Assembly: GCA_964482715.1 (NCBI GenBank) | Contig: CAYZYX010000008.1 | Span: 1-51,228 of the forward strand | DNA length: 51,228 bases | From: an uncultured Clostridia bacterium | GTDB lineage: Bacteria > Aerophobota > Aerophobia > Aerophobales > B3-G15 | Direction of reading: 5' to 3' | Shown here: positions 1 to 51,228 of the stretch, piece after piece | Layout: every line of letters begins with the position of its first letter | Numbering within the stretch: position 1 is the stretch's first letter | Program-made: the position numbers and the translations under genes | The notes under the pieces: model-generated | Told to the model about the DNA's origin: nothing | The model's input: only the letters and a program-made list of their open reading frames with translations | Database searches by the model: none

Positions 1-2
1 TT

Positions 3-113
3 TTTATCCATGCAGTTTTTCCCCGTTTCAGACTTGACCAGGCAATAAGATACTGCTGGAGGTGGCCGGCTATCCTGGCATTAGCAGGATTAATTATAGC
101 AAAGATAATTTGA
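3..113 (+). CDS. C-terminal end (partial) of NuoH/MbxM-like membrane subunit
   Basis: Frame from base 3 reads FIHAVFPRFRLDQAIRYCWRWPAILALAGLIIAKII*. PRFRLDQ is the NuoH-family C-terminal motif. Directly precedes the nuoB-like gene. Confidence 0.85.
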   Translation, partial: FIHAVFPRFRLDQAIRYCWRWPAILALAGLIIAKII

Positions 114-124
114 GAGACAATTAA

Positions 125-712
125 ATGGATAGAACAAGTATAAAAAAGTGGCTAAAAGCTCCAGATAAGATGGGTCAGAAATATTCCTTATGGGCAGTTT
201 ATTTCTGTACAGGGTGCGGAATTATAGAAGTTCCACCAGTCATAACCTCAAGGTGGGATGCAGAAAGATTTGGAGTTATTCCGGCAGCTACCCCCAGACA
301 GGCTAACTTATTCCTGATCACAGGATATGTCTCATTAAAGACCTTAAAGGCAATTATAAGAACCTATGAGCAGATGCCGGAACCAAAATACACTGTAGGA
401 TTTGGCTCCTGCCCTATAAACGGCGGAATGTACTGGGATTCCTACAATACCATTAAGCATCTCGACAAGTATATTCCCGTAGATGGATGGATAGCCGGCT
501 GTATGCCGAGGCCCGAGGCAATATTCATCGCTGTAACTCATCTTTGGACCATGATAGATAAGGGAATGGCAAAAGGATATATAAAGTACAGAGAAAAGTA
601 TAAATACTATCGTCAGAATCAGGAAAAATTATTTGGAAAACTTGAATGGCCACCCTTATACCCAATAGACAAAAACGAAGAAATACAAGGAAAAACAGAC
701 CAAGATGGATAG
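125..712 (+). CDS. NuoB/MbxJ-like Fe-S small subunit
   Basis: FCTGCGIIE, TPRQA, EPKY..GFGSCPINGG, IPVDGWIAGCMPRPE motifs. Confidence 0.93.
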   Translation: MDRTSIKKWLKAPDKMGQKYSLWAVYFCTGCGIIEVPPVITSRWDAERFGVIPAATPRQANLFLITGYVSLKTLKAIIRTYEQMPEPKYTVGFGSCPINGGMYWDSYNTIKHLDKYIPVDGWIAGCMPRPEAIFIAVTHLWTMIDKGMAKGYIKYREKYKYYRQNQEKLFGKLEWPPLYPIDKNEEIQGKTDQDG

Positions 713-1214
713 ATTAAAAAAGGAAATAACATTAATTTTTAAACATATCGGGATAACTGTTACTAAAGATGGTAGATTAGTTATAAATGTCAAAAAGGAG
801 GACGTTTTAAACATCTTGATTTTTCTCAAAGAAAAAGGATATGACCACCTATCCCTTATATCCTGTATTGACTGGATTAAAGAAAAGGAGTTTGAACTTG
901 TTTATATTCTTACACCTTATTCTGAGAAAGCAGGGAAAGGACATATTATCTTGAAAACAAGGATATCCAGGGAAAACCCGGAGTTTAAGACAGTAATCTC
1001 GATTTTTAAAAATGCTGAACCTTATGAACGAGAACTTCATGAACTTTTTGGAATAAAATTTAAAGACCATCCCAGGCTAACTCGCCTTTTTTTGGAAAGG
1101 GATTACAAGATACCCCCTTTTCGAAAAGATTTTGATACCAGGGAGTATGTTAAAGAAGTATTTGAGAAAATTCCCTTTGTGGAAGATATAAATGAGAACA
1201 GAAAGAGAACTTGA
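705..1214 (+). CDS. NuoC/MbxK-like subunit
   Basis: YERELHELFGIKFKDHP and PFRKDF motifs; overlaps both neighbours. Confidence 0.92.
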   Translation: MDRLKKEITLIFKHIGITVTKDGRLVINVKKEDVLNILIFLKEKGYDHLSLISCIDWIKEKEFELVYILTPYSEKAGKGHIILKTRISRENPEFKTVISIFKNAEPYERELHELFGIKFKDHPRLTRLFLERDYKIPPFRKDFDTREYVKEVFEKIPFVEDINENRKRT

Positions 1215-2298
1215 GTTATACTTTGGACCTCAGCATCTTGGAATGGTCGGAAATTTCAGCATAACCTTGCAGGTGGAAGGTGACAAAATTGTGAAGGCAT
1301 CTGCCAATCCAGGGTATCTTCATAGAGGTTTTGAGAAACTAATGGAATACAGAACCTGGATACAGAACTTCCCCATGGTTTGCAGAATAAATGTGATAGA
1401 GCCTGATTCTATGGAGATGGTATATGCAATGGCAGTTGAAAAACTTGCTGGAATTGAAGTTCCAGAAAGGGCAAACTACATAAGAACAATTGTTCTGGAG
1501 CTTTCCAGGTTAGCTTCCCATCTTTTTGGTTGCTGGGCTTACGCTAATATGCTTGGGTTTGATACTGTTGCTCAATGGGCAATGTATCACAGAGATCTTA
1601 TTTTAGATCTTTTTGAAGAGCTTACAGGGGCAAGGGTGTACCACATATACATCTGGCCTGGTGGAGTAAGACGTGATCTACCTGAGGGATTTAAGGACAA
1701 GGTTTTGAATACACTGCATACCATAGGAAGCTGTATACCAGATTATGATGCTGCTTTTTTTAATAATCGTCTGTTTTACAAAAGAGCAAAAAATATAGGT
1801 AAAATAACCCGGGAAGAAGCAAAAAAATTAGGTGCAACAGGCCAGGTTTTAAGAGCAACAGGGCTAAAATACGATATAAGGAAAATTAATCCTTATGCTG
1901 TGTATGACAAATTAGACTTTGAAGTTCCTACAAGAGAGGATGGTGATGCTTATTCACGAATCTGGGTAGTAAGAGATGAAATGATTCAAAGCGTGCATAT
2001 TATAATGCAGTGCTTTGAAAAGATGCCCAAAGGAGAAGTTTATAATAGGGTTCCGAATCCATTTAAATGGAAAGTTCCGGCAGGAGAAACCTATGTAAGG
2101 GTTGAGTCATCTCGGGGTGAGTTAGGTCTTTATCTGGTGAGCAATGGAGAAAACAAACCCTATCGCGTCCATTTCAGGACACCTTCTTATCCTCATGGAC
2201 TTATTATTCTGGAAAAACTTTTAGAAAACGCCAGCATTGCCGATGTGGGCAATATTATGATAAGCTTATACGTAGTTGCTCCGGAGATAGACAGATGA
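1192..2298 (+). CDS. NuoD/MbxL-like large subunit without NiFe-binding CxxC motifs
   Basis: FGPQH, GYLHRGFEK, ELSRLASHL, GGVRRDLP, RVESSRGE, PYRVHFRTPS, C-terminal EIDR. No RxCxxC or DPCxxC. Confidence 0.92.
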   Translation: MRTERELELYFGPQHLGMVGNFSITLQVEGDKIVKASANPGYLHRGFEKLMEYRTWIQNFPMVCRINVIEPDSMEMVYAMAVEKLAGIEVPERANYIRTIVLELSRLASHLFGCWAYANMLGFDTVAQWAMYHRDLILDLFEELTGARVYHIYIWPGGVRRDLPEGFKDKVLNTLHTIGSCIPDYDAAFFNNRLFYKRAKNIGKITREEAKKLGATGQVLRATGLKYDIRKINPYAVYDKLDFEVPTREDGDAYSRIWVVRDEMIQSVHIIMQCFEKMPKGEVYNRVPNPFKWKVPAGETYVRVESSRGELGLYLVSNGENKPYRVHFRTPSYPHGLIILEKLLENASIADVGNIMISLYVVAPEIDR

Positions 2299-4160
2299 AA
2301 AACAAATTACAAGTTAAAAAAGGGAGCTTTTTAAAACCATTTAAGGCAATTAAATACCTTTTTGAAAAACCTGTGACTCTAAGATATCCTTTTGAACAGA
2401 AAGAACCATCCCCAAGATACAGGGGATTTCACCTTAATGATTGGGATAAATGCACAGGGTGTGAGAACTGTGCTGATATCTGTCCTAATGAGGCAATAAC
2501 TATGGTGGAAATTCCCGAAATTAAGCCAAAACCAGGAGAGAAAAATGAGCGTCCCCAGATTGATTATGGAAGATGCTGTTTTTGCGGTCTTTGTGTAGAT
2601 ATCTGTCCTCCTGGTTCTTTGAGACTTTCTCGCGATTATTTCCACATCCACTTTGATACAGAAACTTTCACTCTACTGGCAAAGGATGGAAAAACAGATA
2701 AGGAACACTTCCTTTGTGCCGAAGAATATTCCATATTTCAAGCAAGTCTGACTCATAGAAAGAAAAATAATGAAGGATTTACATCGGATCTTAAATATTC
2801 ATTATTTGAACCGGAACGTGTACCTATGCCTCAGGTTCCTCCTGAAAAAAGAAAGCTATCATTTATAGAGCAAGTTCTTGGCTACTCAGATGAGGAGGCA
2901 AAAAAGGAAGCTTTGAGATGTCTTGAATGTAAACTATGTGAAGATGCCTGTCCGGCTCATCTTAAGATATCTGACTATATCAAAGCAATTTATGAGGGTA
3001 GACCCGATGAGTCTCTGAAAAAAATATTTGAGGATAATCCTATCCCTGCAATATGTGGAAGGATATGTATGGCTCACTGTGAGGAGGTTTGCTCTCTTGG
3101 CAAAAGAGGTGAGCCTGTAGCTATAAGATGGCTGAAAAGATACGCTTCGGATGCAATTAAGGATTATAAAAGAACTCTTGGACTTAAGCCAGCCAGATTT
3201 ACGGGCAAAAAGGTTGCAGTTATCGGTGCAGGACCAGGTGGTCTCACAGTAGCATACTTTTTAAGATTAAAAGGACACGCGGTTACCGTTTTCGACTCAC
3301 TGCCCGGAGGTGGTGGTATGATGAGAATAGGACCACCACTTTACCGTTTACCAATTGAAAGTATCGATAAGGATGTAAATTACATCGCTTCCTTAGGGGT
3401 AGAGTTTAAATTTAATATTACAGTTGGTAAGGATATTTTATTTGAGGATATTTACAAAAAATACGATGCTATTTATCTGGGGATAGGTACAACTGTATCT
3501 CGCTCAACACGGGTGAAGAACTCTGATAAAGCTTATCCTGCGCTTTTATTTCTTAGAGAAAATAAAATTGGTAAGGGAATAAAAGTGGGCAGGGAAGTTA
3601 TCGTTATAGGTGGAGGAAATGTGGCGATGGATGTTGCCAGAGAAGCCTTAAGATTACAACATATCCAGTATCCAGGAGAAAAGGTAGTTACCAAAACAGT
3701 TTCCCTGGAGGATTGGGACATAATGCCGGCCACAAAAGAAGAAATCGAGGATGCAAAGGCAGAGGGAATTGAGTTTAATCCTGGATGGGGACCTAAGGAA
3801 ATTAAGGTTGAAGATGGCGAAGTAAAAGGTCTTTTATGTATGAAAGTAAGATCCGTTTTTGATGAACAGGGAAGATTCAATCCCACCTTTTACGAGGATA
3901 AACAGATGTTTTTAGAAGGTGATATGGTCATTGAAGCTATTGGCCAGGCCCCAGATTTTTCATTTATTCCTAAAGAATTATTTGACAGATTAGAGTTCAC
4001 CCCACGAAGGAAGGTGAAGGTTGATGAAAATGGGAAAACTTCTCTGCCAAAAGTCTTTGCCGGTGGTGATATAGTTAACCTTAATTTGGATGCTGTAACC
4101 GCTATTGCGGATGGGAAAAGAGCTGCTGAAGGGATTGACCTTTATTTACGGGCAAATTAA
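2295..4160 (+). CDS. Fusion of NuoI/MbxN 2x[4Fe-4S] subunit with a GltD/SudA/NfnB-like FAD/NAD(P) oxidoreductase
   Basis: N-terminal TLRYP..PRYRG, CTGCENCADICP, CCFCGLCVDICP. Then RCLECKLCEDACP, CGRICMAHCEEVC, GAGPGG, GGGNVAMDVA, VFAGGD. Confidence 0.9.
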   Translation: MKNKLQVKKGSFLKPFKAIKYLFEKPVTLRYPFEQKEPSPRYRGFHLNDWDKCTGCENCADICPNEAITMVEIPEIKPKPGEKNERPQIDYGRCCFCGLCVDICPPGSLRLSRDYFHIHFDTETFTLLAKDGKTDKEHFLCAEEYSIFQASLTHRKKNNEGFTSDLKYSLFEPERVPMPQVPPEKRKLSFIEQVLGYSDEEAKKEALRCLECKLCEDACPAHLKISDYIKAIYEGRPDESLKKIFEDNPIPAICGRICMAHCEEVCSLGKRGEPVAIRWLKRYASDAIKDYKRTLGLKPARFTGKKVAVIGAGPGGLTVAYFLRLKGHAVTVFDSLPGGGGMMRIGPPLYRLPIESIDKDVNYIASLGVEFKFNITVGKDILFEDIYKKYDAIYLGIGTTVSRSTRVKNSDKAYPALLFLRENKIGKGIKVGREVIVIGGGNVAMDVAREALRLQHIQYPGEKVVTKTVSLEDWDIMPATKEEIEDAKAEGIEFNPGWGPKEIKVEDGEVKGLLCMKVRSVFDEQGRFNPTFYEDKQMFLEGDMVIEAIGQAPDFSFIPKELFDRLEFTPRRKVKVDENGKTSLPKVFAGGDIVNLNLDAVTAIADGKRAAEGIDLYLRAN

Positions 4161-4519
4161 GAAGCTTTTATCAGGACAAATGAAACTCAAGATTGTCTTG
4201 ATGACTTTTTAATTTGTAAACCATGACAAGTGTTTAATCAGGCAAAAAAGAAAGACACGCAAATGCGATCTAAGATTTTTGAAAGTACTGTTTAGCGTCT
4301 TTTTGTTTAAGAACATTAGAGAAATTTCATAAGAATCTATTCTTGCTTATCCTGGATTTAGTAGAGGAAATTTCAAGATTAACTTGAAAGTTAAAAATGT
4401 TGATGTTTCTGTCCCTGGAAAGACTCTCATTTTTTTAACTCACAAAATAAATGAGCACCACTCATTCTTGAAAAGCAAAAGATAAATTCAAGACAAAAAG
4501 ATATTTTCTTAGAAAAAAC

Positions 4520-4858
4520 TCAATCAAAAACCGGGGTTTCCAGTATCTTTTCAATTTTGCTCTCTATAACTTTTTTGGGTGCTACACCAACTATTCTATC
4601 TACTATCTTTCCTTTTTTAAAAAACAGAAGAGTAGGGATTCCTCTAATATTGTATTTTTCAGCTAAGGCTGGATTTTTGTCAACATTTAACTTCCCTATT
4701 TTAATTTTTCCCTCATACTTTTTAGCGATCTCTTCTACGACAGGAGCTATCATAAAACAGGGCATACACCACTCAGCCCAGAAATCAACCATTACAGGAA
4801 GGTTAGAATCTAAAACTTCCTTCTTCCAATTCTCGTCATTGAAGATTTTCTCTGGCAT
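4520..4858 (-). CDS. trxA: thioredoxin
   Basis: VDFWAEWCMPC active site and IRGIPTLL; 112 aa. Confidence 0.93.
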   Translation of the reverse strand: MPEKIFNDENWKKEVLDSNLPVMVDFWAEWCMPCFMIAPVVEEIAKKYEGKIKIGKLNVDKNPALAEKYNIRGIPTLLFFKKGKIVDRIVGVAPKKVIESKIEKILETPVFD

Positions 4859-4930
4859 AATTTGTTCTCCTTGTTTTAGTGTTTTGTTTTATTTCAATAT
4901 ACAAGCAGTAGAAATGAAGGTTTTCACTGT

Positions 4931-5473
4931 TTACCTTGTTTTTTTAAAATTTAAGATGTGAGTATGAGTGAATTTTTCCTCATGGATAAGTTTTCCAGGT
5001 ATTTTTTTATCAAAGAAAAAACCCGCCTCTTCTATTTCCTTTTTTATCTCCTCAAGACTCATATGTTCCGGATAAACGGAAAGAAAACCATCATACTTTA
5101 AAACTCTGTATGTCTCTTCTAACAGTTCTTTTCTCTCACTTGAAGAGAAATAGTAAGAATGCAAAATATCATAAAGCAAGACCACATCAAAAAATTCATC
5201 TTCCATAGGGATTTTCAGTTTTCCTGATGTTTCTATTATTTTGATATTATTTAACCCGGCTGATCTGGCTTTATTAGCAAGTTTATTAAGCTCAGTTCTA
5301 CTCTTATCCAGGGCAAAGAGCTTTCCTTTAGATCCTATTATTTTTGCCGCAGGTAGAGAATAGATACCTTTTCCACACCCGAAATCTAAAATTACATCAT
5401 CTTTTTTAATACCGATTTCTCTCAAGATTTTCTCTCCTTCTTCTTCAAACCATTTTTCTAAATCGCTTTTCAT
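4931..5473 (-). CDS. class I SAM-dependent methyltransferase
   Basis: ILDFGCGKG motif I; FDVVL, YRVLKYDG. Confidence 0.88.
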   Translation of the reverse strand: MKSDLEKWFEEEGEKILREIGIKKDDVILDFGCGKGIYSLPAAKIIGSKGKLFALDKSRTELNKLANKARSAGLNNIKIIETSGKLKIPMEDEFFDVVLLYDILHSYYFSSSERKELLEETYRVLKYDGFLSVYPEHMSLEEIKKEIEEAGFFFDKKIPGKLIHEEKFTHTHILNFKKTR

Positions 5474-6105
5474 TGTTGCTTACGAATACATTTTAAAAGA
5501 AGATTTTTGAATCTTTCCAGAGATATCCTATAAGGTTCTATTTCAAGTTTCATCCAATCTGAAAATTCAAGAATCTTTTCAGGAAAATTCTGAGAATACT
5601 CATCAAAAATACCTATAGGATCTAAGAGAATTGCCTTGTCGTGATAAGGAAAAGTCTCATTTGCTTTGGCAACATCCCATTCCCTGAAAATCTTTTTCCA
5701 ATATACCAACCATCCAGGTGAAAGCCAGTAAATTTTGCCTCCTTTACTTATCTTTCTTCTTTCCTCTTTATCGGTTAACATATCAATACAATTTTTTGCC
5801 TGTATCCTTGAGATCTCGCCTCCTTGTTCTTGGATTATTGCGTCTACATTTCTATAGGGATTAGAAGGATCAAGGAAACATCTTTCTCCATAAACTACTA
5901 TTATTTTCTTAGAGTGTTTCCTTGCATTTCTGAGCTGTCCTACAAGTTGTCTCTCCAGTTCTCTTTGGTTCTCATGAAGGCCTGGTGCGGTAAACAGAAT
6001 TTTATCCACATCTAAAAAACCCGTATCTTTCAGGTGATTTAATTCCTTCCGTAAAGTTCCGCAAGATACGATTGTATAGTTTTTAAATGATTCATAACCT
6101 GTCAT
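5470..6105 (-). CDS. DUF1638-family protein
   Basis: IVSCG, PGLHE, YGERC, NCIDML, YWLSPGW pattern. Confidence 0.7.
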   Translation of the reverse strand: MTGYESFKNYTIVSCGTLRKELNHLKDTGFLDVDKILFTAPGLHENQRELERQLVGQLRNARKHSKKIIVVYGERCFLDPSNPYRNVDAIIQEQGGEISRIQAKNCIDMLTDKEERRKISKGGKIYWLSPGWLVYWKKIFREWDVAKANETFPYHDKAILLDPIGIFDEYSQNFPEKILEFSDWMKLEIEPYRISLERFKNLLLKCIRKQQ

Positions 6106-6202
6106 AATACTGCTACCTTATATACTCTTAGCTTGTCTGAAGGTTTCAACTTCGGTCGAAATTCTTGTAACACTGGCAAGTTATCCCATCAGCAGATTAT
6201 TT

Positions 6203-6230
6203 ATTATATATCGGAAATAATTTTTGTCAA
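6203..6230 (-). promoter_or_regulatory. sigma70-type promoter for DUF1638-methyltransferase(-trxA)
   Basis: Minus strand TTGACA-AAAATTATTTCCGATA(16)-TATAAT. Confidence 0.8.
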
Positions 6231-6524
6231 ATTTATAGACAAAAATTAAGCAATATTAAGCTGAAATTATTTTTTCCAGTTTAATACCGATTTTCTGTGT
6301 GGTTGAAGGTAATAGGATTAGTATGGTTTTTTGGGAGATAAGACTAATTTCACGGGTTAGCTTTGCAATAGAAGATGCACCAAATCGTATGAATTATAGG
6401 AACTACTTCTGAAATTAGAGTATGTACGGGATCTGGGGCAGAATATTGTAGCAGAAGAAGGTATTTAAAATTGTAACCTTTCTTAATTAAATTTATATCC
6501 GGCTATTTTAGCAAGTTTGGAGGA

Positions 6525-6791
6525 TTATCTGATAAATTTGGAGAAACTATTCACCAATTCTTCTATTCTATTCTCAAAACTTCTCTCATCCTGACAGGAG
6601 AAGCAGTCTCTCATATAATTTTGCATAATTAGCATCCCTATCTTGCCAACTGCAGCTCGAACAGCACTTATTTGCATTAAAATATCAGAACAGGGGGCAT
6701 TTCTCTCAATCATTCTCTCCAAACCACTTATTTGACCCTTTACCTTTCGCAATCTCTTTAAAAGGTCCTCTTTTGCCTTATCTGTTACCAT
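6525..6791 (-). CDS. CsoR/RcnR-family repressor with CstR-like x-C-x-C fingerprint
   Basis: RLRKVKGQISGLERM, CSDILMQISAVRAA, NYMRDC. Confidence 0.88.
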   Translation of the reverse strand: MVTDKAKEDLLKRLRKVKGQISGLERMIERNAPCSDILMQISAVRAAVGKIGMLIMQNYMRDCFSCQDERSFENRIEELVNSFSKFIR

Positions 6792-6832
6792 AGAGTTTCT
6801 CTTTTTAATTTTATAATTTATTTGTATTTACT

Positions 6833-6860
6833 ATAATATTGATTTCTTTTTTCCTTGCAA
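6833..6860 (-). promoter_or_regulatory. putative promoter of CsoR-family gene
   Basis: TTGCAA-16-TATTAT on minus strand. Confidence 0.5.
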
Positions 6861-6936
6861 GCTTCATCAAGTATTTCTAATTCATAAAAATGGCTCTCCA
6901 GAATTCCTATACAAATCAAGTTTATTTTGAGTGCAA

Positions 6937-7623
6937 TTATTTAATTTCGAGTGGACTAACTTCTATTTGACGAGGTCTTACTGCTTTACTCCAATCATGT
7001 GGTTTTCTTGTCATCCTGAATTTATTCAATTCACCTAATTTTTTTAGACGCTCATAAATCAGTATCCAAGCACAATCTCGCTCAGGATCCACTTCGCATT
7101 TTCCATTTCGAGAACCTCCGCAAGGGCCATTTAAAAGTCCCTTTGCACATTGAGTTAATGGACAGATACCAGCAAGTTTGCCTAACTCACATTCTCCACA
7201 TTGCTGGCACTTTTCCTTAAATAAAGTAGGACCTCCTCCCATATGTCCCATAGGGTTAGTTCCTGGATAAATTGGTTTTACCAAGTTATATTCCTTTTCC
7301 AATATAAATTCTCGAACAACTTGAAGTCCATCTCCACAGGTTAACATTAAAATAGCATCGCATTCGTTAATCTCTTTTTGGTATTTATCTAAACGTTTCT
7401 TACTCCAGGGAGCATAGCAGGTGAATTCACCAAATGGCGGTGTAATAGCGGCTAAAACCTCTTTCCCTTTTTTCCTCAAAATATTTGCCATTTTCTTTAC
7501 CTCTGGTTCACCTCCTGTGTGAAAGACCGTGGCACAACCACCACATCCCATTATGACTATCTTTCTTTTTCCTCTAAGATATTCTAAAATTTCTTCAAGC
7601 GGCTTTTGTACCTGTCCAATCAT
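6937..7623 (-). CDS. metV: MetV-like protein (methylene-THF reductase associated, MTHFR_C)
   Basis: GCGGCA..TGG, CGDG, CQQCGECEL..GICPLTQCAKGLLNGPCGGS..GKCEVDPERDCAWILIYERL. Confidence 0.8.
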   Translation of the reverse strand: MIGQVQKPLEEILEYLRGKRKIVIMGCGGCATVFHTGGEPEVKKMANILRKKGKEVLAAITPPFGEFTCYAPWSKKRLDKYQKEINECDAILMLTCGDGLQVVREFILEKEYNLVKPIYPGTNPMGHMGGGPTLFKEKCQQCGECELGKLAGICPLTQCAKGLLNGPCGGSRNGKCEVDPERDCAWILIYERLKKLGELNKFRMTRKPHDWSKAVRPRQIEVSPLEIK

Positions 7624-7710
7624 ATCCTTTCTCCTTTCTTTATTTACCCTCTTTTACTTTAAATCTTTTTGTCTTGTTAAAACCTGAGTTGTCATTATTC
7701 TAACTCACTT

Positions 7711-8310
7711 TCAAGATCCTAAGATTACTTTTGATGAGTGAATCTCTTTTACACAGGGATTAATTTCATAAATTGGAAATTTATTTCTCGGAGTTAAAGA
7801 TAAAAACGGGCTAATTAATCCTCCACCTTTAAGTTCCGCGATTAAAGCTCCAGTTTTTTCTTCCATATTAAACTGTCTGGCTATTTCTCTTATGTCTTTA
7901 GCACTAACCTTATTATTTTTAGCCTTCTGACTTAATTTTTTATAAAAATTAGGCATATCTTCCCAACGTGGTTCTCCAATCTGTTTAAAATAAGTAGCGA
8001 TAGCGTAATTGGTATTCCATCCACCTTTTTCACATAGATTTTTAATTAATATCTTAATGATGTTAGGCATTCTGTATTTTTCTCCTGGTTTTATTAAAAG
8101 TAATTTATCCTTCCAAGCTGTACTTCTGGAGGAAGCAACTGGTACAAGTAATCTATTTTCTTCTGCTGTCAAGAGAAAATTCTCGATGTTTTCTTCTCCT
8201 ATTATTTCCGCTATTTCTTCGTATGAGACGGTTAATTTTTGTGATGCAAAGTATAAAACTTTTAATAAAGTATATTCATCTACATTAAGAGTAAGAAGTT
8301 CTCTCAGCAT
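7711..8310 (-). CDS. hypothetical protein
   Basis: 199-aa ORF with native-looking composition, co-oriented with neighbours; no recognised motif. Confidence 0.65.
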   Translation of the reverse strand: MLRELLTLNVDEYTLLKVLYFASQKLTVSYEEIAEIIGEENIENFLLTAEENRLLVPVASSRSTAWKDKLLLIKPGEKYRMPNIIKILIKNLCEKGGWNTNYAIATYFKQIGEPRWEDMPNFYKKLSQKAKNNKVSAKDIREIARQFNMEEKTGALIAELKGGGLISPFLSLTPRNKFPIYEINPCVKEIHSSKVILGS

Positions 8311-8681
8311 TTTGTATTTTTTGCTTCTCTCTTGGTTCTTCTAATTTTAGACTAAAAATAAAGCCCAAAAATACGGCTGATGAGGTAATTAGTATAATCT
8401 CTACCCCTGTTTATGAAAAATCCTATTAAAACAAATGCCAAAATGAAAAAATAAGGAGACCTTAAACCTATTAAAAGGGCAGTGACAGGGATAAGAAAAT
8501 TTATGGCTAAACCCCTCTGGATAACTCTTCTGTTACCAATATTAATCTGACATAAAAGCCTATCATAACTATATCTTTGCATGGATTAGCACGGAACCAA
8601 AACAATTGGAGGACTTTTAAAGTAAGTATTTTAAATAAGATTTTTGTTTTAGGTTAGGTTTTATCCTTAGATAAACAGGAA

Positions 8682-9206
8682 TTATAACCTGTTTTTATTT
8701 TTAATTCTAAGAATCATTCTGGTATTTTCGGCAAGCTCCCTCAGTCTTTTTTTAATCTTGTCTTTCTTACCGGGTTCAGCATAGTCAACTATGAGTATTC
8801 CATTAAGATGATCAATTTCATGTTGAAGGGCTCTTGCAAGTATTCCATCTGCTTCTATTATACTTTTTTTACCTTTTTCATCTATGCCTGTAAGTTTAAC
8901 TTTTTTAGCACGAGGAACCTTAATAAATACTTCAGGAATACTGAGGCAACCTTCGGTAAGAATATCCTCACCTTTTTTATTTAAAATTGAAGGATTAGCA
9001 AGTTGCAAAAGAGAACCATCAGTTCGCACCACTACCATTCTTCGAGAGATACCTATCTGGGGAGCGGCAATGCCTAAAGCGTTTTTTTCAAAAAGGATTT
9101 TACTCATATAAAAAAAGATATCTCTTTCTTCTGACCCTATTTTTCCCACTGGTTCACAGACTTTTCTCAAGATAGGATCACCATATCTGCGAAGCCAGAC
9201 GTTCAC
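8682..9206 (-). CDS. def: peptide deformylase
   Basis: GIAAPQIG, EGCLSIP, QHEIDHLNG motifs; GTG start after AGGAG. Confidence 0.95.
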   Translation of the reverse strand: MNVWLRRYGDPILRKVCEPVGKIGSEERDIFFYMSKILFEKNALGIAAPQIGISRRMVVVRTDGSLLQLANPSILNKKGEDILTEGCLSIPEVFIKVPRAKKVKLTGIDEKGKKSIIEADGILARALQHEIDHLNGILIVDYAEPGKKDKIKKRLRELAENTRMILRIKNKNRL

Positions 9207-9240
9207 TTTTTTCTCCTTTCTTTAAGGTATTATAATTTTT

Positions 9241-9612
9241 TCAAGAACATTCATTTTTTGGAATGCCATATCCTCTCCCCTTTCCTGGTTGGCAGAGACT
9301 TTCTCCTCCTTCAAGTTCACCTTTCAGAAGCTTATCAATTATTTCGTCTACCTTTCCCTGAACACCGAGAATAGATCGGATTCCTTTTTCGGTAAATAGG
9401 TTTTTTGCTCTTTGACCCATTCCTCCACATACAATACATTTAATATTTTGCTTTTCAAAAAAATCGGGAAGAAACCCTGGATGATGACCCGGGTTTGGAA
9501 TTTCTTCTCTACTTATGAGTTCTCCTTTTTCAATTTCAACAATGGTGAAAGATGGACATCTACCAAAATGAGCAGAAACATTGCTTCCATCGGTAGAGAT
9601 TGCTATTTTCAT
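9241..9612 (-). CDS. NifB/NifX-family (orange protein-like) cofactor-binding protein
   Basis: MKIAIST..VSAHFGRCPSF, IVCGGMG. Confidence 0.88.
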   Translation of the reverse strand: MKIAISTDGSNVSAHFGRCPSFTIVEIEKGELISREEIPNPGHHPGFLPDFFEKQNIKCIVCGGMGQRAKNLFTEKGIRSILGVQGKVDEIIDKLLKGELEGGESLCQPGKGRGYGIPKNECS

Positions 9613-9649
9613 TGCCTTCCTCCTAAGGATCGAGCATTTTCTTCTTAAT

Positions 9650-10480
9650 TTATTTATCTCCGATATTCTCGAGGATAGTGCAGATTATCTTATCCATATA
9701 TCCTGTCTTTTTTCGGTTCATTACAAAGGGTTTCCCATCGTCTCCCGATATTACAATATCAGGATCAAGAGGGATCCTTCCTATAAAGGGCACCTGCAAT
9801 TCTTTTGCTGCTTTTTCTCCTCCACCTTTTTTGAAAAGTTGAATTTCTTTTCCACAATGAGGACAGATAAGGCCACTCATATTCTCAATAACTCCAATTA
9901 TTGGAATGTTAACGGCTCTTGCAAAATTTACAGCCTTTCGTGAATCAAGAAGAGCAACTTCCTGAGGGGTTGTTACAATAATTGCCCCCGTTAAATCTGG
10001 TATAAGCTGGGCAACACTTAAAGGTTCATCTCCTGTTCCGGGAGGTGAATCAATTATTAAATAGTCTAAAGTTCCCCAACTAACATCTGAAAGAAATTGA
10101 GTGATAAGTTTCATTTTTAAAGGTCCTCTCCATATTACAGGAGTGTCAGTGTTTTTTAAGAGAGGAGAAATGCTTACCACTCTCACACCAGGAGGGACAA
10201 ACAGAGGTTCTATTTTTCCATCGGGAAGTGCAGCTAATTTTTTCCCTTCTGCCCCCACCATTTTGGTAATATTTGGTCCATGGATATCAACGTCTAAAAG
10301 GCCCACCCTTTTATCTTGAAGGGCAAGACCAAAAGCAATATTTACTGCTACTGTTGTCTTTCCTACTCCACCTTTTCCGCTTATAACAAGAAGTTTATAG
10401 GAAATTTTTTTCATATTCTCTTTTATTTTTTCCTGACTCACTTTCTGTGTAGACGCAGCTTCATTTGTTCTTTGTGCCAT
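9650..10480 (-). CDS. Mrp/NBP35 (ApbC) Fe-S cluster carrier ATPase
   Basis: SGKGGVGKT, DVDIHGP, VIWRGP, DSPPGTGD, ENMSGLICPHC. Confidence 0.93.
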   Translation of the reverse strand: MAQRTNEAASTQKVSQEKIKENMKKISYKLLVISGKGGVGKTTVAVNIAFGLALQDKRVGLLDVDIHGPNITKMVGAEGKKLAALPDGKIEPLFVPPGVRVVSISPLLKNTDTPVIWRGPLKMKLITQFLSDVSWGTLDYLIIDSPPGTGDEPLSVAQLIPDLTGAIIVTTPQEVALLDSRKAVNFARAVNIPIIGVIENMSGLICPHCGKEIQLFKKGGGEKAAKELQVPFIGRIPLDPDIVISGDDGKPFVMNRKKTGYMDKIICTILENIGDK

Positions 10481-10536
10481 TTTTTAATAACTCCCTGAAA
10501 AGTGACCTCTTTATAATACGCATGGTGCCTGACTAT

Positions 10537-11157
10537 TTATTCTTTTTTCTCAAGCTCGTCTATTCTTCTTTTGACCTCCTTAAGCTCCTGTTCAATTGCC
10601 TGGGCCTGTTTCTTCAACATGGACAGTTCCTCTTCCTTGGACATGGGTGGTTGCATGGGGCTCATCATTCCTGGCCCATAAGGGCTCGAAGGAAAGCCCA
10701 TTCCAAATTGTCTTCCCATACCCATTCCTCTTCCACGGCCCATACCCATTCCCATGCCGGGTCCCATTCCAAATCCTCCCTGTGGATATGCACCCCCCAT
10801 TCCAAAATGAGCTCCAACATTTGGGCCTGTAGCAGATTGAAACCCACCTCGTTTGAATCTTTCTATAGTCTCTCTCACTGTGCCTTGTGCCCCGGTTAAC
10901 ACCTTTATTCCTGCAGCGGAAAGGGTTTGATAGGCATTAGGACCGACATTACCGGTTATTATGGTGTCAACACCTTTTTGGGCTATCATCTGGGCAGTAG
11001 CTATACCTGCGCCACTTGGAGCCTGCAGATTGGGATTTGGTAGTGCTTCAAACTCCAGAGTTTCAGGATCTACAATAATGAAAAACTGACATCTACCAAA
11101 TCTTGGGTCTACCTGCGAATTTAAATTATCCCCCATAGAAGTTATTGCTACTTTCAT
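10537..11157 (-). CDS. NifB/NifX-family protein fused to a G/M-rich DUF5320-like tail and coiled coil
   Basis: VDPRFGRCQFF, ITGNVGPNA; tail GMGPGMGMGMGRGRGMGMG...EELSMLKKQAQAIEQELKEVKRRIDELE. Confidence 0.87.
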   Translation of the reverse strand: MKVAITSMGDNLNSQVDPRFGRCQFFIIVDPETLEFEALPNPNLQAPSGAGIATAQMIAQKGVDTIITGNVGPNAYQTLSAAGIKVLTGAQGTVRETIERFKRGGFQSATGPNVGAHFGMGGAYPQGGFGMGPGMGMGMGRGRGMGMGRQFGMGFPSSPYGPGMMSPMQPPMSKEEELSMLKKQAQAIEQELKEVKRRIDELEKKE

Positions 11158-11190
11158 AACATCCTCCTTTTATCTTTTGAACAATTACAA

Positions 11191-11218
11191 AAGAGGGAGG
11201 CATTTTTACCTCCCTCTT
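11191..11218 (-). terminator. intrinsic terminator-like hairpin
   Basis: 10-bp stem AAGAGGGAGG/CCTCCCTCTT with 8-nt loop; short T-run follows on the minus strand. Confidence 0.7.
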
Positions 11219-11226
11219 AACTTCTA

Positions 11227-11571
11227 TTACTCAAGTTGAGCTAAACGTTCTTTAATACGCTCCAGTTCTCCTCTCAGTTTATCTGCCTGGGTACGAAGAA
11301 ACTCTACTTCCTGTTCCTTTGTTGGTTGTGCATTCTGTCCCTGTGGGGGAAAACCTGGCCCCATTGGTGTGTAGTAAGGTGTGGTCCCCTGTTGCATAGT
11401 TTGCCAGAAACTCTGAGCCTGTGGAGTGGGCCATCTTCCAGTCATTAAAAAAGTTGCTCCAGGTCCTAATCCTGTAGGAGAAGTCCCCAGCCAACCTGGA
11501 GAAAAGCCAAAGCGCATCCAGCCGGGAAGTCCAGTAGCATAATACATATATCTATGTCTGTATCCTGGCAT
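11227..11571 (-). CDS. DUF5320-like small protein (aromatic/Gly/Pro-rich, C-terminal coiled coil)
   Basis: GYRHRYMYYATGLPGWMRFG, then EQEVEFLRTQADKLRGELERIKERLAQLE. ATG at 11571 follows GGAGGTG. Confidence 0.8.
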   Translation of the reverse strand: MPGYRHRYMYYATGLPGWMRFGFSPGWLGTSPTGLGPGATFLMTGRWPTPQAQSFWQTMQQGTTPYYTPMGPGFPPQGQNAQPTKEQEVEFLRTQADKLRGELERIKERLAQLE

Positions 11572-11607
11572 AAGTTTCACCTCCGTTTAAAATTTATTAA
11601 ATTAGAC

Positions 11608-11653
11608 AACAAATCCCCCCTGAAAGCTACACAGCTTTCAGGGGGGATTTGTT
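11608..11653. terminator. perfect 21-bp hairpin between two small-protein genes
   Basis: AACAAATCCCCCCTGAAAGCT-acac-AGCTTTCAGGGGGGATTTGTT. Confidence 0.75.
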
Positions 11654-11940
11654 TAAGATTTTTCCAGCTCATCCATTCTTCTTCTTATATCCTCCAGTTG
11701 GGCTTCAAGAGTTCTTCTTTGCTCCTCCAACCAGGTTTTCTCCTGTTCACGAGTTGGTGCATAGCCAAAACCTGGTATTCCGTAAGGATACCCACTCACT
11801 CCATAGCTGTAAGGATACCCAAATCCCCAGGTAGGCCAATAAAGACCATAGGGATATCCGTATCCCCAGAGCCATGGATTATACCAGTACCACCAGTAAG
11901 GTCCTAAAAACCAACCGGCTGGACCTATTCCAAATGGCAT
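11653..11940 (-). CDS. DUF5320-like small protein (W/Y/G/P-rich, C-terminal coiled coil)
   Basis: MPFGIGPAGW..YWWYWYNPW..GYPYG, then EQEKTWLEEQRRTLEAQLEDIRRRMDELE. ATG at 11940 follows GGAGGT. Confidence 0.8.
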   Translation of the reverse strand: MPFGIGPAGWFLGPYWWYWYNPWLWGYGYPYGLYWPTWGFGYPYSYGVSGYPYGIPGFGYAPTREQEKTWLEEQRRTLEAQLEDIRRRMDELEKS

Positions 11941-11986
11941 TTTAAACCTCCTCAACGCTTTTTAATCTTTGTTTATCTACTTTCTA

Positions 11987-12196
11987 CTAATAATAGTATG
12001 GAAAGCCAGTTGGCCTGTAAAACGGAGATAACCCGGGAATAGTTGCGGCGTATTGCATTGCGTAAGGACTTGCCCACCACCATCTGGGAAGCCAGGGGAA
12101 AAATCTACAGAAGGGATAAGGATTTCCTCTTCCCCAGAATCCTCCCGGACCAAAATAGCCGGGCCAGAAAAATCTTCCTCTAAAACCTCTCGGCAT
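11987..12196 (-). CDS. small aromatic/Gly/Arg-rich protein related to DUF5320, no coiled coil
   Basis: AGGAGG RBS; MPRGFRG..GRGNPYPFCRFFPWLPRWWWA. Confidence 0.75.
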   Translation of the reverse strand: MPRGFRGRFFWPGYFGPGGFWGRGNPYPFCRFFPWLPRWWWASPYAMQYAATIPGLSPFYRPTGFPYYY

Positions 12197-12250
12197 TTTC
12201 TTTTCCTCCTTTTTTTATGTTCATAGTTTATTATATATTCTTGTTGGTTT

Positions 12251-12278
12251 ATTATAACTTGAAAATTATTTTTGTCAA
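12251..12278 (-). promoter_or_regulatory. sigma70-type internal promoter for the small-protein array
   Basis: TTGACA-AAAATAATTTTCAAGT(16)-TATAAT on minus strand. Confidence 0.8.
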
Positions 12279-12312
12279 CTGTATGGTATCTAAAATTTTC
12301 AAAGGAGGGAAG

Positions 12313-13179
12313 TTATTGACTTAACTTGAGAATAGAGGACACCTGCCACCACAGGTTTTTAACTTCAGTCACTGATTTATTGCTGGAAAATTCTGTCAAT
12401 GGCAGGCCCTTAAGAAGAGCGTAGATGAAATTTTCATCATAGGAAATCTTACCCACAACCCCTGTTCCCCATTGATTGCATTTTCTCTCTATTGCCTCTG
12501 TATTGCTCTTATTCAGGTCATATTTATTTATACAAACCACCCACGGGATACCAAAATGGTCACACACTCCCCCGATTCTCTCCAGGTCACTTATGCCGGA
12601 TAAGGTTGGTTCTGTAATGATAAGCGCAAGATCTGCTCCAGTTAAAGAAGCTATCACCGGACACCCTATACCGGGAGAACCATCAATAAGAATGAGGTTT
12701 ACCTCTTTCTCTTTTGCAATTTTCTCGGCAGTATTTCTTACCCGGGTTACAAGTTTTCCCGAATTTCCCTCTCCGGCTCCGAGTCTTGCATGAACCAGCA
12801 CTCCATATTTTGTATCGGACAGGTATATCCATCCGGTTATTTTTTCCTTCATGGTGATAGCACCTTCAGGGCAGATACGAGAGCAAAGGGAGCATCCTTC
12901 ACAGGATAAGGGATCCACCGTGAAGTTTTTTATCGCCTCAAATTGACATATTTTCTCGCACCTTCTGCACTCACTGCATTTTTCTCGATCAATTATGGCT
13001 ATTTTTCCGCCTTTAAATTGAAAGGACTTTTTAACTTCAGGGTTGAGAAGAAGATGAAGATTTGCTGCATCTACATCACAGTCAACCATTATTTTATTCC
13101 GGGTAAGATGAGCAAAAGAGGCTACAATGCTTGTTTTCCCGGTTCCTCCCTTTCCGCTCACCACAGTCAGTGTCTTCAC
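12313..13179 (-). CDS. MinD/ParA-type ATPase with 2x[4Fe-4S] insert (Orp3/Orp4-like)
   Basis: [47 protein letters not shown]. Confidence 0.9.
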   Translation of the reverse strand: MKTLTVVSGKGGTGKTSIVASFAHLTRNKIMVDCDVDAANLHLLLNPEVKKSFQFKGGKIAIIDREKCSECRRCEKICQFEAIKNFTVDPLSCEGCSLCSRICPEGAITMKEKITGWIYLSDTKYGVLVHARLGAGEGNSGKLVTRVRNTAEKIAKEKEVNLILIDGSPGIGCPVIASLTGADLALIITEPTLSGISDLERIGGVCDHFGIPWVVCINKYDLNKSNTEAIERKCNQWGTGVVGKISYDENFIYALLKGLPLTEFSSNKSVTEVKNLWWQVSSILKLSQ

Positions 13180-14015
13180 TTTTTAACCTCAGATTTTATT
13201 TTAGAAAAAAGACTCCTGAAATTTTCTCTCCATGAGAGATCAACATCCACAAGAGTTTTGCCTTCAGAATAAGCTCTGGCAATTTTCTTGTCCAGAGGGA
13301 TACGCAAAAAAATAGGTATGTTGTTTTTCTCGCAGAAACTATCCACCTTGTCATCTCCAATGCTGGACCGATTAATTATAACCCCGTGAGGAATTTGCAA
13401 TTCTTTTAAAACACCCACTGCCAGAACAAGATCATTAAACCCAAATGGAGTTGGCTCAGTTACAAGCAGACAAAAATCGCTATCTTTTACTGCTTCTACC
13501 ATGGGACATGATGTCCCTGGAGCGACATCTATGATTACATCTTTAGATAAATCAGCCTCCTTTTTTACCGCTTTAATCACAGGAGGTGAAACAGCCTGAC
13601 CCACGGTAAGTTTCCCCTGAATAAAATCGATCTTCCCAGCCTTCCCCTTTTCTATAACCCCCAGCTCTTTTTGGGTTTTTACCAGAGCTTTCTGGGGACA
13701 AAGTTCCCAACAGGCACCACAACCGTGGCAGAGCTGCGGAAAGAAAAGCCATTTTTGATTAACACAGGCTATGGCATTCCACTCACAAACCTCACTGCAC
13801 AATCCACAGAAATTACACTTTTCCTCAATTAATCTGGGAATGGAAAAATAAACTGGTTTTACCTCCTCCACTTTTGGTTTCAAAAACAAAGCAGCATTGG
13901 GAGCTTCTACATCGCAATCAAGAAATTGTACAGGTGTCGCCTGTGCCAGAGCAAGATTTGTGGCAACTGTAGTTTTTCCCGTTCCTCCCTTTCCACTGGC
14001 AACTGATATTTTCAT
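13176..14015 (-). CDS. MinD/ParA-type ATPase with 2x[4Fe-4S] insert (Orp3/Orp4-like)
   Basis: Likely start [15 protein letters not shown] at 14015 (ATGA overlap with the upstream small ORF); [29 protein letters not shown]. Confidence 0.9.
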
Positions 14016-14188
14016 CTTTTCCTTGTCATTCGTGTCCCACAATTAGGACAGGAAATCTGGTAACAGGGAACTCCTCTGGTATGAGGAACAGTAGCCCCAC
14101 AATTAGGACATATACATTCTCCTCCAGCTCCCAACCCAAATCCTCTTCCCCCTCTCCCTGGTGGACCCTGTCCATCACCTCTTGGCAT
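14012..14188 (-). CDS. 58-aa Gly/Arg-rich double CxxC (zinc-ribbon-like) protein, absent from ORF track
   Basis: [67 protein letters not shown]. Stop overlaps the ATPase ATG. Confidence 0.88.
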
Positions 14189-14232
14189 TTTAACCTCCTA
14201 TCGTTTTAAAATCTTGTTTTTTTAATTATTTT

Positions 14233-14625
14233 TCATCTTTTCTCTATATGTTCCCTATATATTCTGCATTGTTTGCAAGTCTCAAATTTTTCGGGACAAA
14301 TCTTTTGGGCAAGTTGCCAGCAAGGTTCAGTCTTGTTATAACGTGCCGAGCATTTTTCCCGTTCTTCTTCGCTACAACCTTTTATCTGCCAGCATGGAAG
14401 AAGACTGAGAAGACGCTTTATACCTTCAATATTTAGTCCTTTTTGGTGAATCATTTCACGTATGCATCTTATCCACTGAAGGTCATTATTAGAAAAAAAT
14501 CTTTTGTTACCCCTTCTTTTTGGACTAATAAGACCATGTCTTTCGTAAAGTCTAAGAGTGCGAGGATGAACATCCAGAAGTTCTGCGGCAACACTTATGG
14601 GATATACCGGTTTGTCATCTTGCAT
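14233..14625 (-). CDS. MerR-family (HspR-like) regulator with Cys-rich double-CW C-terminal domain
   Basis: YPISVAAELLDVHPRTLRLYERHGLI HTH; PCWQIKGC..C..PCWQ..C..CKQC. Confidence 0.87.
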   Translation of the reverse strand: MQDDKPVYPISVAAELLDVHPRTLRLYERHGLISPKRRGNKRFFSNNDLQWIRCIREMIHQKGLNIEGIKRLLSLLPCWQIKGCSEEEREKCSARYNKTEPCWQLAQKICPEKFETCKQCRIYREHIEKR

Positions 14626-14654
14626 TTTGCACTCCCCTTATACTTTTTTGTTTC

Positions 14655-14682
14655 ATTATATAGTGAAAATTTTTTTTGTCAA
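14655..14682 (-). promoter_or_regulatory. sigma70-type promoter of the regulator/ORP operon
   Basis: TTGACA-AAAAAAATTTTCACTA(16)-TATAAT on minus strand. Confidence 0.8.
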
Positions 14683-14722
14683 TTTAACACCTCCATCAAT
14701 ATTTATCTGATATCGGTTTATT

Positions 14723-14888
14723 TCCAGTTTCAGGAAAAATCCCTAACAATAGCTAAAACTTGCTCCAATTGCACCTTAAAATGGGTTAAAAAATATTAAA
14801 AATGGAGATATTTAATTTTAAATTAATAAAATGAAATTAATAAAATGAGCTTTCCTTAAGGTACCCTGAAATTTTTTCCGAAACTGGA
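14723..14888. repeat. 166-bp segment bounded by 18-bp imperfect inverted repeats, with an internal 14-bp tandem duplication
   Basis: TCCAGTTTCAGGAAAAAT (14723-14740) vs reverse complement of 14871-14888 TCCAGTTTCGGAAAAAAT (16/18). AAATTAATAAAATG x2 at 14820-14847. Confidence 0.6.
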
Positions 14889-14899
14889 GAAATGAAATA

Positions 14900-14927
14900 T
14901 TGACAAGAATAATTTTTAACTTATAAT
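14900..14927 (+). promoter_or_regulatory. sigma70-type promoter for FmdB-J domain-MBL genes
   Basis: TTGACA-AGAATAATTTTTAACT(16)-TATAAT. Confidence 0.8.
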
Positions 14928-14996
14928 GAAACAAAATTTGTAATATTGAAAATTGATCCAAATCTATCCTTAATTAAACCTACGAAGGAGGTTAAA

Positions 14997-15224
14997 ATGC
15001 CTCTTTACCGATACAGGTGTGAGGATTGTGGGAATATAATGCAAGTACTTGAAGGAGTGGGTAGAGATGAAGGAGAGGTCAAATGCAGAAATTGTGGAAG
15101 TAAAAACCTTATAAGACTCCTTCCTCAAACTCTATCAGTAAAAAGTAGTGAGACTGCTCAGGGTGAATGTTGCGGTATGACCACTCCCTGTGATAATCCT
15201 AAAAGATGCTGTCAAAACTTTTAA
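14997..15224 (+). CDS. FmdB-family zinc ribbon protein
   Basis: MPLYRYRCEDCG..CRNCGS; AAGGAGG RBS before ATG 14997; Cys-rich tail. Confidence 0.88.
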   Translation: MPLYRYRCEDCGNIMQVLEGVGRDEGEVKCRNCGSKNLIRLLPQTLSVKSSETAQGECCGMTTPCDNPKRCCQNF

Positions 15225-15225
15225 A

Positions 15226-15519
15226 ATGATTGAGCTAAATTTTGAGAGCATTAACCGGGCAAGGAAAATCCTGGACTTACCTCAGGAGGCTACCCTGCAG
15301 GAGATAAAACAAGCTTACCGAAGCAAGGTTAAAAAGTATCACCCGGATAAAACAGGAAGAAAGGATTATGAAGAAAAAATGGCTCAGATCAACAGGGCTT
15401 ATGAGACTCTCCTTCGATATATTGAGGAGTATCGATTTTCTTTCCGCGAAGAAGATGTGAAGAGAAATGATCCAGCAAGGGATATGAGAAGATTCTCAGA
15501 GGATTGGCTGACAAGATAA
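15226..15519 (+). CDS. small J-domain (DnaJ-type) protein
   Basis: EIKQAYR..KKYHPDK..INRAYETL. Confidence 0.88.
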   Translation: MIELNFESINRARKILDLPQEATLQEIKQAYRSKVKKYHPDKTGRKDYEEKMAQINRAYETLLRYIEEYRFSFREEDVKRNDPARDMRRFSEDWLTR

Positions 15520-15565
15520 AAAGAGAACAGAGCCCGGATGGATAAGATTTCGGGAAACCAAGAAT

Positions 15566-16402
15566 ATGTCTCTCAAGCTAACTGTTATTTGTGACAACTA
15601 CGTAGAAAAACCAGGTTTTTTAGCCGAGCATGGTTTTTCGTTGTTAATTGAAACAAAAAGTAAAACTATCTTGTTTGACACCGGACAGGGTCTAACGATC
15701 CAGCATAATGCCAGAAAGTTAAATATAAACCCGGGATCGGTGGACTGCATTGTACTAAGTCATGGTCACTACGATCATACTGGAGGGCTTACAAAAATTT
15801 TAAACTACCAGCATTTACCCGTGATATATGCTCACCCAGACGCCCTGCAGGCAAAGTACAAGAAACTCGAAACAGAGAAGATGGAGTATATAGGTTTTCC
15901 TGATGACCTGAAAAATGAAAGTAAGTTAAATATTGTTTTTAGTTCAAGTCCTACGCAGATAGCAGAAAATATGGTGCTTACCGGTCAGATTCCACGAGAA
16001 ACCTTTTTTGAACATATAGAAGAGGAATTTTATAAAAAGTCAAAAGATAGATGGATAAAGGATGAGGTTTTAGATGATCAGGCTCTGATTATAGATGGTG
16101 GTTCAGGATTGGTGGCAGTTCTGGGATGTACTCACTCCGGTATTATCAATACTTTGAAGTATGCAAGGCAAATTACAGGGAAGAAAAATTTTGTTCTCGT
16201 TATTGGTGGCACTCACCTTAAAGGAGCAAGTGAAAAAAAGATAAGTTTAATAGCCTCGGAGCTCCAGGATCTAAATATTAAAAAAATAGTCCTCTATCAC
16301 TGTTCAGGGATTCTCACTTTTACCAGACTCGCCCGCATTCTGGGAGAAGACAAAGTGTTTTTAGGTAAAGTGGGAGATGTATGGGAAATTCCTGAAAAAT
16401 AA
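15566..16402 (+). CDS. MBL-fold metallo-hydrolase (MJ0301-like family)
   Basis: EHGFS, FDTG, LSHGHYDHTGG, GCTHSG, GGTHL, HCSG. Confidence 0.88.
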   Translation: MSLKLTVICDNYVEKPGFLAEHGFSLLIETKSKTILFDTGQGLTIQHNARKLNINPGSVDCIVLSHGHYDHTGGLTKILNYQHLPVIYAHPDALQAKYKKLETEKMEYIGFPDDLKNESKLNIVFSSSPTQIAENMVLTGQIPRETFFEHIEEEFYKKSKDRWIKDEVLDDQALIIDGGSGLVAVLGCTHSGIINTLKYARQITGKKNFVLVIGGTHLKGASEKKISLIASELQDLNIKKIVLYHCSGILTFTRLARILGEDKVFLGKVGDVWEIPEK

Positions 16403-16534
16403 GACCACCTTATTTGCAGGTAATTTCTTCATTGGTATCCCCTTTCTTTTCAGTGAAAAAATTACAGTATTCCAAAAAAATAGAGGAAACTATCGCAATA
16501 GCTGAACCCACCGAGAGACTAAATAAAAAGGAGC

Positions 16535-17154
16535 TTAGACTCTGGAGCCAGGAATTGAAACTTCAAAATTACTTTCATTCAAATTCCATAAAGCAACACA
16601 GCAGACCTTATCAGCCGCACCGTAGTAAAGAAGCCAGCGTGACTCCTCCACAACAAGGCTTTCAGGGACCACATGATTAAGACTCTTTCCGAAAAGTTTA
16701 CTCCAGTTTTTTGAAGAAGACAAAATAGGTCTATCTGTCCTTCGCACCACTTACTTTTAGGTTCCAGAACAGTTCCATGTTTCTCCCAATGGATAAGATC
16801 TCTGGAGGTGGCAAGACAAATATTGCCTCTCCTGTATTTGCCTGCATTACTAACATAGGTGAGATAAAAGGTATCACCAATTTTTACAATTCTTGGATCT
16901 TCACATCCCATCTTGTCAAATTCACTATCCGGAACAATGACGGGCTGAGGGTGGATTTTAAAGGAAAATCCATCCTTACTCTCTGCAAGGCCTATTCTTC
17001 CGGTAAGTTTGTCCTGGAAGCTCTCTGCTCTGAAAAACATGAAAAAAGTATCCCCCTCTTTGATGACCGCAGGGTTGTAAACCGCTTTTGAATAAAAACC
17101 ATTACCTGGCTTCGATACGGGGTTTTTCTCAAACTCAACAAAAGGACCTATCAT
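16535..17154 (-). pseudogene. GH130-family glycosidase/phosphorylase with internal deletion and frameshift
   Basis: N-part YNPAV, GCEDPRIV, LATSRDLIHWEKHG. The C-terminal RTDRPIL..LLYYGAAD lies in another frame and the middle blades are missing. Confidence 0.8.
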
Positions 17155-17537
17155 ATCTTCTTATTGGTCAGTCTTGTTTTCAGGCTGATTTTAAGTGCCG
17201 AAAACAGGTCAATCCAGTCATCGACATGTGTTAAGGTAACCATAACGAAAGGATATTTTTTACTGAGGCGTTCTATAGTAGGAAGTAGATGAATATGTCT
17301 GGAAACTCCCAAGCCATAATTGAATATTATTTTTCTGTCCAGAGGGGAGACTGAGTTTTTTCTCGCTTTCAGTTTGTCCCCTTTTTTTACTGGATGACAG
17401 GGGTAAGGTATTATTTTTATTTTTTCAAGAGGGTATATGTTTTTTAAAAAACCTCTATATCTGTTATCAAAACAAACAACAGCATCCCGGTCAAATTTGT
17501 AAAAATAGGGTTCCGCAGGAGGTGTTCCACCGGCTCC
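17151..17537 (-). pseudogene. internal fragment of a glycosyltransferase-like gene, paralog of 37391-38424
   Basis: Open frame lacking an N-terminal start: ..PYFYKFDRDAVVCFDNRYRGFLKNIYP..IPYPCHPVKKGDKLKARK..PLDRKII.., matching FYQF/DWDAVVYFDERQDFLKKVYP..IPFPCFPLRQGDRIKARK/LELPLDKKII. Confidence 0.8.
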
Positions 17538-17619
17538 TCACCAAAAAGAGGCCTCCTTTGAGATATCCAGGGACCCTGTTTGTCTTAAAATAACGTCCCA
17601 ATGTCAAATTATGACGAAA

Positions 17620-17647
17620 TTGACAAACACCGTTCCTTTGTTATTCT
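17620..17647 (+). promoter_or_regulatory. putative promoter of sugar ABC operon
   Basis: TTGACA-16-TATTCT with TGn extension. Confidence 0.55.
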
Positions 17648-17859
17648 GGATAAAAAATTAAAACTTTTCTGATTAAAAAGCCTGTTGATATTAATCTGAT
17701 AGCCATCAAGCTGAAAACTGGTAGTTAATCATGAATGTAAGATTTGAATTCAAAAAAGAGACTAAAGTTATAAATTCTGTTAAAATAAAAAGACAAAAAA
17801 ATGACATACGCGCTTTGACTTTGTATTCAGGTAACGGAAAAATTAAGGTAAATTAAAAA

Positions 17860-18627
17860 ATGGAAAGTTTGGGGAAAGGGGATAGGAAATACCCTCTGGT
17901 GAGAATGGTGAATATCCATAAACGGTTTGATGGAGTAGTAGCACTCAAGGGAGTGAATTTTGACTTACATTACAACGAAATTGTTGGGTTGGTGGGAGAT
18001 AATGGTGCTGGCAAGTCAACACTCATAAAGATTCTCTCAGGAGCTCATCCTCCAACTGAAGGCACAATTTACTTTGAAGGAAGAAAAGTTGAAATTAACA
18101 GTCCCAAGGATGCTAAAGAGATGGGTATTGAGACTGTCTATCAGGATTTAGCTTTAGCAGAGAATCTGGACGTAGCATCAAACATATTTCTGGGTAGAGA
18201 ATTCATAAAAAAGGGACCGGGGAGAATCTTTCGCATCATTGACAAGCGGAAGATGTGGGAGGAAGCAGAAAAGGTAATGAGAAGCCTGGAAATTAAAATT
18301 GGTTCTGTCAAGACACCGGTGCAGAATCTCTCTGGTGGCCAGAGACAAGCAGTAGCAATTGGTAAAATCGTCTATTTAAGACCTAAAGTCATCATAATGG
18401 ATGAACCTACCGCCAACATTTCAGTTAAGGAAAGAGAAAAAGTTTTGGAACTCATCCAGAGGTTAAAAAAAGAAGGTATCTCTCTCATTTTTATAAGTCA
18501 CAATCTTCATGAAGTTTTTTCCGTTGTTGATCGGGTGGTTGTCCTTAACCGAGGTGAAAAGGTTGGTGATGAAAAAATAGAAAATATAACCATTGATGAA
18601 GTGGTAAAATTAATGGTGGGACGATAA
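17860..18627 (+). CDS. monosaccharide ABC transporter ATP-binding protein (single NBD)
   Basis: GDNGAGKS, VYQDLAL, LSGGQRQ, MDEPT, ISHN. Confidence 0.93.
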   Translation: MESLGKGDRKYPLVRMVNIHKRFDGVVALKGVNFDLHYNEIVGLVGDNGAGKSTLIKILSGAHPPTEGTIYFEGRKVEINSPKDAKEMGIETVYQDLALAENLDVASNIFLGREFIKKGPGRIFRIIDKRKMWEEAEKVMRSLEIKIGSVKTPVQNLSGGQRQAVAIGKIVYLRPKVIIMDEPTANISVKEREKVLELIQRLKKEGISLIFISHNLHEVFSVVDRVVVLNRGEKVGDEKIENITIDEVVKLMVGR

Positions 18628-18696
18628 AAAAGAAGGGGGTGATTGATCGGCAGGCAAAATTTTTTTACAAAAGACTAAAGGGAGGAGAAATAGGCT

Positions 18697-19661
18697 ATGA
18701 CTAAAATCAAAAAAGTGGTGCTGATGGCAATGGTGTTGTTAATAGGAGTTTTTGCCCTGGGATGTTCCACAGCGGTTTCGCTGAAGAAAAAGAAATAACC
18801 ATAGGTTTCTCTGTTCCCAGTCTTTACTTTACCTGGTTTGTCTTCACCAAGGAAGTGGCCCTGGATGAGGCTAAAAAACTGGGAGTAAAGGTTGTTGTCT
18901 ACGATGGAATGAACAAGGTCTCCAAGCAGATTTCTGACATTGAGGATATGATTGTTAAAGGGCTGGATGGAGTGCTTATCTCACCTATTAACATTAAAGC
19001 ATTAGTTCCAGGATTAGAAAAACTCGACGAAGCTGGAATTCCCTGTGCTACCTTTGACCGTAAAGTTGTGGGTGCTCCTTTCCTGGTTCATGTGGGCGCA
19101 GATAACGTAGAGGGTGGAAGAATCGCCGCAGTTTATACTGCTGCAAAACTGGATGGAAAGGGGAAGATAATTGAGCTTCAAGGAACTCCAGGTTCCTCGC
19201 CAGCTATTGATCGGGGAAGCGGGTTCCACCAGGTCGTTGAAGATTTCCCTCAATTGAAGATTGTCTTCAGTCAGACCGGTCAATTTGACCGTGAAACCGG
19301 AATGAGAGTTATGGAGGACGCTATTACTGCTCATCCAGATTTTGATGCAGTATGGGCCCACAATGATGATATGATAATGGGGGCACTTGAAGCTATTGAA
19401 TCAGCGGGTTATGATCTCGGAAAATTAACCCTTGTATCCTTTGATGCTATTCCCGATGCACTTGAAGCAATCCAGGAGGGTAGACTTGATGCCACCATAG
19501 AACAGCATCCTGGAGAGCAAGTTCGTGAGGCAATGAGATACCTGGTAAATTACATAAGGACTGGAGCAAAACCACCAAAACATGAGATTTACATTGTCCC
19601 CACACTTATCACCAGAGCGAATTTAGAAATGGCAGAGAAATATGGTGAAATCAAGAAGTAA
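18697..19661 (+). pseudogene. RbsB-like sugar-binding protein with signal peptide out of frame (1-nt deletion)
   Basis: RBS GGAGGAG, then ATG 18697 encodes MTKIKKVVLMAMVLLIGVFALG.. in a different frame from the mature domain (18762-19661: VGADN..GG, AHNDDMIMGA, ATIEQHP). Confidence 0.75.
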
Positions 19662-19696
19662 TAGACTTACCAAAAAATAAAAAAATACAGGTGTTG

Positions 19697-19728
19697 GCGG
19701 AGAAGGATATGCATATATCCTTCTCCGC
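19697..19728 (+). terminator. 14-bp stem-loop after the binding-protein gene (stabiliser/terminator)
   Basis: GCGGAGAAGGATAT-gcat-ATATCCTTCTCCGC followed by AATTTTT. Confidence 0.7.
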
Positions 19729-19748
19729 AATTTTTAAAACCCAAAAAA

Positions 19749-20734
19749 GTGAGAATAAAAGCTTTAAAAATAGGAAAAAAAGCAGGCAGACCTGTTCTTT
19801 TTAAGGGCGATCTTTTTAATAAAATCTTAAAAGAATACGGCATTTTTCTCGCTTTTATCCTTACCTGTATTGTGATGACCATTCTTACCCCTGTTTTTAT
19901 AACTCCCCGTAATATATTTAATATTATCCGTCAGGTCTCAATGATAGGAATAATTGCTGTGGGAATGACCTTTGTAATTTTGAGTGCAGAAATAGATCTT
20001 TCTGTAGGCTCAATGGTAGCTTTTGTTGGAGTAGTAGCAGCCGGCCTACAGGTTTATAATGGTTGCGGAACATTCATTGCTGTGTTTGTTCCCCTCATCC
20101 TGGCCATGTTATTGGGAATTGCTATGGGTGTGGTAATTACCAAAAGGGGGTACACTCTTTTGTGGTGACTCTCGGTATGCTATCTATAGCCCGGGGATTA
20201 GCTCTGATATATTCAGGTGGATATCCAATAAGTGGTTTAAATCCTTCTTTCAGGTTTATCGGAGGAGGAATGATCGGTCCTGTTCCGGTTCCCGTTATAA
20301 TATATCTTGGAGTTGTTTTGGTGGGTTATTTTGTGCTTTCGCAAACCACATTTGGCAAGTACGTTTACGCTATAGGAGGAAATCGAGAGGCAGCTCGCCT
20401 CTCTGGAATTCCAGTAAATATTTATCGAACCATAGTTTTTGGCATTTGTAGTTTTACTGCCGGAATTGCCGGGATAATTCTGGCCTCGCGCGTTAATTCC
20501 GGACAGCCTACAGCTGGAATTGGCTGGGAACTTGACGTTATTGCCGCAGTAATTATCGGTGGAACAAGTCTGTTTGGAGGAAGAGGCGGAATAATAGGAA
20601 CTGTTATCGGTTCTTTGTTTCTGGGAGTTATTAGAAACGGTCTTAATTTGCTAAATGTTTCTCCTTTTTATCAACAGGTCTTTATAGGTCTTCTTATCAT
20701 AGTTGCTGTAATTCTTGACAAGTTCAGAAGATAA
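19749..20734 (+). pseudogene. RbsC-like sugar ABC permease, frameshifted at AAAAGGGGG (20142-20150)
   Basis: N-half (GMTFVI..IDLSVGS) and C-half (SFVVTLG, FGKYVYAIGGN, ELDVIAAVIIGGTSLFGGRG) are in different frames. Confidence 0.82.
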
Positions 20735-20787
20735 GCCGTTCTCGAAACTCTGGTAAAAAATAGAGGAAAAAGAAAAGGTAGTTTTAC

Positions 20788-22314
20788 TTGCAAGTTAGAG
20801 CACCTATTCTGATAGTTACTCTCCTCTTTGTAGCTGGAATACTAACTGGAAAGTACCTTATCAACTCCCCGTCGTTTCTTCTTTTTTTATATCTTCTGGA
20901 AATTTTTCTTTTAGTCACTTCTCTAATTTTTTATTTTTCAGGAAAAATAAAACTTACCAGTCTACTGCTATTAGTAGCCATTTTTCTCTGCGGAACTCTA
21001 CATTTCTGCTTATGTTACTTTCCCTCACCATCTGACATTGTGAAATATGCGCCTTCTGAAGACCCCCTGAGAATAACAGGTAAAGTTATAAGTTCTCCTC
21101 GCTTGAGAGAGGGCAATAAAAGAAGAATAACCTTCATTATGCAAGTCCTCCGGGTAGAAGGAAAAAAGGTAAATGGAAAAGTTTGGGTAACAAGCTTTTA
21201 TCCTCATGCAGACTATGAGTTTGGTGATATAGTTAAAATAGAAGGGAAACTTCGTCTACCCCGCAATGTTCAAAAAGAAAATGATTTTAACTGGCAGAGG
21301 TATCTTTCCTACCAGGGGATATGGACAGAAATCACCACGGGAAGAGTAGAAATTCTGGAAAGAGGAAAAGTTAATCTCTTGTTTAAGCTTGCCTTCTCCA
21401 GCAAGAGATGGATTATAAGGAAAACAAATAAAATTTTACCTCGTCTTCATTCTTCAATTTTAAGAGCAATTCTTCTGGGTGACAGACAGGAGCTTTCTCC
21501 TGAAATACTGAGTAAATTTCGTACTACTGGCACTGCCCATGTTCTTGTAGTCTCTGGACTCCACGTAGGACTTGTTCTTGGCATATTTCTTGTTTTTTTC
21601 CGCATATTGGGGTGTTCTTTAAAATTAGGCTTTGCTTTAGCTCTTCCTGTAATTATCTTTTACTCTTTTATTACAGGATTGCGAACTCCTATTCTGAGAG
21701 CCACCTTAATGGCCGGTATCGGAATAATAGCTCTTCTCCTGGACAGAAAAGTGAACCCTATCGTTATCCTTTCTCTGTCCTGCTTTATAGTCCTGATTCT
21801 TAATCCTCTTAGTATCTTTACCGTGAGCTTTCAACTTTCTTTTCTGGCTGTGGGAGGAATCATCTACCTTACACCGTTCCTTGAGGAAAAATTAAGTTTT
21901 CTATCTTTCTCCTGGTTAAAAAAATCTCTATCTGTCTCCTTAGCTGCCCAACTTTCACTTCTTCCTCTGCTGGCTTTTTATTTTGGTCAGTTACCTCTGG
22001 TTGGTATAATAGCCAACCTTGTAGTGGTTCCTTTGATTACTCTTGTAATTGCCCTGGGTATGCTCTCTCTGGCTCTGGCAAGTTTCACTCTTGAAGGAGC
22101 CAGAATAATCAGTAATACAAATTGGCTGGCCATTCAAGGACTTTTAGAAGTGGTTAATTTCCTTTCCTTTTCATGGAACCCCGGGGTTGCTTTCTGGCTA
22201 TCTCCTGAAGTAAAACCTTTTCCGGTATGGATACTTCACTTTTATTATTCTTTACTATTTTTGCTTCCCTGGAAGAAACATTTCTCTCCCGGGAGGATTT
22301 TAAATTCAGACTAA
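20788..22314 (+). CDS. comEC: ComEC/Rec2 competence protein (OB + competence domain, no C-terminal MBL domain)
   Basis: GTAHVLVVSGLHVG, LRATLM, SFQLSFLAV. Confidence 0.9.
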   Translation: MQVRAPILIVTLLFVAGILTGKYLINSPSFLLFLYLLEIFLLVTSLIFYFSGKIKLTSLLLLVAIFLCGTLHFCLCYFPSPSDIVKYAPSEDPLRITGKVISSPRLREGNKRRITFIMQVLRVEGKKVNGKVWVTSFYPHADYEFGDIVKIEGKLRLPRNVQKENDFNWQRYLSYQGIWTEITTGRVEILERGKVNLLFKLAFSSKRWIIRKTNKILPRLHSSILRAILLGDRQELSPEILSKFRTTGTAHVLVVSGLHVGLVLGIFLVFFRILGCSLKLGFALALPVIIFYSFITGLRTPILRATLMAGIGIIALLLDRKVNPIVILSLSCFIVLILNPLSIFTVSFQLSFLAVGGIIYLTPFLEEKLSFLSFSWLKKSLSVSLAAQLSLLPLLAFYFGQLPLVGIIANLVVVPLITLVIALGMLSLALASFTLEGARIISNTNWLAIQGLLEVVNFLSFSWNPGVAFWLSPEVKPFPVWILHFYYSLLFLLPWKKHFSPGRILNSD

Positions 22315-22682
22315 TTTAAAGAAATTCTCTTTTCTGACCTAACTGCACACAAAATATTCTGAATTTCTATCTTTTCTCTTGGATCAGAGGTCTTTTTTAT
22401 GCCTTTACGGATACTCTCTACCACCTTCTCACTTGCTTCATTCCACAGGTTGTCTCTTTCTTGATTATCCTTAAAATGCATTTGAATGTGAAGAACATTT
22501 TCGTCAAAACCATCTTTAGTTTTTCTAACGTAAGCAAAAAGACGGTAAGCATTTTTTCTTTGCTCAAGAATCTGATATATACCTTTCAGTGAGTCGTATA
22601 TAACTTCCGCGAATATAGGGTATTTTTTCATTTTTGATTTCATCTCTTCCCAGATAAATTTTTCCATAATTTTTTTCTCCAT
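22311..22682 (-). CDS. hypothetical protein
   Basis: 123-aa ORF immediately downstream of gldA. Confidence 0.6.
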   Translation of the reverse strand: MEKKIMEKFIWEEMKSKMKKYPIFAEVIYDSLKGIYQILEQRKNAYRLFAYVRKTKDGFDENVLHIQMHFKDNQERDNLWNEASEKVVESIRKGIKKTSDPREKIEIQNILCAVRSEKRISLN

Positions 22683-22696
22683 TTAATAATAAAATA

Positions 22697-23833
22697 CTAT
22701 TTTTTTATGTAGCTGGCCTTTCTTCTTTTTCCTTCAGCATCTGCAGCCTTAATAGCTGCCACAACCTTTTGAGGATTAACGGGAATCGATTCATTATAAA
22801 TGGTCTCACCTTCAGCACATGCACCCTCTGCTACCTTTAATAGCTTTCTCTCTGAAATATCAGAAATTCCTATCTCGTCCAACGTGGTTGGCAACCCCAC
22901 AGATTCACAGAAAGAAAACACCTCATCTATTATTTTATGAGGTTTATCAGTGAGAAAAAGTGAGGTTAGCGTACCAATAGCAACCTTTTCACCGTGATAA
23001 TAACTGTGAGTTTCCTCTAACAGAGTTAAACCATTGTGGATAGCATGGGCAGCAGCTAATCCTCCACTCTCAAAGCCAATTCCACTCAAGAGAATATTAG
23101 CCTCGATAATATGTTCCAGGGCAGGAGTTACTACATGAGCTTCACAGGAGATCTTGGCGTAAATCCCGTATTCAAGAAGAATGTCATAACAGAGTCTGGC
23201 CAGTGAGAAAGCGGTCATGGAACCCAGCCCTCCAGCAAGGTTTTGGGCATACTTGTTTTTACACGACTCAGCCTCAAACCAGGTAGCCAGAGCATCTCCC
23301 ATACCGGCAATCAAAAATCTAACCGGTGCATTAGCAATTACCCTGGTATCTACCATTACCAAATCAGGATTTTTCCGCAATTTTAAATATCTTTTAAATT
23401 TCCCTTCGGGTGTATATATAACTGAAAGCGAGCTACAGGGAGCATCAGTTGAAGCTATTGTCGGGACAACACAGGCTGAAACTCCAAGCTCATGAGCAAT
23501 GGCCTTAGCTGTATCCAGTGTTTTCCCACCTCCTAATCCTGCTACAAATTCTACTTGGTATTTTTTACCAATCTCTGACAGTCTTTCTATCTCCTCATCA
23601 GAACATTCACCCACAAATCTTTCTACTTTAACCTCTATTTTTTCCTCTATTTCGTGACGGATATCAGGAAAAATTTTTTCAAAAACAAATGGATCACACA
23701 CAAAAAGTCCTCTTTTTCCAAATCGAGAAAGTTCTTCAGCTAAATCACTTAATGCATCACATCCCTGGACATACCGTCCGGGAAAAATTGTTGCGTGAAG
23801 CATTTTTATCTCCTGGAAATAAGATTTGACCAC
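22697..23833 (-). CDS. gldA: glycerol dehydrogenase (start may be Met at 23803)
   Basis: FPGRYVQG, GLGGGKTLDTAKA, PTIASTDAPCSSLSVIY, GMGDALATWFEA, AAHAIHNGL, HGEKVA. Confidence 0.93.
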   Translation of the reverse strand: MVKSYFQEIKMLHATIFPGRYVQGCDALSDLAEELSRFGKRGLFVCDPFVFEKIFPDIRHEIEEKIEVKVERFVGECSDEEIERLSEIGKKYQVEFVAGLGGGKTLDTAKAIAHELGVSACVVPTIASTDAPCSSLSVIYTPEGKFKRYLKLRKNPDLVMVDTRVIANAPVRFLIAGMGDALATWFEAESCKNKYAQNLAGGLGSMTAFSLARLCYDILLEYGIYAKISCEAHVVTPALEHIIEANILLSGIGFESGGLAAAHAIHNGLTLLEETHSYYHGEKVAIGTLTSLFLTDKPHKIIDEVFSFCESVGLPTTLDEIGISDISERKLLKVAEGACAEGETIYNESIPVNPQKVVAAIKAADAEGKRRKASYIKK

Positions 23834-23853
23834 ATATTTCCTGGGATTCCCTT

Positions 23854-24762
23854 TTATTCTCTGGAAAGGTCTTCTTTTATACGTTCAAATTCTTCTCTGG
23901 TAATTTCTCCCCGGGCATAACGTTTTTTCAGTATATCAAGAGGTGATTCCGATGAGAAACTAAAACCAGGTTCTTTGGTTATCTCTTCCAGCTGGGACTC
24001 CCAGAAATCATGATTGTCAAAATGAACATTGGGATCCCGAAATAAAACATAATTCCACCATATGGTCCATATAAGGTTAATTCCGGGAACGATCATCAGT
24101 AAAACATAAAGGAGCATGCTCCGGGGAGGAAGGGGCTCTGGGGGTTGAAAGTTAAAAGAAATTCCTTTTTCCTTGAGTCGCTCGGATAACTGACGAAAAA
24201 ACTGAATATCACCCTGTTCGTGCACATAATAATCAAAAGTGAGCCAGTACCAAGTCACAAGGGTAAGTACAAAACCCACCAACCCCAGAAGGTAGCTAAA
24301 AACCACCCAGAGGACAAAAAATCCTGTACCTCGAGGTTGTTCTCTTAAACTAAGCTGAATATCATGACCTGTCCAATCAGAAAGCTCAACTCCGTATTTT
24401 TCTTTTATCCAGAGAGAAAGACTCTGTCTCAATCTTTTAACTCGCTCGATATGTTGATTTCTTCGCTTATAAAGCTGCCACTGATACCACCAGAAAACAA
24501 CAGAGATCCCCAGTGCAATAAGGATAAGAGCAACAATCCATCCGGTAAAGAAAAAAAGGTAGGGAGGGAAAAACCTGTAATTGAAGTAATAATAATTGGC
24601 TCCGTAAGGCATGTGATGGAACCAGCGCATTCCCAGTAAGACAGATCCAGTAACCAGGACACCGAGGAAAACAAGCATAACAGCTAAATAAACTCCGAAG
24701 GAAAGGCGACGGTCAGTTATTTTTCTTTCTCTTAATTCAGGAATCTTCATTTTAAAAACCAC
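23854..24762 (-). CDS. membrane protein with C-terminal SHOCT domain
   Basis: Several hydrophobic helices; terminal PLDILKKRYARGEITREEFERIKEDL. Confidence 0.8.
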   Translation of the reverse strand: MVFKMKIPELRERKITDRRLSFGVYLAVMLVFLGVLVTGSVLLGMRWFHHMPYGANYYYFNYRFFPPYLFFFTGWIVALILIALGISVVFWWYQWQLYKRRNQHIERVKRLRQSLSLWIKEKYGVELSDWTGHDIQLSLREQPRGTGFFVLWVVFSYLLGLVGFVLTLVTWYWLTFDYYVHEQGDIQFFRQLSERLKEKGISFNFQPPEPLPPRSMLLYVLLMIVPGINLIWTIWWNYVLFRDPNVHFDNHDFWESQLEEITKEPGFSFSSESPLDILKKRYARGEITREEFERIKEDLSRE

Positions 24763-24788
24763 CCCTCCCGAAAATTCTTAGCACCCCC

Positions 24789-24816
24789 ATTTTAAATAAA
24801 AACAACAATTTTGCAA
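24789..24816 (-). promoter_or_regulatory. putative promoter of SHOCT-gldA operon
   Basis: TTGCAA-16-TAAAAT on minus strand. Confidence 0.5.
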
Positions 24817-24868
24817 GTAAATGTGGCTCTGAAATACAAAATTTTTATCTTACTCTTCAGTTAAAAAA

Positions 24869-26107
24869 TTATTCGCTTTTCTTTGCTTTTTCGTATTCCT
24901 TGATAGCTTCTTCATACATATTTTTCTTCATATAAATATCACCCAGAAGAGAGTGTGCGCGGGTGTTGTCAGGATTAGCTTTTAAAAGCTTCTTTAGGGC
25001 TGACTCTGCCTCATCTAACCTCCCTTCTTTAACATAAAGATTTGCCAAGTTAAACAAAGCATCCAAGTTAGCAGGATTAACATCTATTTCTTTTTTGTAA
25101 AAGTAAATAGCCTTTTCTATATCACCCTTCTCATAATAGAGATTGCCCAGCCGATAATAGACATCTTCAAATTTTTGCTCCCTTTCCAGAATAAGCTGAT
25201 ATTGACTTATAGCCTCGTCTATTCTTTTTAACTGGGCATATGCAAAGCCAAGATAATAGTGACCAGCAGGAGCTTCTGGATTAATCCGGACAGCTTTTTC
25301 TAAAAAGGAACAGGCCGAAATGTAGTCCTTTTGCTTCAGGTAAAGATAGCCAAGTTCTACCAAGACCTGGAAGTTTTGAGGATCAATCTCCAGAGCCTCA
25401 AAGAACATTTTTTCTGCTTGCTGAAATTTTTCCTTTTTTTCGTATATCTTGCCAAGATAAAGGTAAGAGACGCAGTCCCGGGGATTTTTCTCAACTGCCT
25501 TTTTTAAATATATAACGGCTTTTTCCATCTCACCTAAATGATAGCAAATTTGACCCAATTCAGAGTCTATCCCTGTAAAATCTGGATCAATCTGTTTAAC
25601 CTTTTCCAGTAAAGTGCGGGCCTTGGCCAGATCCTTCTTAATTTCAAATATCTTGGCCATGTTATAAAGGGAGGGAGCATGGGAGGGATTCTGGTTTAAC
25701 TCCTTTTGGTATTCTTCTAAAGCTTGCTGGTAAAGCTCCTGATAAAAATAGAGATTACCCAGTTGAAAATAAATTCCTGGATAGGTAGGGTTTATCTCTA
25801 TGCATTTTTTTATCTCCTTGGTAGCTGAAGAAAAGTCCTGCAAGGCAAAGTAAACAAGTGAAAGATTGTAATGTGCTTCAAAACTTTCTGGATTTAACTG
25901 AATTGCCTCTTTAAACTCCTTCTCGGCTTTTTCATACTGGCCTCGATGGTAGTAAGCTACACCCAGATTAAGATGAAGTGTGAATTTTTCTTGCGAAAAA
26001 GCGGGCAATGAGAAAAAAACAAGGATGATTGATGTTAAAATTAAAATCACCAATCTTGCATTTAAACAAGGGAAACTCTCAAATTTAGAATTTCTCTTCA
26101 AGTTCAT
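24869..26107 (-). CDS. exported tetratricopeptide repeat protein
   Basis: Hydrophobic N-terminal segment followed by about ten 34-aa TPR units (LG..Y..A...F..A...NP). Confidence 0.9.
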   Translation of the reverse strand: MNLKRNSKFESFPCLNARLVILILTSIILVFFSLPAFSQEKFTLHLNLGVAYYHRGQYEKAEKEFKEAIQLNPESFEAHYNLSLVYFALQDFSSATKEIKKCIEINPTYPGIYFQLGNLYFYQELYQQALEEYQKELNQNPSHAPSLYNMAKIFEIKKDLAKARTLLEKVKQIDPDFTGIDSELGQICYHLGEMEKAVIYLKKAVEKNPRDCVSYLYLGKIYEKKEKFQQAEKMFFEALEIDPQNFQVLVELGYLYLKQKDYISACSFLEKAVRINPEAPAGHYYLGFAYAQLKRIDEAISQYQLILEREQKFEDVYYRLGNLYYEKGDIEKAIYFYKKEIDVNPANLDALFNLANLYVKEGRLDEAESALKKLLKANPDNTRAHSLLGDIYMKKNMYEEAIKEYEKAKKSE

Positions 26108-27632
26108 ATACGACCTCCACTATAAAAGTAATTTTGTTTTTTCTGGTTTCTTTTGGAATAGGAGGAAAGGGAGAAAGCTCTAAAATTAAACTTTTTGCTG
26201 CTTTGTTTAACCTGGAATACGAACATGGAGTTACGATTTTTAAGTCTTCAACTTCTCCACTTTCACGGATGGTGAAGCTTACCTTCACTTTTCCCTCTTC
26301 TCCTTTTCTTCTTGACTCAAGTGGATACCTTTTGTTTTTTTGTATAATTTGCATAATTTTTTTAAAATAGGTTTCCAGATACAAAGATTCGGGAACAATA
26401 GGAGACTTTTTTTCTTTCATCAGATTGGCTTTGGAAAAATCGGGAGAGAGAACAGGAGAGATAAGCACCTTTTCATCTCCTCTCTTTTCAAGATTTAAAT
26501 TCAAAGGGGAAGAGAGAAAGGGGGAAATCCTCCTATCCTCTTCCCCTGGAGAGAGTAGATGGGGGGAAAGAAGGCCTTCTCTCTCTGAAACACAGTTATC
26601 CCTAAATAAAATAAAAGGTAAAACAGATCGGGTTGCGGGTAAAAAGATTCTTTCCCTGTTCAGGGTTAGATTTGCTGGAGGGCGATTTTGGTTAACGTAA
26701 CTTTTTAGACCCGTAGATAAGCTTAAAATACCAGGAGATGTTGAGTGAAAAAGTATATTCTCTTTTTTGTTCTCATTCAGTCTTAATTTTGAAACTTCTC
26801 GTAAAAAGGGTAAATAATCAAATTTTTGCCCCTTACTTTCCAGTATCTTTATCTTTAATGGTCCCGGCTTACCTTCAATATTTTTCTTGAGAGTAATTTT
26901 TGATAGATTCCGAATTTTCCTTTCCGAGATTTCTAAAACCTGATAGCTGGGTTTGTCAAGTACTTTTTCCACTCTCTTTATCGAAACATCTAAATCCATT
27001 CTTCTTTTAAAAACAGGTGTAGACTCCTCCGGGGTGAGAAATAAAATTTTAAGAGTCAGCGGAGTTCTAAGAGATTCCTGAATCAAATATTTACGTTTTT
27101 CGGGCACCTTATATTTTTCTCCGCTTGCGATAAATCTGGAGAAAGAAGGAGGGGATTGAGAGATCTTCACTTTTTTCCTCTCAGACCCAAAAAGAGGCTG
27201 TGAAATAATAGCTATATGTTTTGAAGACATAAACCCGGAAGATACTTCAGAGTCGATTTTTCTGAGCCCAGCTTGTTGATCGGGAAAAGAGAAAAAACTC
27301 ACCTCTTTTAAAGAACTGGATGGCCTATAAATCCCGGGGCTACTCAAAGGCAAATTTTTGGATAAAGGGATGTTTCCTTTTTCTAAAGAAAGAAAAGATA
27401 AAGTGAAAGGGTCGTTCATAATCTTAATATCTGCTAAATTTCTTCCAGATAAATTTATATCAGGTCTTCCGACAAATTTTTTCGTTATACTCATATATAA
27501 AACCGGTTCAATCCGTTCTTTAAATGTATAGGTCAGCTTTATCTCTGGTTCGGTTCTATTGTGAGTAAATTGAAAAGGAATAAGAAAAATAAGTCCATGG
27601 ATAAACAAAGAAAAAACTATCCATTTTCCCAT
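26085..27632 (-). CDS. tonB: TonB-family energy transducer with very long linker
   Basis: N-terminal SLFIHG TM motif; C-terminal YPLESRRKGEEGKVKVSFTI..G.V..LNKAA..PFPPIP; follows exbBD. Confidence 0.8.
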   Translation of the reverse strand: MGKWIVFSLFIHGLIFLIPFQFTHNRTEPEIKLTYTFKERIEPVLYMSITKKFVGRPDINLSGRNLADIKIMNDPFTLSFLSLEKGNIPLSKNLPLSSPGIYRPSSSLKEVSFFSFPDQQAGLRKIDSEVSSGFMSSKHIAIISQPLFGSERKKVKISQSPPSFSRFIASGEKYKVPEKRKYLIQESLRTPLTLKILFLTPEESTPVFKRRMDLDVSIKRVEKVLDKPSYQVLEISERKIRNLSKITLKKNIEGKPGPLKIKILESKGQKFDYLPFLREVSKLRLNENKKENILFHSTSPGILSLSTGLKSYVNQNRPPANLTLNRERIFLPATRSVLPFILFRDNCVSEREGLLSPHLLSPGEEDRRISPFLSSPLNLNLEKRGDEKVLISPVLSPDFSKANLMKEKKSPIVPESLYLETYFKKIMQIIQKNKRYPLESRRKGEEGKVKVSFTIRESGEVEDLKIVTPCSYSRLNKAAKSLILELSPFPPIPKETRKNKITFIVEVVYELEEKF

Positions 27633-28033
27633 AGTGATTCTTCTCCTGAGCTTTTTGTAGCTATACTCACTCCTTCAGCTCCAGCTAATCGGCACACATC
27701 CATAACCTTAACAGGTATTTTAAAGGGAACCTCAGCATCTGCTCTAATAAGGACAGTTTTATCTTTTCTTTCTGTCAGTAAGGATCTTAAAAAGGGCAAA
27801 AGTGCTTCTATTTCTACCTTATTTTCCTCCACAAAAATCTGTCCATTGGATTTGATGTAAATGGCGAGACTCTCTGTTTTTCCGGTTGCTGTCTTTGCCT
27901 CAGGAAGATCCAGTTTCATGGACTGGGAACCGATGGATGTAAGAAGGAAAAATATAAGTAGTAAAAGGACAATGTCTATCAGAGGAGCAATCTCCAGAGT
28001 TAAGGGAATTTTCTTACGGGTAACCACTCTCAT
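27617..28033 (-). CDS. exbD: ExbD/TolR biopolymer transport protein
   Basis: IAPLIDIVLLLLIFFLL, LDLP, LIRADAEVP. Confidence 0.92.
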   Translation of the reverse strand: MRVVTRKKIPLTLEIAPLIDIVLLLLIFFLLTSIGSQSMKLDLPEAKTATGKTESLAIYIKSNGQIFVEENKVEIEALLPFLRSLLTERKDKTVLIRADAEVPFKIPVKVMDVCRLAGAEGVSIATKSSGEESLWENG

Positions 28034-28640
28034 TTCTCACTCCTTTTAACATGCTCTCTGTTTCAAAGGCTACCTCTCTTATTTCAGAGGAAAGATCATC
28101 AATTTTTCCTTCAATATAATGATAGATAACCAGGGAAGGTATAGCTACAGCAAGTCCTGCTGCTGTAGTGATGAGAGCTTCCCATATTCCTCCAGCCAGG
28201 GTTTTAGGATCAACCACTCCACCAAGATTTTCTACAGTCATAAAAGTTTTTATCATTCCCAGAACTGTGCCAAACAGTCCCAGAAGAGGGGAGATATGTC
28301 CAATTATTCCAAGTATTCTTACATTCTTACCCATTTTTCTAATTTCTCGTGAACAATACCAGGACAAAATTTCCTCTCTCACCGTAGAGGGGAGCTTACG
28401 GTTTTCAAGAACAAGAGCACACACTCCTGCCAGAGGACTGTGAGTCCTCCGGCAGAAGTCTATGGCCTGTTCAACACGTTCATTTTCAATCATATTCTTA
28501 ACTTCGGTCAGAAAATCAGAGATATTCAATTTTATTTGAGAAAAAGTGTACAGTCTTTCCAGAATTATCCCCAGGGCAACGATTGAACAGGCCAGAATAG
28601 GCCACATCACCAATCCACCCTTGAGAAAAAACTCTACCAC
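28014..28640 (-). CDS. exbB: ExbB/TolQ/MotA proton channel protein
   Basis: KGGLVMWPI, PLLGLFGTVLGMI, GIWEALITTAAGLAVAIP. Confidence 0.92.
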   Translation of the reverse strand: MVEFFLKGGLVMWPILACSIVALGIILERLYTFSQIKLNISDFLTEVKNMIENERVEQAIDFCRRTHSPLAGVCALVLENRKLPSTVREEILSWYCSREIRKMGKNVRILGIIGHISPLLGLFGTVLGMIKTFMTVENLGGVVDPKTLAGGIWEALITTAAGLAVAIPSLVIYHYIEGKIDDLSSEIREVAFETESMLKGVRNESGYP

Positions 28641-28671
28641 CAGACCCTCCTTTTAAAATTTTGAGGCCCTT

Positions 28672-30588
28672 TTATAAGTTTATCTTTATCCCGGCTTTAA
28701 TGGTTCTGCCAGGCATTGGATAACCCTTTATATCCTCATACTCTTCATCAAGTAGATTATCAGCCTTGAAAAAGAATTCGATCTTTTTGCCTACTACATA
28801 TCTCAGTCTGGCACCAAGGAGGGTATAGGAGGGAAGTTTTTCTGTGTTCTCCCGATCGGCAAATCTTTCTCCCACCATCTGACTTTCAAGAAACAGGCGA
28901 AGTTTAGACGTTATCATCCAGTCCAGACCCAAAAAGAACTTATCTCGGGATCTGTAGGGTAAAAGTTTACCAGGATATTCCTTCTCGTCTTTAGCCTCAA
29001 GGTATGTATAATTAAAAGATAACTGAAGTTTTTTTAGAGGTTTAAATTTAACCTCTCCCTCCAGACCTTTGATGGACGCTTTGTCTACATTTTGGGCCTC
29101 CCATCTCCAGGGCTGTGTTTCTATCCAGCTTATGAGATCATTAACCCGGGATGAAAAACAGGTTACCCTTGTGAGAATCTTTGGGGTAAGAAATGTTTCC
29201 ATGCCTATCTCGTATTGTGAGGAAACTTCGGGTTCTAACTCAGGATTTCCGAAAAGTCCCATACCCCATCCCCAATCTTCCTGCCAGTAAAGATCATTCA
29301 CACTTGGGGAACGAAAAGCGGTACCCCAGGACATCTTGAAAGATGTTAATTTTCCAAAACGATGAATAATTGATATACGGGGGTTAACCCGACAGCCATA
29401 GACAGAATGTTGGTCATATCTTGCTCCCAGAAAAAGCAAAGTCCTGGGAGAAATTTCCACCTCATCCTGAAGAAATAAAGCACCGGAACTGACCTGCCTT
29501 TTTCCTCCGATTCTGGATGTCCCATCTGCAGTCCGCACATCAACCTGATCTTCATTCCAGTCAATTCCCCAGATAAAATTGTGTTTTGAAGTAGAAAAAT
29601 TGTGTTGAAAAACTGCACCCTGTCTTTCATTTCTCGTTGTGTCCTTTTGATTCCAGTCTGGATTCTGATATAGGGTCTCATCCTGGCTGCAAAAAAAGTT
29701 AAGAGAAAAATCAGATTTTCCTCTTGTCCAATTACATTTAAGGTTAAGCCAGTTTCTCTCATCCTTTTCTGTAGCTCGAGGAGAGGGAAAATCCTCTGAC
29801 CCCGGAATTCCCTTTTTCTCCTGAGAGTATCCTCCTGAAAAAGTAAAGGAGACAGAAGAAAGAGGGTAAATTACCTCGCCGCTTAAGTAAGAAGACTTTT
29901 TCCAGTTATTTTCTCTATCTCCGCCAAAATCAAACCCTCTGATGGTAAAAAAGTAACCGGTTTTTCCTGATTTTGAACCATGAGACAGAGTGTAAGAGTT
30001 CATGTCGTAGCTTCCAAAAGAGAGTTTAGCCTCTGTTTTGCTGGCATCGGGTGGATTCTTGGTTACTATATTTACCACTCCACCCAGTGCCCCTGACCCG
30101 TAAAGAGCAGAGAAAGGACCTCTTGCTATTTCAATCCTCTCAACATCATCCAGAGGATACCCACTGAGATCAACTGACCCGGTAGAGGCAAGATTAACCG
30201 GACGGCCATCGATCATTACCAGAACCTGATTTGCTGAACTTCCTCTCACACTTAGAGTAGACATTCCACTAAAGCCGTAGCTTCTTACCTCTACACCGGC
30301 AATTTTTTGCAGCAATTCACTCACATTGTTCGCTTCAGAATCTCTTATTTCTTCCTGACTAATTACGGTAACAGAACCGGGGGCATCTTTCAAAAGTACA
30401 GGGAACCTGGTAGCAGTAATTACTATCTTTCCCAGTTCAAATATTTCCGCATTTACAGGATAAAGATAAATCAGGAAGTATTCTGACAGAAGGAGACACA
30501 GTAAGGAAAATACAAATAACAGTTTTTTTCCTTGATTCTCAATTTTCTCTGACAATTTTCTTACTGGAGTTAAATTTCTGCTTTTCAT
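28672..30588 (-). CDS. btuB: TonB-dependent cobalamin receptor (BtuB-like)
   Basis: TonB box IVITATR, plug VLVMIDGRP, IEIARGPFSALYGSGALGGVVNIVT, C-terminal GYPMPGRT; lies in B12-riboswitch operon. Confidence 0.85.
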   Translation of the reverse strand: MKSRNLTPVRKLSEKIENQGKKLLFVFSLLCLLLSEYFLIYLYPVNAEIFELGKIVITATRFPVLLKDAPGSVTVISQEEIRDSEANNVSELLQKIAGVEVRSYGFSGMSTLSVRGSSANQVLVMIDGRPVNLASTGSVDLSGYPLDDVERIEIARGPFSALYGSGALGGVVNIVTKNPPDASKTEAKLSFGSYDMNSYTLSHGSKSGKTGYFFTIRGFDFGGDRENNWKKSSYLSGEVIYPLSSVSFTFSGGYSQEKKGIPGSEDFPSPRATEKDERNWLNLKCNWTRGKSDFSLNFFCSQDETLYQNPDWNQKDTTRNERQGAVFQHNFSTSKHNFIWGIDWNEDQVDVRTADGTSRIGGKRQVSSGALFLQDEVEISPRTLLFLGARYDQHSVYGCRVNPRISIIHRFGKLTSFKMSWGTAFRSPSVNDLYWQEDWGWGMGLFGNPELEPEVSSQYEIGMETFLTPKILTRVTCFSSRVNDLISWIETQPWRWEAQNVDKASIKGLEGEVKFKPLKKLQLSFNYTYLEAKDEKEYPGKLLPYRSRDKFFLGLDWMITSKLRLFLESQMVGERFADRENTEKLPSYTLLGARLRYVVGKKIEFFFKADNLLDEEYEDIKGYPMPGRTIKAGIKINL

Positions 30589-31870
30589 CTTTACCTCCTG
30601 GAGAGAGACATTTTTCTAAAAGAGAAATTATTTCTTCTTCCCTTTCCCCCACCATTACTCTCTCCCGGAGTAAATTTTCAAAAATTTTTTTAGCTTCCCC
30701 CCTGGTATAATCTCTCTTTTCTATAGGTGTGCCGTTATGAACAATAACTTCTGCTCCACACTCCTTAACCGCCCAGAGAGCAGCTTTTAGATTAAGAAGA
30801 TTCCCATTACCAAAAGGAACATTACATAAAATCACCACTTGAGAGTTAGAAATCAAATCCATATTTCTGGAGTGTGACTCAAGGGTAATAGGTGAAAAAG
30901 GGGCTTCAGCCACACAGGCAATTCCAAAAGCCTCAGCCATCTCAAAATCGGCGTCAAAAACATTCACCACTCCTATGCTTACCTCATAACCAAGTTCAAC
31001 CAGTTCTTTTATCAATCTACTTGCACTTCCTCCCCCTCCAATAAGATGAACCCTTCCTCTTTTTGCCTTTTTCCTTTCTTCGCAGATAGACCTTTCAGAG
31101 GTTGCGACCGGAAGAACATAAACAGATCCGGTTAAGGGATGCTTTTTTACCAGTGCATTCAAGTGATAGACACTTCTTATGTTTTTTTCCGTCAAAACTT
31201 CTTCCACAGCTCCTTTGGCAAAAACTTTACCTTCCTTTAAAAGGAGCAATTTATTACAGTAACGAGCGGCAAGGTTTAGATTGTGAGATACCAGAATCAC
31301 GGTTTTGTTTCCTTCTCTATTTAACCCGGATATAAGGGTCATTATCTCAAGTTCCTGGTTTAAATCAAGATGTGCCGTTGGTTCATCCAGAAGTAAAAGA
31401 GGAGTATCTTGAGCCAGAGTTCTTGCTATTACCACCCTTTGCAACTCGCCCCCGCTTAGTTCCGTAACCTTCCTTTTCCTGAGCTCCCAAGTTTGAGTTA
31501 ACCTCATACACTCTTCAACTTTCTCCAGATCTTCCTTTTTCTCTCGCTCAAACCTGCCCAGATAGGGATTTCTACCCATCAAAACGACTTCAAAAACAGT
31601 ATAGGGAAAACTAATAAAGGTATTCTGAGGGACCATAGCTACCTTTTGTGCCAGCTGATGACGACTCATCTCCTTAATGTTTTTTCCTTCAATCCATATG
31701 TTTCCATCTTTCACCTTCAGGATTCCGGTCAGCGTTCTAAGTAACGTGGTCTTCCCTGCTCCATTGGGACCCACTATACCCAGAAAGTCTCCGGATTGTA
31801 GGGAAAAAGTTACGTTTTCCAGAACTTTCTTCCCATTCAGTTCACAGTGAAGGTCAATTACTTTAAGCAA
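30539..31870 (-). CDS. btuD: cobalamin ABC transporter ATPase with C-terminal extension
   Basis: GPNGAGKTT, VLMGRNPY, LSGGELQR, LLDEPTAHLD, plus an extra domain RVHLIGGGGS. Confidence 0.82.
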   Translation of the reverse strand: MLKVIDLHCELNGKKVLENVTFSLQSGDFLGIVGPNGAGKTTLLRTLTGILKVKDGNIWIEGKNIKEMSRHQLAQKVAMVPQNTFISFPYTVFEVVLMGRNPYLGRFEREKKEDLEKVEECMRLTQTWELRKRKVTELSGGELQRVVIARTLAQDTPLLLLDEPTAHLDLNQELEIMTLISGLNREGNKTVILVSHNLNLAARYCNKLLLLKEGKVFAKGAVEEVLTEKNIRSVYHLNALVKKHPLTGSVYVLPVATSERSICEERKKAKRGRVHLIGGGGSASRLIKELVELGYEVSIGVVNVFDADFEMAEAFGIACVAEAPFSPITLESHSRNMDLISNSQVVILCNVPFGNGNLLNLKAALWAVKECGAEVIVHNGTPIEKRDYTRGEAKKIFENLLRERVMVGEREEEIISLLEKCLSPGGKDEKQKFNSSKKIVREN

Positions 31871-31872
31871 AG

Positions 31873-32886
31873 CTAACCCCTTTTAGCTTTGATTAAAAGA
31901 TAGATAAAGAAAGGTGCACCAAAACAAGAAGTTATCACCCCCACTGGAAGTTCGACAGGAGCAATTACCGTACGAGCCAGAGTATCACACCAGACCAGAA
32001 ATATACCCCCCGCAAAAGCAGTTACAGGTATGAGTAATCTGTGATCAGGCCCAACCAGCATCCTGGTAATATGAGGGACAATCAATCCCACAAATCCTAT
32101 TATACCACTAACCGAAACCACAGAGGCAGTAACCAGGGAGGCTAAAACAAGAAGAATCCTTTTTGTCTTTTCCACTTCCACTCCCAGATGAGAGGCAGAT
32201 TCTTCCCCCAGTTGTAAGATATTCAGATCTCGAGCAAAAAAGAAAGTAGCCGGCAAACCAAAACCGACAAAAGGAACTACCATTAAAAGATCCTTCCAAC
32301 CCCTGTTCCACAATCCTCCCATGATCCAGAATATGACACGATGTAAACTCTCTGCTGCTGTATACATTAAAAGAGAGGTAACAGCTGAAAAAAAGAAACC
32401 AACTGCTATTCCAGCAAGAAGCAGACTCTCCACAGCTACTTTACCTCTTTTCCAGGAAATCCTGTAAACCAGAAGAATAGTTCCTGCTCCAAAGACAAAG
32501 GCAAGTAAAGGAACAGAGAAAAACGCAGGAAAAATAAGCAAGGCTACCGTTGCTCCTAATGATGAGCCAGAGGAAACCCCTGTAATGTAGGGACTGGCCA
32601 TGGGGTTTCTGAAAAGTCCCTGCATAATACATCCCGCTGTTGCCAGTCCTGTCCCCACCAGCATAGCCAGAAGAATGCGGGGAAGTCTCAAATTAAAGAG
32701 GATGGTAAGATATCTTCCCGAAACTTTTTCTCCTGTTAGCCTTTGTAAAAAGGGGATTTGTCCGGCTATGGCCTTCCAGGTCACAGAAAAAGGAATGGCA
32801 ACTGAGCCAACGGATAAACTCATAACTATGGTTAAAAGAGTGACCATAAACAAAATTCCCGTGATCATTGCCGATTTTTGATGCAT
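31873..32886 (-). CDS. btuC: cobalamin ABC transporter permease (FecCD/BtuC)
   Basis: LRLPRI, QGLFRNPMASP, IGFVGLIVPH, ELPVGVIT..GAPFF. Confidence 0.87.
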   Translation of the reverse strand: MHQKSAMITGILFMVTLLTIVMSLSVGSVAIPFSVTWKAIAGQIPFLQRLTGEKVSGRYLTILFNLRLPRILLAMLVGTGLATAGCIMQGLFRNPMASPYITGVSSGSSLGATVALLIFPAFFSVPLLAFVFGAGTILLVYRISWKRGKVAVESLLLAGIAVGFFFSAVTSLLMYTAAESLHRVIFWIMGGLWNRGWKDLLMVVPFVGFGLPATFFFARDLNILQLGEESASHLGVEVEKTKRILLVLASLVTASVVSVSGIIGFVGLIVPHITRMLVGPDHRLLIPVTAFAGGIFLVWCDTLARTVIAPVELPVGVITSCFGAPFFIYLLIKAKRG

Positions 32887-32977
32887 CAGGTTCCCCTAAT
32901 TTCCGGAAAGCACCGGTTATCTTTGGAGACCTTCTTACCCAGGTTAAATTCTACCTTTTTCATAAAAAATGGACTCT

Positions 32978-33916
32978 TTAAAGATTTCTTGTCCAGCCAC
33001 ATACCCTGCAATGAAAACTGTCTTTTTTCAATCCTGCTCCACAACCGGGACACGACTTCTCCCCTTTGTCTGGCGAGGGTATAGAGCCTACTTTATCCAG
33101 ATAGATTTTGTAATAGTAAAAATGCTCCTTATTTATAAATTTCACCCGATGAATGTCTTTTGCCTTTTCAAACTCTGAATCTTTAACCCGGGAAGTTATA
33201 ATCTCTCTCAATCTGGTAGTGCCTGAGCCGTATTCCAGTGGTCTTTTTTTCTGCCAGACGATCTCATCAGGTAGTATACCCTCAAATGCCTTTCTCAGTA
33301 TCCATTTACCGGTATATTTTCCCTGATCCTTTTTTAATTTCAGCGAAACAGGAATTTGAAGGGAAAAATTCACAAAGTCCTTATCCATAAAAGGTTGTTT
33401 TATTTCAATATTAAGGGATCTGGCTAACTTATTAGAACTAAAATACATGGATTTATTCAGTCTCTCAATGTAACTCTCAAGAAAAGGTATATTCTGCATG
33501 TAGGTGTATCCGACAAACAGTTCGTCACTTCCATCGCCGGTCATAACAGTCTTTATCCCTATTTTTTTTGCCATCTTTAATCCAAAATAAACAGTAATGT
33601 CGTTTGGAATTGCCGGATCAAAACTTTCAAGAATCTGGATAACCTCGGGAATAGCTTCAATTGCTTCCTCAGTATCTATTGTAACTTGATAATGTTTGAG
33701 ATTGAGGTATTTAGATAATATCTCTGCGTACTTTAAATCTTCTCCCCAAGAATGAACACTTACAGTAATAGCCTTTATCTCTGGACAAAGACAGGCCAGA
33801 ATACCTGAATCTAATCCTCCGGAAAAAAGAAGTCCCTCCGCTCGATTTCTCTCCACCGATTCTTTTAATCTTTCTCTTAGCCTGTTGATTGTTTCCTTTA
33901 GTGTTTGATTGGCCAT
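32978..33916 (-). CDS. asparagine-synthase C-terminal-domain protein (PP-loop, no glutaminase domain) with C-terminal zinc ribbon
   Basis: FSGGLDSG, TGDGSDELFVGY, QPFMD, GKWILRKAF, KKRPLEYGSG, CPGCG..CRVCG; only 312 aa. Confidence 0.85.
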   Translation of the reverse strand: MANQTLKETINRLRERLKESVERNRAEGLLFSGGLDSGILACLCPEIKAITVSVHSWGEDLKYAEILSKYLNLKHYQVTIDTEEAIEAIPEVIQILESFDPAIPNDITVYFGLKMAKKIGIKTVMTGDGSDELFVGYTYMQNIPFLESYIERLNKSMYFSSNKLARSLNIEIKQPFMDKDFVNFSLQIPVSLKLKKDQGKYTGKWILRKAFEGILPDEIVWQKKRPLEYGSGTTRLREIITSRVKDSEFEKAKDIHRVKFINKEHFYYYKIYLDKVGSIPSPDKGEKSCPGCGAGLKKDSFHCRVCGWTRNL

Positions 33917-33934
33917 AACTTTAACCTCTTACTG

Positions 33935-34840
33935 CTAATAATCAAAAGAAGTTATTTTCACTATCGGACCTCTCTCCCAGAGAGCCGTAAGGTAAAACCT
34001 AACATTATAGCCCCATAACTTTTTTATCTCATCCTGTAGTCTGGCAACCCGAGAAAAATCAGGAGGAAGAAGAATTCCTATCACCCTTCCTTCATGGGCT
34101 ACATTCACTCCTAAAGCTCCCATTCTTCTGGACAGGGAAACAATTTTAAAAAGATCGGGCTTGTAAGAGATTATCTGATTACAAAGAGCAGAAAGAGTTG
34201 CTCCGGTCCCAATGAGTTCAGGATTTTGTTGTCTTATACCTTCTTTAACTAAAATATAAGCCTCTTCTACAAGCTCTGTGTTGACCTGATATAAGATCTT
34301 AGCGGTTTTGTTCTGATTGAAGGAAAAATTACCCGGGCATTCTTCAGGATCCACAATTAAAATTTTAATAGGAGGAGGAAAGCCCAATTTTTCGATTAAA
34401 ATACCTCGTACATGGTCAAAACATACAATACCTTTATACATTATTCCTTCAGTAAATTCAATTGTGGAAGCTATTTGAGCAATTTGGTCGTGCGTTATTG
34501 GTTTTTTCAAAAGAGCCGCTACGGCTAAGCAGCTTGCTGTAATGTCAGCTGTACTGCTGGCCATTCCTTTTGAATCAGGTATCTCTGATTTAAAATCAAG
34601 GTTTATAGCCCTTTTCTTTTCACCGTTATTTAGCAAGTTGAAAGTCTTGTTTGCTGCTTCCTGTGCCCTTGGCTTTGGAGGGAAGCAATTTATCTTCTGG
34701 TTTAAATAGTTTAAGCTGGAAAAAGATGCTGTGACTTTAGAAAAAAGTCTAACCGGGCAGGTAATATGAAAATTGATTCCCTTTATCTGCCCCTGGACCA
34801 GTTCTCCGCAGGCCCCTGGCGTTTCTACAGTTACTTTCAT
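33935..34840 (-). CDS. pduX: GHMP kinase, PduX-like L-threonine kinase
   Basis: PGACGELVQG, IPDSKGMASSTADI, GATLSA, GVNVAH; B12 context. Confidence 0.8.
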   Translation of the reverse strand: MKVTVETPGACGELVQGQIKGINFHITCPVRLFSKVTASFSSLNYLNQKINCFPPKPRAQEAANKTFNLLNNGEKKRAINLDFKSEIPDSKGMASSTADITASCLAVAALLKKPITHDQIAQIASTIEFTEGIMYKGIVCFDHVRGILIEKLGFPPPIKILIVDPEECPGNFSFNQNKTAKILYQVNTELVEEAYILVKEGIRQQNPELIGTGATLSALCNQIISYKPDLFKIVSLSRRMGALGVNVAHEGRVIGILLPPDFSRVARLQDEIKKLWGYNVRFYLTALWERGPIVKITSFDY

Positions 34841-35901
34841 CTGGTCTTTTCCCTGGATACTCCTGCATTCTCAAAGGTGGCCATCTCTCGTAGAATTTTC
34901 GCACTTGCCTCTATAATGGAAATGGCAAGGGCTGCCCCTGTTCCCTCGCCAAGCCTCATGTTTAAATCCAGCAGAGGAGAAAGATCTAAATAATCCAGAG
35001 CTAAAATATGTCCCTTTTCAGCGGAAAGATGAGAAGCAAAAACATACTCTACCACATGAGGACAAAGCTGTCTGGCTATTAAAGCACCGGCAGTGGAGAT
35101 AAATCCATCTATTACTGCAGGCACTTTGGAAGCAGCAGCTGCCAGAATACACCCGGCAATTCCCCCTATCTCATATCCTCCTATTTTAGCCAGAACATCA
35201 ACAGGGTCTTCAGGATCGGGATGGTGAAAGTTTAGGGCTTCCCGAATTATCTTTACCTTTTTTTGCCAGATCTTACCATTTACACCCGTTCCTCTGCCCG
35301 TAACTTCTTGAGGATCTCTTCCAGTTATAGCTGCCAGAATAGCACTGCTTGGTGTCGTATTGGCAATACCCATATCTCCCATCCCAACTATATCAATTGG
35401 AACTTTTTTGTATTCTTCTTCAAAAACTTCCATACCAGCCTCTATGGATTGGATAGCTTGCTCTCTACTCATGGCCTCTTCTTTTAAAAAATTCCTGGTC
35501 CCCTTCCCTATTTTCTTGATTTTAATACCAGAAGAAGGGTCAATATCTCTTATGACACCCATATCCACTACAATTACCTCAGCTCCCACATGTTTTGCCA
35601 GAACATTAATTCCTGCACCTCCCCTTAAGAAATTACAAACCATCTGATAGGTGACCTCCTGTGGATAGGTAGATACTCCTTCTTTGGCAATTCCATGATC
35701 ACCAGCAAATACAAAAATAACCTTTCTCTTCAAACAGGGATTCAGTTTTCCTTTGATAGCCGCTATTCTTTTTGCCACCTCTTCCATTTTTCCCAGGCTT
35801 CCTCTGGGTTTGGTCAAATTGTCAAGTCTTTCCTGGGCTTTAATGAATACTTCTCCTGGCAAAGGCGAAATTTTATCTATCACATCTTTTATTCTGGTCA
35901 T
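34837..35901 (-). CDS. cobT: nicotinate-nucleotide:dimethylbenzimidazole phosphoribosyltransferase
   Basis: LTKPRGSLG, FAGDHG, GDMGIANTT, GRGTG, IDGFI, MRLGEGTGA, MATF. Confidence 0.96.
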   Translation of the reverse strand: MTRIKDVIDKISPLPGEVFIKAQERLDNLTKPRGSLGKMEEVAKRIAAIKGKLNPCLKRKVIFVFAGDHGIAKEGVSTYPQEVTYQMVCNFLRGGAGINVLAKHVGAEVIVVDMGVIRDIDPSSGIKIKKIGKGTRNFLKEEAMSREQAIQSIEAGMEVFEEEYKKVPIDIVGMGDMGIANTTPSSAILAAITGRDPQEVTGRGTGVNGKIWQKKVKIIREALNFHHPDPEDPVDVLAKIGGYEIGGIAGCILAAAASKVPAVIDGFISTAGALIARQLCPHVVEYVFASHLSAEKGHILALDYLDLSPLLDLNMRLGEGTGAALAISIIEASAKILREMATFENAGVSREKTR

Positions 35902-36823
35902 TTTTAGTTCCCTCCTTCCAAAAATCTGTGATATATTCGTCTATTCTTTCCAATCCTTCAACTATCCTTGGCCCGGGAAGTTCAAGAAGATCCTGTTCTA
36001 TCACGTATATTTGACCTTCCTTGATAACTTGCATTTTTTTGAATTCAGGATCGCCTTTCATCTTTTCTAGGAGAAGCTCTCCAGTTGTTCCCATCTGGGA
36101 GCATACAATTATATCAGGATCTCTCATTAGAACAGTTTCCTTGCTTATAACCTTCCACCCTTGAAGGTCAAAAGCCACATTCCTTCCTCCAGCAATTTTA
36201 ACTAACTCATCAAAAAAAGTGCCAGTTCCTGCTGTCCATAGCTCAGGATACCACATAATCCACAGGATCCATGGCCTTTTTTCTTGAGGTATTTTCCTAC
36301 TTTTCTCCTCGACCACTTTTATTCTCTTCCTTAAATTTAACACCAGCCCCTCTGCCTTATCCTCAAAACCAGTAGCCTGCCCCACCATAACTATATCCTT
36401 CAGAACATCTTCTAAAGACCTTGGATAAAGAGACACTACAGCAATTCCCAGCTCGCGCAATTTTTCAATATTTTCCTCTCCATTACCGTAAGCGGCAAAG
36501 ACAAGATCAGGATTCTTTGCTACGATGGTTTCAATATCAGGGGTAGTATATCCTCCAATCTTGTCTATTTCTTTTGCCTCTGGAGGAAAATCACAGTAGG
36601 TAGTGACTCCCACCAGTTTACTGCCTGCTCCTATGGCAAAAAGAATCTCGGTATTTGCCGGGGCCAGAGACACAATTCTCTCCGGTTTCTTACTGATTAT
36701 CACCTTTTGACCAAAATCATCTATAATCTGGCGAGGAAAACCAGCATCCCCCTCTGCGGTAAATAAAAACAGTAAAAATACCCCCAGTAGAAACAGTAAA
36801 ATGTGTCCTGCTTTTTTAATCAT
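35873..36823 (-). CDS. btuF: cobalamin-binding periplasmic protein
   Basis: RIVSLAPANTEILFAIG, VGVTTYCDFP, PGPRIVEG. Start ATG at 36823 after GAGGAGGTG; the ORF-track extension runs through the terminator. Confidence 0.88.
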   Translation of the reverse strand: MIKKAGHILLFLLGVFLLFLFTAEGDAGFPRQIIDDFGQKVIISKKPERIVSLAPANTEILFAIGAGSKLVGVTTYCDFPPEAKEIDKIGGYTTPDIETIVAKNPDLVFAAYGNGEENIEKLRELGIAVVSLYPRSLEDVLKDIVMVGQATGFEDKAEGLVLNLRKRIKVVEEKSRKIPQEKRPWILWIMWYPELWTAGTGTFFDELVKIAGGRNVAFDLQGWKVISKETVLMRDPDIIVCSQMGTTGELLLEKMKGDPEFKKMQVIKEGQIYVIEQDLLELPGPRIVEGLERIDEYITDFWKEGTKNDQNKRCDR

Positions 36824-36843
36824 TTTCACCTCCTCAACCTGAT

Positions 36844-36887
36844 AAAAAAAACCCTGACCTCCTCCTTTTGGGAAGGTCAGGGTTTTT
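36844..36887 (-). terminator. riboswitch expression-platform terminator
   Basis: Minus strand AAAAACCCTGACCT..AGGTCAGGGTTTTTTTT immediately before the btuF RBS. Confidence 0.85.
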
Positions 36888-36940
36888 ATTTCCAAACAAA
36901 AACCCGCACCTTCTCATCTCGCGAAGAAGGAGGGGGTACT

Positions 36941-37160
36941 TTTCCTGCGGGCAGGTATTCTGGCTTCCGGCAAACCTCCAAAATGGAGGTCTTCCTACTT
37001 TCCACCCCTTCCCGCAATAGTCAGCTTTCACCGACTACTGCAGTGGTTTTTTGTTCGCCTGATTTAAGCGAACAGGTGGATTTCGTTCCGGTCACAGCGG
37101 CGCGACCGCGAGGGACTTTCACCCTCTTCCCTTTTAACCCTTAAAGGGTCCCGCAAGAAA
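36941..37160 (-). ncRNA. cobalamin (AdoCbl) riboswitch
   Basis: Minus strand P1 TTCTTGCGGG..CCCGCAGGAA; TTAAAAGGGAAGAGGGTGAAAGTCCCTCGCGGTCGCGCCGCTGTGA; CCACTG..GGGAAGG; B12 box AGCCAGAATACCTGC. Upstream of btuF-cobT. Confidence 0.95.
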
Positions 37161-37216
37161 GCACCTTCACCTAAAAAGATCACCTGTGAAAGATGTGGCA
37201 GTCCAAACTAACTTAA

Positions 37217-37244
37217 AAAATATATCAATTAAAAAATTTGTCAA
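37217..37244 (-). promoter_or_regulatory. promoter of B12 operon
   Basis: TTGACA-16-TATTTT about 55 nt before the riboswitch. Confidence 0.6.
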
Positions 37245-37320
37245 GCAACTTCAAAAATCCTGATTATTTAAATTAAAATTTTGCAAATTAAGCTAAAGCC
37301 TGTTTTTCAGGGACCGATAA

Positions 37321-37348
37321 TTTACAAAAATAATATAATTTCTATAAT
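37321..37348 (+). promoter_or_regulatory. promoter of glycosyltransferase-like gene
   Basis: TTTACA-16-TATAAT; AGGAGG RBS downstream. Confidence 0.6.
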
Positions 37349-37390
37349 AGAAAGCCGCTTCAATCAGGCACAAAAAAGGAGGGGTGAATA

Positions 37391-38424
37391 ATGAAGATAG
37401 GTATGATGAGTGCCTGGAATACCGACTCCGGGGTAGCTGTTCATGTTGAACCCCTGGCTAAAGTCTGGATCAAACTGGGACATAAAGTGACTATTTTCAG
37501 CTTTGTAAGAGAGGACTTTCACGGGGAAGGATTTACTGGAGAAGATGAAGAGTTTGTGATAAGATGCTTTGGGACAGATTTCCAGACAAAATATCTCGAT
37601 CCAAGACCTTTCTTAACCACTGATTATGAAATTTTTGCTGTGCAGGATGTGGGGGTTTTGCCAAGAGATAACCTGGCTAAAATTTTTGGTTTAATCAAGA
37701 AGAAGGCAAAAACTGTCCATGTGGTTCATGAAAATAGTCTCTCTGAGGACCTGGCTTTTTATCAGTTTTGATTGGGACGCTGTTGTTTATTTTGACGAAC
37801 GGCAGGATTTTTTAAAGAAAGTTTACCCTGATGCCCACTACATACCTTTTCCATGCTTTCCACTCAGACAGGGTGACAGAATAAAAGCAAGAAAAACTGG
37901 AACTCCCTTTAGATAAAAAGATAATCCTCTTTTTCTGTCAGAGAGGTTATTCTCTTTATCTTCCAGAAAGAAACAGAGAACTAAAAGACATTGTATTTCT
38001 TATAGTTGATCCAAAAAGATTGGACGTTCTGGAAAAATTTTCACCTGATCCAAATACGATAATAAGAGAAGAGGAGGTTCCAACCAAAGAAAGATTTGAT
38101 CTATATCTTTTTGCCTCTGATGCAGTAGTGCTGCATAAATTTCAAAGCAGGTTCAGGGCAGTCGTATCAAGTACAGTCTATCAAATCATGGACACTGGGT
38201 GCCCTATTCTTGTTCCTAAAGCCTCGGACTTTTTTTATCCTTTTTCCCGTGAAGTCTTAAAGTACAGTGACACCATTGAATTAAGGAAGAACTTAATCGA
38301 TATTCTCAATAACGGAGAAAAAAGTAAAGAGGTAAAAAAAGCAGTCTCCAGTTATGTGGAAAGATACTCTGATGAAACTATTGCCAGAAAATATCTGGAA
38401 CTTTTTGAAAAAATAAAATATTGA
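37391..38424 (+). pseudogene. GT-B (GT4-like) glycosyltransferase with two frameshifts
   Basis: Three consecutive frames join at TTTT 37766-37769 and AAAAA 37892-37896. MKIGMMS..SGVAVH..GHKVTIFS; LFASDAVVL..VSSTVYQIMDTGCPILV; YSDETIARKYLELF. Confidence 0.75.
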
Positions 38425-38448
38425 CAAATGTTAACAATATGCTAAATT
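38421..38448 (+). promoter_or_regulatory. promoter of liv-type operon
   Basis: TTGACA-16-TAAATT with TGn extension. Confidence 0.6.
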
Positions 38449-38497
38449 AAGTACACCTTTGAGAAAAAGAATAGCAAAAACAAGAGGAGGAAAGAAA

Positions 38498-39676
38498 ATG
38501 AGAGGCAAGAGGAATAGGCTGATAAGATTGATGGTAATTTCTATAGTTACTGTGTTTGCTCTAACAATGGGATGGACAGGTTTTAGTTTTTCCTCATCTG
38601 GGGACAAGCCCTACAAAGTAGGGGCAATATTTGCTATTACCGGTGGGGCATCCTGGCTGGGGGAACCGGAAAGAAACACTGCCCTGATGATTGCAGAGCA
38701 AATCAAAATTGGAGGCGGAATTAACGGTCACCCTCTGGAACTTGTCATAGAGGATACAGCAGGCGATGAAACAAAAACCGTTAACGCGGTAAAAAAACTA
38801 ATCTATCGAGACAATGTTCTGGCCATAATTGGACCCTCACGCAGTGGAACGACAATGGCTATTATTCCCATTGTGGAAAAAGCGAAAGTTCCCCTTATCT
38901 CCTGTGCAGCAGCAGAAAGCATAGTGACTCCGATCAAAAAATGGGTTTTTAAAACTCCCCAGAAAGACAGCGACGCTGTTCGTAAAATCTATGATTATAT
39001 GAGAAAAAAGGGCATATCTAAAATAGCTATAATTACCGGAACAACAGGTTTCGGAGCCGAAGGAAGGAAATGGCTTAAAAAGCTTGCTCCAGAATTTGGA
39101 ATAACCATATTAGCAGATGAGACTTACGGTCCAAAAGATACCGATATGACTGCCCAGCTCACCAGGATAAAAGCTACTGATGCTCAGGCCTTGGTCAACT
39201 GGTCTATAGTTCCTGCTCAGGCTATTGTTCCGAAGAATATGCGTCAACTGGGAATGAAGATGCCTCTTTTCCAATCTCACGGGTTTGGTAATATTAAGTA
39301 TGTTGAGGCAGCAGGAGAAGCTGCAGAAGGGATAATATTCCCTGCAGGAAGACTCTTAGGTGTATCAACCCTGCCAGATGATCATCCACAAAAGGATGTT
39401 TTAGCCCGTTATAAATGGGAATATGAAACCAGGTTTGGAGAAGAGGCAAGCACCTTTGGAGGTCATGCCTGGGATGCTCTCTGGCTGGTTATAAACGCTT
39501 TACGTGAAGTTGGACCTGATAAGGAGGCAATAAGAGATTATATCGAAAATGTTAAAGGTTTCGTGGGAACAGGTGGAATATTCAACTTCTCTCCACAGGA
39601 CCATAACGGACTGACCATGGAAGCTTTTGAGCTACTTACTGTTAAAAACGGAAAGTTTGTTGTCTTAAAAGAGTAA
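38498..39676 (+). CDS. LivK/LivJ-family ABC substrate-binding protein
   Basis: GAGGAGG RBS, signal peptide, GGINGHPLELVIED, IIGPSRSG, HAWDAL. Confidence 0.9.
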   Translation: MRGKRNRLIRLMVISIVTVFALTMGWTGFSFSSSGDKPYKVGAIFAITGGASWLGEPERNTALMIAEQIKIGGGINGHPLELVIEDTAGDETKTVNAVKKLIYRDNVLAIIGPSRSGTTMAIIPIVEKAKVPLISCAAAESIVTPIKKWVFKTPQKDSDAVRKIYDYMRKKGISKIAIITGTTGFGAEGRKWLKKLAPEFGITILADETYGPKDTDMTAQLTRIKATDAQALVNWSIVPAQAIVPKNMRQLGMKMPLFQSHGFGNIKYVEAAGEAAEGIIFPAGRLLGVSTLPDDHPQKDVLARYKWEYETRFGEEASTFGGHAWDALWLVINALREVGPDKEAIRDYIENVKGFVGTGGIFNFSPQDHNGLTMEAFELLTVKNGKFVVLKE

Positions 39677-39694
39677 CCACTTAATTTTGTTAGA

Positions 39695-40576
39695 ATGACC
39701 TTTTCCAGCCAGCTTCTTCAGTACATATTTACCGGTATTGCCATTGGTAGCATTTATGGAATGGTCGCCCTGGGCTTTAATATAATTTACAATGCTACAG
39801 GTATAATAAACCTTGCCCAGGGCGAGTTTGTGATGCTTGGTGGAATGGTAATGATCTCTCTCACCCAAACATTTAAGTTGCCAATGGCTTTAAGTTTTTT
39901 TATCACTGTAGGAATTGTTACTTTACTGGGAGCTCTTTTTGAAAGAGGGGCTATTCACCCTTTAAAAAATCCCTCTGTTATAACTCTCATTATTATAACC
40001 ATTGCCGGATCGATCCTTTTCAAAGGAGGAGCAATGTTTATCTGGGGTAAACAAACCTACACTTTACCTCCTTTCTCCAGTGATATTCCCATTGCTGTTA
40101 TGGGAGCCTCTCTATCCCCTCAGACTCTATGGATACTGGGAATTATGGGAGCAGTAATGATAATCCTGGTTTTTTTCTTTGGATTTACTATGACTGGAAG
40201 AGCTATGAAGGCCTGCGCGGTTAACAGATTAGCAGCCAGCCTGATGGGAATAAATGTAAAGCTGATGGTTCTTTTATCTTTTGCTCTTAGTGCTGCCATT
40301 GGAGCAGTTGCCGGTATTATCATTACACCTGTAGCTTTGATGGATTATGATAGGGGAACCATGCTTGCTATTAAAGGTTTTGCAGCCGCCGTTCTTGGTG
40401 GATTGGGTAGTAACATAGGGGCTGTAATTGCAGGGTTTATTATCGGACTTATGGAGTCACTGGGGGCAGGTTTTATATCCTCTGGATATAAAGACGCTAT
40501 CGCCCTTTTTGTTTTACTTGTGGTCCTGTTTTTGAAACCAAGTGGAATTATGGGAAGCAAGGAAGAGCAACTTTAA
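39695..40576 (+). CDS. livH: branched-chain amino acid-type ABC permease
   Basis: GSIYGMVALG, INLAQGE, GRAMKA, KGFAAAVLGGLG. Confidence 0.88.
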   Translation: MTFSSQLLQYIFTGIAIGSIYGMVALGFNIIYNATGIINLAQGEFVMLGGMVMISLTQTFKLPMALSFFITVGIVTLLGALFERGAIHPLKNPSVITLIIITIAGSILFKGGAMFIWGKQTYTLPPFSSDIPIAVMGASLSPQTLWILGIMGAVMIILVFFFGFTMTGRAMKACAVNRLAASLMGINVKLMVLLSFALSAAIGAVAGIIITPVALMDYDRGTMLAIKGFAAAVLGGLGSNIGAVIAGFIIGLMESLGAGFISSGYKDAIALFVLLVVLFLKPSGIMGSKEEQL

Positions 40577-40595
40577 GAACTAACAGAGGGAAACC

Positions 40596-41585
40596 TTGGG
40601 CAAAAAAAACTTTTTCTCCCTGATTGGTTTGACATCAATTGTTTTAATCCTGCCACCTTTAATTGGTAACCCCTATTATATAGGAATTCTTGTTTTCGTT
40701 GGTATATACAGTTTGATCACTATAGGTCTTAGCCTGTTGATGGGTTATACCGGTCAGATTTCTCTGGGCCATGCTGCTTTTTTTGGAGTTGGAGCTTACA
40801 CTTCAGGTATCCTATCCACCAGATTTGGTTTAGACCCCTGGCTGGCACTTTTAGCAAGCCTTCTACTTGCTGCTGGAATAGCCTTTATTATTGGAGCACC
40901 TGCCTTAAGGCTTAAAGGACATTACCTGGCCATGGCTACTCTGGCCTTTGGAGAAATTATTTACATAGTTTTTAATCAATGGATTGAGTATACGGGAGGA
41001 CCTTCAGGATTTGGTGAAATTCCCAGATTTTGCATAGGAGGTTTTTCTCTCGAATCTGACTTTAATTACTATTATTTTGTCTGGGTAATTGTTATCCTGA
41101 TTTTGGTAATGGCATTGAATCTGATACACTCCAGGATAGGCAGAGCCCTACGTTCTATTCATGGAAGCGAAATAGCTGCCCGAGCCATGGGGGTGAATGT
41201 TTCCCGATATAAACTTCAGGTTTTTATTTTAAGTGCAGTTTTTGCCAGTCTTGCTGGATCTCTCTATGCTCACTTTGTCACTTTCATCTCCCCAACCAGT
41301 TTTAGTGTAATGTTCTCGGTGGCTCTGGTGACCATGGTAGCTGTTGGAGGAATGACCAATGTCTGGGGAGCCATGGTAGGAGCTGCATTGCTTACCGTTC
41401 TTCCTGAGTATTTGAGAGTTTTTGAAGACTATGATATACTTATATACGGTGCTACACTCCTTCTGATTATGATTTTTTTGCCTGAGGGAGTTGTTGGGGG
41501 AATCTTTCAACTGTTCAAAGAGAGAATGACCAGAAGGTCAGTAAAATTTACTCTGAATGTGAAATCGTTATGGAGAAGATATTAG
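40596..41585 (+). CDS. livM: branched-chain amino acid-type ABC permease
   Basis: GYTGQISLGHAAFFGVGAY, LRLKGHYLAMATLAF, TGGPSG, PEGVVG. Confidence 0.88.
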   Translation: MGKKNFFSLIGLTSIVLILPPLIGNPYYIGILVFVGIYSLITIGLSLLMGYTGQISLGHAAFFGVGAYTSGILSTRFGLDPWLALLASLLLAAGIAFIIGAPALRLKGHYLAMATLAFGEIIYIVFNQWIEYTGGPSGFGEIPRFCIGGFSLESDFNYYYFVWVIVILILVMALNLIHSRIGRALRSIHGSEIAARAMGVNVSRYKLQVFILSAVFASLAGSLYAHFVTFISPTSFSVMFSVALVTMVAVGGMTNVWGAMVGAALLTVLPEYLRVFEDYDILIYGATLLLIMIFLPEGVVGGIFQLFKERMTRRSVKFTLNVKSLWRRY

Positions 41586-42355
41586 AAGCAGATAATTTAA
41601 AAAAGGAGTTTGGTGGAATTCTGGCTCTTCGGGGAGTCTCTTTTTCAATGAAACCCAATACCATAAAGGCCATTATAGGCCCTAATGGGGCGGGCAAAAC
41701 AACGATTTTTAACATAATCTCGGGAATTTATTCTCCTTCGGGTGGGAAAATCTGGTTTAAAAAGGAGCGAATAGATAGATTAAACTCTCACCTCATTGCT
41801 ACAAGAGGAATTTCACGTACCTTCCAGAATGTCCAGATATTTGGAAACATGACCGCCCTGGAGAATGTCATGGTTGGATGTCATCCCTGGACAGGTTCAG
41901 AGTTTCTGGCCTGCATCTTCAAGACTCGAAGAGCAAGACTGGAGGAAAAGAAAGTCCATCTGAGAGCACGAGAACTTTTGGAATTTGTTGGATTAGCCGG
42001 GAAAGAAAATGTGTTGGCTTCGCAGCTTACTTTCCACCAACAACGCCTGGTGGAAATAGCAAGGGCTCTGGCAACCCAACCTGAGCTTCTGCTTCTTGAT
42101 GAACCTGCAGCAGGTCTAAATCTAAAAGAGACTCAGGAGATGGCAAATTTAATATCTAAAATAAGACAAAAGGGAATATCTGTCCTTCTGGTGGAACATG
42201 ATATGGATCTGGTGATGGGAATTTCAGAAGAAATAGTTGTTCTTAACTCTGGTGAGGTAATTGCTGAAGGAACTCCCAGAGAAATACAATCCAATGAAAA
42301 GGTCATTGCCGCTTACCTGGGAGAGGAATTAAATGTTGAGAATAAGAAATCTTAA
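41570..42355 (+). CDS. livG: branched-chain amino acid-type ABC ATPase
   Basis: GPNGAGKTT, RTFQN, LDEPAAGLN, VEHDM, VIAAYLG. Confidence 0.9.
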   Translation: MEKILEADNLKKEFGGILALRGVSFSMKPNTIKAIIGPNGAGKTTIFNIISGIYSPSGGKIWFKKERIDRLNSHLIATRGISRTFQNVQIFGNMTALENVMVGCHPWTGSEFLACIFKTRRARLEEKKVHLRARELLEFVGLAGKENVLASQLTFHQQRLVEIARALATQPELLLLDEPAAGLNLKETQEMANLISKIRQKGISVLLVEHDMDLVMGISEEIVVLNSGEVIAEGTPREIQSNEKVIAAYLGEELNVENKKS

Positions 42356-43067
42356 AAGTTACTATGGACATCTTCAAGCCTTGAAGGGGGTATCTCTCCA
42401 TATAGAAGAAGGGGAAATAGTTACCTTAATCGGTGCTAATGGAGCTGGAAAGACAACCCTTCTTAACTCTATCGCTGGTATAATTTCTTCCAAAGAAGGT
42501 CAGATTTTATTAAATGGAAAGGACATAACTCACTTACCTCCTCCCCAGATCGTGAAACAAGGGATAAGTTTAGTGCCTGAAGGAAGACAACTTTTCACTC
42601 CTCTATCGGTAATGGATAATTTGCTTTTAGGAGCCTATCAACGTTTTAACAGAAAAACAAAGGATCAAATTCATGATGATCTGGAGAGAGTTTTTCAAAT
42701 TTTTCCCATACTGAAAGAGAGAAAAAAACAAATAGCAGGAACTCTATCAGGTGGGGAACAGCAGATGCTGGCCATTGCCCGTGCTCTTATGTCTAAACCA
42801 AAGATCCTTTTACTGGATGAACCTTCAATGGGACTTGCTCCCAAGATTGTCACGGAAATATTTCACATAATTGCCGAACTGAGAGAAAGGGGAACGACCA
42901 TTTTTCTGGTAGAACAAAATGCACGGGCAGCTTTAAGAATTGCCGATAGAGGATATGTTCTTGAAACTGGAAGAATGGTAATGGAGGGATACAGTGAGGA
43001 ACTTTTGGGAAACAAAGAAATTGAGCGAGCTTACCTTGGAAGGGGCTTACTCAAAGTATGGGAGTAA
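42333..43067 (+). CDS. livF: branched-chain amino acid-type ABC ATPase
   Basis: GANGAGKTT, VPEGR, LSGGEQQMLAIARA, DEPSMGLAP, VEQNA. Confidence 0.9.
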   Translation: MLRIRNLKSYYGHLQALKGVSLHIEEGEIVTLIGANGAGKTTLLNSIAGIISSKEGQILLNGKDITHLPPPQIVKQGISLVPEGRQLFTPLSVMDNLLLGAYQRFNRKTKDQIHDDLERVFQIFPILKERKKQIAGTLSGGEQQMLAIARALMSKPKILLLDEPSMGLAPKIVTEIFHIIAELRERGTTIFLVEQNARAALRIADRGYVLETGRMVMEGYSEELLGNKEIERAYLGRGLLKVWE

Positions 43068-44371
43068 TTAAAATGTCAATCTGGAATCCAAAAATAGAAA
43101 ACATTACCAGGGAAAAGATAGAGCAACTTCAACTTGAAAGACTTCAGGCTACCATAACCCGGGTTTACCGGAGTGTGCCTTTTTACAGGGAAAGTTTTGA
43201 TAGAATGGGCATCACTCCTGAAGATATTGATTCTCTATCCAAACTTTCCAGACTTCCTTTCACCAACCGTGAAACTTTAATCAAGAATTACCCTTATGGG
43301 ATGTTCGCAGTTCCTTTACGCGAGGTAGTTAGACTGCAATGCACATCAGGACCAGGTGGTGAACCCCTGGTTATTGGTTATACAAAAAATGATATTAATC
43401 ACTGGACAGAAATAAGTGCTCGTGTCCTTAAAGCTGCTGGAGTTGATAAGGAAGATGTTGTCCAGATAAGTCTTGATTATGGACTTTTTGGTGAAGGATT
43501 GGGGTTTCACTACGGGGCTGAGCTGATTGGTTCTTCGGTAATTCCAGGTTCAGATACCGATCCCCTGAGACAACTTTTAATAATGCGTGATTACAGAACA
43601 ACAGTACTGCTTTCTACCCCAAGTTTTGCCCAGAAACTGATCGCTGCTGTTAAAGAAAAGATGATTCCGCTGGCAAGCCTGCAGTTAAAAGTCGGGATCC
43701 TTTCCGGGGAACCTCTTTCTGAGGGTTTAAGATCATCTATTGAGGAAGGATTGAAACTTAAGATTCTCACAAGCTACAGTCCTGCAGAACTTCCCGGACC
43801 AAAAGTGGCTGCTGAATGTAAGGAGGCAAGGAGGCTTCACATATTTGAGGATCAATTCATCCCCGAGATAATTGATCCCCACACGGGAGAGCCTCTGCCC
43901 CCGGGGAGGGAAGGTGAACTGGTATTAACTACCATAGCCCGAGAGGCTTTCCCTCTTATAAGGTATCGCACGGGTGATTTAACTACCATTAGCGTGGATC
44001 CCTGCCCCTGCGGCAGAAGTCTTGTTAGCATGCAAGAAGTAAAGGGAAGAACTGATAACATGATAATTGTTGACGGGGTTAGTTTTTTCCCGGCTCAGAT
44101 ACGTCAAATTCTGGCTCAAATAGAGGGCATAGAACCTCATTTTCGGCTGATAATTGACAGAGAAGGAACAAGAGATGTGGTTAACATTATGGTTGAGGTT
44201 TCTGAAAACATCTTTTTTGACGAGATGAAAAAATTGCAACTATTAAAAGCTAAGATAGAAGAAAAAATCCATCAGGAACTTGGAATAAAAGTAAGAGTTA
44301 GACTGGCAGAGAAGGAGTCCCTTTCTCAATTAGATTCTGAAAAAATAGTGATTGATCACCGACCAAAATGA
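43058..44371 (+). CDS. phenylacetate-CoA ligase family protein (divergent catalytic motifs)
   Basis: LQLERLQ, LPFT, YPYGMFAVP, EGELVLTT, PLIRYRTGD, CPCGRS. P-loop reads TSGPGGEP. Confidence 0.85.
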   Translation: MGVIKMSIWNPKIENITREKIEQLQLERLQATITRVYRSVPFYRESFDRMGITPEDIDSLSKLSRLPFTNRETLIKNYPYGMFAVPLREVVRLQCTSGPGGEPLVIGYTKNDINHWTEISARVLKAAGVDKEDVVQISLDYGLFGEGLGFHYGAELIGSSVIPGSDTDPLRQLLIMRDYRTTVLLSTPSFAQKLIAAVKEKMIPLASLQLKVGILSGEPLSEGLRSSIEEGLKLKILTSYSPAELPGPKVAAECKEARRLHIFEDQFIPEIIDPHTGEPLPPGREGELVLTTIAREAFPLIRYRTGDLTTISVDPCPCGRSLVSMQEVKGRTDNMIIVDGVSFFPAQIRQILAQIEGIEPHFRLIIDREGTRDVVNIMVEVSENIFFDEMKKLQLLKAKIEEKIHQELGIKVRVRLAEKESLSQLDSEKIVIDHRPK

Positions 44372-45012
44372 GTAAGCCCACCGTTTCCTTTGATCTTGAC
44401 GGAACATTGGTAAGACCAGAGTACAATGAGTTCATCTGGTTCAGAGAAATTCCCTCCCTTTATGCTGAAAAATTTGGAATAAGTTTTGATGAAGCCAGGC
44501 AAAAGATACGAAAGGAATACGAAAAAGTTGGGGAAAACGACATTAGATGGTATAGTCTTGATTACTGGTTAAAATATTTCGGTTTTAAAGTTACAGAAAA
44601 GGAAATTCTGGAAAAGTATGCTGATAAAGTGGAACTTTATCCAGAGGTTATCCCCGCACTGGAGTTACTCAGGAAAACCCACACTCTTGTCGTAGCCTCT
44701 GCTATGAGTCACTCCTTTATCAAAGTAAAGTTAAAAAAATACCACCTTTCCAGCTATTTCAAGGGGATCTTTTCTTCTCTTTCAGATTTTGGTATGATCA
44801 AAAAGAGAAAACAATTCTATCAGAAAATGTGTCAGGAGATGCAAATTTCACCCCCTGACTTAATCCACATTGGAGACAACTATGAAGCAGATTATCTTGC
44901 TCCTAGAGAAATCGGAATAAAAGCCTTTTTTCTTGACAGGGTGAATTACAGGGACTCAACCGATTTTTACACAGTTCATAATCTTGAAGAATTCGCCCGA
45001 AAAATAATCTAA
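44368..45012 (+). CDS. HAD-family hydrolase
   Basis: FDLDGTL motif I; HIGDNYEADY motif IV. Confidence 0.9.
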   Translation: MSKPTVSFDLDGTLVRPEYNEFIWFREIPSLYAEKFGISFDEARQKIRKEYEKVGENDIRWYSLDYWLKYFGFKVTEKEILEKYADKVELYPEVIPALELLRKTHTLVVASAMSHSFIKVKLKKYHLSSYFKGIFSSLSDFGMIKKRKQFYQKMCQEMQISPPDLIHIGDNYEADYLAPREIGIKAFFLDRVNYRDSTDFYTVHNLEEFARKII

Positions 45013-45971
45013 GCCCACCACATCTGTCCTGGCTTTTCCTTTAGCATTACTTCCTTGAGGAAAGTCACCGCCTTTTCCAGCCCTTCACGAGCTGACATAA
45101 GGGAGTCCTCGTGTTCGATGCTCAGCACATAGTCGTATCCAACCAGGCGGAGCATGGAAAGAAAATCCTTCCAGAAATCATAACTATGGCCGTATCCCAC
45201 CGTCCTGAAGAGCCAGGATCTTTTTTGTTCCTCACAATAAGGTTTAGTATCAAGAACCCCGTTAATACGGGAATTAAGGTAATTTATCTTTGTATCCTTA
45301 GCATGAACATGAAAAATTGCACCGCCCAATTCACTTACCGCAGCAACAGGGTCTATTCCCTGCCAGAACAGATGACTGGGGTCAAAATTTGCTCCAATAT
45401 TATCACCTGCTGCTTCTCTTAGCTGGAGCAAGGTCTCAGGGTTATAAACACAAAATCCTGGATGCATTTCCAGACAAATTTTTACCTTGTGTTCCCCTGC
45501 AAAGTCAGCCTGTTCTCTCCAGTAAGGAATGAGTTTTTTCTCCCACTGCCATTTGAGATTCTCTGAAAAATCAGAAGGCCAGGGACAGGTTATCCAGTTG
45601 GGAGAACGGTCGGAATCAGAAGCTCCCGGACATCCTGAAAAGGTTATTACCCGGTCAACTCCTAATCTCTCGGCCAGAAGAACTGTCTTCTGGAAAGCTT
45701 CATGGTGAGCTTTGCTTATTTCAGGGTCAGGATGAAGAGGATTTCCGTGACAACTGAGGGCACTCAATATAAGGTTTCTATCACTTATTGCTTTTTTAAA
45801 CTTCTCTAAAGCTTTTTCATCTTTTAAAAGCACATCAGGATCACAATGGGCATTACCTGGATAACCTCCACTTCCTATTTCTACCGCTTCGATCCCCATA
45901 CCAACCACCAGATCCAGAGCTTCCTCTAAACTCTTATCTTGAAAAAGAACCAGAAAAACTCCTAATTTCAT
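45009..45971 (-). CDS. sugar phosphate isomerase/epimerase (xylose-isomerase-like TIM barrel)
   Basis: LSCHGNPLHP, LEMHPG, NFDPSHLFWQG, HVHAKD, SIEHED. Confidence 0.9.
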   Translation of the reverse strand: MKLGVFLVLFQDKSLEEALDLVVGMGIEAVEIGSGGYPGNAHCDPDVLLKDEKALEKFKKAISDRNLILSALSCHGNPLHPDPEISKAHHEAFQKTVLLAERLGVDRVITFSGCPGASDSDRSPNWITCPWPSDFSENLKWQWEKKLIPYWREQADFAGEHKVKICLEMHPGFCVYNPETLLQLREAAGDNIGANFDPSHLFWQGIDPVAAVSELGGAIFHVHAKDTKINYLNSRINGVLDTKPYCEEQKRSWLFRTVGYGHSYDFWKDFLSMLRLVGYDYVLSIEHEDSLMSAREGLEKAVTFLKEVMLKEKPGQMWWA

Positions 45972-46447
45972 CCTTCTCCTCCTTCAAAAATTTTTTCCGG
46001 TATTTTGAATTCCCAATCTGATTCACTATTTGTGTCCATTCCCCTGATCTTTCTTCTCCAGTAACCATCATCGTTACGTTCATCACTTAGCAATGGAGTT
46101 CGATCAACTTCTTTTCCCTGAGCATCTCTTAAAATAACCATTTCATCTATGTTATCCAGCCATTGTCTATCATGAGTGTAAACCCAGTATTCTCCAGCAC
46201 AAATTATCACTCCCTCCGGTATTTTATAAATTACCTTATATCCGTGAGTAGTTTCCAGAGTCCAGCCACTCAAATCCATATCAATCTCTGCCGCATTATA
46301 AAGCTCAACCCATTCCTTCCCGGAGTCCTTTCCTCCAGGATTTAGATCAAGAGCGTTTATCATCACCTGTGCGGTCCTGCCATATCCTGTCCAGAAAAAT
46401 ACAAAAAAAAGAGCAGTGAAAGCTATGCTATTTAATTTGGAAAACAT
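45968..46447 (-). CDS. secreted lamin-tail-domain protein
   Basis: Signal peptide, then VMIN..NP.G.D..EWVELYN..DLSGWTL..VILRDAQGKEVD. Confidence 0.82.
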   Translation of the reverse strand: MFSKLNSIAFTALFFVFFWTGYGRTAQVMINALDLNPGGKDSGKEWVELYNAAEIDMDLSGWTLETTHGYKVIYKIPEGVIICAGEYWVYTHDRQWLDNIDEMVILRDAQGKEVDRTPLLSDERNDDGYWRRKIRGMDTNSESDWEFKIPEKIFEGGEG

Positions 46448-46518
46448 TTTTACCCTCAGCCTCCTCCTGTGTTGATAATTATTGTCTGGCTTTGATTATC
46501 GGGTCTTGTAGCAAAGCT

Positions 46519-46546
46519 ATAGTAAAATATTATTTTAAAAAGTCAA
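46519..46546 (-). promoter_or_regulatory. putative promoter of lamin-tail/isomerase operon
   Basis: TTGACT-16-TACTAT on minus strand. Confidence 0.55.
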
Positions 46547-46556
46547 ATTACCGCCT

Positions 46557-46735
46557 TCCAGATTCGGGAAAAAGCGAGCTCTTGTTTGAGACCGAAGGTC
46601 GAGTTAAGCGAGCCTCCCGGAGCGAGCTGTTAAGTTTTCTCGATGACGAGCATGTGAAGGGAAGGGAATAACCTTTCCTCTAAAGCAAGGTATATGCACC
46701 CGGCTGTCTAACAGGAATTTTTTTTCGAAACTGGA
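46557..46735. repeat. 179-bp MITE/REP-like element with imperfect terminal inverted repeats
   Basis: TCCAGATTCGGGAAAAA vs reverse complement of 46719-46735 TCCAGTTTCGAAAAAAA (14/17). GC-richer interior with three AGCGAGC copies and a GACC-GAA-GGTC hairpin. Confidence 0.55.
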
Positions 46736-46770
46736 GACCCGCCATTAGACTTAGAGAGGGGAAATTAAAT

Positions 46771-46799
46771 TTGACCGATGAAAATACACCTGATAAAAT
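46771..46799 (+). promoter_or_regulatory. putative promoter of cupin gene
   Basis: TTGACC-17-TAAAAT with TGn extension. Confidence 0.5.
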
Positions 46800-46891
46800 A
46801 AATTTCACTCAAGAGATCTTCAGCAGGAAAAACTCATTAAAAAGTAAAAAGATAATTCGGTAATTAATAAATTAAATAGAAGGGAGAGAAA

Positions 46892-47200
46892 ATGGTAATT
46901 AAACGAAAGGATTATGAAGTGAAAAGGTTTAGAGGGTTCAGTTATCTCAAGGGAGCCGCAGGTGAAAAAATGATGGTTACCTTAATGCAGTTCAAAAAAG
47001 GAGACAGAGTGGAAGCCCATGAACATCCCAACGAACAGGCTGGCTTTTGTCTTTCGGGAAAATTTGAACTAACCATTGGAAAAGAAAAATACATCGTTGA
47101 ACCGGGAGATAGTTATCTGATTCTGGCAAATAACAAACATTCTTATATTTTTCTAAAAGACTCAGAGATGGTTGAAGTTTTTTCACCTCCTCGAAAGTAA
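46892..47200 (+). CDS. cupin domain protein
   Basis: HEHPNEQAGFCLSG, PGDSYLI..NKHS, VEVFSPPR. Confidence 0.9.
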   Translation: MVIKRKDYEVKRFRGFSYLKGAAGEKMMVTLMQFKKGDRVEAHEHPNEQAGFCLSGKFELTIGKEKYIVEPGDSYLILANNKHSYIFLKDSEMVEVFSPPRK

Positions 47201-47238
47201 AGTTTTTAAAATTTAATTGACATTGAACGCGGAAACTA

Positions 47239-47266
47239 TTGACAATAACAATTTTTGATATATAAT
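47239..47266 (+). promoter_or_regulatory. sigma70-type promoter ahead of a ~330-nt leader
   Basis: TTGACA-ATAACAATTTTTGATA(16)-TATAAT. Confidence 0.8.
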
Positions 47267-47299
47267 AATAAGGCAGTAAAATCCTGCCACTTTTTTCAA

Positions 47300-47390
47300 C
47301 CAGTAAAGCTAACCATCCGAAAGGATGAGACGTAAAATAAGCATTTCGTGAAAAGGTTCTAACTTATGGTGTTCTTTGATTTGCTTCCCC
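47300..47390 (+). ncRNA. c-di-GMP-I (GEMM)-like riboswitch, variant or degenerate
   Basis: GCTAACCATCC-GAAA-GGATGAGACGTAAA closely resembles the GEMM GAAA-tetraloop arm (GCAAACC..GAAA..GGGACGCAAA). CTAA and TATGG receptor halves at 47359-47369. Confidence 0.5.
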
Positions 47391-47599
47391 TTATACTCGA
47401 TTTCCCTTGATTTTGTACTTCATATCTGTAGTTATTTTTGTATACGATAGGCACATAAACTCTCGCTCATCCTCACAGATTAAGATAATCCGGTAAATTC
47501 AACATTTTTGTGATATTTTTAAATCTAAGATTTCTGGATATAAGGTTTCTACTTTTATCTCGATTATTTAAAGGTAAATAAACTAAAAGGAGGAGCTCG

Positions 47600-48604
47600 A
47601 TGGAAGGTGAGTATTTTGAGGATTTTCAGCAAATGAAGGAAGGTGTGGAGAAATTAAAGCAAGCCATAAACAGATTTATGGACGGTACGCTGACACCTGT
47701 CTTCAACGACATAAAGGATTTTCCCGCCGATATAGAACTCGAACTTCATTCCCTTGTTCAGAAAAGCACGAACCTTGCCACTTCCTTTGCACCTCTGGAG
47801 GAGAAAATAACCGATATAACCTCTGCTGGAGTTAATTTCTACTCAGTGGTTGGATTTGCTAACAGACTGGAACAGGCTGTAACAGAATGGCAATCACAAT
47901 TTATGGGACTCAAAGACACCTGGGGTTCAATTGCTGCTGTTTTAAATGAGTCGATCTCCTACCATGAACCGGTAACTGACTCCGGAGATGTATTAAAATC
48001 AATAATTGAAGAGTGTAACAAAATACAACAGTCTCTTCAGGAGGTTCACCTCAAGCTCTTTATTTATAGGAAACTTTCCCCTGTTATTAGAAATGTTTCT
48101 GATCAGGTAAGCGAGCTGAAAGGTAAACTCAAGGATCTTATGAATGGATGGTTACCTCAAAAAGATGGAATTCAAAAATTGATAGAACCAGTTTTAGAGC
48201 AGGCCACACATCTTAGCCAGAGTGAAATTAATGATGAAGCTGAGGAAAAATTTTCCAGTCTCCTGGAGAGGCAAAAGAACCTTTATGAAATTTTTGCCCG
48301 ATGGCAACTTTTCAAAAAAATTGAACCCTCGCTTCAGGCATCTTTATCACAGCTTGAGAACCTGGAACGTTCTTTTGAAGAGGCCATAAACGAATGGCGT
48401 CCGGAGAACGAAGAGGTTAAAAATCTTTATCAGTCAATGCTCACAAAATACAAAAGACTGGGAATGACAGAAGAAGAAAGACCACCGATCAGTGAAAAGT
48501 ATGAAAGCTTAAAATCGGGTTTTGATCAATTTGAAGCGGAATGGAATTCCAGTATAAAGGAGATTACCAAGATTTTAGACAAGTGGGTCAACAGAAGATA
48601 TTAA
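47600..48604 (+). CDS. hypothetical all-helical protein with internal ~82-aa repeats
   Basis: AGGAGGAG RBS; heptad-rich, E/K/L/Q-rich sequence. Confidence 0.8.
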   Translation: MEGEYFEDFQQMKEGVEKLKQAINRFMDGTLTPVFNDIKDFPADIELELHSLVQKSTNLATSFAPLEEKITDITSAGVNFYSVVGFANRLEQAVTEWQSQFMGLKDTWGSIAAVLNESISYHEPVTDSGDVLKSIIEECNKIQQSLQEVHLKLFIYRKLSPVIRNVSDQVSELKGKLKDLMNGWLPQKDGIQKLIEPVLEQATHLSQSEINDEAEEKFSSLLERQKNLYEIFARWQLFKKIEPSLQASLSQLENLERSFEEAINEWRPENEEVKNLYQSMLTKYKRLGMTEEERPPISEKYESLKSGFDQFEAEWNSSIKEITKILDKWVNRRY

Positions 48605-48832
48605 ATAGAGAAGACACTGAATAACTGGTAAAGAAAGGTGGTACTCTCCAGGTGTCTGTTGGTGGATGACCATCCAAATTGATCGTGTTCCGTCCATTGA
48701 AAAGAAAAGAGAAAAAGCGTATCCCCGAGTACTTTAATTTTTGTTATAATCTATAAGGAGGAAGCAATCTCAGGGGGATAGAAAAATAGAGGTTAGATGA
48801 GTATTTTTTAGTCTGAAATAAAGTAGCAAGAG

Positions 48833-49582
48833 ATGTCCGGCAGAAAAAACGAGATAGCTGCAAAATGTGCAAAAATAATTGAAGGTTCAAATTTTACAAT
48901 TGCTCTTACCGGAGCGGGAATTTCTACGAATGCTGGAATCCCTGATTTCAGAGGACCTTCTGGAATATACACCACTCAAAAATATGGTTCCGAGTTTGTA
49001 TTTCATATAGATTACTTTGTAAAAGATCCAAAGCCTTTTTACAAATTTGCCAGAGATTTCTTTAAGATAATAGAGGAGGCAAAGCCAACTTTCACACACT
49101 TTTTTCTGGCAAACCTTGAAAAAAATAGCCGACTAAAAGGAGTAATCACTCAAAATATTGATTTTCTTCATCAAAAGGCAGGTTCAAAAAAGGTTGTTGA
49201 GCTTCACGGAAATTTCTTAAAAAGTTTTTGTCTTGAGTGTGGGAAGGAGTTTTCTCTTGAAATTATGAGAAAGAAAATATTTGAGGAAGAAATTCCAAAA
49301 TGCAGGTGTGGAGGACTCATAAAGCCTGATATTGTATTTTTCGGGGAACAGGTGAAGCATCTCGAAGAGGCAGAAAAGCTTACAGCTTCCTCTGATCTTC
49401 TTGTTGTAATAGGTTCATCACTTACTATTTATCCTGCTGCAGGCATCCCTGATGTTGCAAAAGGCAGGATAATTGTTGTGAACAGAGAAAATGTGGTCGC
49501 TTCTCTGTCTGAGAGAGCAATATTTTGCAAAGAGGATGCCGATATTTTCTTTAAAAAAGTGGCAAATTATCTTTCTCTTTAA
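48833..49582 (+). CDS. cobB: NAD-dependent protein deacylase (sirtuin, CobB/NpdA type)
   Basis: TGAGISTNAGIPDFRG, ITQNID, ELHG, CLEC..CRCGG zinc site, KPDIVFFGE, GSSLTIYPAA. Confidence 0.9.
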   Translation: MSGRKNEIAAKCAKIIEGSNFTIALTGAGISTNAGIPDFRGPSGIYTTQKYGSEFVFHIDYFVKDPKPFYKFARDFFKIIEEAKPTFTHFFLANLEKNSRLKGVITQNIDFLHQKAGSKKVVELHGNFLKSFCLECGKEFSLEIMRKKIFEEEIPKCRCGGLIKPDIVFFGEQVKHLEEAEKLTASSDLLVVIGSSLTIYPAAGIPDVAKGRIIVVNRENVVASLSERAIFCKEDADIFFKKVANYLSL

Positions 49583-49719
49583 AACACAGAGGGGAAGGAT
49601 ATTTAATTTACCTTACGGGAGAAAATATCTATTCTGTGCTTACCCATGGCAGGATTGACTTTAACAGGAAGGGACTTGGGGCTATAAAAAGAAAAGACAT
49701 AAAAAATCAAAGAAAGAGT

Positions 49720-50496
49720 ATGAGGATAACGGTCACCTTCCAGAATATAAAGTCTGATCGTTTAGTGAAGCTTCCTCTTCATTATAATTATGCTCTCCAG
49801 GGATTTATTTACCGTCACATCTCCGCTTACCTTGCCAGCTTTCTTCACAACAAGGGATACAGGTATCAGAAAAGGGTTTTCCGCCTATTTACCTTTTCCC
49901 GCATTGTGGGCAGATACCGCATAGAAGGTGATAAGGAAATTATCTGTTTTACAGGTCCTATCAGTTTGCATATAGCCTCACCTCTTGATGATTTTCTCCA
50001 GGAATTTGCAGAGACACTGGCGAGAGCTCCTGAGGTGAATATTGAAAACAATCCACTTGTTGTAAGTTCTATAGAAGTCCATTTTTCTCCTGCCATTGGC
50101 TATTCTGCTGTTATAAGGATGCTCTCACCATTAACCGTTTACTCCACTCTTGTCTCTGCTGAGGGAAAAAAGAAGACATACTATTTCTCACCTTTTGAAA
50201 AGGAGTTTTCTGAACTTACCCGTAAAAACATTGTAAAGAAATATATTTCCTTTTACAAAAGAAAACCTGTATCTAAGGATTTAAAAATAACCCCCCTTAA
50301 AGTGGACAAAAAATCAGAGAAAATAATAAAATACAGTCCAGACAAAGGTGCCTATACTCTCATAAAAGGATGGATGGGAATATATAGGCTTGAAGGGAAT
50401 CCTGAACTCATCAGGTTTTCTTACGATACCGGTCTTGGAGCCAAAAATTCTCAAGGTTTTGGGATGTATGAGGTAATTGATTCTCCCGGTAAATAG
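49720..50496 (+). CDS. cas6: CRISPR-associated endoribonuclease Cas6
   Basis: LPLHYNYALQGFIY, FLHNKGY, LFTFS, LSPLTVYST, terminal GLGAKNSQGFG. Likely start at 49720. Confidence 0.95.
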   Translation: MRITVTFQNIKSDRLVKLPLHYNYALQGFIYRHISAYLASFLHNKGYRYQKRVFRLFTFSRIVGRYRIEGDKEIICFTGPISLHIASPLDDFLQEFAETLARAPEVNIENNPLVVSSIEVHFSPAIGYSAVIRMLSPLTVYSTLVSAEGKKKTYYFSPFEKEFSELTRKNIVKKYISFYKRKPVSKDLKITPLKVDKKSEKIIKYSPDKGAYTLIKGWMGIYRLEGNPELIRFSYDTGLGAKNSQGFGMYEVIDSPGK

Positions 50497-50619
50497 CTGC
50501 ATATGAGAGTTGTTCTGGAAATTGCTTTGATATTACAAGAATAGAGGAAGGAAAAGAATAAAAGAAACAGGTTCAAAAAGTGAAAGACATAAAAATGGGG
50601 TTACCGAATCGGGACAGAG

Positions 50620-50735
50620 AATGTAATAGACAGATTTGCGTTTGCTCAGAAGGATTTGAGAACGGCAGAACTTGTTTTGAGGGAAGAAATTTACGACCAG
50701 ACGTATCCTCATTCCCGAGAGCGGAGCAAAGTTTT
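50620..50735 (+). pseudogene. degenerate N-terminal fragment of a HEPN-domain protein
   Basis: NVIDRFAFAQKDLRTAELVLREEIYDQTYPHSRERSK resembles the HEPN N-terminus (A.EDL..AE.L....Y...CFH.QQ..EK); no in-frame start. Confidence 0.55.
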
Positions 50736-50767
50736 TTATCTTAAAAAAATAAAAAAAGAGGTCAGAT

Positions 50768-50887
50768 ATGAGGGAAATTAAATTTGTCTGTAAGGTAATT
50801 ACCCCTATGTTTATGACAGGGGCAGATGGCAGGACTCCAGAATTAAGACCTTCTGAATTTAAAGGAATGATGTATTTTGGGAGATAG
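50768..50887 (+). pseudogene. cmr1: truncated cmr1 (RAMP) N-terminus
   Basis: GAGGT RBS; MREIKFVCKVITPMFMTGADGRTPELRPSEFKGMMYFGR* is the Cmr1 N-terminal motif, broken where RFWWRA is expected. Confidence 0.8.
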
Positions 50888-50915
50888 GCCAGAATGAGAA
50901 AATTGGAGGGAGAAA

Positions 50916-51228
50916 ATGGATTGGAAAATTAAATTAAAAGCAATTTTACATGATTCACCACATAAACAATGGATTATGTTTTCAGAGGAAGGGAAAAAGA
51001 TAAAAATAGATGAAGCTATCCATCAAGACCATCAATGGCATGAAAAAGTAGCCGAACATTTATTAAATTATTTTATTTACGGGGAATGCATAAAAGAATG
51101 GAAGATAGAGGATGCTGATAAAATAGCATCAGCTTTAAGTAGAATAATAGTTACACCAAATATCCAGGGTGAAATAAAGGAAGAATACAAAAAAGCTTCA
51201 TCTGTTGGATGGAATGAAATAAAATTTA
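50916..51228 (+). CDS. cas10: Cas10/Cmr2 N-terminal HD region (partial, runs off window)
   Basis: GGAGG RBS; MDWKIKLKAILHDSPHK..HEKVAEHLL..ADKIASALSR matches the Cmr2-type K.A.LHDPP.K..HE..AD.IAS..R pattern; follows cas6/cmr1. Confidence 0.8.
   Translation, partial: MDWKIKLKAILHDSPHKQWIMFSEEGKKIKIDEAIHQDHQWHEKVAEHLLNYFIYGECIKEWKIEDADKIASALSRIIVTPNIQGEIKEEYKKASSVGWNEIKF

Follow-up and report, generated by a model that had tools for sequence, protein, structure and literature searches.

A cobalamin riboswitch operon with an embedded AsnB-like gene

The DNA analyzed here is a window of 51,228 nucleotides (positions 1-51,228 of contig CAYZYX010000008.1, C8) from an uncultured Clostridia bacterium (GCA_964482715.1). 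An Rfam search identifies a single Cobalamin riboswitch in the window, on the minus strand and upstream of all ORFs of the operon. The gene order on this strand is riboswitch, btuF, cobT, PduX-family kinase, an AsnB-like gene that we denote AsnX, btuC, btuD, btuB, exbB, exbD and tonB:

37217..37244, minus: sigma-70-like promoter match TTGACA-16-TATTTT, just 5' of the riboswitch (consensus scan, 10/12 positions)
36933..37169, minus: cobalamin riboswitch aptamer (RF00174, 88.1 bits vs gathering threshold 31.5, E 1.7e-20, full model 1-189)
35873..36895, minus: BtuF-like periplasmic corrinoid-binding protein, Peripla_BP_2, 340 aa (PF01497, E 1.8e-36; NF002894, BtuF, 113 bits, below cut-off)
34837..35901, minus: CobT, nicotinate-nucleotide:base phosphoribosyltransferase, 354 aa (PF02277, E 3e-137; TIGR03160, 453 bits, above the cut-off of 319)
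33935..34840, minus: PduX-family GHMP kinase, probable L-threonine kinase, 301 aa (GHMP_kinases_N, E 1.8e-10; tblastn)
32978..33916, minus: AsnX, glutaminase-less AsnB-type PP-loop synthetase domain with a C-terminal Cys4-type zinc ribbon, 312 aa (PF00733, Asn_synthase, E 7e-46)
31873..32886, minus: BtuC-type ABC permease, FecCD, 337 aa (PF01032, E 7e-103; NF007081, BtuC, 323 bits, below cut-off)
30539..31870, minus: BtuD-type ABC ATPase, 443 aa, with a C-terminal extension of ~185 aa (PF00005, E 5e-35; NF007082, 'Corrinoid ABC transporter ATPase', 345 bits, residues 1-357, below cut-off)
28672..30588, minus: BtuB-like TonB-dependent outer-membrane receptor, 638 aa (plug and beta-barrel domains; TIGR01779, TonB-B12, 274 bits, below cut-off)
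28014..28640, minus: ExbB (PF01618, E 1e-29)
27617..28033, minus: ExbD (PF02472, E 3e-27)
26085..27632, minus: TonB-like protein, 515 aa (TonB_C, E 1.4e-15, residues 433-511)

The Rfam score and the family assignments of the ORFs thus confirm the riboswitch-led salvage operon with an AsnB-like gene in its midst that was proposed in the preliminary description, and the ORF coordinates bear out the gap of 18 nt between the stop of the PduX-family kinase gene and the start of AsnX. Given the tight spacing of the genes and a scan that found no terminator-like site, AsnX is probably co-transcribed with the riboswitch. Sigma-70-like sites are no more common in this region than in shuffled sequences, so the promoter match is no more than compatible with an operon promoter. 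For the PduX-family kinase, no NCBIfam model scores above its cut-off; in tblastn searches, this protein matches a Salmonella record, 'pduX: L-threonine kinase PduX' (28.5% identity, 97% of the query, E 9e-24), a Klebsiella gene annotated as pduX/L-threonine kinase and a Listeria gene that adjoins cobD.

The absence of cobD, cbiB, cobU, cobS and cobC from the window, described previously, was reproduced by tblastn with locus-derived queries for the window (contig C8), and the reported lack of cbiP and cbiZ extends, at the level of matches above cut-off, to the entire host genome (1.565 Mb, 94.7% complete). In this genome, cobU-cobS and btuR are located outside the window, on contigs C10 and C9, respectively (tblastn), whereas no CbiB or CobD above cut-off, no CbiA and no DUF71 (best match 18.7 bits, below cut-off) were found. 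Relatives from the same family carry DUF71, CbiB and CobD, which are missing from the host, in the same operon.

Domain architecture and fold of AsnX

The translated AsnX sequence contains a PP-loop, FSGGLDSG (residues 31-38), the motif TGDGSDE (residues 126-132) and a C-terminal CPGC...HCRVCG (residues 289-306). Its alignment is confined to residues 206-502 of the AsnB models, indicating that the N-terminal glutaminase domain is absent. The translation and the alignments thus agree with the preliminary description on all of these points: the intact PP-loop, TGDGSDE, the missing glutaminase domain and the added CxxC..CxxC. In a PDB profile search, AsnX matches residues 209-503 of E. coli AsnB (E 1e-36), and the best Foldseek match of its AF2 model (pLDDT 92.9) is 1ct9 (TMq 0.76, 29% identity). 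Across 64 AsnX homologs, S32, G33, G34, D36, D131, E132, K204, K224, C289, C292, H302, C303 and C306 are invariant.

The similarity to the C-terminal synthetase domain of AsnB/ASNS (EC 6.3.5.4) therefore encompasses the fold (TMq 0.76 for 1ct9 and 0.76-0.78 for human ASNS), the PP-loop SGGLDS, the acidic G-x-G-S-D-E loop (SGEGSDE in AsnB, TGDGSDE in AsnX) and the conserved Lys of WRQKEQF, the counterpart of which is K224. Characterized enzymes with this fold adenylate a carboxylate and subsequently form an amide. Unlike AsnB, AsnX (~310 aa vs ~550 aa) lacks the N-terminal Ntn glutaminase domain, has an additional C-terminal Cys-x2-Cys...Cys-x2-Cys zinc ribbon, contains an invariant Pro in place of the Arg of the AsnB motif TTIRAST, and is encoded in the context of B12 salvage as opposed to amino-acid synthesis.

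Genomic context of the AsnX family

Homologs of AsnX of ~300 aa, with 48-84% identity, are present in many phyla. We analyzed the neighborhoods of 55 AsnX loci from many phyla, in genomes that are nearly all MAGs with completeness not established, and detected B12 transport or nucleotide-loop genes in all 55: BtuD (33), BtuB (33), BtuF (30), CobT (28), BtuC (28), BtuR (24), CobU (22), CobS (18), CbiB (17), CobD (16) and CobC (10). A cobalamin riboswitch lies upstream, on the same strand, in 13 of the 20 loci that were scanned. Within the family of the host, the only constant neighbors of AsnX are btuF, cobT, btuC and btuD. The cobalamin association of the homologs at every locus, together with the riboswitches, strongly supports the earlier suggestion that AsnX is a cobamide-related enzyme rather than a plain asparagine synthetase.

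Indeed, we consider it extremely improbable that AsnX shares only its location with the B12 genes and functions as a conventional asparagine synthetase using ammonia, or as a housekeeping PP-loop enzyme of another kind. AsnB is the best-scoring characterized relative of AsnX, and AsnX is the sole Asn_synthase-type gene in the host genome; nevertheless, its scores are well short of the cut-offs of the AsnB equivalog models (171 vs 499 bits and 137 vs 267 bits), the Arg of TTIRAST is replaced by the invariant Pro, and the B12 neighborhood is maintained across phyla. Neither AsnRS above cut-off nor AsnA was found in the host genome and GatB is present (579 bits), implying that this organism needs no asparagine synthetase.

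As a second option, the preliminary description proposed that AsnX may be a non-orthologous replacement of CbiB that ligates threonine phosphate or aminopropanol phosphate to cobyric acid. In this scenario, a soluble AsnX would adenylate the f-propionate of cobyric acid and join it to the phosphate compound derived from the PduX route. The location of AsnX directly after pduX, the lack of CbiB and CobD above cut-off in the host genome and a fold suited to carboxylate adenylation followed by amine attack are all compatible with such a role. The comparison with other genomes does not support it, however, and we consider it decidedly unlikely. CbiB is found above cut-off in 29 of 50 AsnX-positive genomes; at the loci that encode it, CbiB is often directly adjacent to AsnX, and de novo clusters hold both genes. 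Furthermore, the minimal operon of the relatives L001 and L002 includes AsnX without pduX, and a genome from the same family, G347, has the gene order btuF-cobT-pduX-cobD-cbiB-AsnX, with a kinase ortholog that is 59% identical to the one in the window. This arrangement suggests that pduX belongs with cobD-cbiB and that AsnX represents an extra function, so that the pduX-AsnX adjacency in the window looks like a remnant left after the loss of cobD-cbiB. Like the activity proposed for AsnX, that of CbiB (adenosylcobinamide-phosphate synthase) converts a corrin carboxylate to an amide, but CbiB is an integral membrane protein (PF03186) that is unrelated to AsnX and co-occurs with it.

The DUF71-B12 partner and a predicted role in corrinoid amidation

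The usual partner of AsnX is a second PP-loop protein, DUF71 (PF01902), which is encoded in 43 of the 55 loci, in 40 of these directly downstream of AsnX, and is detected above cut-off in 47 of 51 AsnX-positive genomes. An alignment of 30 sequences shows GE.GEYH as an invariant motif of this partner, and in one protein (P0074, 526 aa) AsnX and DUF71 are naturally fused. Within the Dph6-like PP-loop ATPases of DUF71/COG2102, the DUF71-B12 subgroup was predicted in 2012 to function in B12 salvage (de Crecy-Lagard et al., PMC3541065) and apparently has not been characterized since. According to the same source, Dph6, the closest characterized relative, is a carboxylate-ammonia ligase, and fusions of DUF71 to a full-length AsnB, present in a few archaea, were viewed as an ammonia source for Dph6; the parts of its B12 discussion considered here make no mention of an AsnB-like partner in B12 clusters (PMC3541065). 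AsnX and DUF71-B12 both occur in the neighborhood of btuFCD and cbiB, and CbiZ is rare alongside either of them, but they belong to different families (PF00733 and PF01902, respectively), and the host genome possesses AsnX without DUF71. Neither DUF71-B12 nor the 2012 prediction figured in the preliminary description.

Extending the 2012 hypothesis on DUF71-B12 (PMC3541065) to its partner, the two proteins could provide a CbiZ-like route in which cobinamide, or cobamides whose lower ligand is unwanted, would be taken apart or remodeled after import to feed CbiB. CbiZ is present in only 4 of 51 AsnX-positive genomes, which matches the anticorrelation between bacterial DUF71-B12 and CbiZ reported in that paper (PMC3541065), and the clusters often encode CobD and CbiB while lacking any source of cobyric acid. 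Still, we regard this route as quite unlikely. Both PP-loop families consist of ligases, the ground on which a reviewer of the 2012 paper objected to a hydrolase role (PMC3541065), and where CbiZ does occur, it belongs to the same operon as AsnX-DUF71, either as a BtuF-CbiZ fusion directly upstream (L024, L034) or as an ORF directly downstream (L015), suggesting complementary rather than redundant functions. A CbiZ-like route also would leave unaccounted for both the de novo cbi operon that ends in AsnX-DUF71 and the presence of AsnX in CbiB-less genomes such as that of the host.

The distribution of AsnX is close to mutually exclusive with that of CbiP/CobQ (EC 6.3.5.10). The anti-correlation with cbiP that had been envisaged is seen, with CbiP above cut-off in 1 of 51 AsnX-positive genomes, although this is soft evidence, given that nearly all of these genomes are MAGs, and is confounded by lifestyle, most of them being plain salvagers that lack CbiP anyway. 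In a sample of 301 genomes from one order, CbiP is present in 1 of 9 AsnX-positive vs 211 of 292 AsnX-negative genomes. CbiC occurs together with a CbiA-type match in five AsnX-positive genomes; this match is full-length in G007, G017 and G153, whereas in G016 and G023 it is partial, lies at a contig end and scores below cut-off. CbiP is missing in 4 of these 5 genomes, compared with 8 of 148 AsnX-negative, CbiC-positive genomes (Fisher p 1e-4, kinship uncontrolled). The remaining producer, G153, has CbiP as well as AsnX-DUF71, showing that one does not strictly exclude the other. In G016, AsnX-DUF71 closes a de novo cbi operon (CbiK-BtuCDF-CbiC-CbiL-?-CbiD-CbiET-CbiFG-CbiH-AsnX-DUF71), and in G017 the pair lies within a cbi cluster. 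Moreover, 5 of the 12 CbiP loci of CbiC-negative relatives read CbiP-CobU-CobS-CobD-CbiB, and AsnX loci such as L014, L030 and L042 read AsnX-DUF71-CbiB-CobD-CobU-CobT-CobS. By these gene orders, AsnX-DUF71 occupies the position of CbiP in the salvage module, beside cobU-cobS-cobD-cbiB. The specific evidence is limited to the few CbiC-positive genomes and this positional displacement.

An unlikely alternative is that AsnX serves B12 metabolism in another way, namely through amidation or activation of a lower-ligand or linker precursor, or through ATP-dependent handling coupled to uptake. Such a role would fit the short list of constant neighbors in the host's family, the retention of AsnX where DUF71, CbiB and CobD are absent and the conserved zinc ribbon, which has no assigned role. 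However, in other phyla the adjacency extends from CobT to the entire CobU-CobT-CobS block, no step in lower-ligand activation is known to need a carboxylate-amide ligase, and the absence of CbiP in producers would be left unexplained.

The best reading, to which we assign a probability of roughly one half, is that AsnX is a CbiP analog, amidating side-chain carboxylates of corrinoids at the expense of ATP and with ammonia as the nitrogen donor. The previously suggested ammonia-driven re-amidation of damaged corrin side chains would thus stand, widened to a CbiP-like function, based on the rarity of CbiP in AsnX-positive genomes, its absence from most of the CbiC-positive ones and the shared module position. 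The two enzymes are unrelated in sequence: CbiP consists of a CbiA-type ATPase and a GATase domain, uses glutamine and proceeds via a phosphorylated intermediate, whereas the predicted AsnX reaction would consume free ammonia and pass through an adenylated intermediate. From direct observations that are all comparative (the gene and its domains, conserved motifs, fold, riboswitch, neighborhood, co-occurrence and fusion), we infer the substrate of AsnX, its use of ammonia and the carboxylates it would amidate.

Under this model, when B12 is scarce, the riboswitch would permit expression of the operon, and BtuB/TonB/ExbBD and BtuFCD would import whatever corrinoids are available. With ATP bound at the PP-loop, AsnX would adenylate a corrinoid side chain whose carboxylate is free, either because amidation was incomplete or because the amide was lost; displacement of AMP by free ammonia, independently of any glutaminase, would then yield a carboxamide. 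BtuR, CobU and CobS, encoded elsewhere in the genome, and CobT from the operon could then complete the cofactor. Because the host lacks DUF71, CbiB, CobD, CbiA and CbiP, a product at the level of cobyric acid would have no onward route, so that AsnX would have to act on cobinamide- or cobamide-level molecules, unless the missing genes reside in the unassembled 5% of the genome. Across the family, where AsnX is normally found beside DUF71-B12, the two proteins may jointly amidate the b, d, e and g carboxylates in place of CbiP, both in salvagers and in a few de novo producers. The AsnB-derived beta-lactam and carbapenam synthetases, which share the fold of AsnX (Foldseek TMq 0.61-0.67; PDB profile E 1e-15 to 1e-16), offer a precedent for recruitment of the AsnB synthetase domain to other carboxylate substrates, although they make intramolecular amides and retain a degenerate N-terminal domain that AsnX has lost altogether.

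The AsnX protein and its operon in the window

The window encodes a 312-aa protein, denoted AsnX, which consists of an AsnB-type synthetase domain and belongs to a series of minus-strand ORFs preceded by a cobalamin riboswitch. These ORFs are tightly spaced, with gaps or overlaps between neighbors of at most 91 nt.

Components of the AsnX operon, listed from the riboswitch onwards
36933-37169, minus strand: cobalamin riboswitch (RF00174, 88.1 bits), the only one in the window according to the Rfam search
35873-36895, minus strand: BtuF-like binding protein (ORF, family search)
34837-35901, minus strand: CobT (TIGR03160, 453 bits, above the cut-off)
33935-34840, minus strand: GHMP kinase of the PduX family (match to Salmonella pduX)
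32978-33916, minus strand: AsnX, Asn_synthase domain, 312 aa (PF00733, E = 7e-46)
31873-32886, minus strand: BtuC (ORF, family search)
30539-31870, minus strand: BtuD, 443 aa (ORF, family search)
28672-30588, minus strand: BtuB-like receptor (ORF, family search)
End of the operon, after the BtuB-like receptor, minus strand: ExbB, ExbD and a TonB-like protein (family search)

AsnX is located between btuF/cobT and btuC/btuD, and the kinase encoded upstream of it matches an annotated pduX gene of Salmonella (28.5% identity, 97% of the kinase covered, E = 9e-24). The details of the AsnX gene reported in the preliminary description, namely the 18-nt gap after the kinase gene, the SGGLDS and TGDGSDE motifs, the missing glutaminase domain and the CxxC...CxxC arrangement, all proved to be correct. 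Scans that yielded no more sites than shuffled sequences placed a promoter-like site just upstream of the riboswitch and detected no terminator-like site in the 91-nt gap between AsnX and btuC. The ABC domain of the window BtuD ends near residue 250 and is followed by an extension of about 185 aa; NF007082, the model of a haloarchaeal-type 'corrinoid ABC transporter ATPase', aligns to residues 1-357, and long BtuD ORFs are also present in the related loci L002, L009, L026 and L080.

The alignment of AsnX with AsnB is confined to the C-terminal half, the synthetase part (model positions 206-502; residues 209-503 of PDB 1ct9 in a profile search, E = 1e-36), and the N-terminal class II (Ntn, Cys1) glutaminase domain is absent in the alignments with both the AsnB model and the PDB entry. 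The AlphaFold (AF2) model of AsnX, built from a 64-sequence alignment, has a pLDDT of 92.9, and the best Foldseek matches are E. coli AsnB and human ASNS (TMq 0.74-0.78; for 1ct9, E = 1e-16 and TMq 0.76), followed by beta-lactam synthetase and carbapenam synthetase. Thus, AsnX shares the PP-loop (SGGxDS) synthetase domain and the fold with the AsnB-type asparagine synthetases but differs from them in lacking the glutaminase domain and in scoring below the cut-offs of the curated equivalogs (170.6 bits against 499 for NF006949 and 136.7 bits against 267.1 for TIGR01536). A protein search at E <= 1e-40 for AsnX forms of 547-2000 aa detected none, a result of limited weight; P0074, a 526-aa protein that joins AsnX to a DUF71 domain, was the sole fusion encountered.

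The PP-loop residues S32, G33, G34 and D36, as well as D131, E132, K204, K224 and the zinc-ribbon residues C289, C292, H302, C303 and C306, are invariant in 64 AsnX homologs. Alignment with AsnB shows that the Arg of the TTIRAST motif is replaced by an invariant Pro (P104), that SGEGSDE is changed to TGDGSDE, with the Glu aligned to D128, and that the Lys of WRQKEQF is retained as K224; these AsnB residues are candidate aspartate-specific residues of the active site. The invariance of the PP-loop and associated residues, combined with the Pro and TGDGSDE changes, suggests that the ATP-handling core is kept and that part of the substrate side differs. AsnX represents a widespread, uncharacterized form of the AsnB synthetase domain. 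In Pfam and NCBIfam searches it matches PP-loop families only, whereas CbiP/CobQ, the cobyric acid synthase, combines a CbiA-type ATPase with GATase_3; judging from sequence, AsnX could be an analog of CbiP rather than a member of its family.

Given this fold, and because AsnX is the sole Asn_synthase-type gene in the genome that contains the window, one could regard it as a plain asparagine synthetase. In the same genome (C21:5659-7089; C6, C11), neither AsnA, full-length AsnB nor an AsnRS above the cut-off was detected, whereas GatB is present (579 bits), so that Asn-tRNA is probably formed by transamidation only and an asparagine synthetase is not needed. Such a role appears highly improbable.

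AsnX neighborhoods and the DUF71-B12 family

At E <= 0.001, a protein database search identified 976 AsnX relatives. The best 120 of these are mostly 297-353 aa long (526 aa in the case of P0074), show 52-84% identity to AsnX, the window's own protein aside, and carry names from uncultured lineages only. To examine gene neighborhoods, we used 55 AsnX loci retrieved by a peptide-pattern scan with one genome per species, a procedure that favors close relatives (at least 48% identity). According to the record titles, these loci come from Omnitrophota, Elusimicrobiota, Desulfobacterota/Syntrophales, Planctomycetia, Nitrospirota, Actinomycetota, Dehalococcoidia and others. The neighboring ORFs were called by us and clustered, and one representative was annotated per cluster; in locus L017, AsnX was hidden by an overlapping ORF and was recovered by coordinates.

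The most common neighbor is DUF71 (PF01902), another PP-loop protein, which is encoded in 43 of the 55 loci and immediately downstream of AsnX in 40. It is followed by BtuD and BtuB (33 loci each), BtuF (30), CobT and BtuC (28 each), BtuR (24), CobU (22), CobS (18), CbiB (17), CobD (16) and CobC (10), all these counts being lower bounds because many of the loci stop at contig edges. An Rfam scan of 20 loci placed a cobalamin riboswitch before AsnX on the same strand in 13. The cobamide association put forward in the preliminary description is thus borne out, and the link is strong. A second cobalamin riboswitch, before btuB or btuC, is located within the cluster in several loci (L002:6279-6505, L045:12230-12427 and L036:3587-3758), which suggests that the cluster is regulated there as two units; the window has one.

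In the available text of PMC3541065 (De Crecy-Lagard et al. 2012), DUF71/COG2102 comprises two groups: the diphthine-ammonia ligase Dph6, and a 'DUF71-B12' subgroup recognizable by the motif ENGE(F/Y)H. According to the same text, genes of the latter are clustered with btuFCD and cbiB, and their occurrence is anticorrelated with that of CbiZ in bacteria. In 30 aligned DUF71 sequences from genes adjacent to AsnX, GE.GEYH, the DUF71-B12 motif, is invariant. DUF71 scores above the cut-off in 47 of 51 AsnX-containing genomes (50 reached through the loci plus that of the window). The clustering with btuFCD and cbiB and the rarity of CbiZ are features that the DUF71-B12 gene set has in common with AsnX; the genome of the window differs in having no DUF71 (best PF01902 match 18.7 bits, under the cut-off; none by tblastn). 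AsnX is tied to the question of DUF71-B12 function and offers a concrete, testable answer to it. The portions of PMC3541065 available to us mention no AsnB-like partner in B12 clusters, and the open full-text literature, subscription journals not covered, yielded neither an experimental follow-up of DUF71-B12 nor a publication that connects AsnB-like proteins with cobamide metabolism. The mention of 'asparagine synthase' in PMC2667541, considered as a possible precedent, concerns a different predicted B12-dependent protein.

CbiB, CbiZ and CbiP in AsnX-containing genomes

The preliminary description proposed that AsnX either amidates corrinoid side chains with ammonia or replaces CbiB. The genome of the window is 94.7% complete and, in addition to the window operon, encodes cobU-cobS on contig C10 and btuR on contig C9; a whole-genome search gave no CbiB, CbiZ, CbiC, CbiA-type or CbiP match above the cut-off, and no CobD above the cut-off either. 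The best CobD candidate in this genome, an aminotransferase on contig C16 located between ilvD and cmk, was left unassigned, as its score of 207 bits falls short of the cut-off (290.55). The absence of CbiB from this genome is what a replacement would predict, but CbiB scores above the cut-off in 29 of 50 AsnX-containing genomes, including 2 of the 5 from the same taxonomic family. In one of these, G347 (L081, contig C86), it adjoins AsnX in the operon btuF-cobT-pduX-cobD-cbiB-AsnX. Replacement of CbiB is contradicted by this co-occurrence and appears quite unlikely. In locus L005 (G005:C64:10559-11094), a TAA stop divides the CbiB frame that immediately precedes AsnX into two pieces; cbiB may be decaying there next to an intact AsnX, or the assembly may be wrong.

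CbiZ-like remodeling is another role to be considered for AsnX and DUF71, given that such a function for DUF71-B12 was put forward, cautiously, by the authors of PMC3541065; in the available text, a reviewer asked why a PP-loop ligase should hydrolyze. CbiZ is found in only 4 of the 51 AsnX-containing genomes, that of the window not among them, but in 3 of these 4 it is encoded within the AsnX operon. Loci L024 (1677-3716) and L034 (5214-7277) contain BtuF-CbiZ fusions of 679 and 687 aa directly upstream of AsnX-DUF71, with a BtuF-like domain at residues 58-281 or so and a CbiZ amidohydrolase domain at about 355-549, and in L015 a CbiZ ORF directly follows DUF71. Where present, CbiZ is a neighbor of AsnX, not an alternative to it. 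Chemically awkward and contradicted by these operons, the remodeling role is unlikely.

CbiP is nearly absent from AsnX-containing genomes. For these counts, we used the 50 AsnX-containing genomes reached through loci other than L048 and L052-L055, together with the genome of the window where 51 is given, and a 301-genome sample of the order that includes G017; nearly all are metagenome-assembled genomes. CbiP (TIGR00313) scores above the cut-off in 1 of the 51 genomes, with one additional partial match; CbiC is present in 4/51 and a CbiA-type protein (TIGR00379) above the cut-off in 22/55. The order sample contains AsnX in 9 genomes, CbiP in 212, CbiC in 150 and DUF71 in 23; CbiP is found in 1 of the 9 AsnX-positive genomes vs 211 of the 292 AsnX-negative ones, and DUF71 in 8 of the 9. 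Of the two anticorrelations named for checking in the preliminary description, that with CbiP is seen and that with CbiB is not. The former is partly a by-product of a salvager lifestyle, and its weight is limited by kinship and by the incompleteness of the metagenome-assembled genomes.

The more telling genomes are those with CbiC. In the order sample, CbiP is missing in 9 of the 150 CbiC-positive genomes, one of which, G017, encodes AsnX. Pooling both sets gives five genomes with AsnX and CbiC (G007, G016, G017, G023 and G153); the CbiA-type match is full-length and above the cut-off in G007, G017 and G153, and is partial, at a contig end and under the cut-off in G016 and G023. CbiP is missing in 4 of these 5 genomes vs 8 of 148 CbiC-positive genomes without AsnX (Fisher p = 1e-4), a contrast that is indicative only because kinship and completeness are uncontrolled. 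DUF71 alone was considered as a CbiP substitute in the latter 8 genomes and rejected: they gave DUF71 fragments only, in G275, and are best read as incomplete assemblies.

The plus-strand operon of G016 encodes CbiK, BtuC, BtuD, a BtuF-like protein, CbiC, a CbiL-type methylase, an unassigned 357-aa ORF, CbiD, CbiET, a CbiF-CbiG fusion, a CbiH-type methylase, AsnX and DUF71. In G017, AsnX-DUF71 is located within a cluster of CbiK, several corrin methylases, CbiG, CbiC, CobD and BtuFC. The unassigned ORF of this de novo cbi operon of G016 (L059:6217-7290) belongs to no Pfam family, its sole match being a weak one to 'Gate' (E = 9e-5), and a 357-aa ORF has the same placement in G023 (L058:5364-6437). 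Among the 12 genomes of the same order that lack CbiC and have CbiP, CbiP directly flanks CobU-CobS-CobD-CbiB in 5 and adjoins CbiB in a sixth. The AsnX loci show the order (BtuB/BtuR)-AsnX-DUF71-CbiB-CobD-CobU-CobT-CobS (L014, L030 and L042) or CbiB-CobD-AsnX-DUF71-BtuFCD (L015, L029 and L047). Comparison of the two arrangements indicates that AsnX-DUF71 occupies the place of CbiP.

Predicted amidation by AsnX and DUF71-B12

The absence of CbiP, the position taken by AsnX-DUF71 and the ligase fold favor side-chain amidation, the first of the two roles proposed in the preliminary description, as the best reading, with the substrate being a prediction. Under this scheme, to which we assign a probability of roughly one half, AsnX would catalyze a CbiP-like, ATP-dependent amidation: a corrinoid side-chain carboxylate would be adenylated by ATP and then attacked by free ammonia. 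Amidation would explain the ligase folds of AsnX and DUF71 and their fusion, their place in both salvage and de novo operons, the lack of CbiP in producers, and their coexistence with CbiB and CbiZ. Some other B12-related role of AsnX retains a small chance.

In most lineages, the AsnX/DUF71-B12 pair would perform the CbiP-like amidation, and we tentatively suggest, with somewhat less assurance, that it represents a new, glutaminase-free cobyric acid synthase in which two PP-loop adenylating enzymes non-homologous to CbiP split its amidations of the side-chain carboxylates b, d, e and g. The users would include de novo producers without CbiP and many uncultured anaerobic auxotrophs (Omnitrophota, Elusimicrobiota, Desulfobacterota, Dehalococcoidia, Planctomycetota and Nitrospirota by record titles), which would finish or repair under-amidated environmental corrinoids. 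Under the main reading, the AsnX of the window would act alone, on molecules at the level of cobinamide or cobamide. As part of the more tentative scheme, AsnX of streamlined genomes like that of the window would by itself re-amidate deamidated cobinamide or cobamide, a cofactor repair for which we know of no enzyme.

Anaerobic microbial communities are shaped by the exchange of cobamides, and genome-based prediction of pathways relies on a fixed set of cob/cbi markers. If the amidation scheme is correct, genomes scored as incomplete producers for lack of CbiP may be complete, and salvagers may use a wider corrinoid pool, including partly amidated or hydrolyzed forms. The function of DUF71-B12, predicted in 2012, could be tested directly with a defined partner and defined substrates. 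The AsnB synthetase domain would also have been recruited anew, and one of the best-studied cofactor pathways would show a non-orthologous displacement.

AsnX is present in 5 of the 7 other genomes of the window's taxonomic family, and the operon is built from modules there: a core, btuF-cobT-AsnX-btuC-btuD, which stands bare in G353 (L082, contig C59; the same contig as L002), and two optional ones, namely pduX-cobD-cbiB before AsnX, as in G347, and DUF71 after it, as in G349 (AsnX-DUF71-btuC-btuD; L080, contig C11). The window thus looks like G347 with cobD-cbiB removed and like G349 with DUF71 removed; these genes were either lost or are located in the unassembled 5% of the genome. The pduX of the window, kept without cobD-cbiB, may be an orphan. 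AsnX consistently accompanies the transporter and CobT, and its retention without CbiB and DUF71 implies that it cannot depend on either. G348 and G352 keep DUF71-B12-type genes elsewhere than in the AsnX operon: these are stand-alone genes with the ENGEYH motif outside B12 clusters (L076:2898-3560 and L078:6352-7077, respectively), one adjoining a nitroreductase-family gene and the other a NUDIX NADH-pyrophosphatase-like gene.
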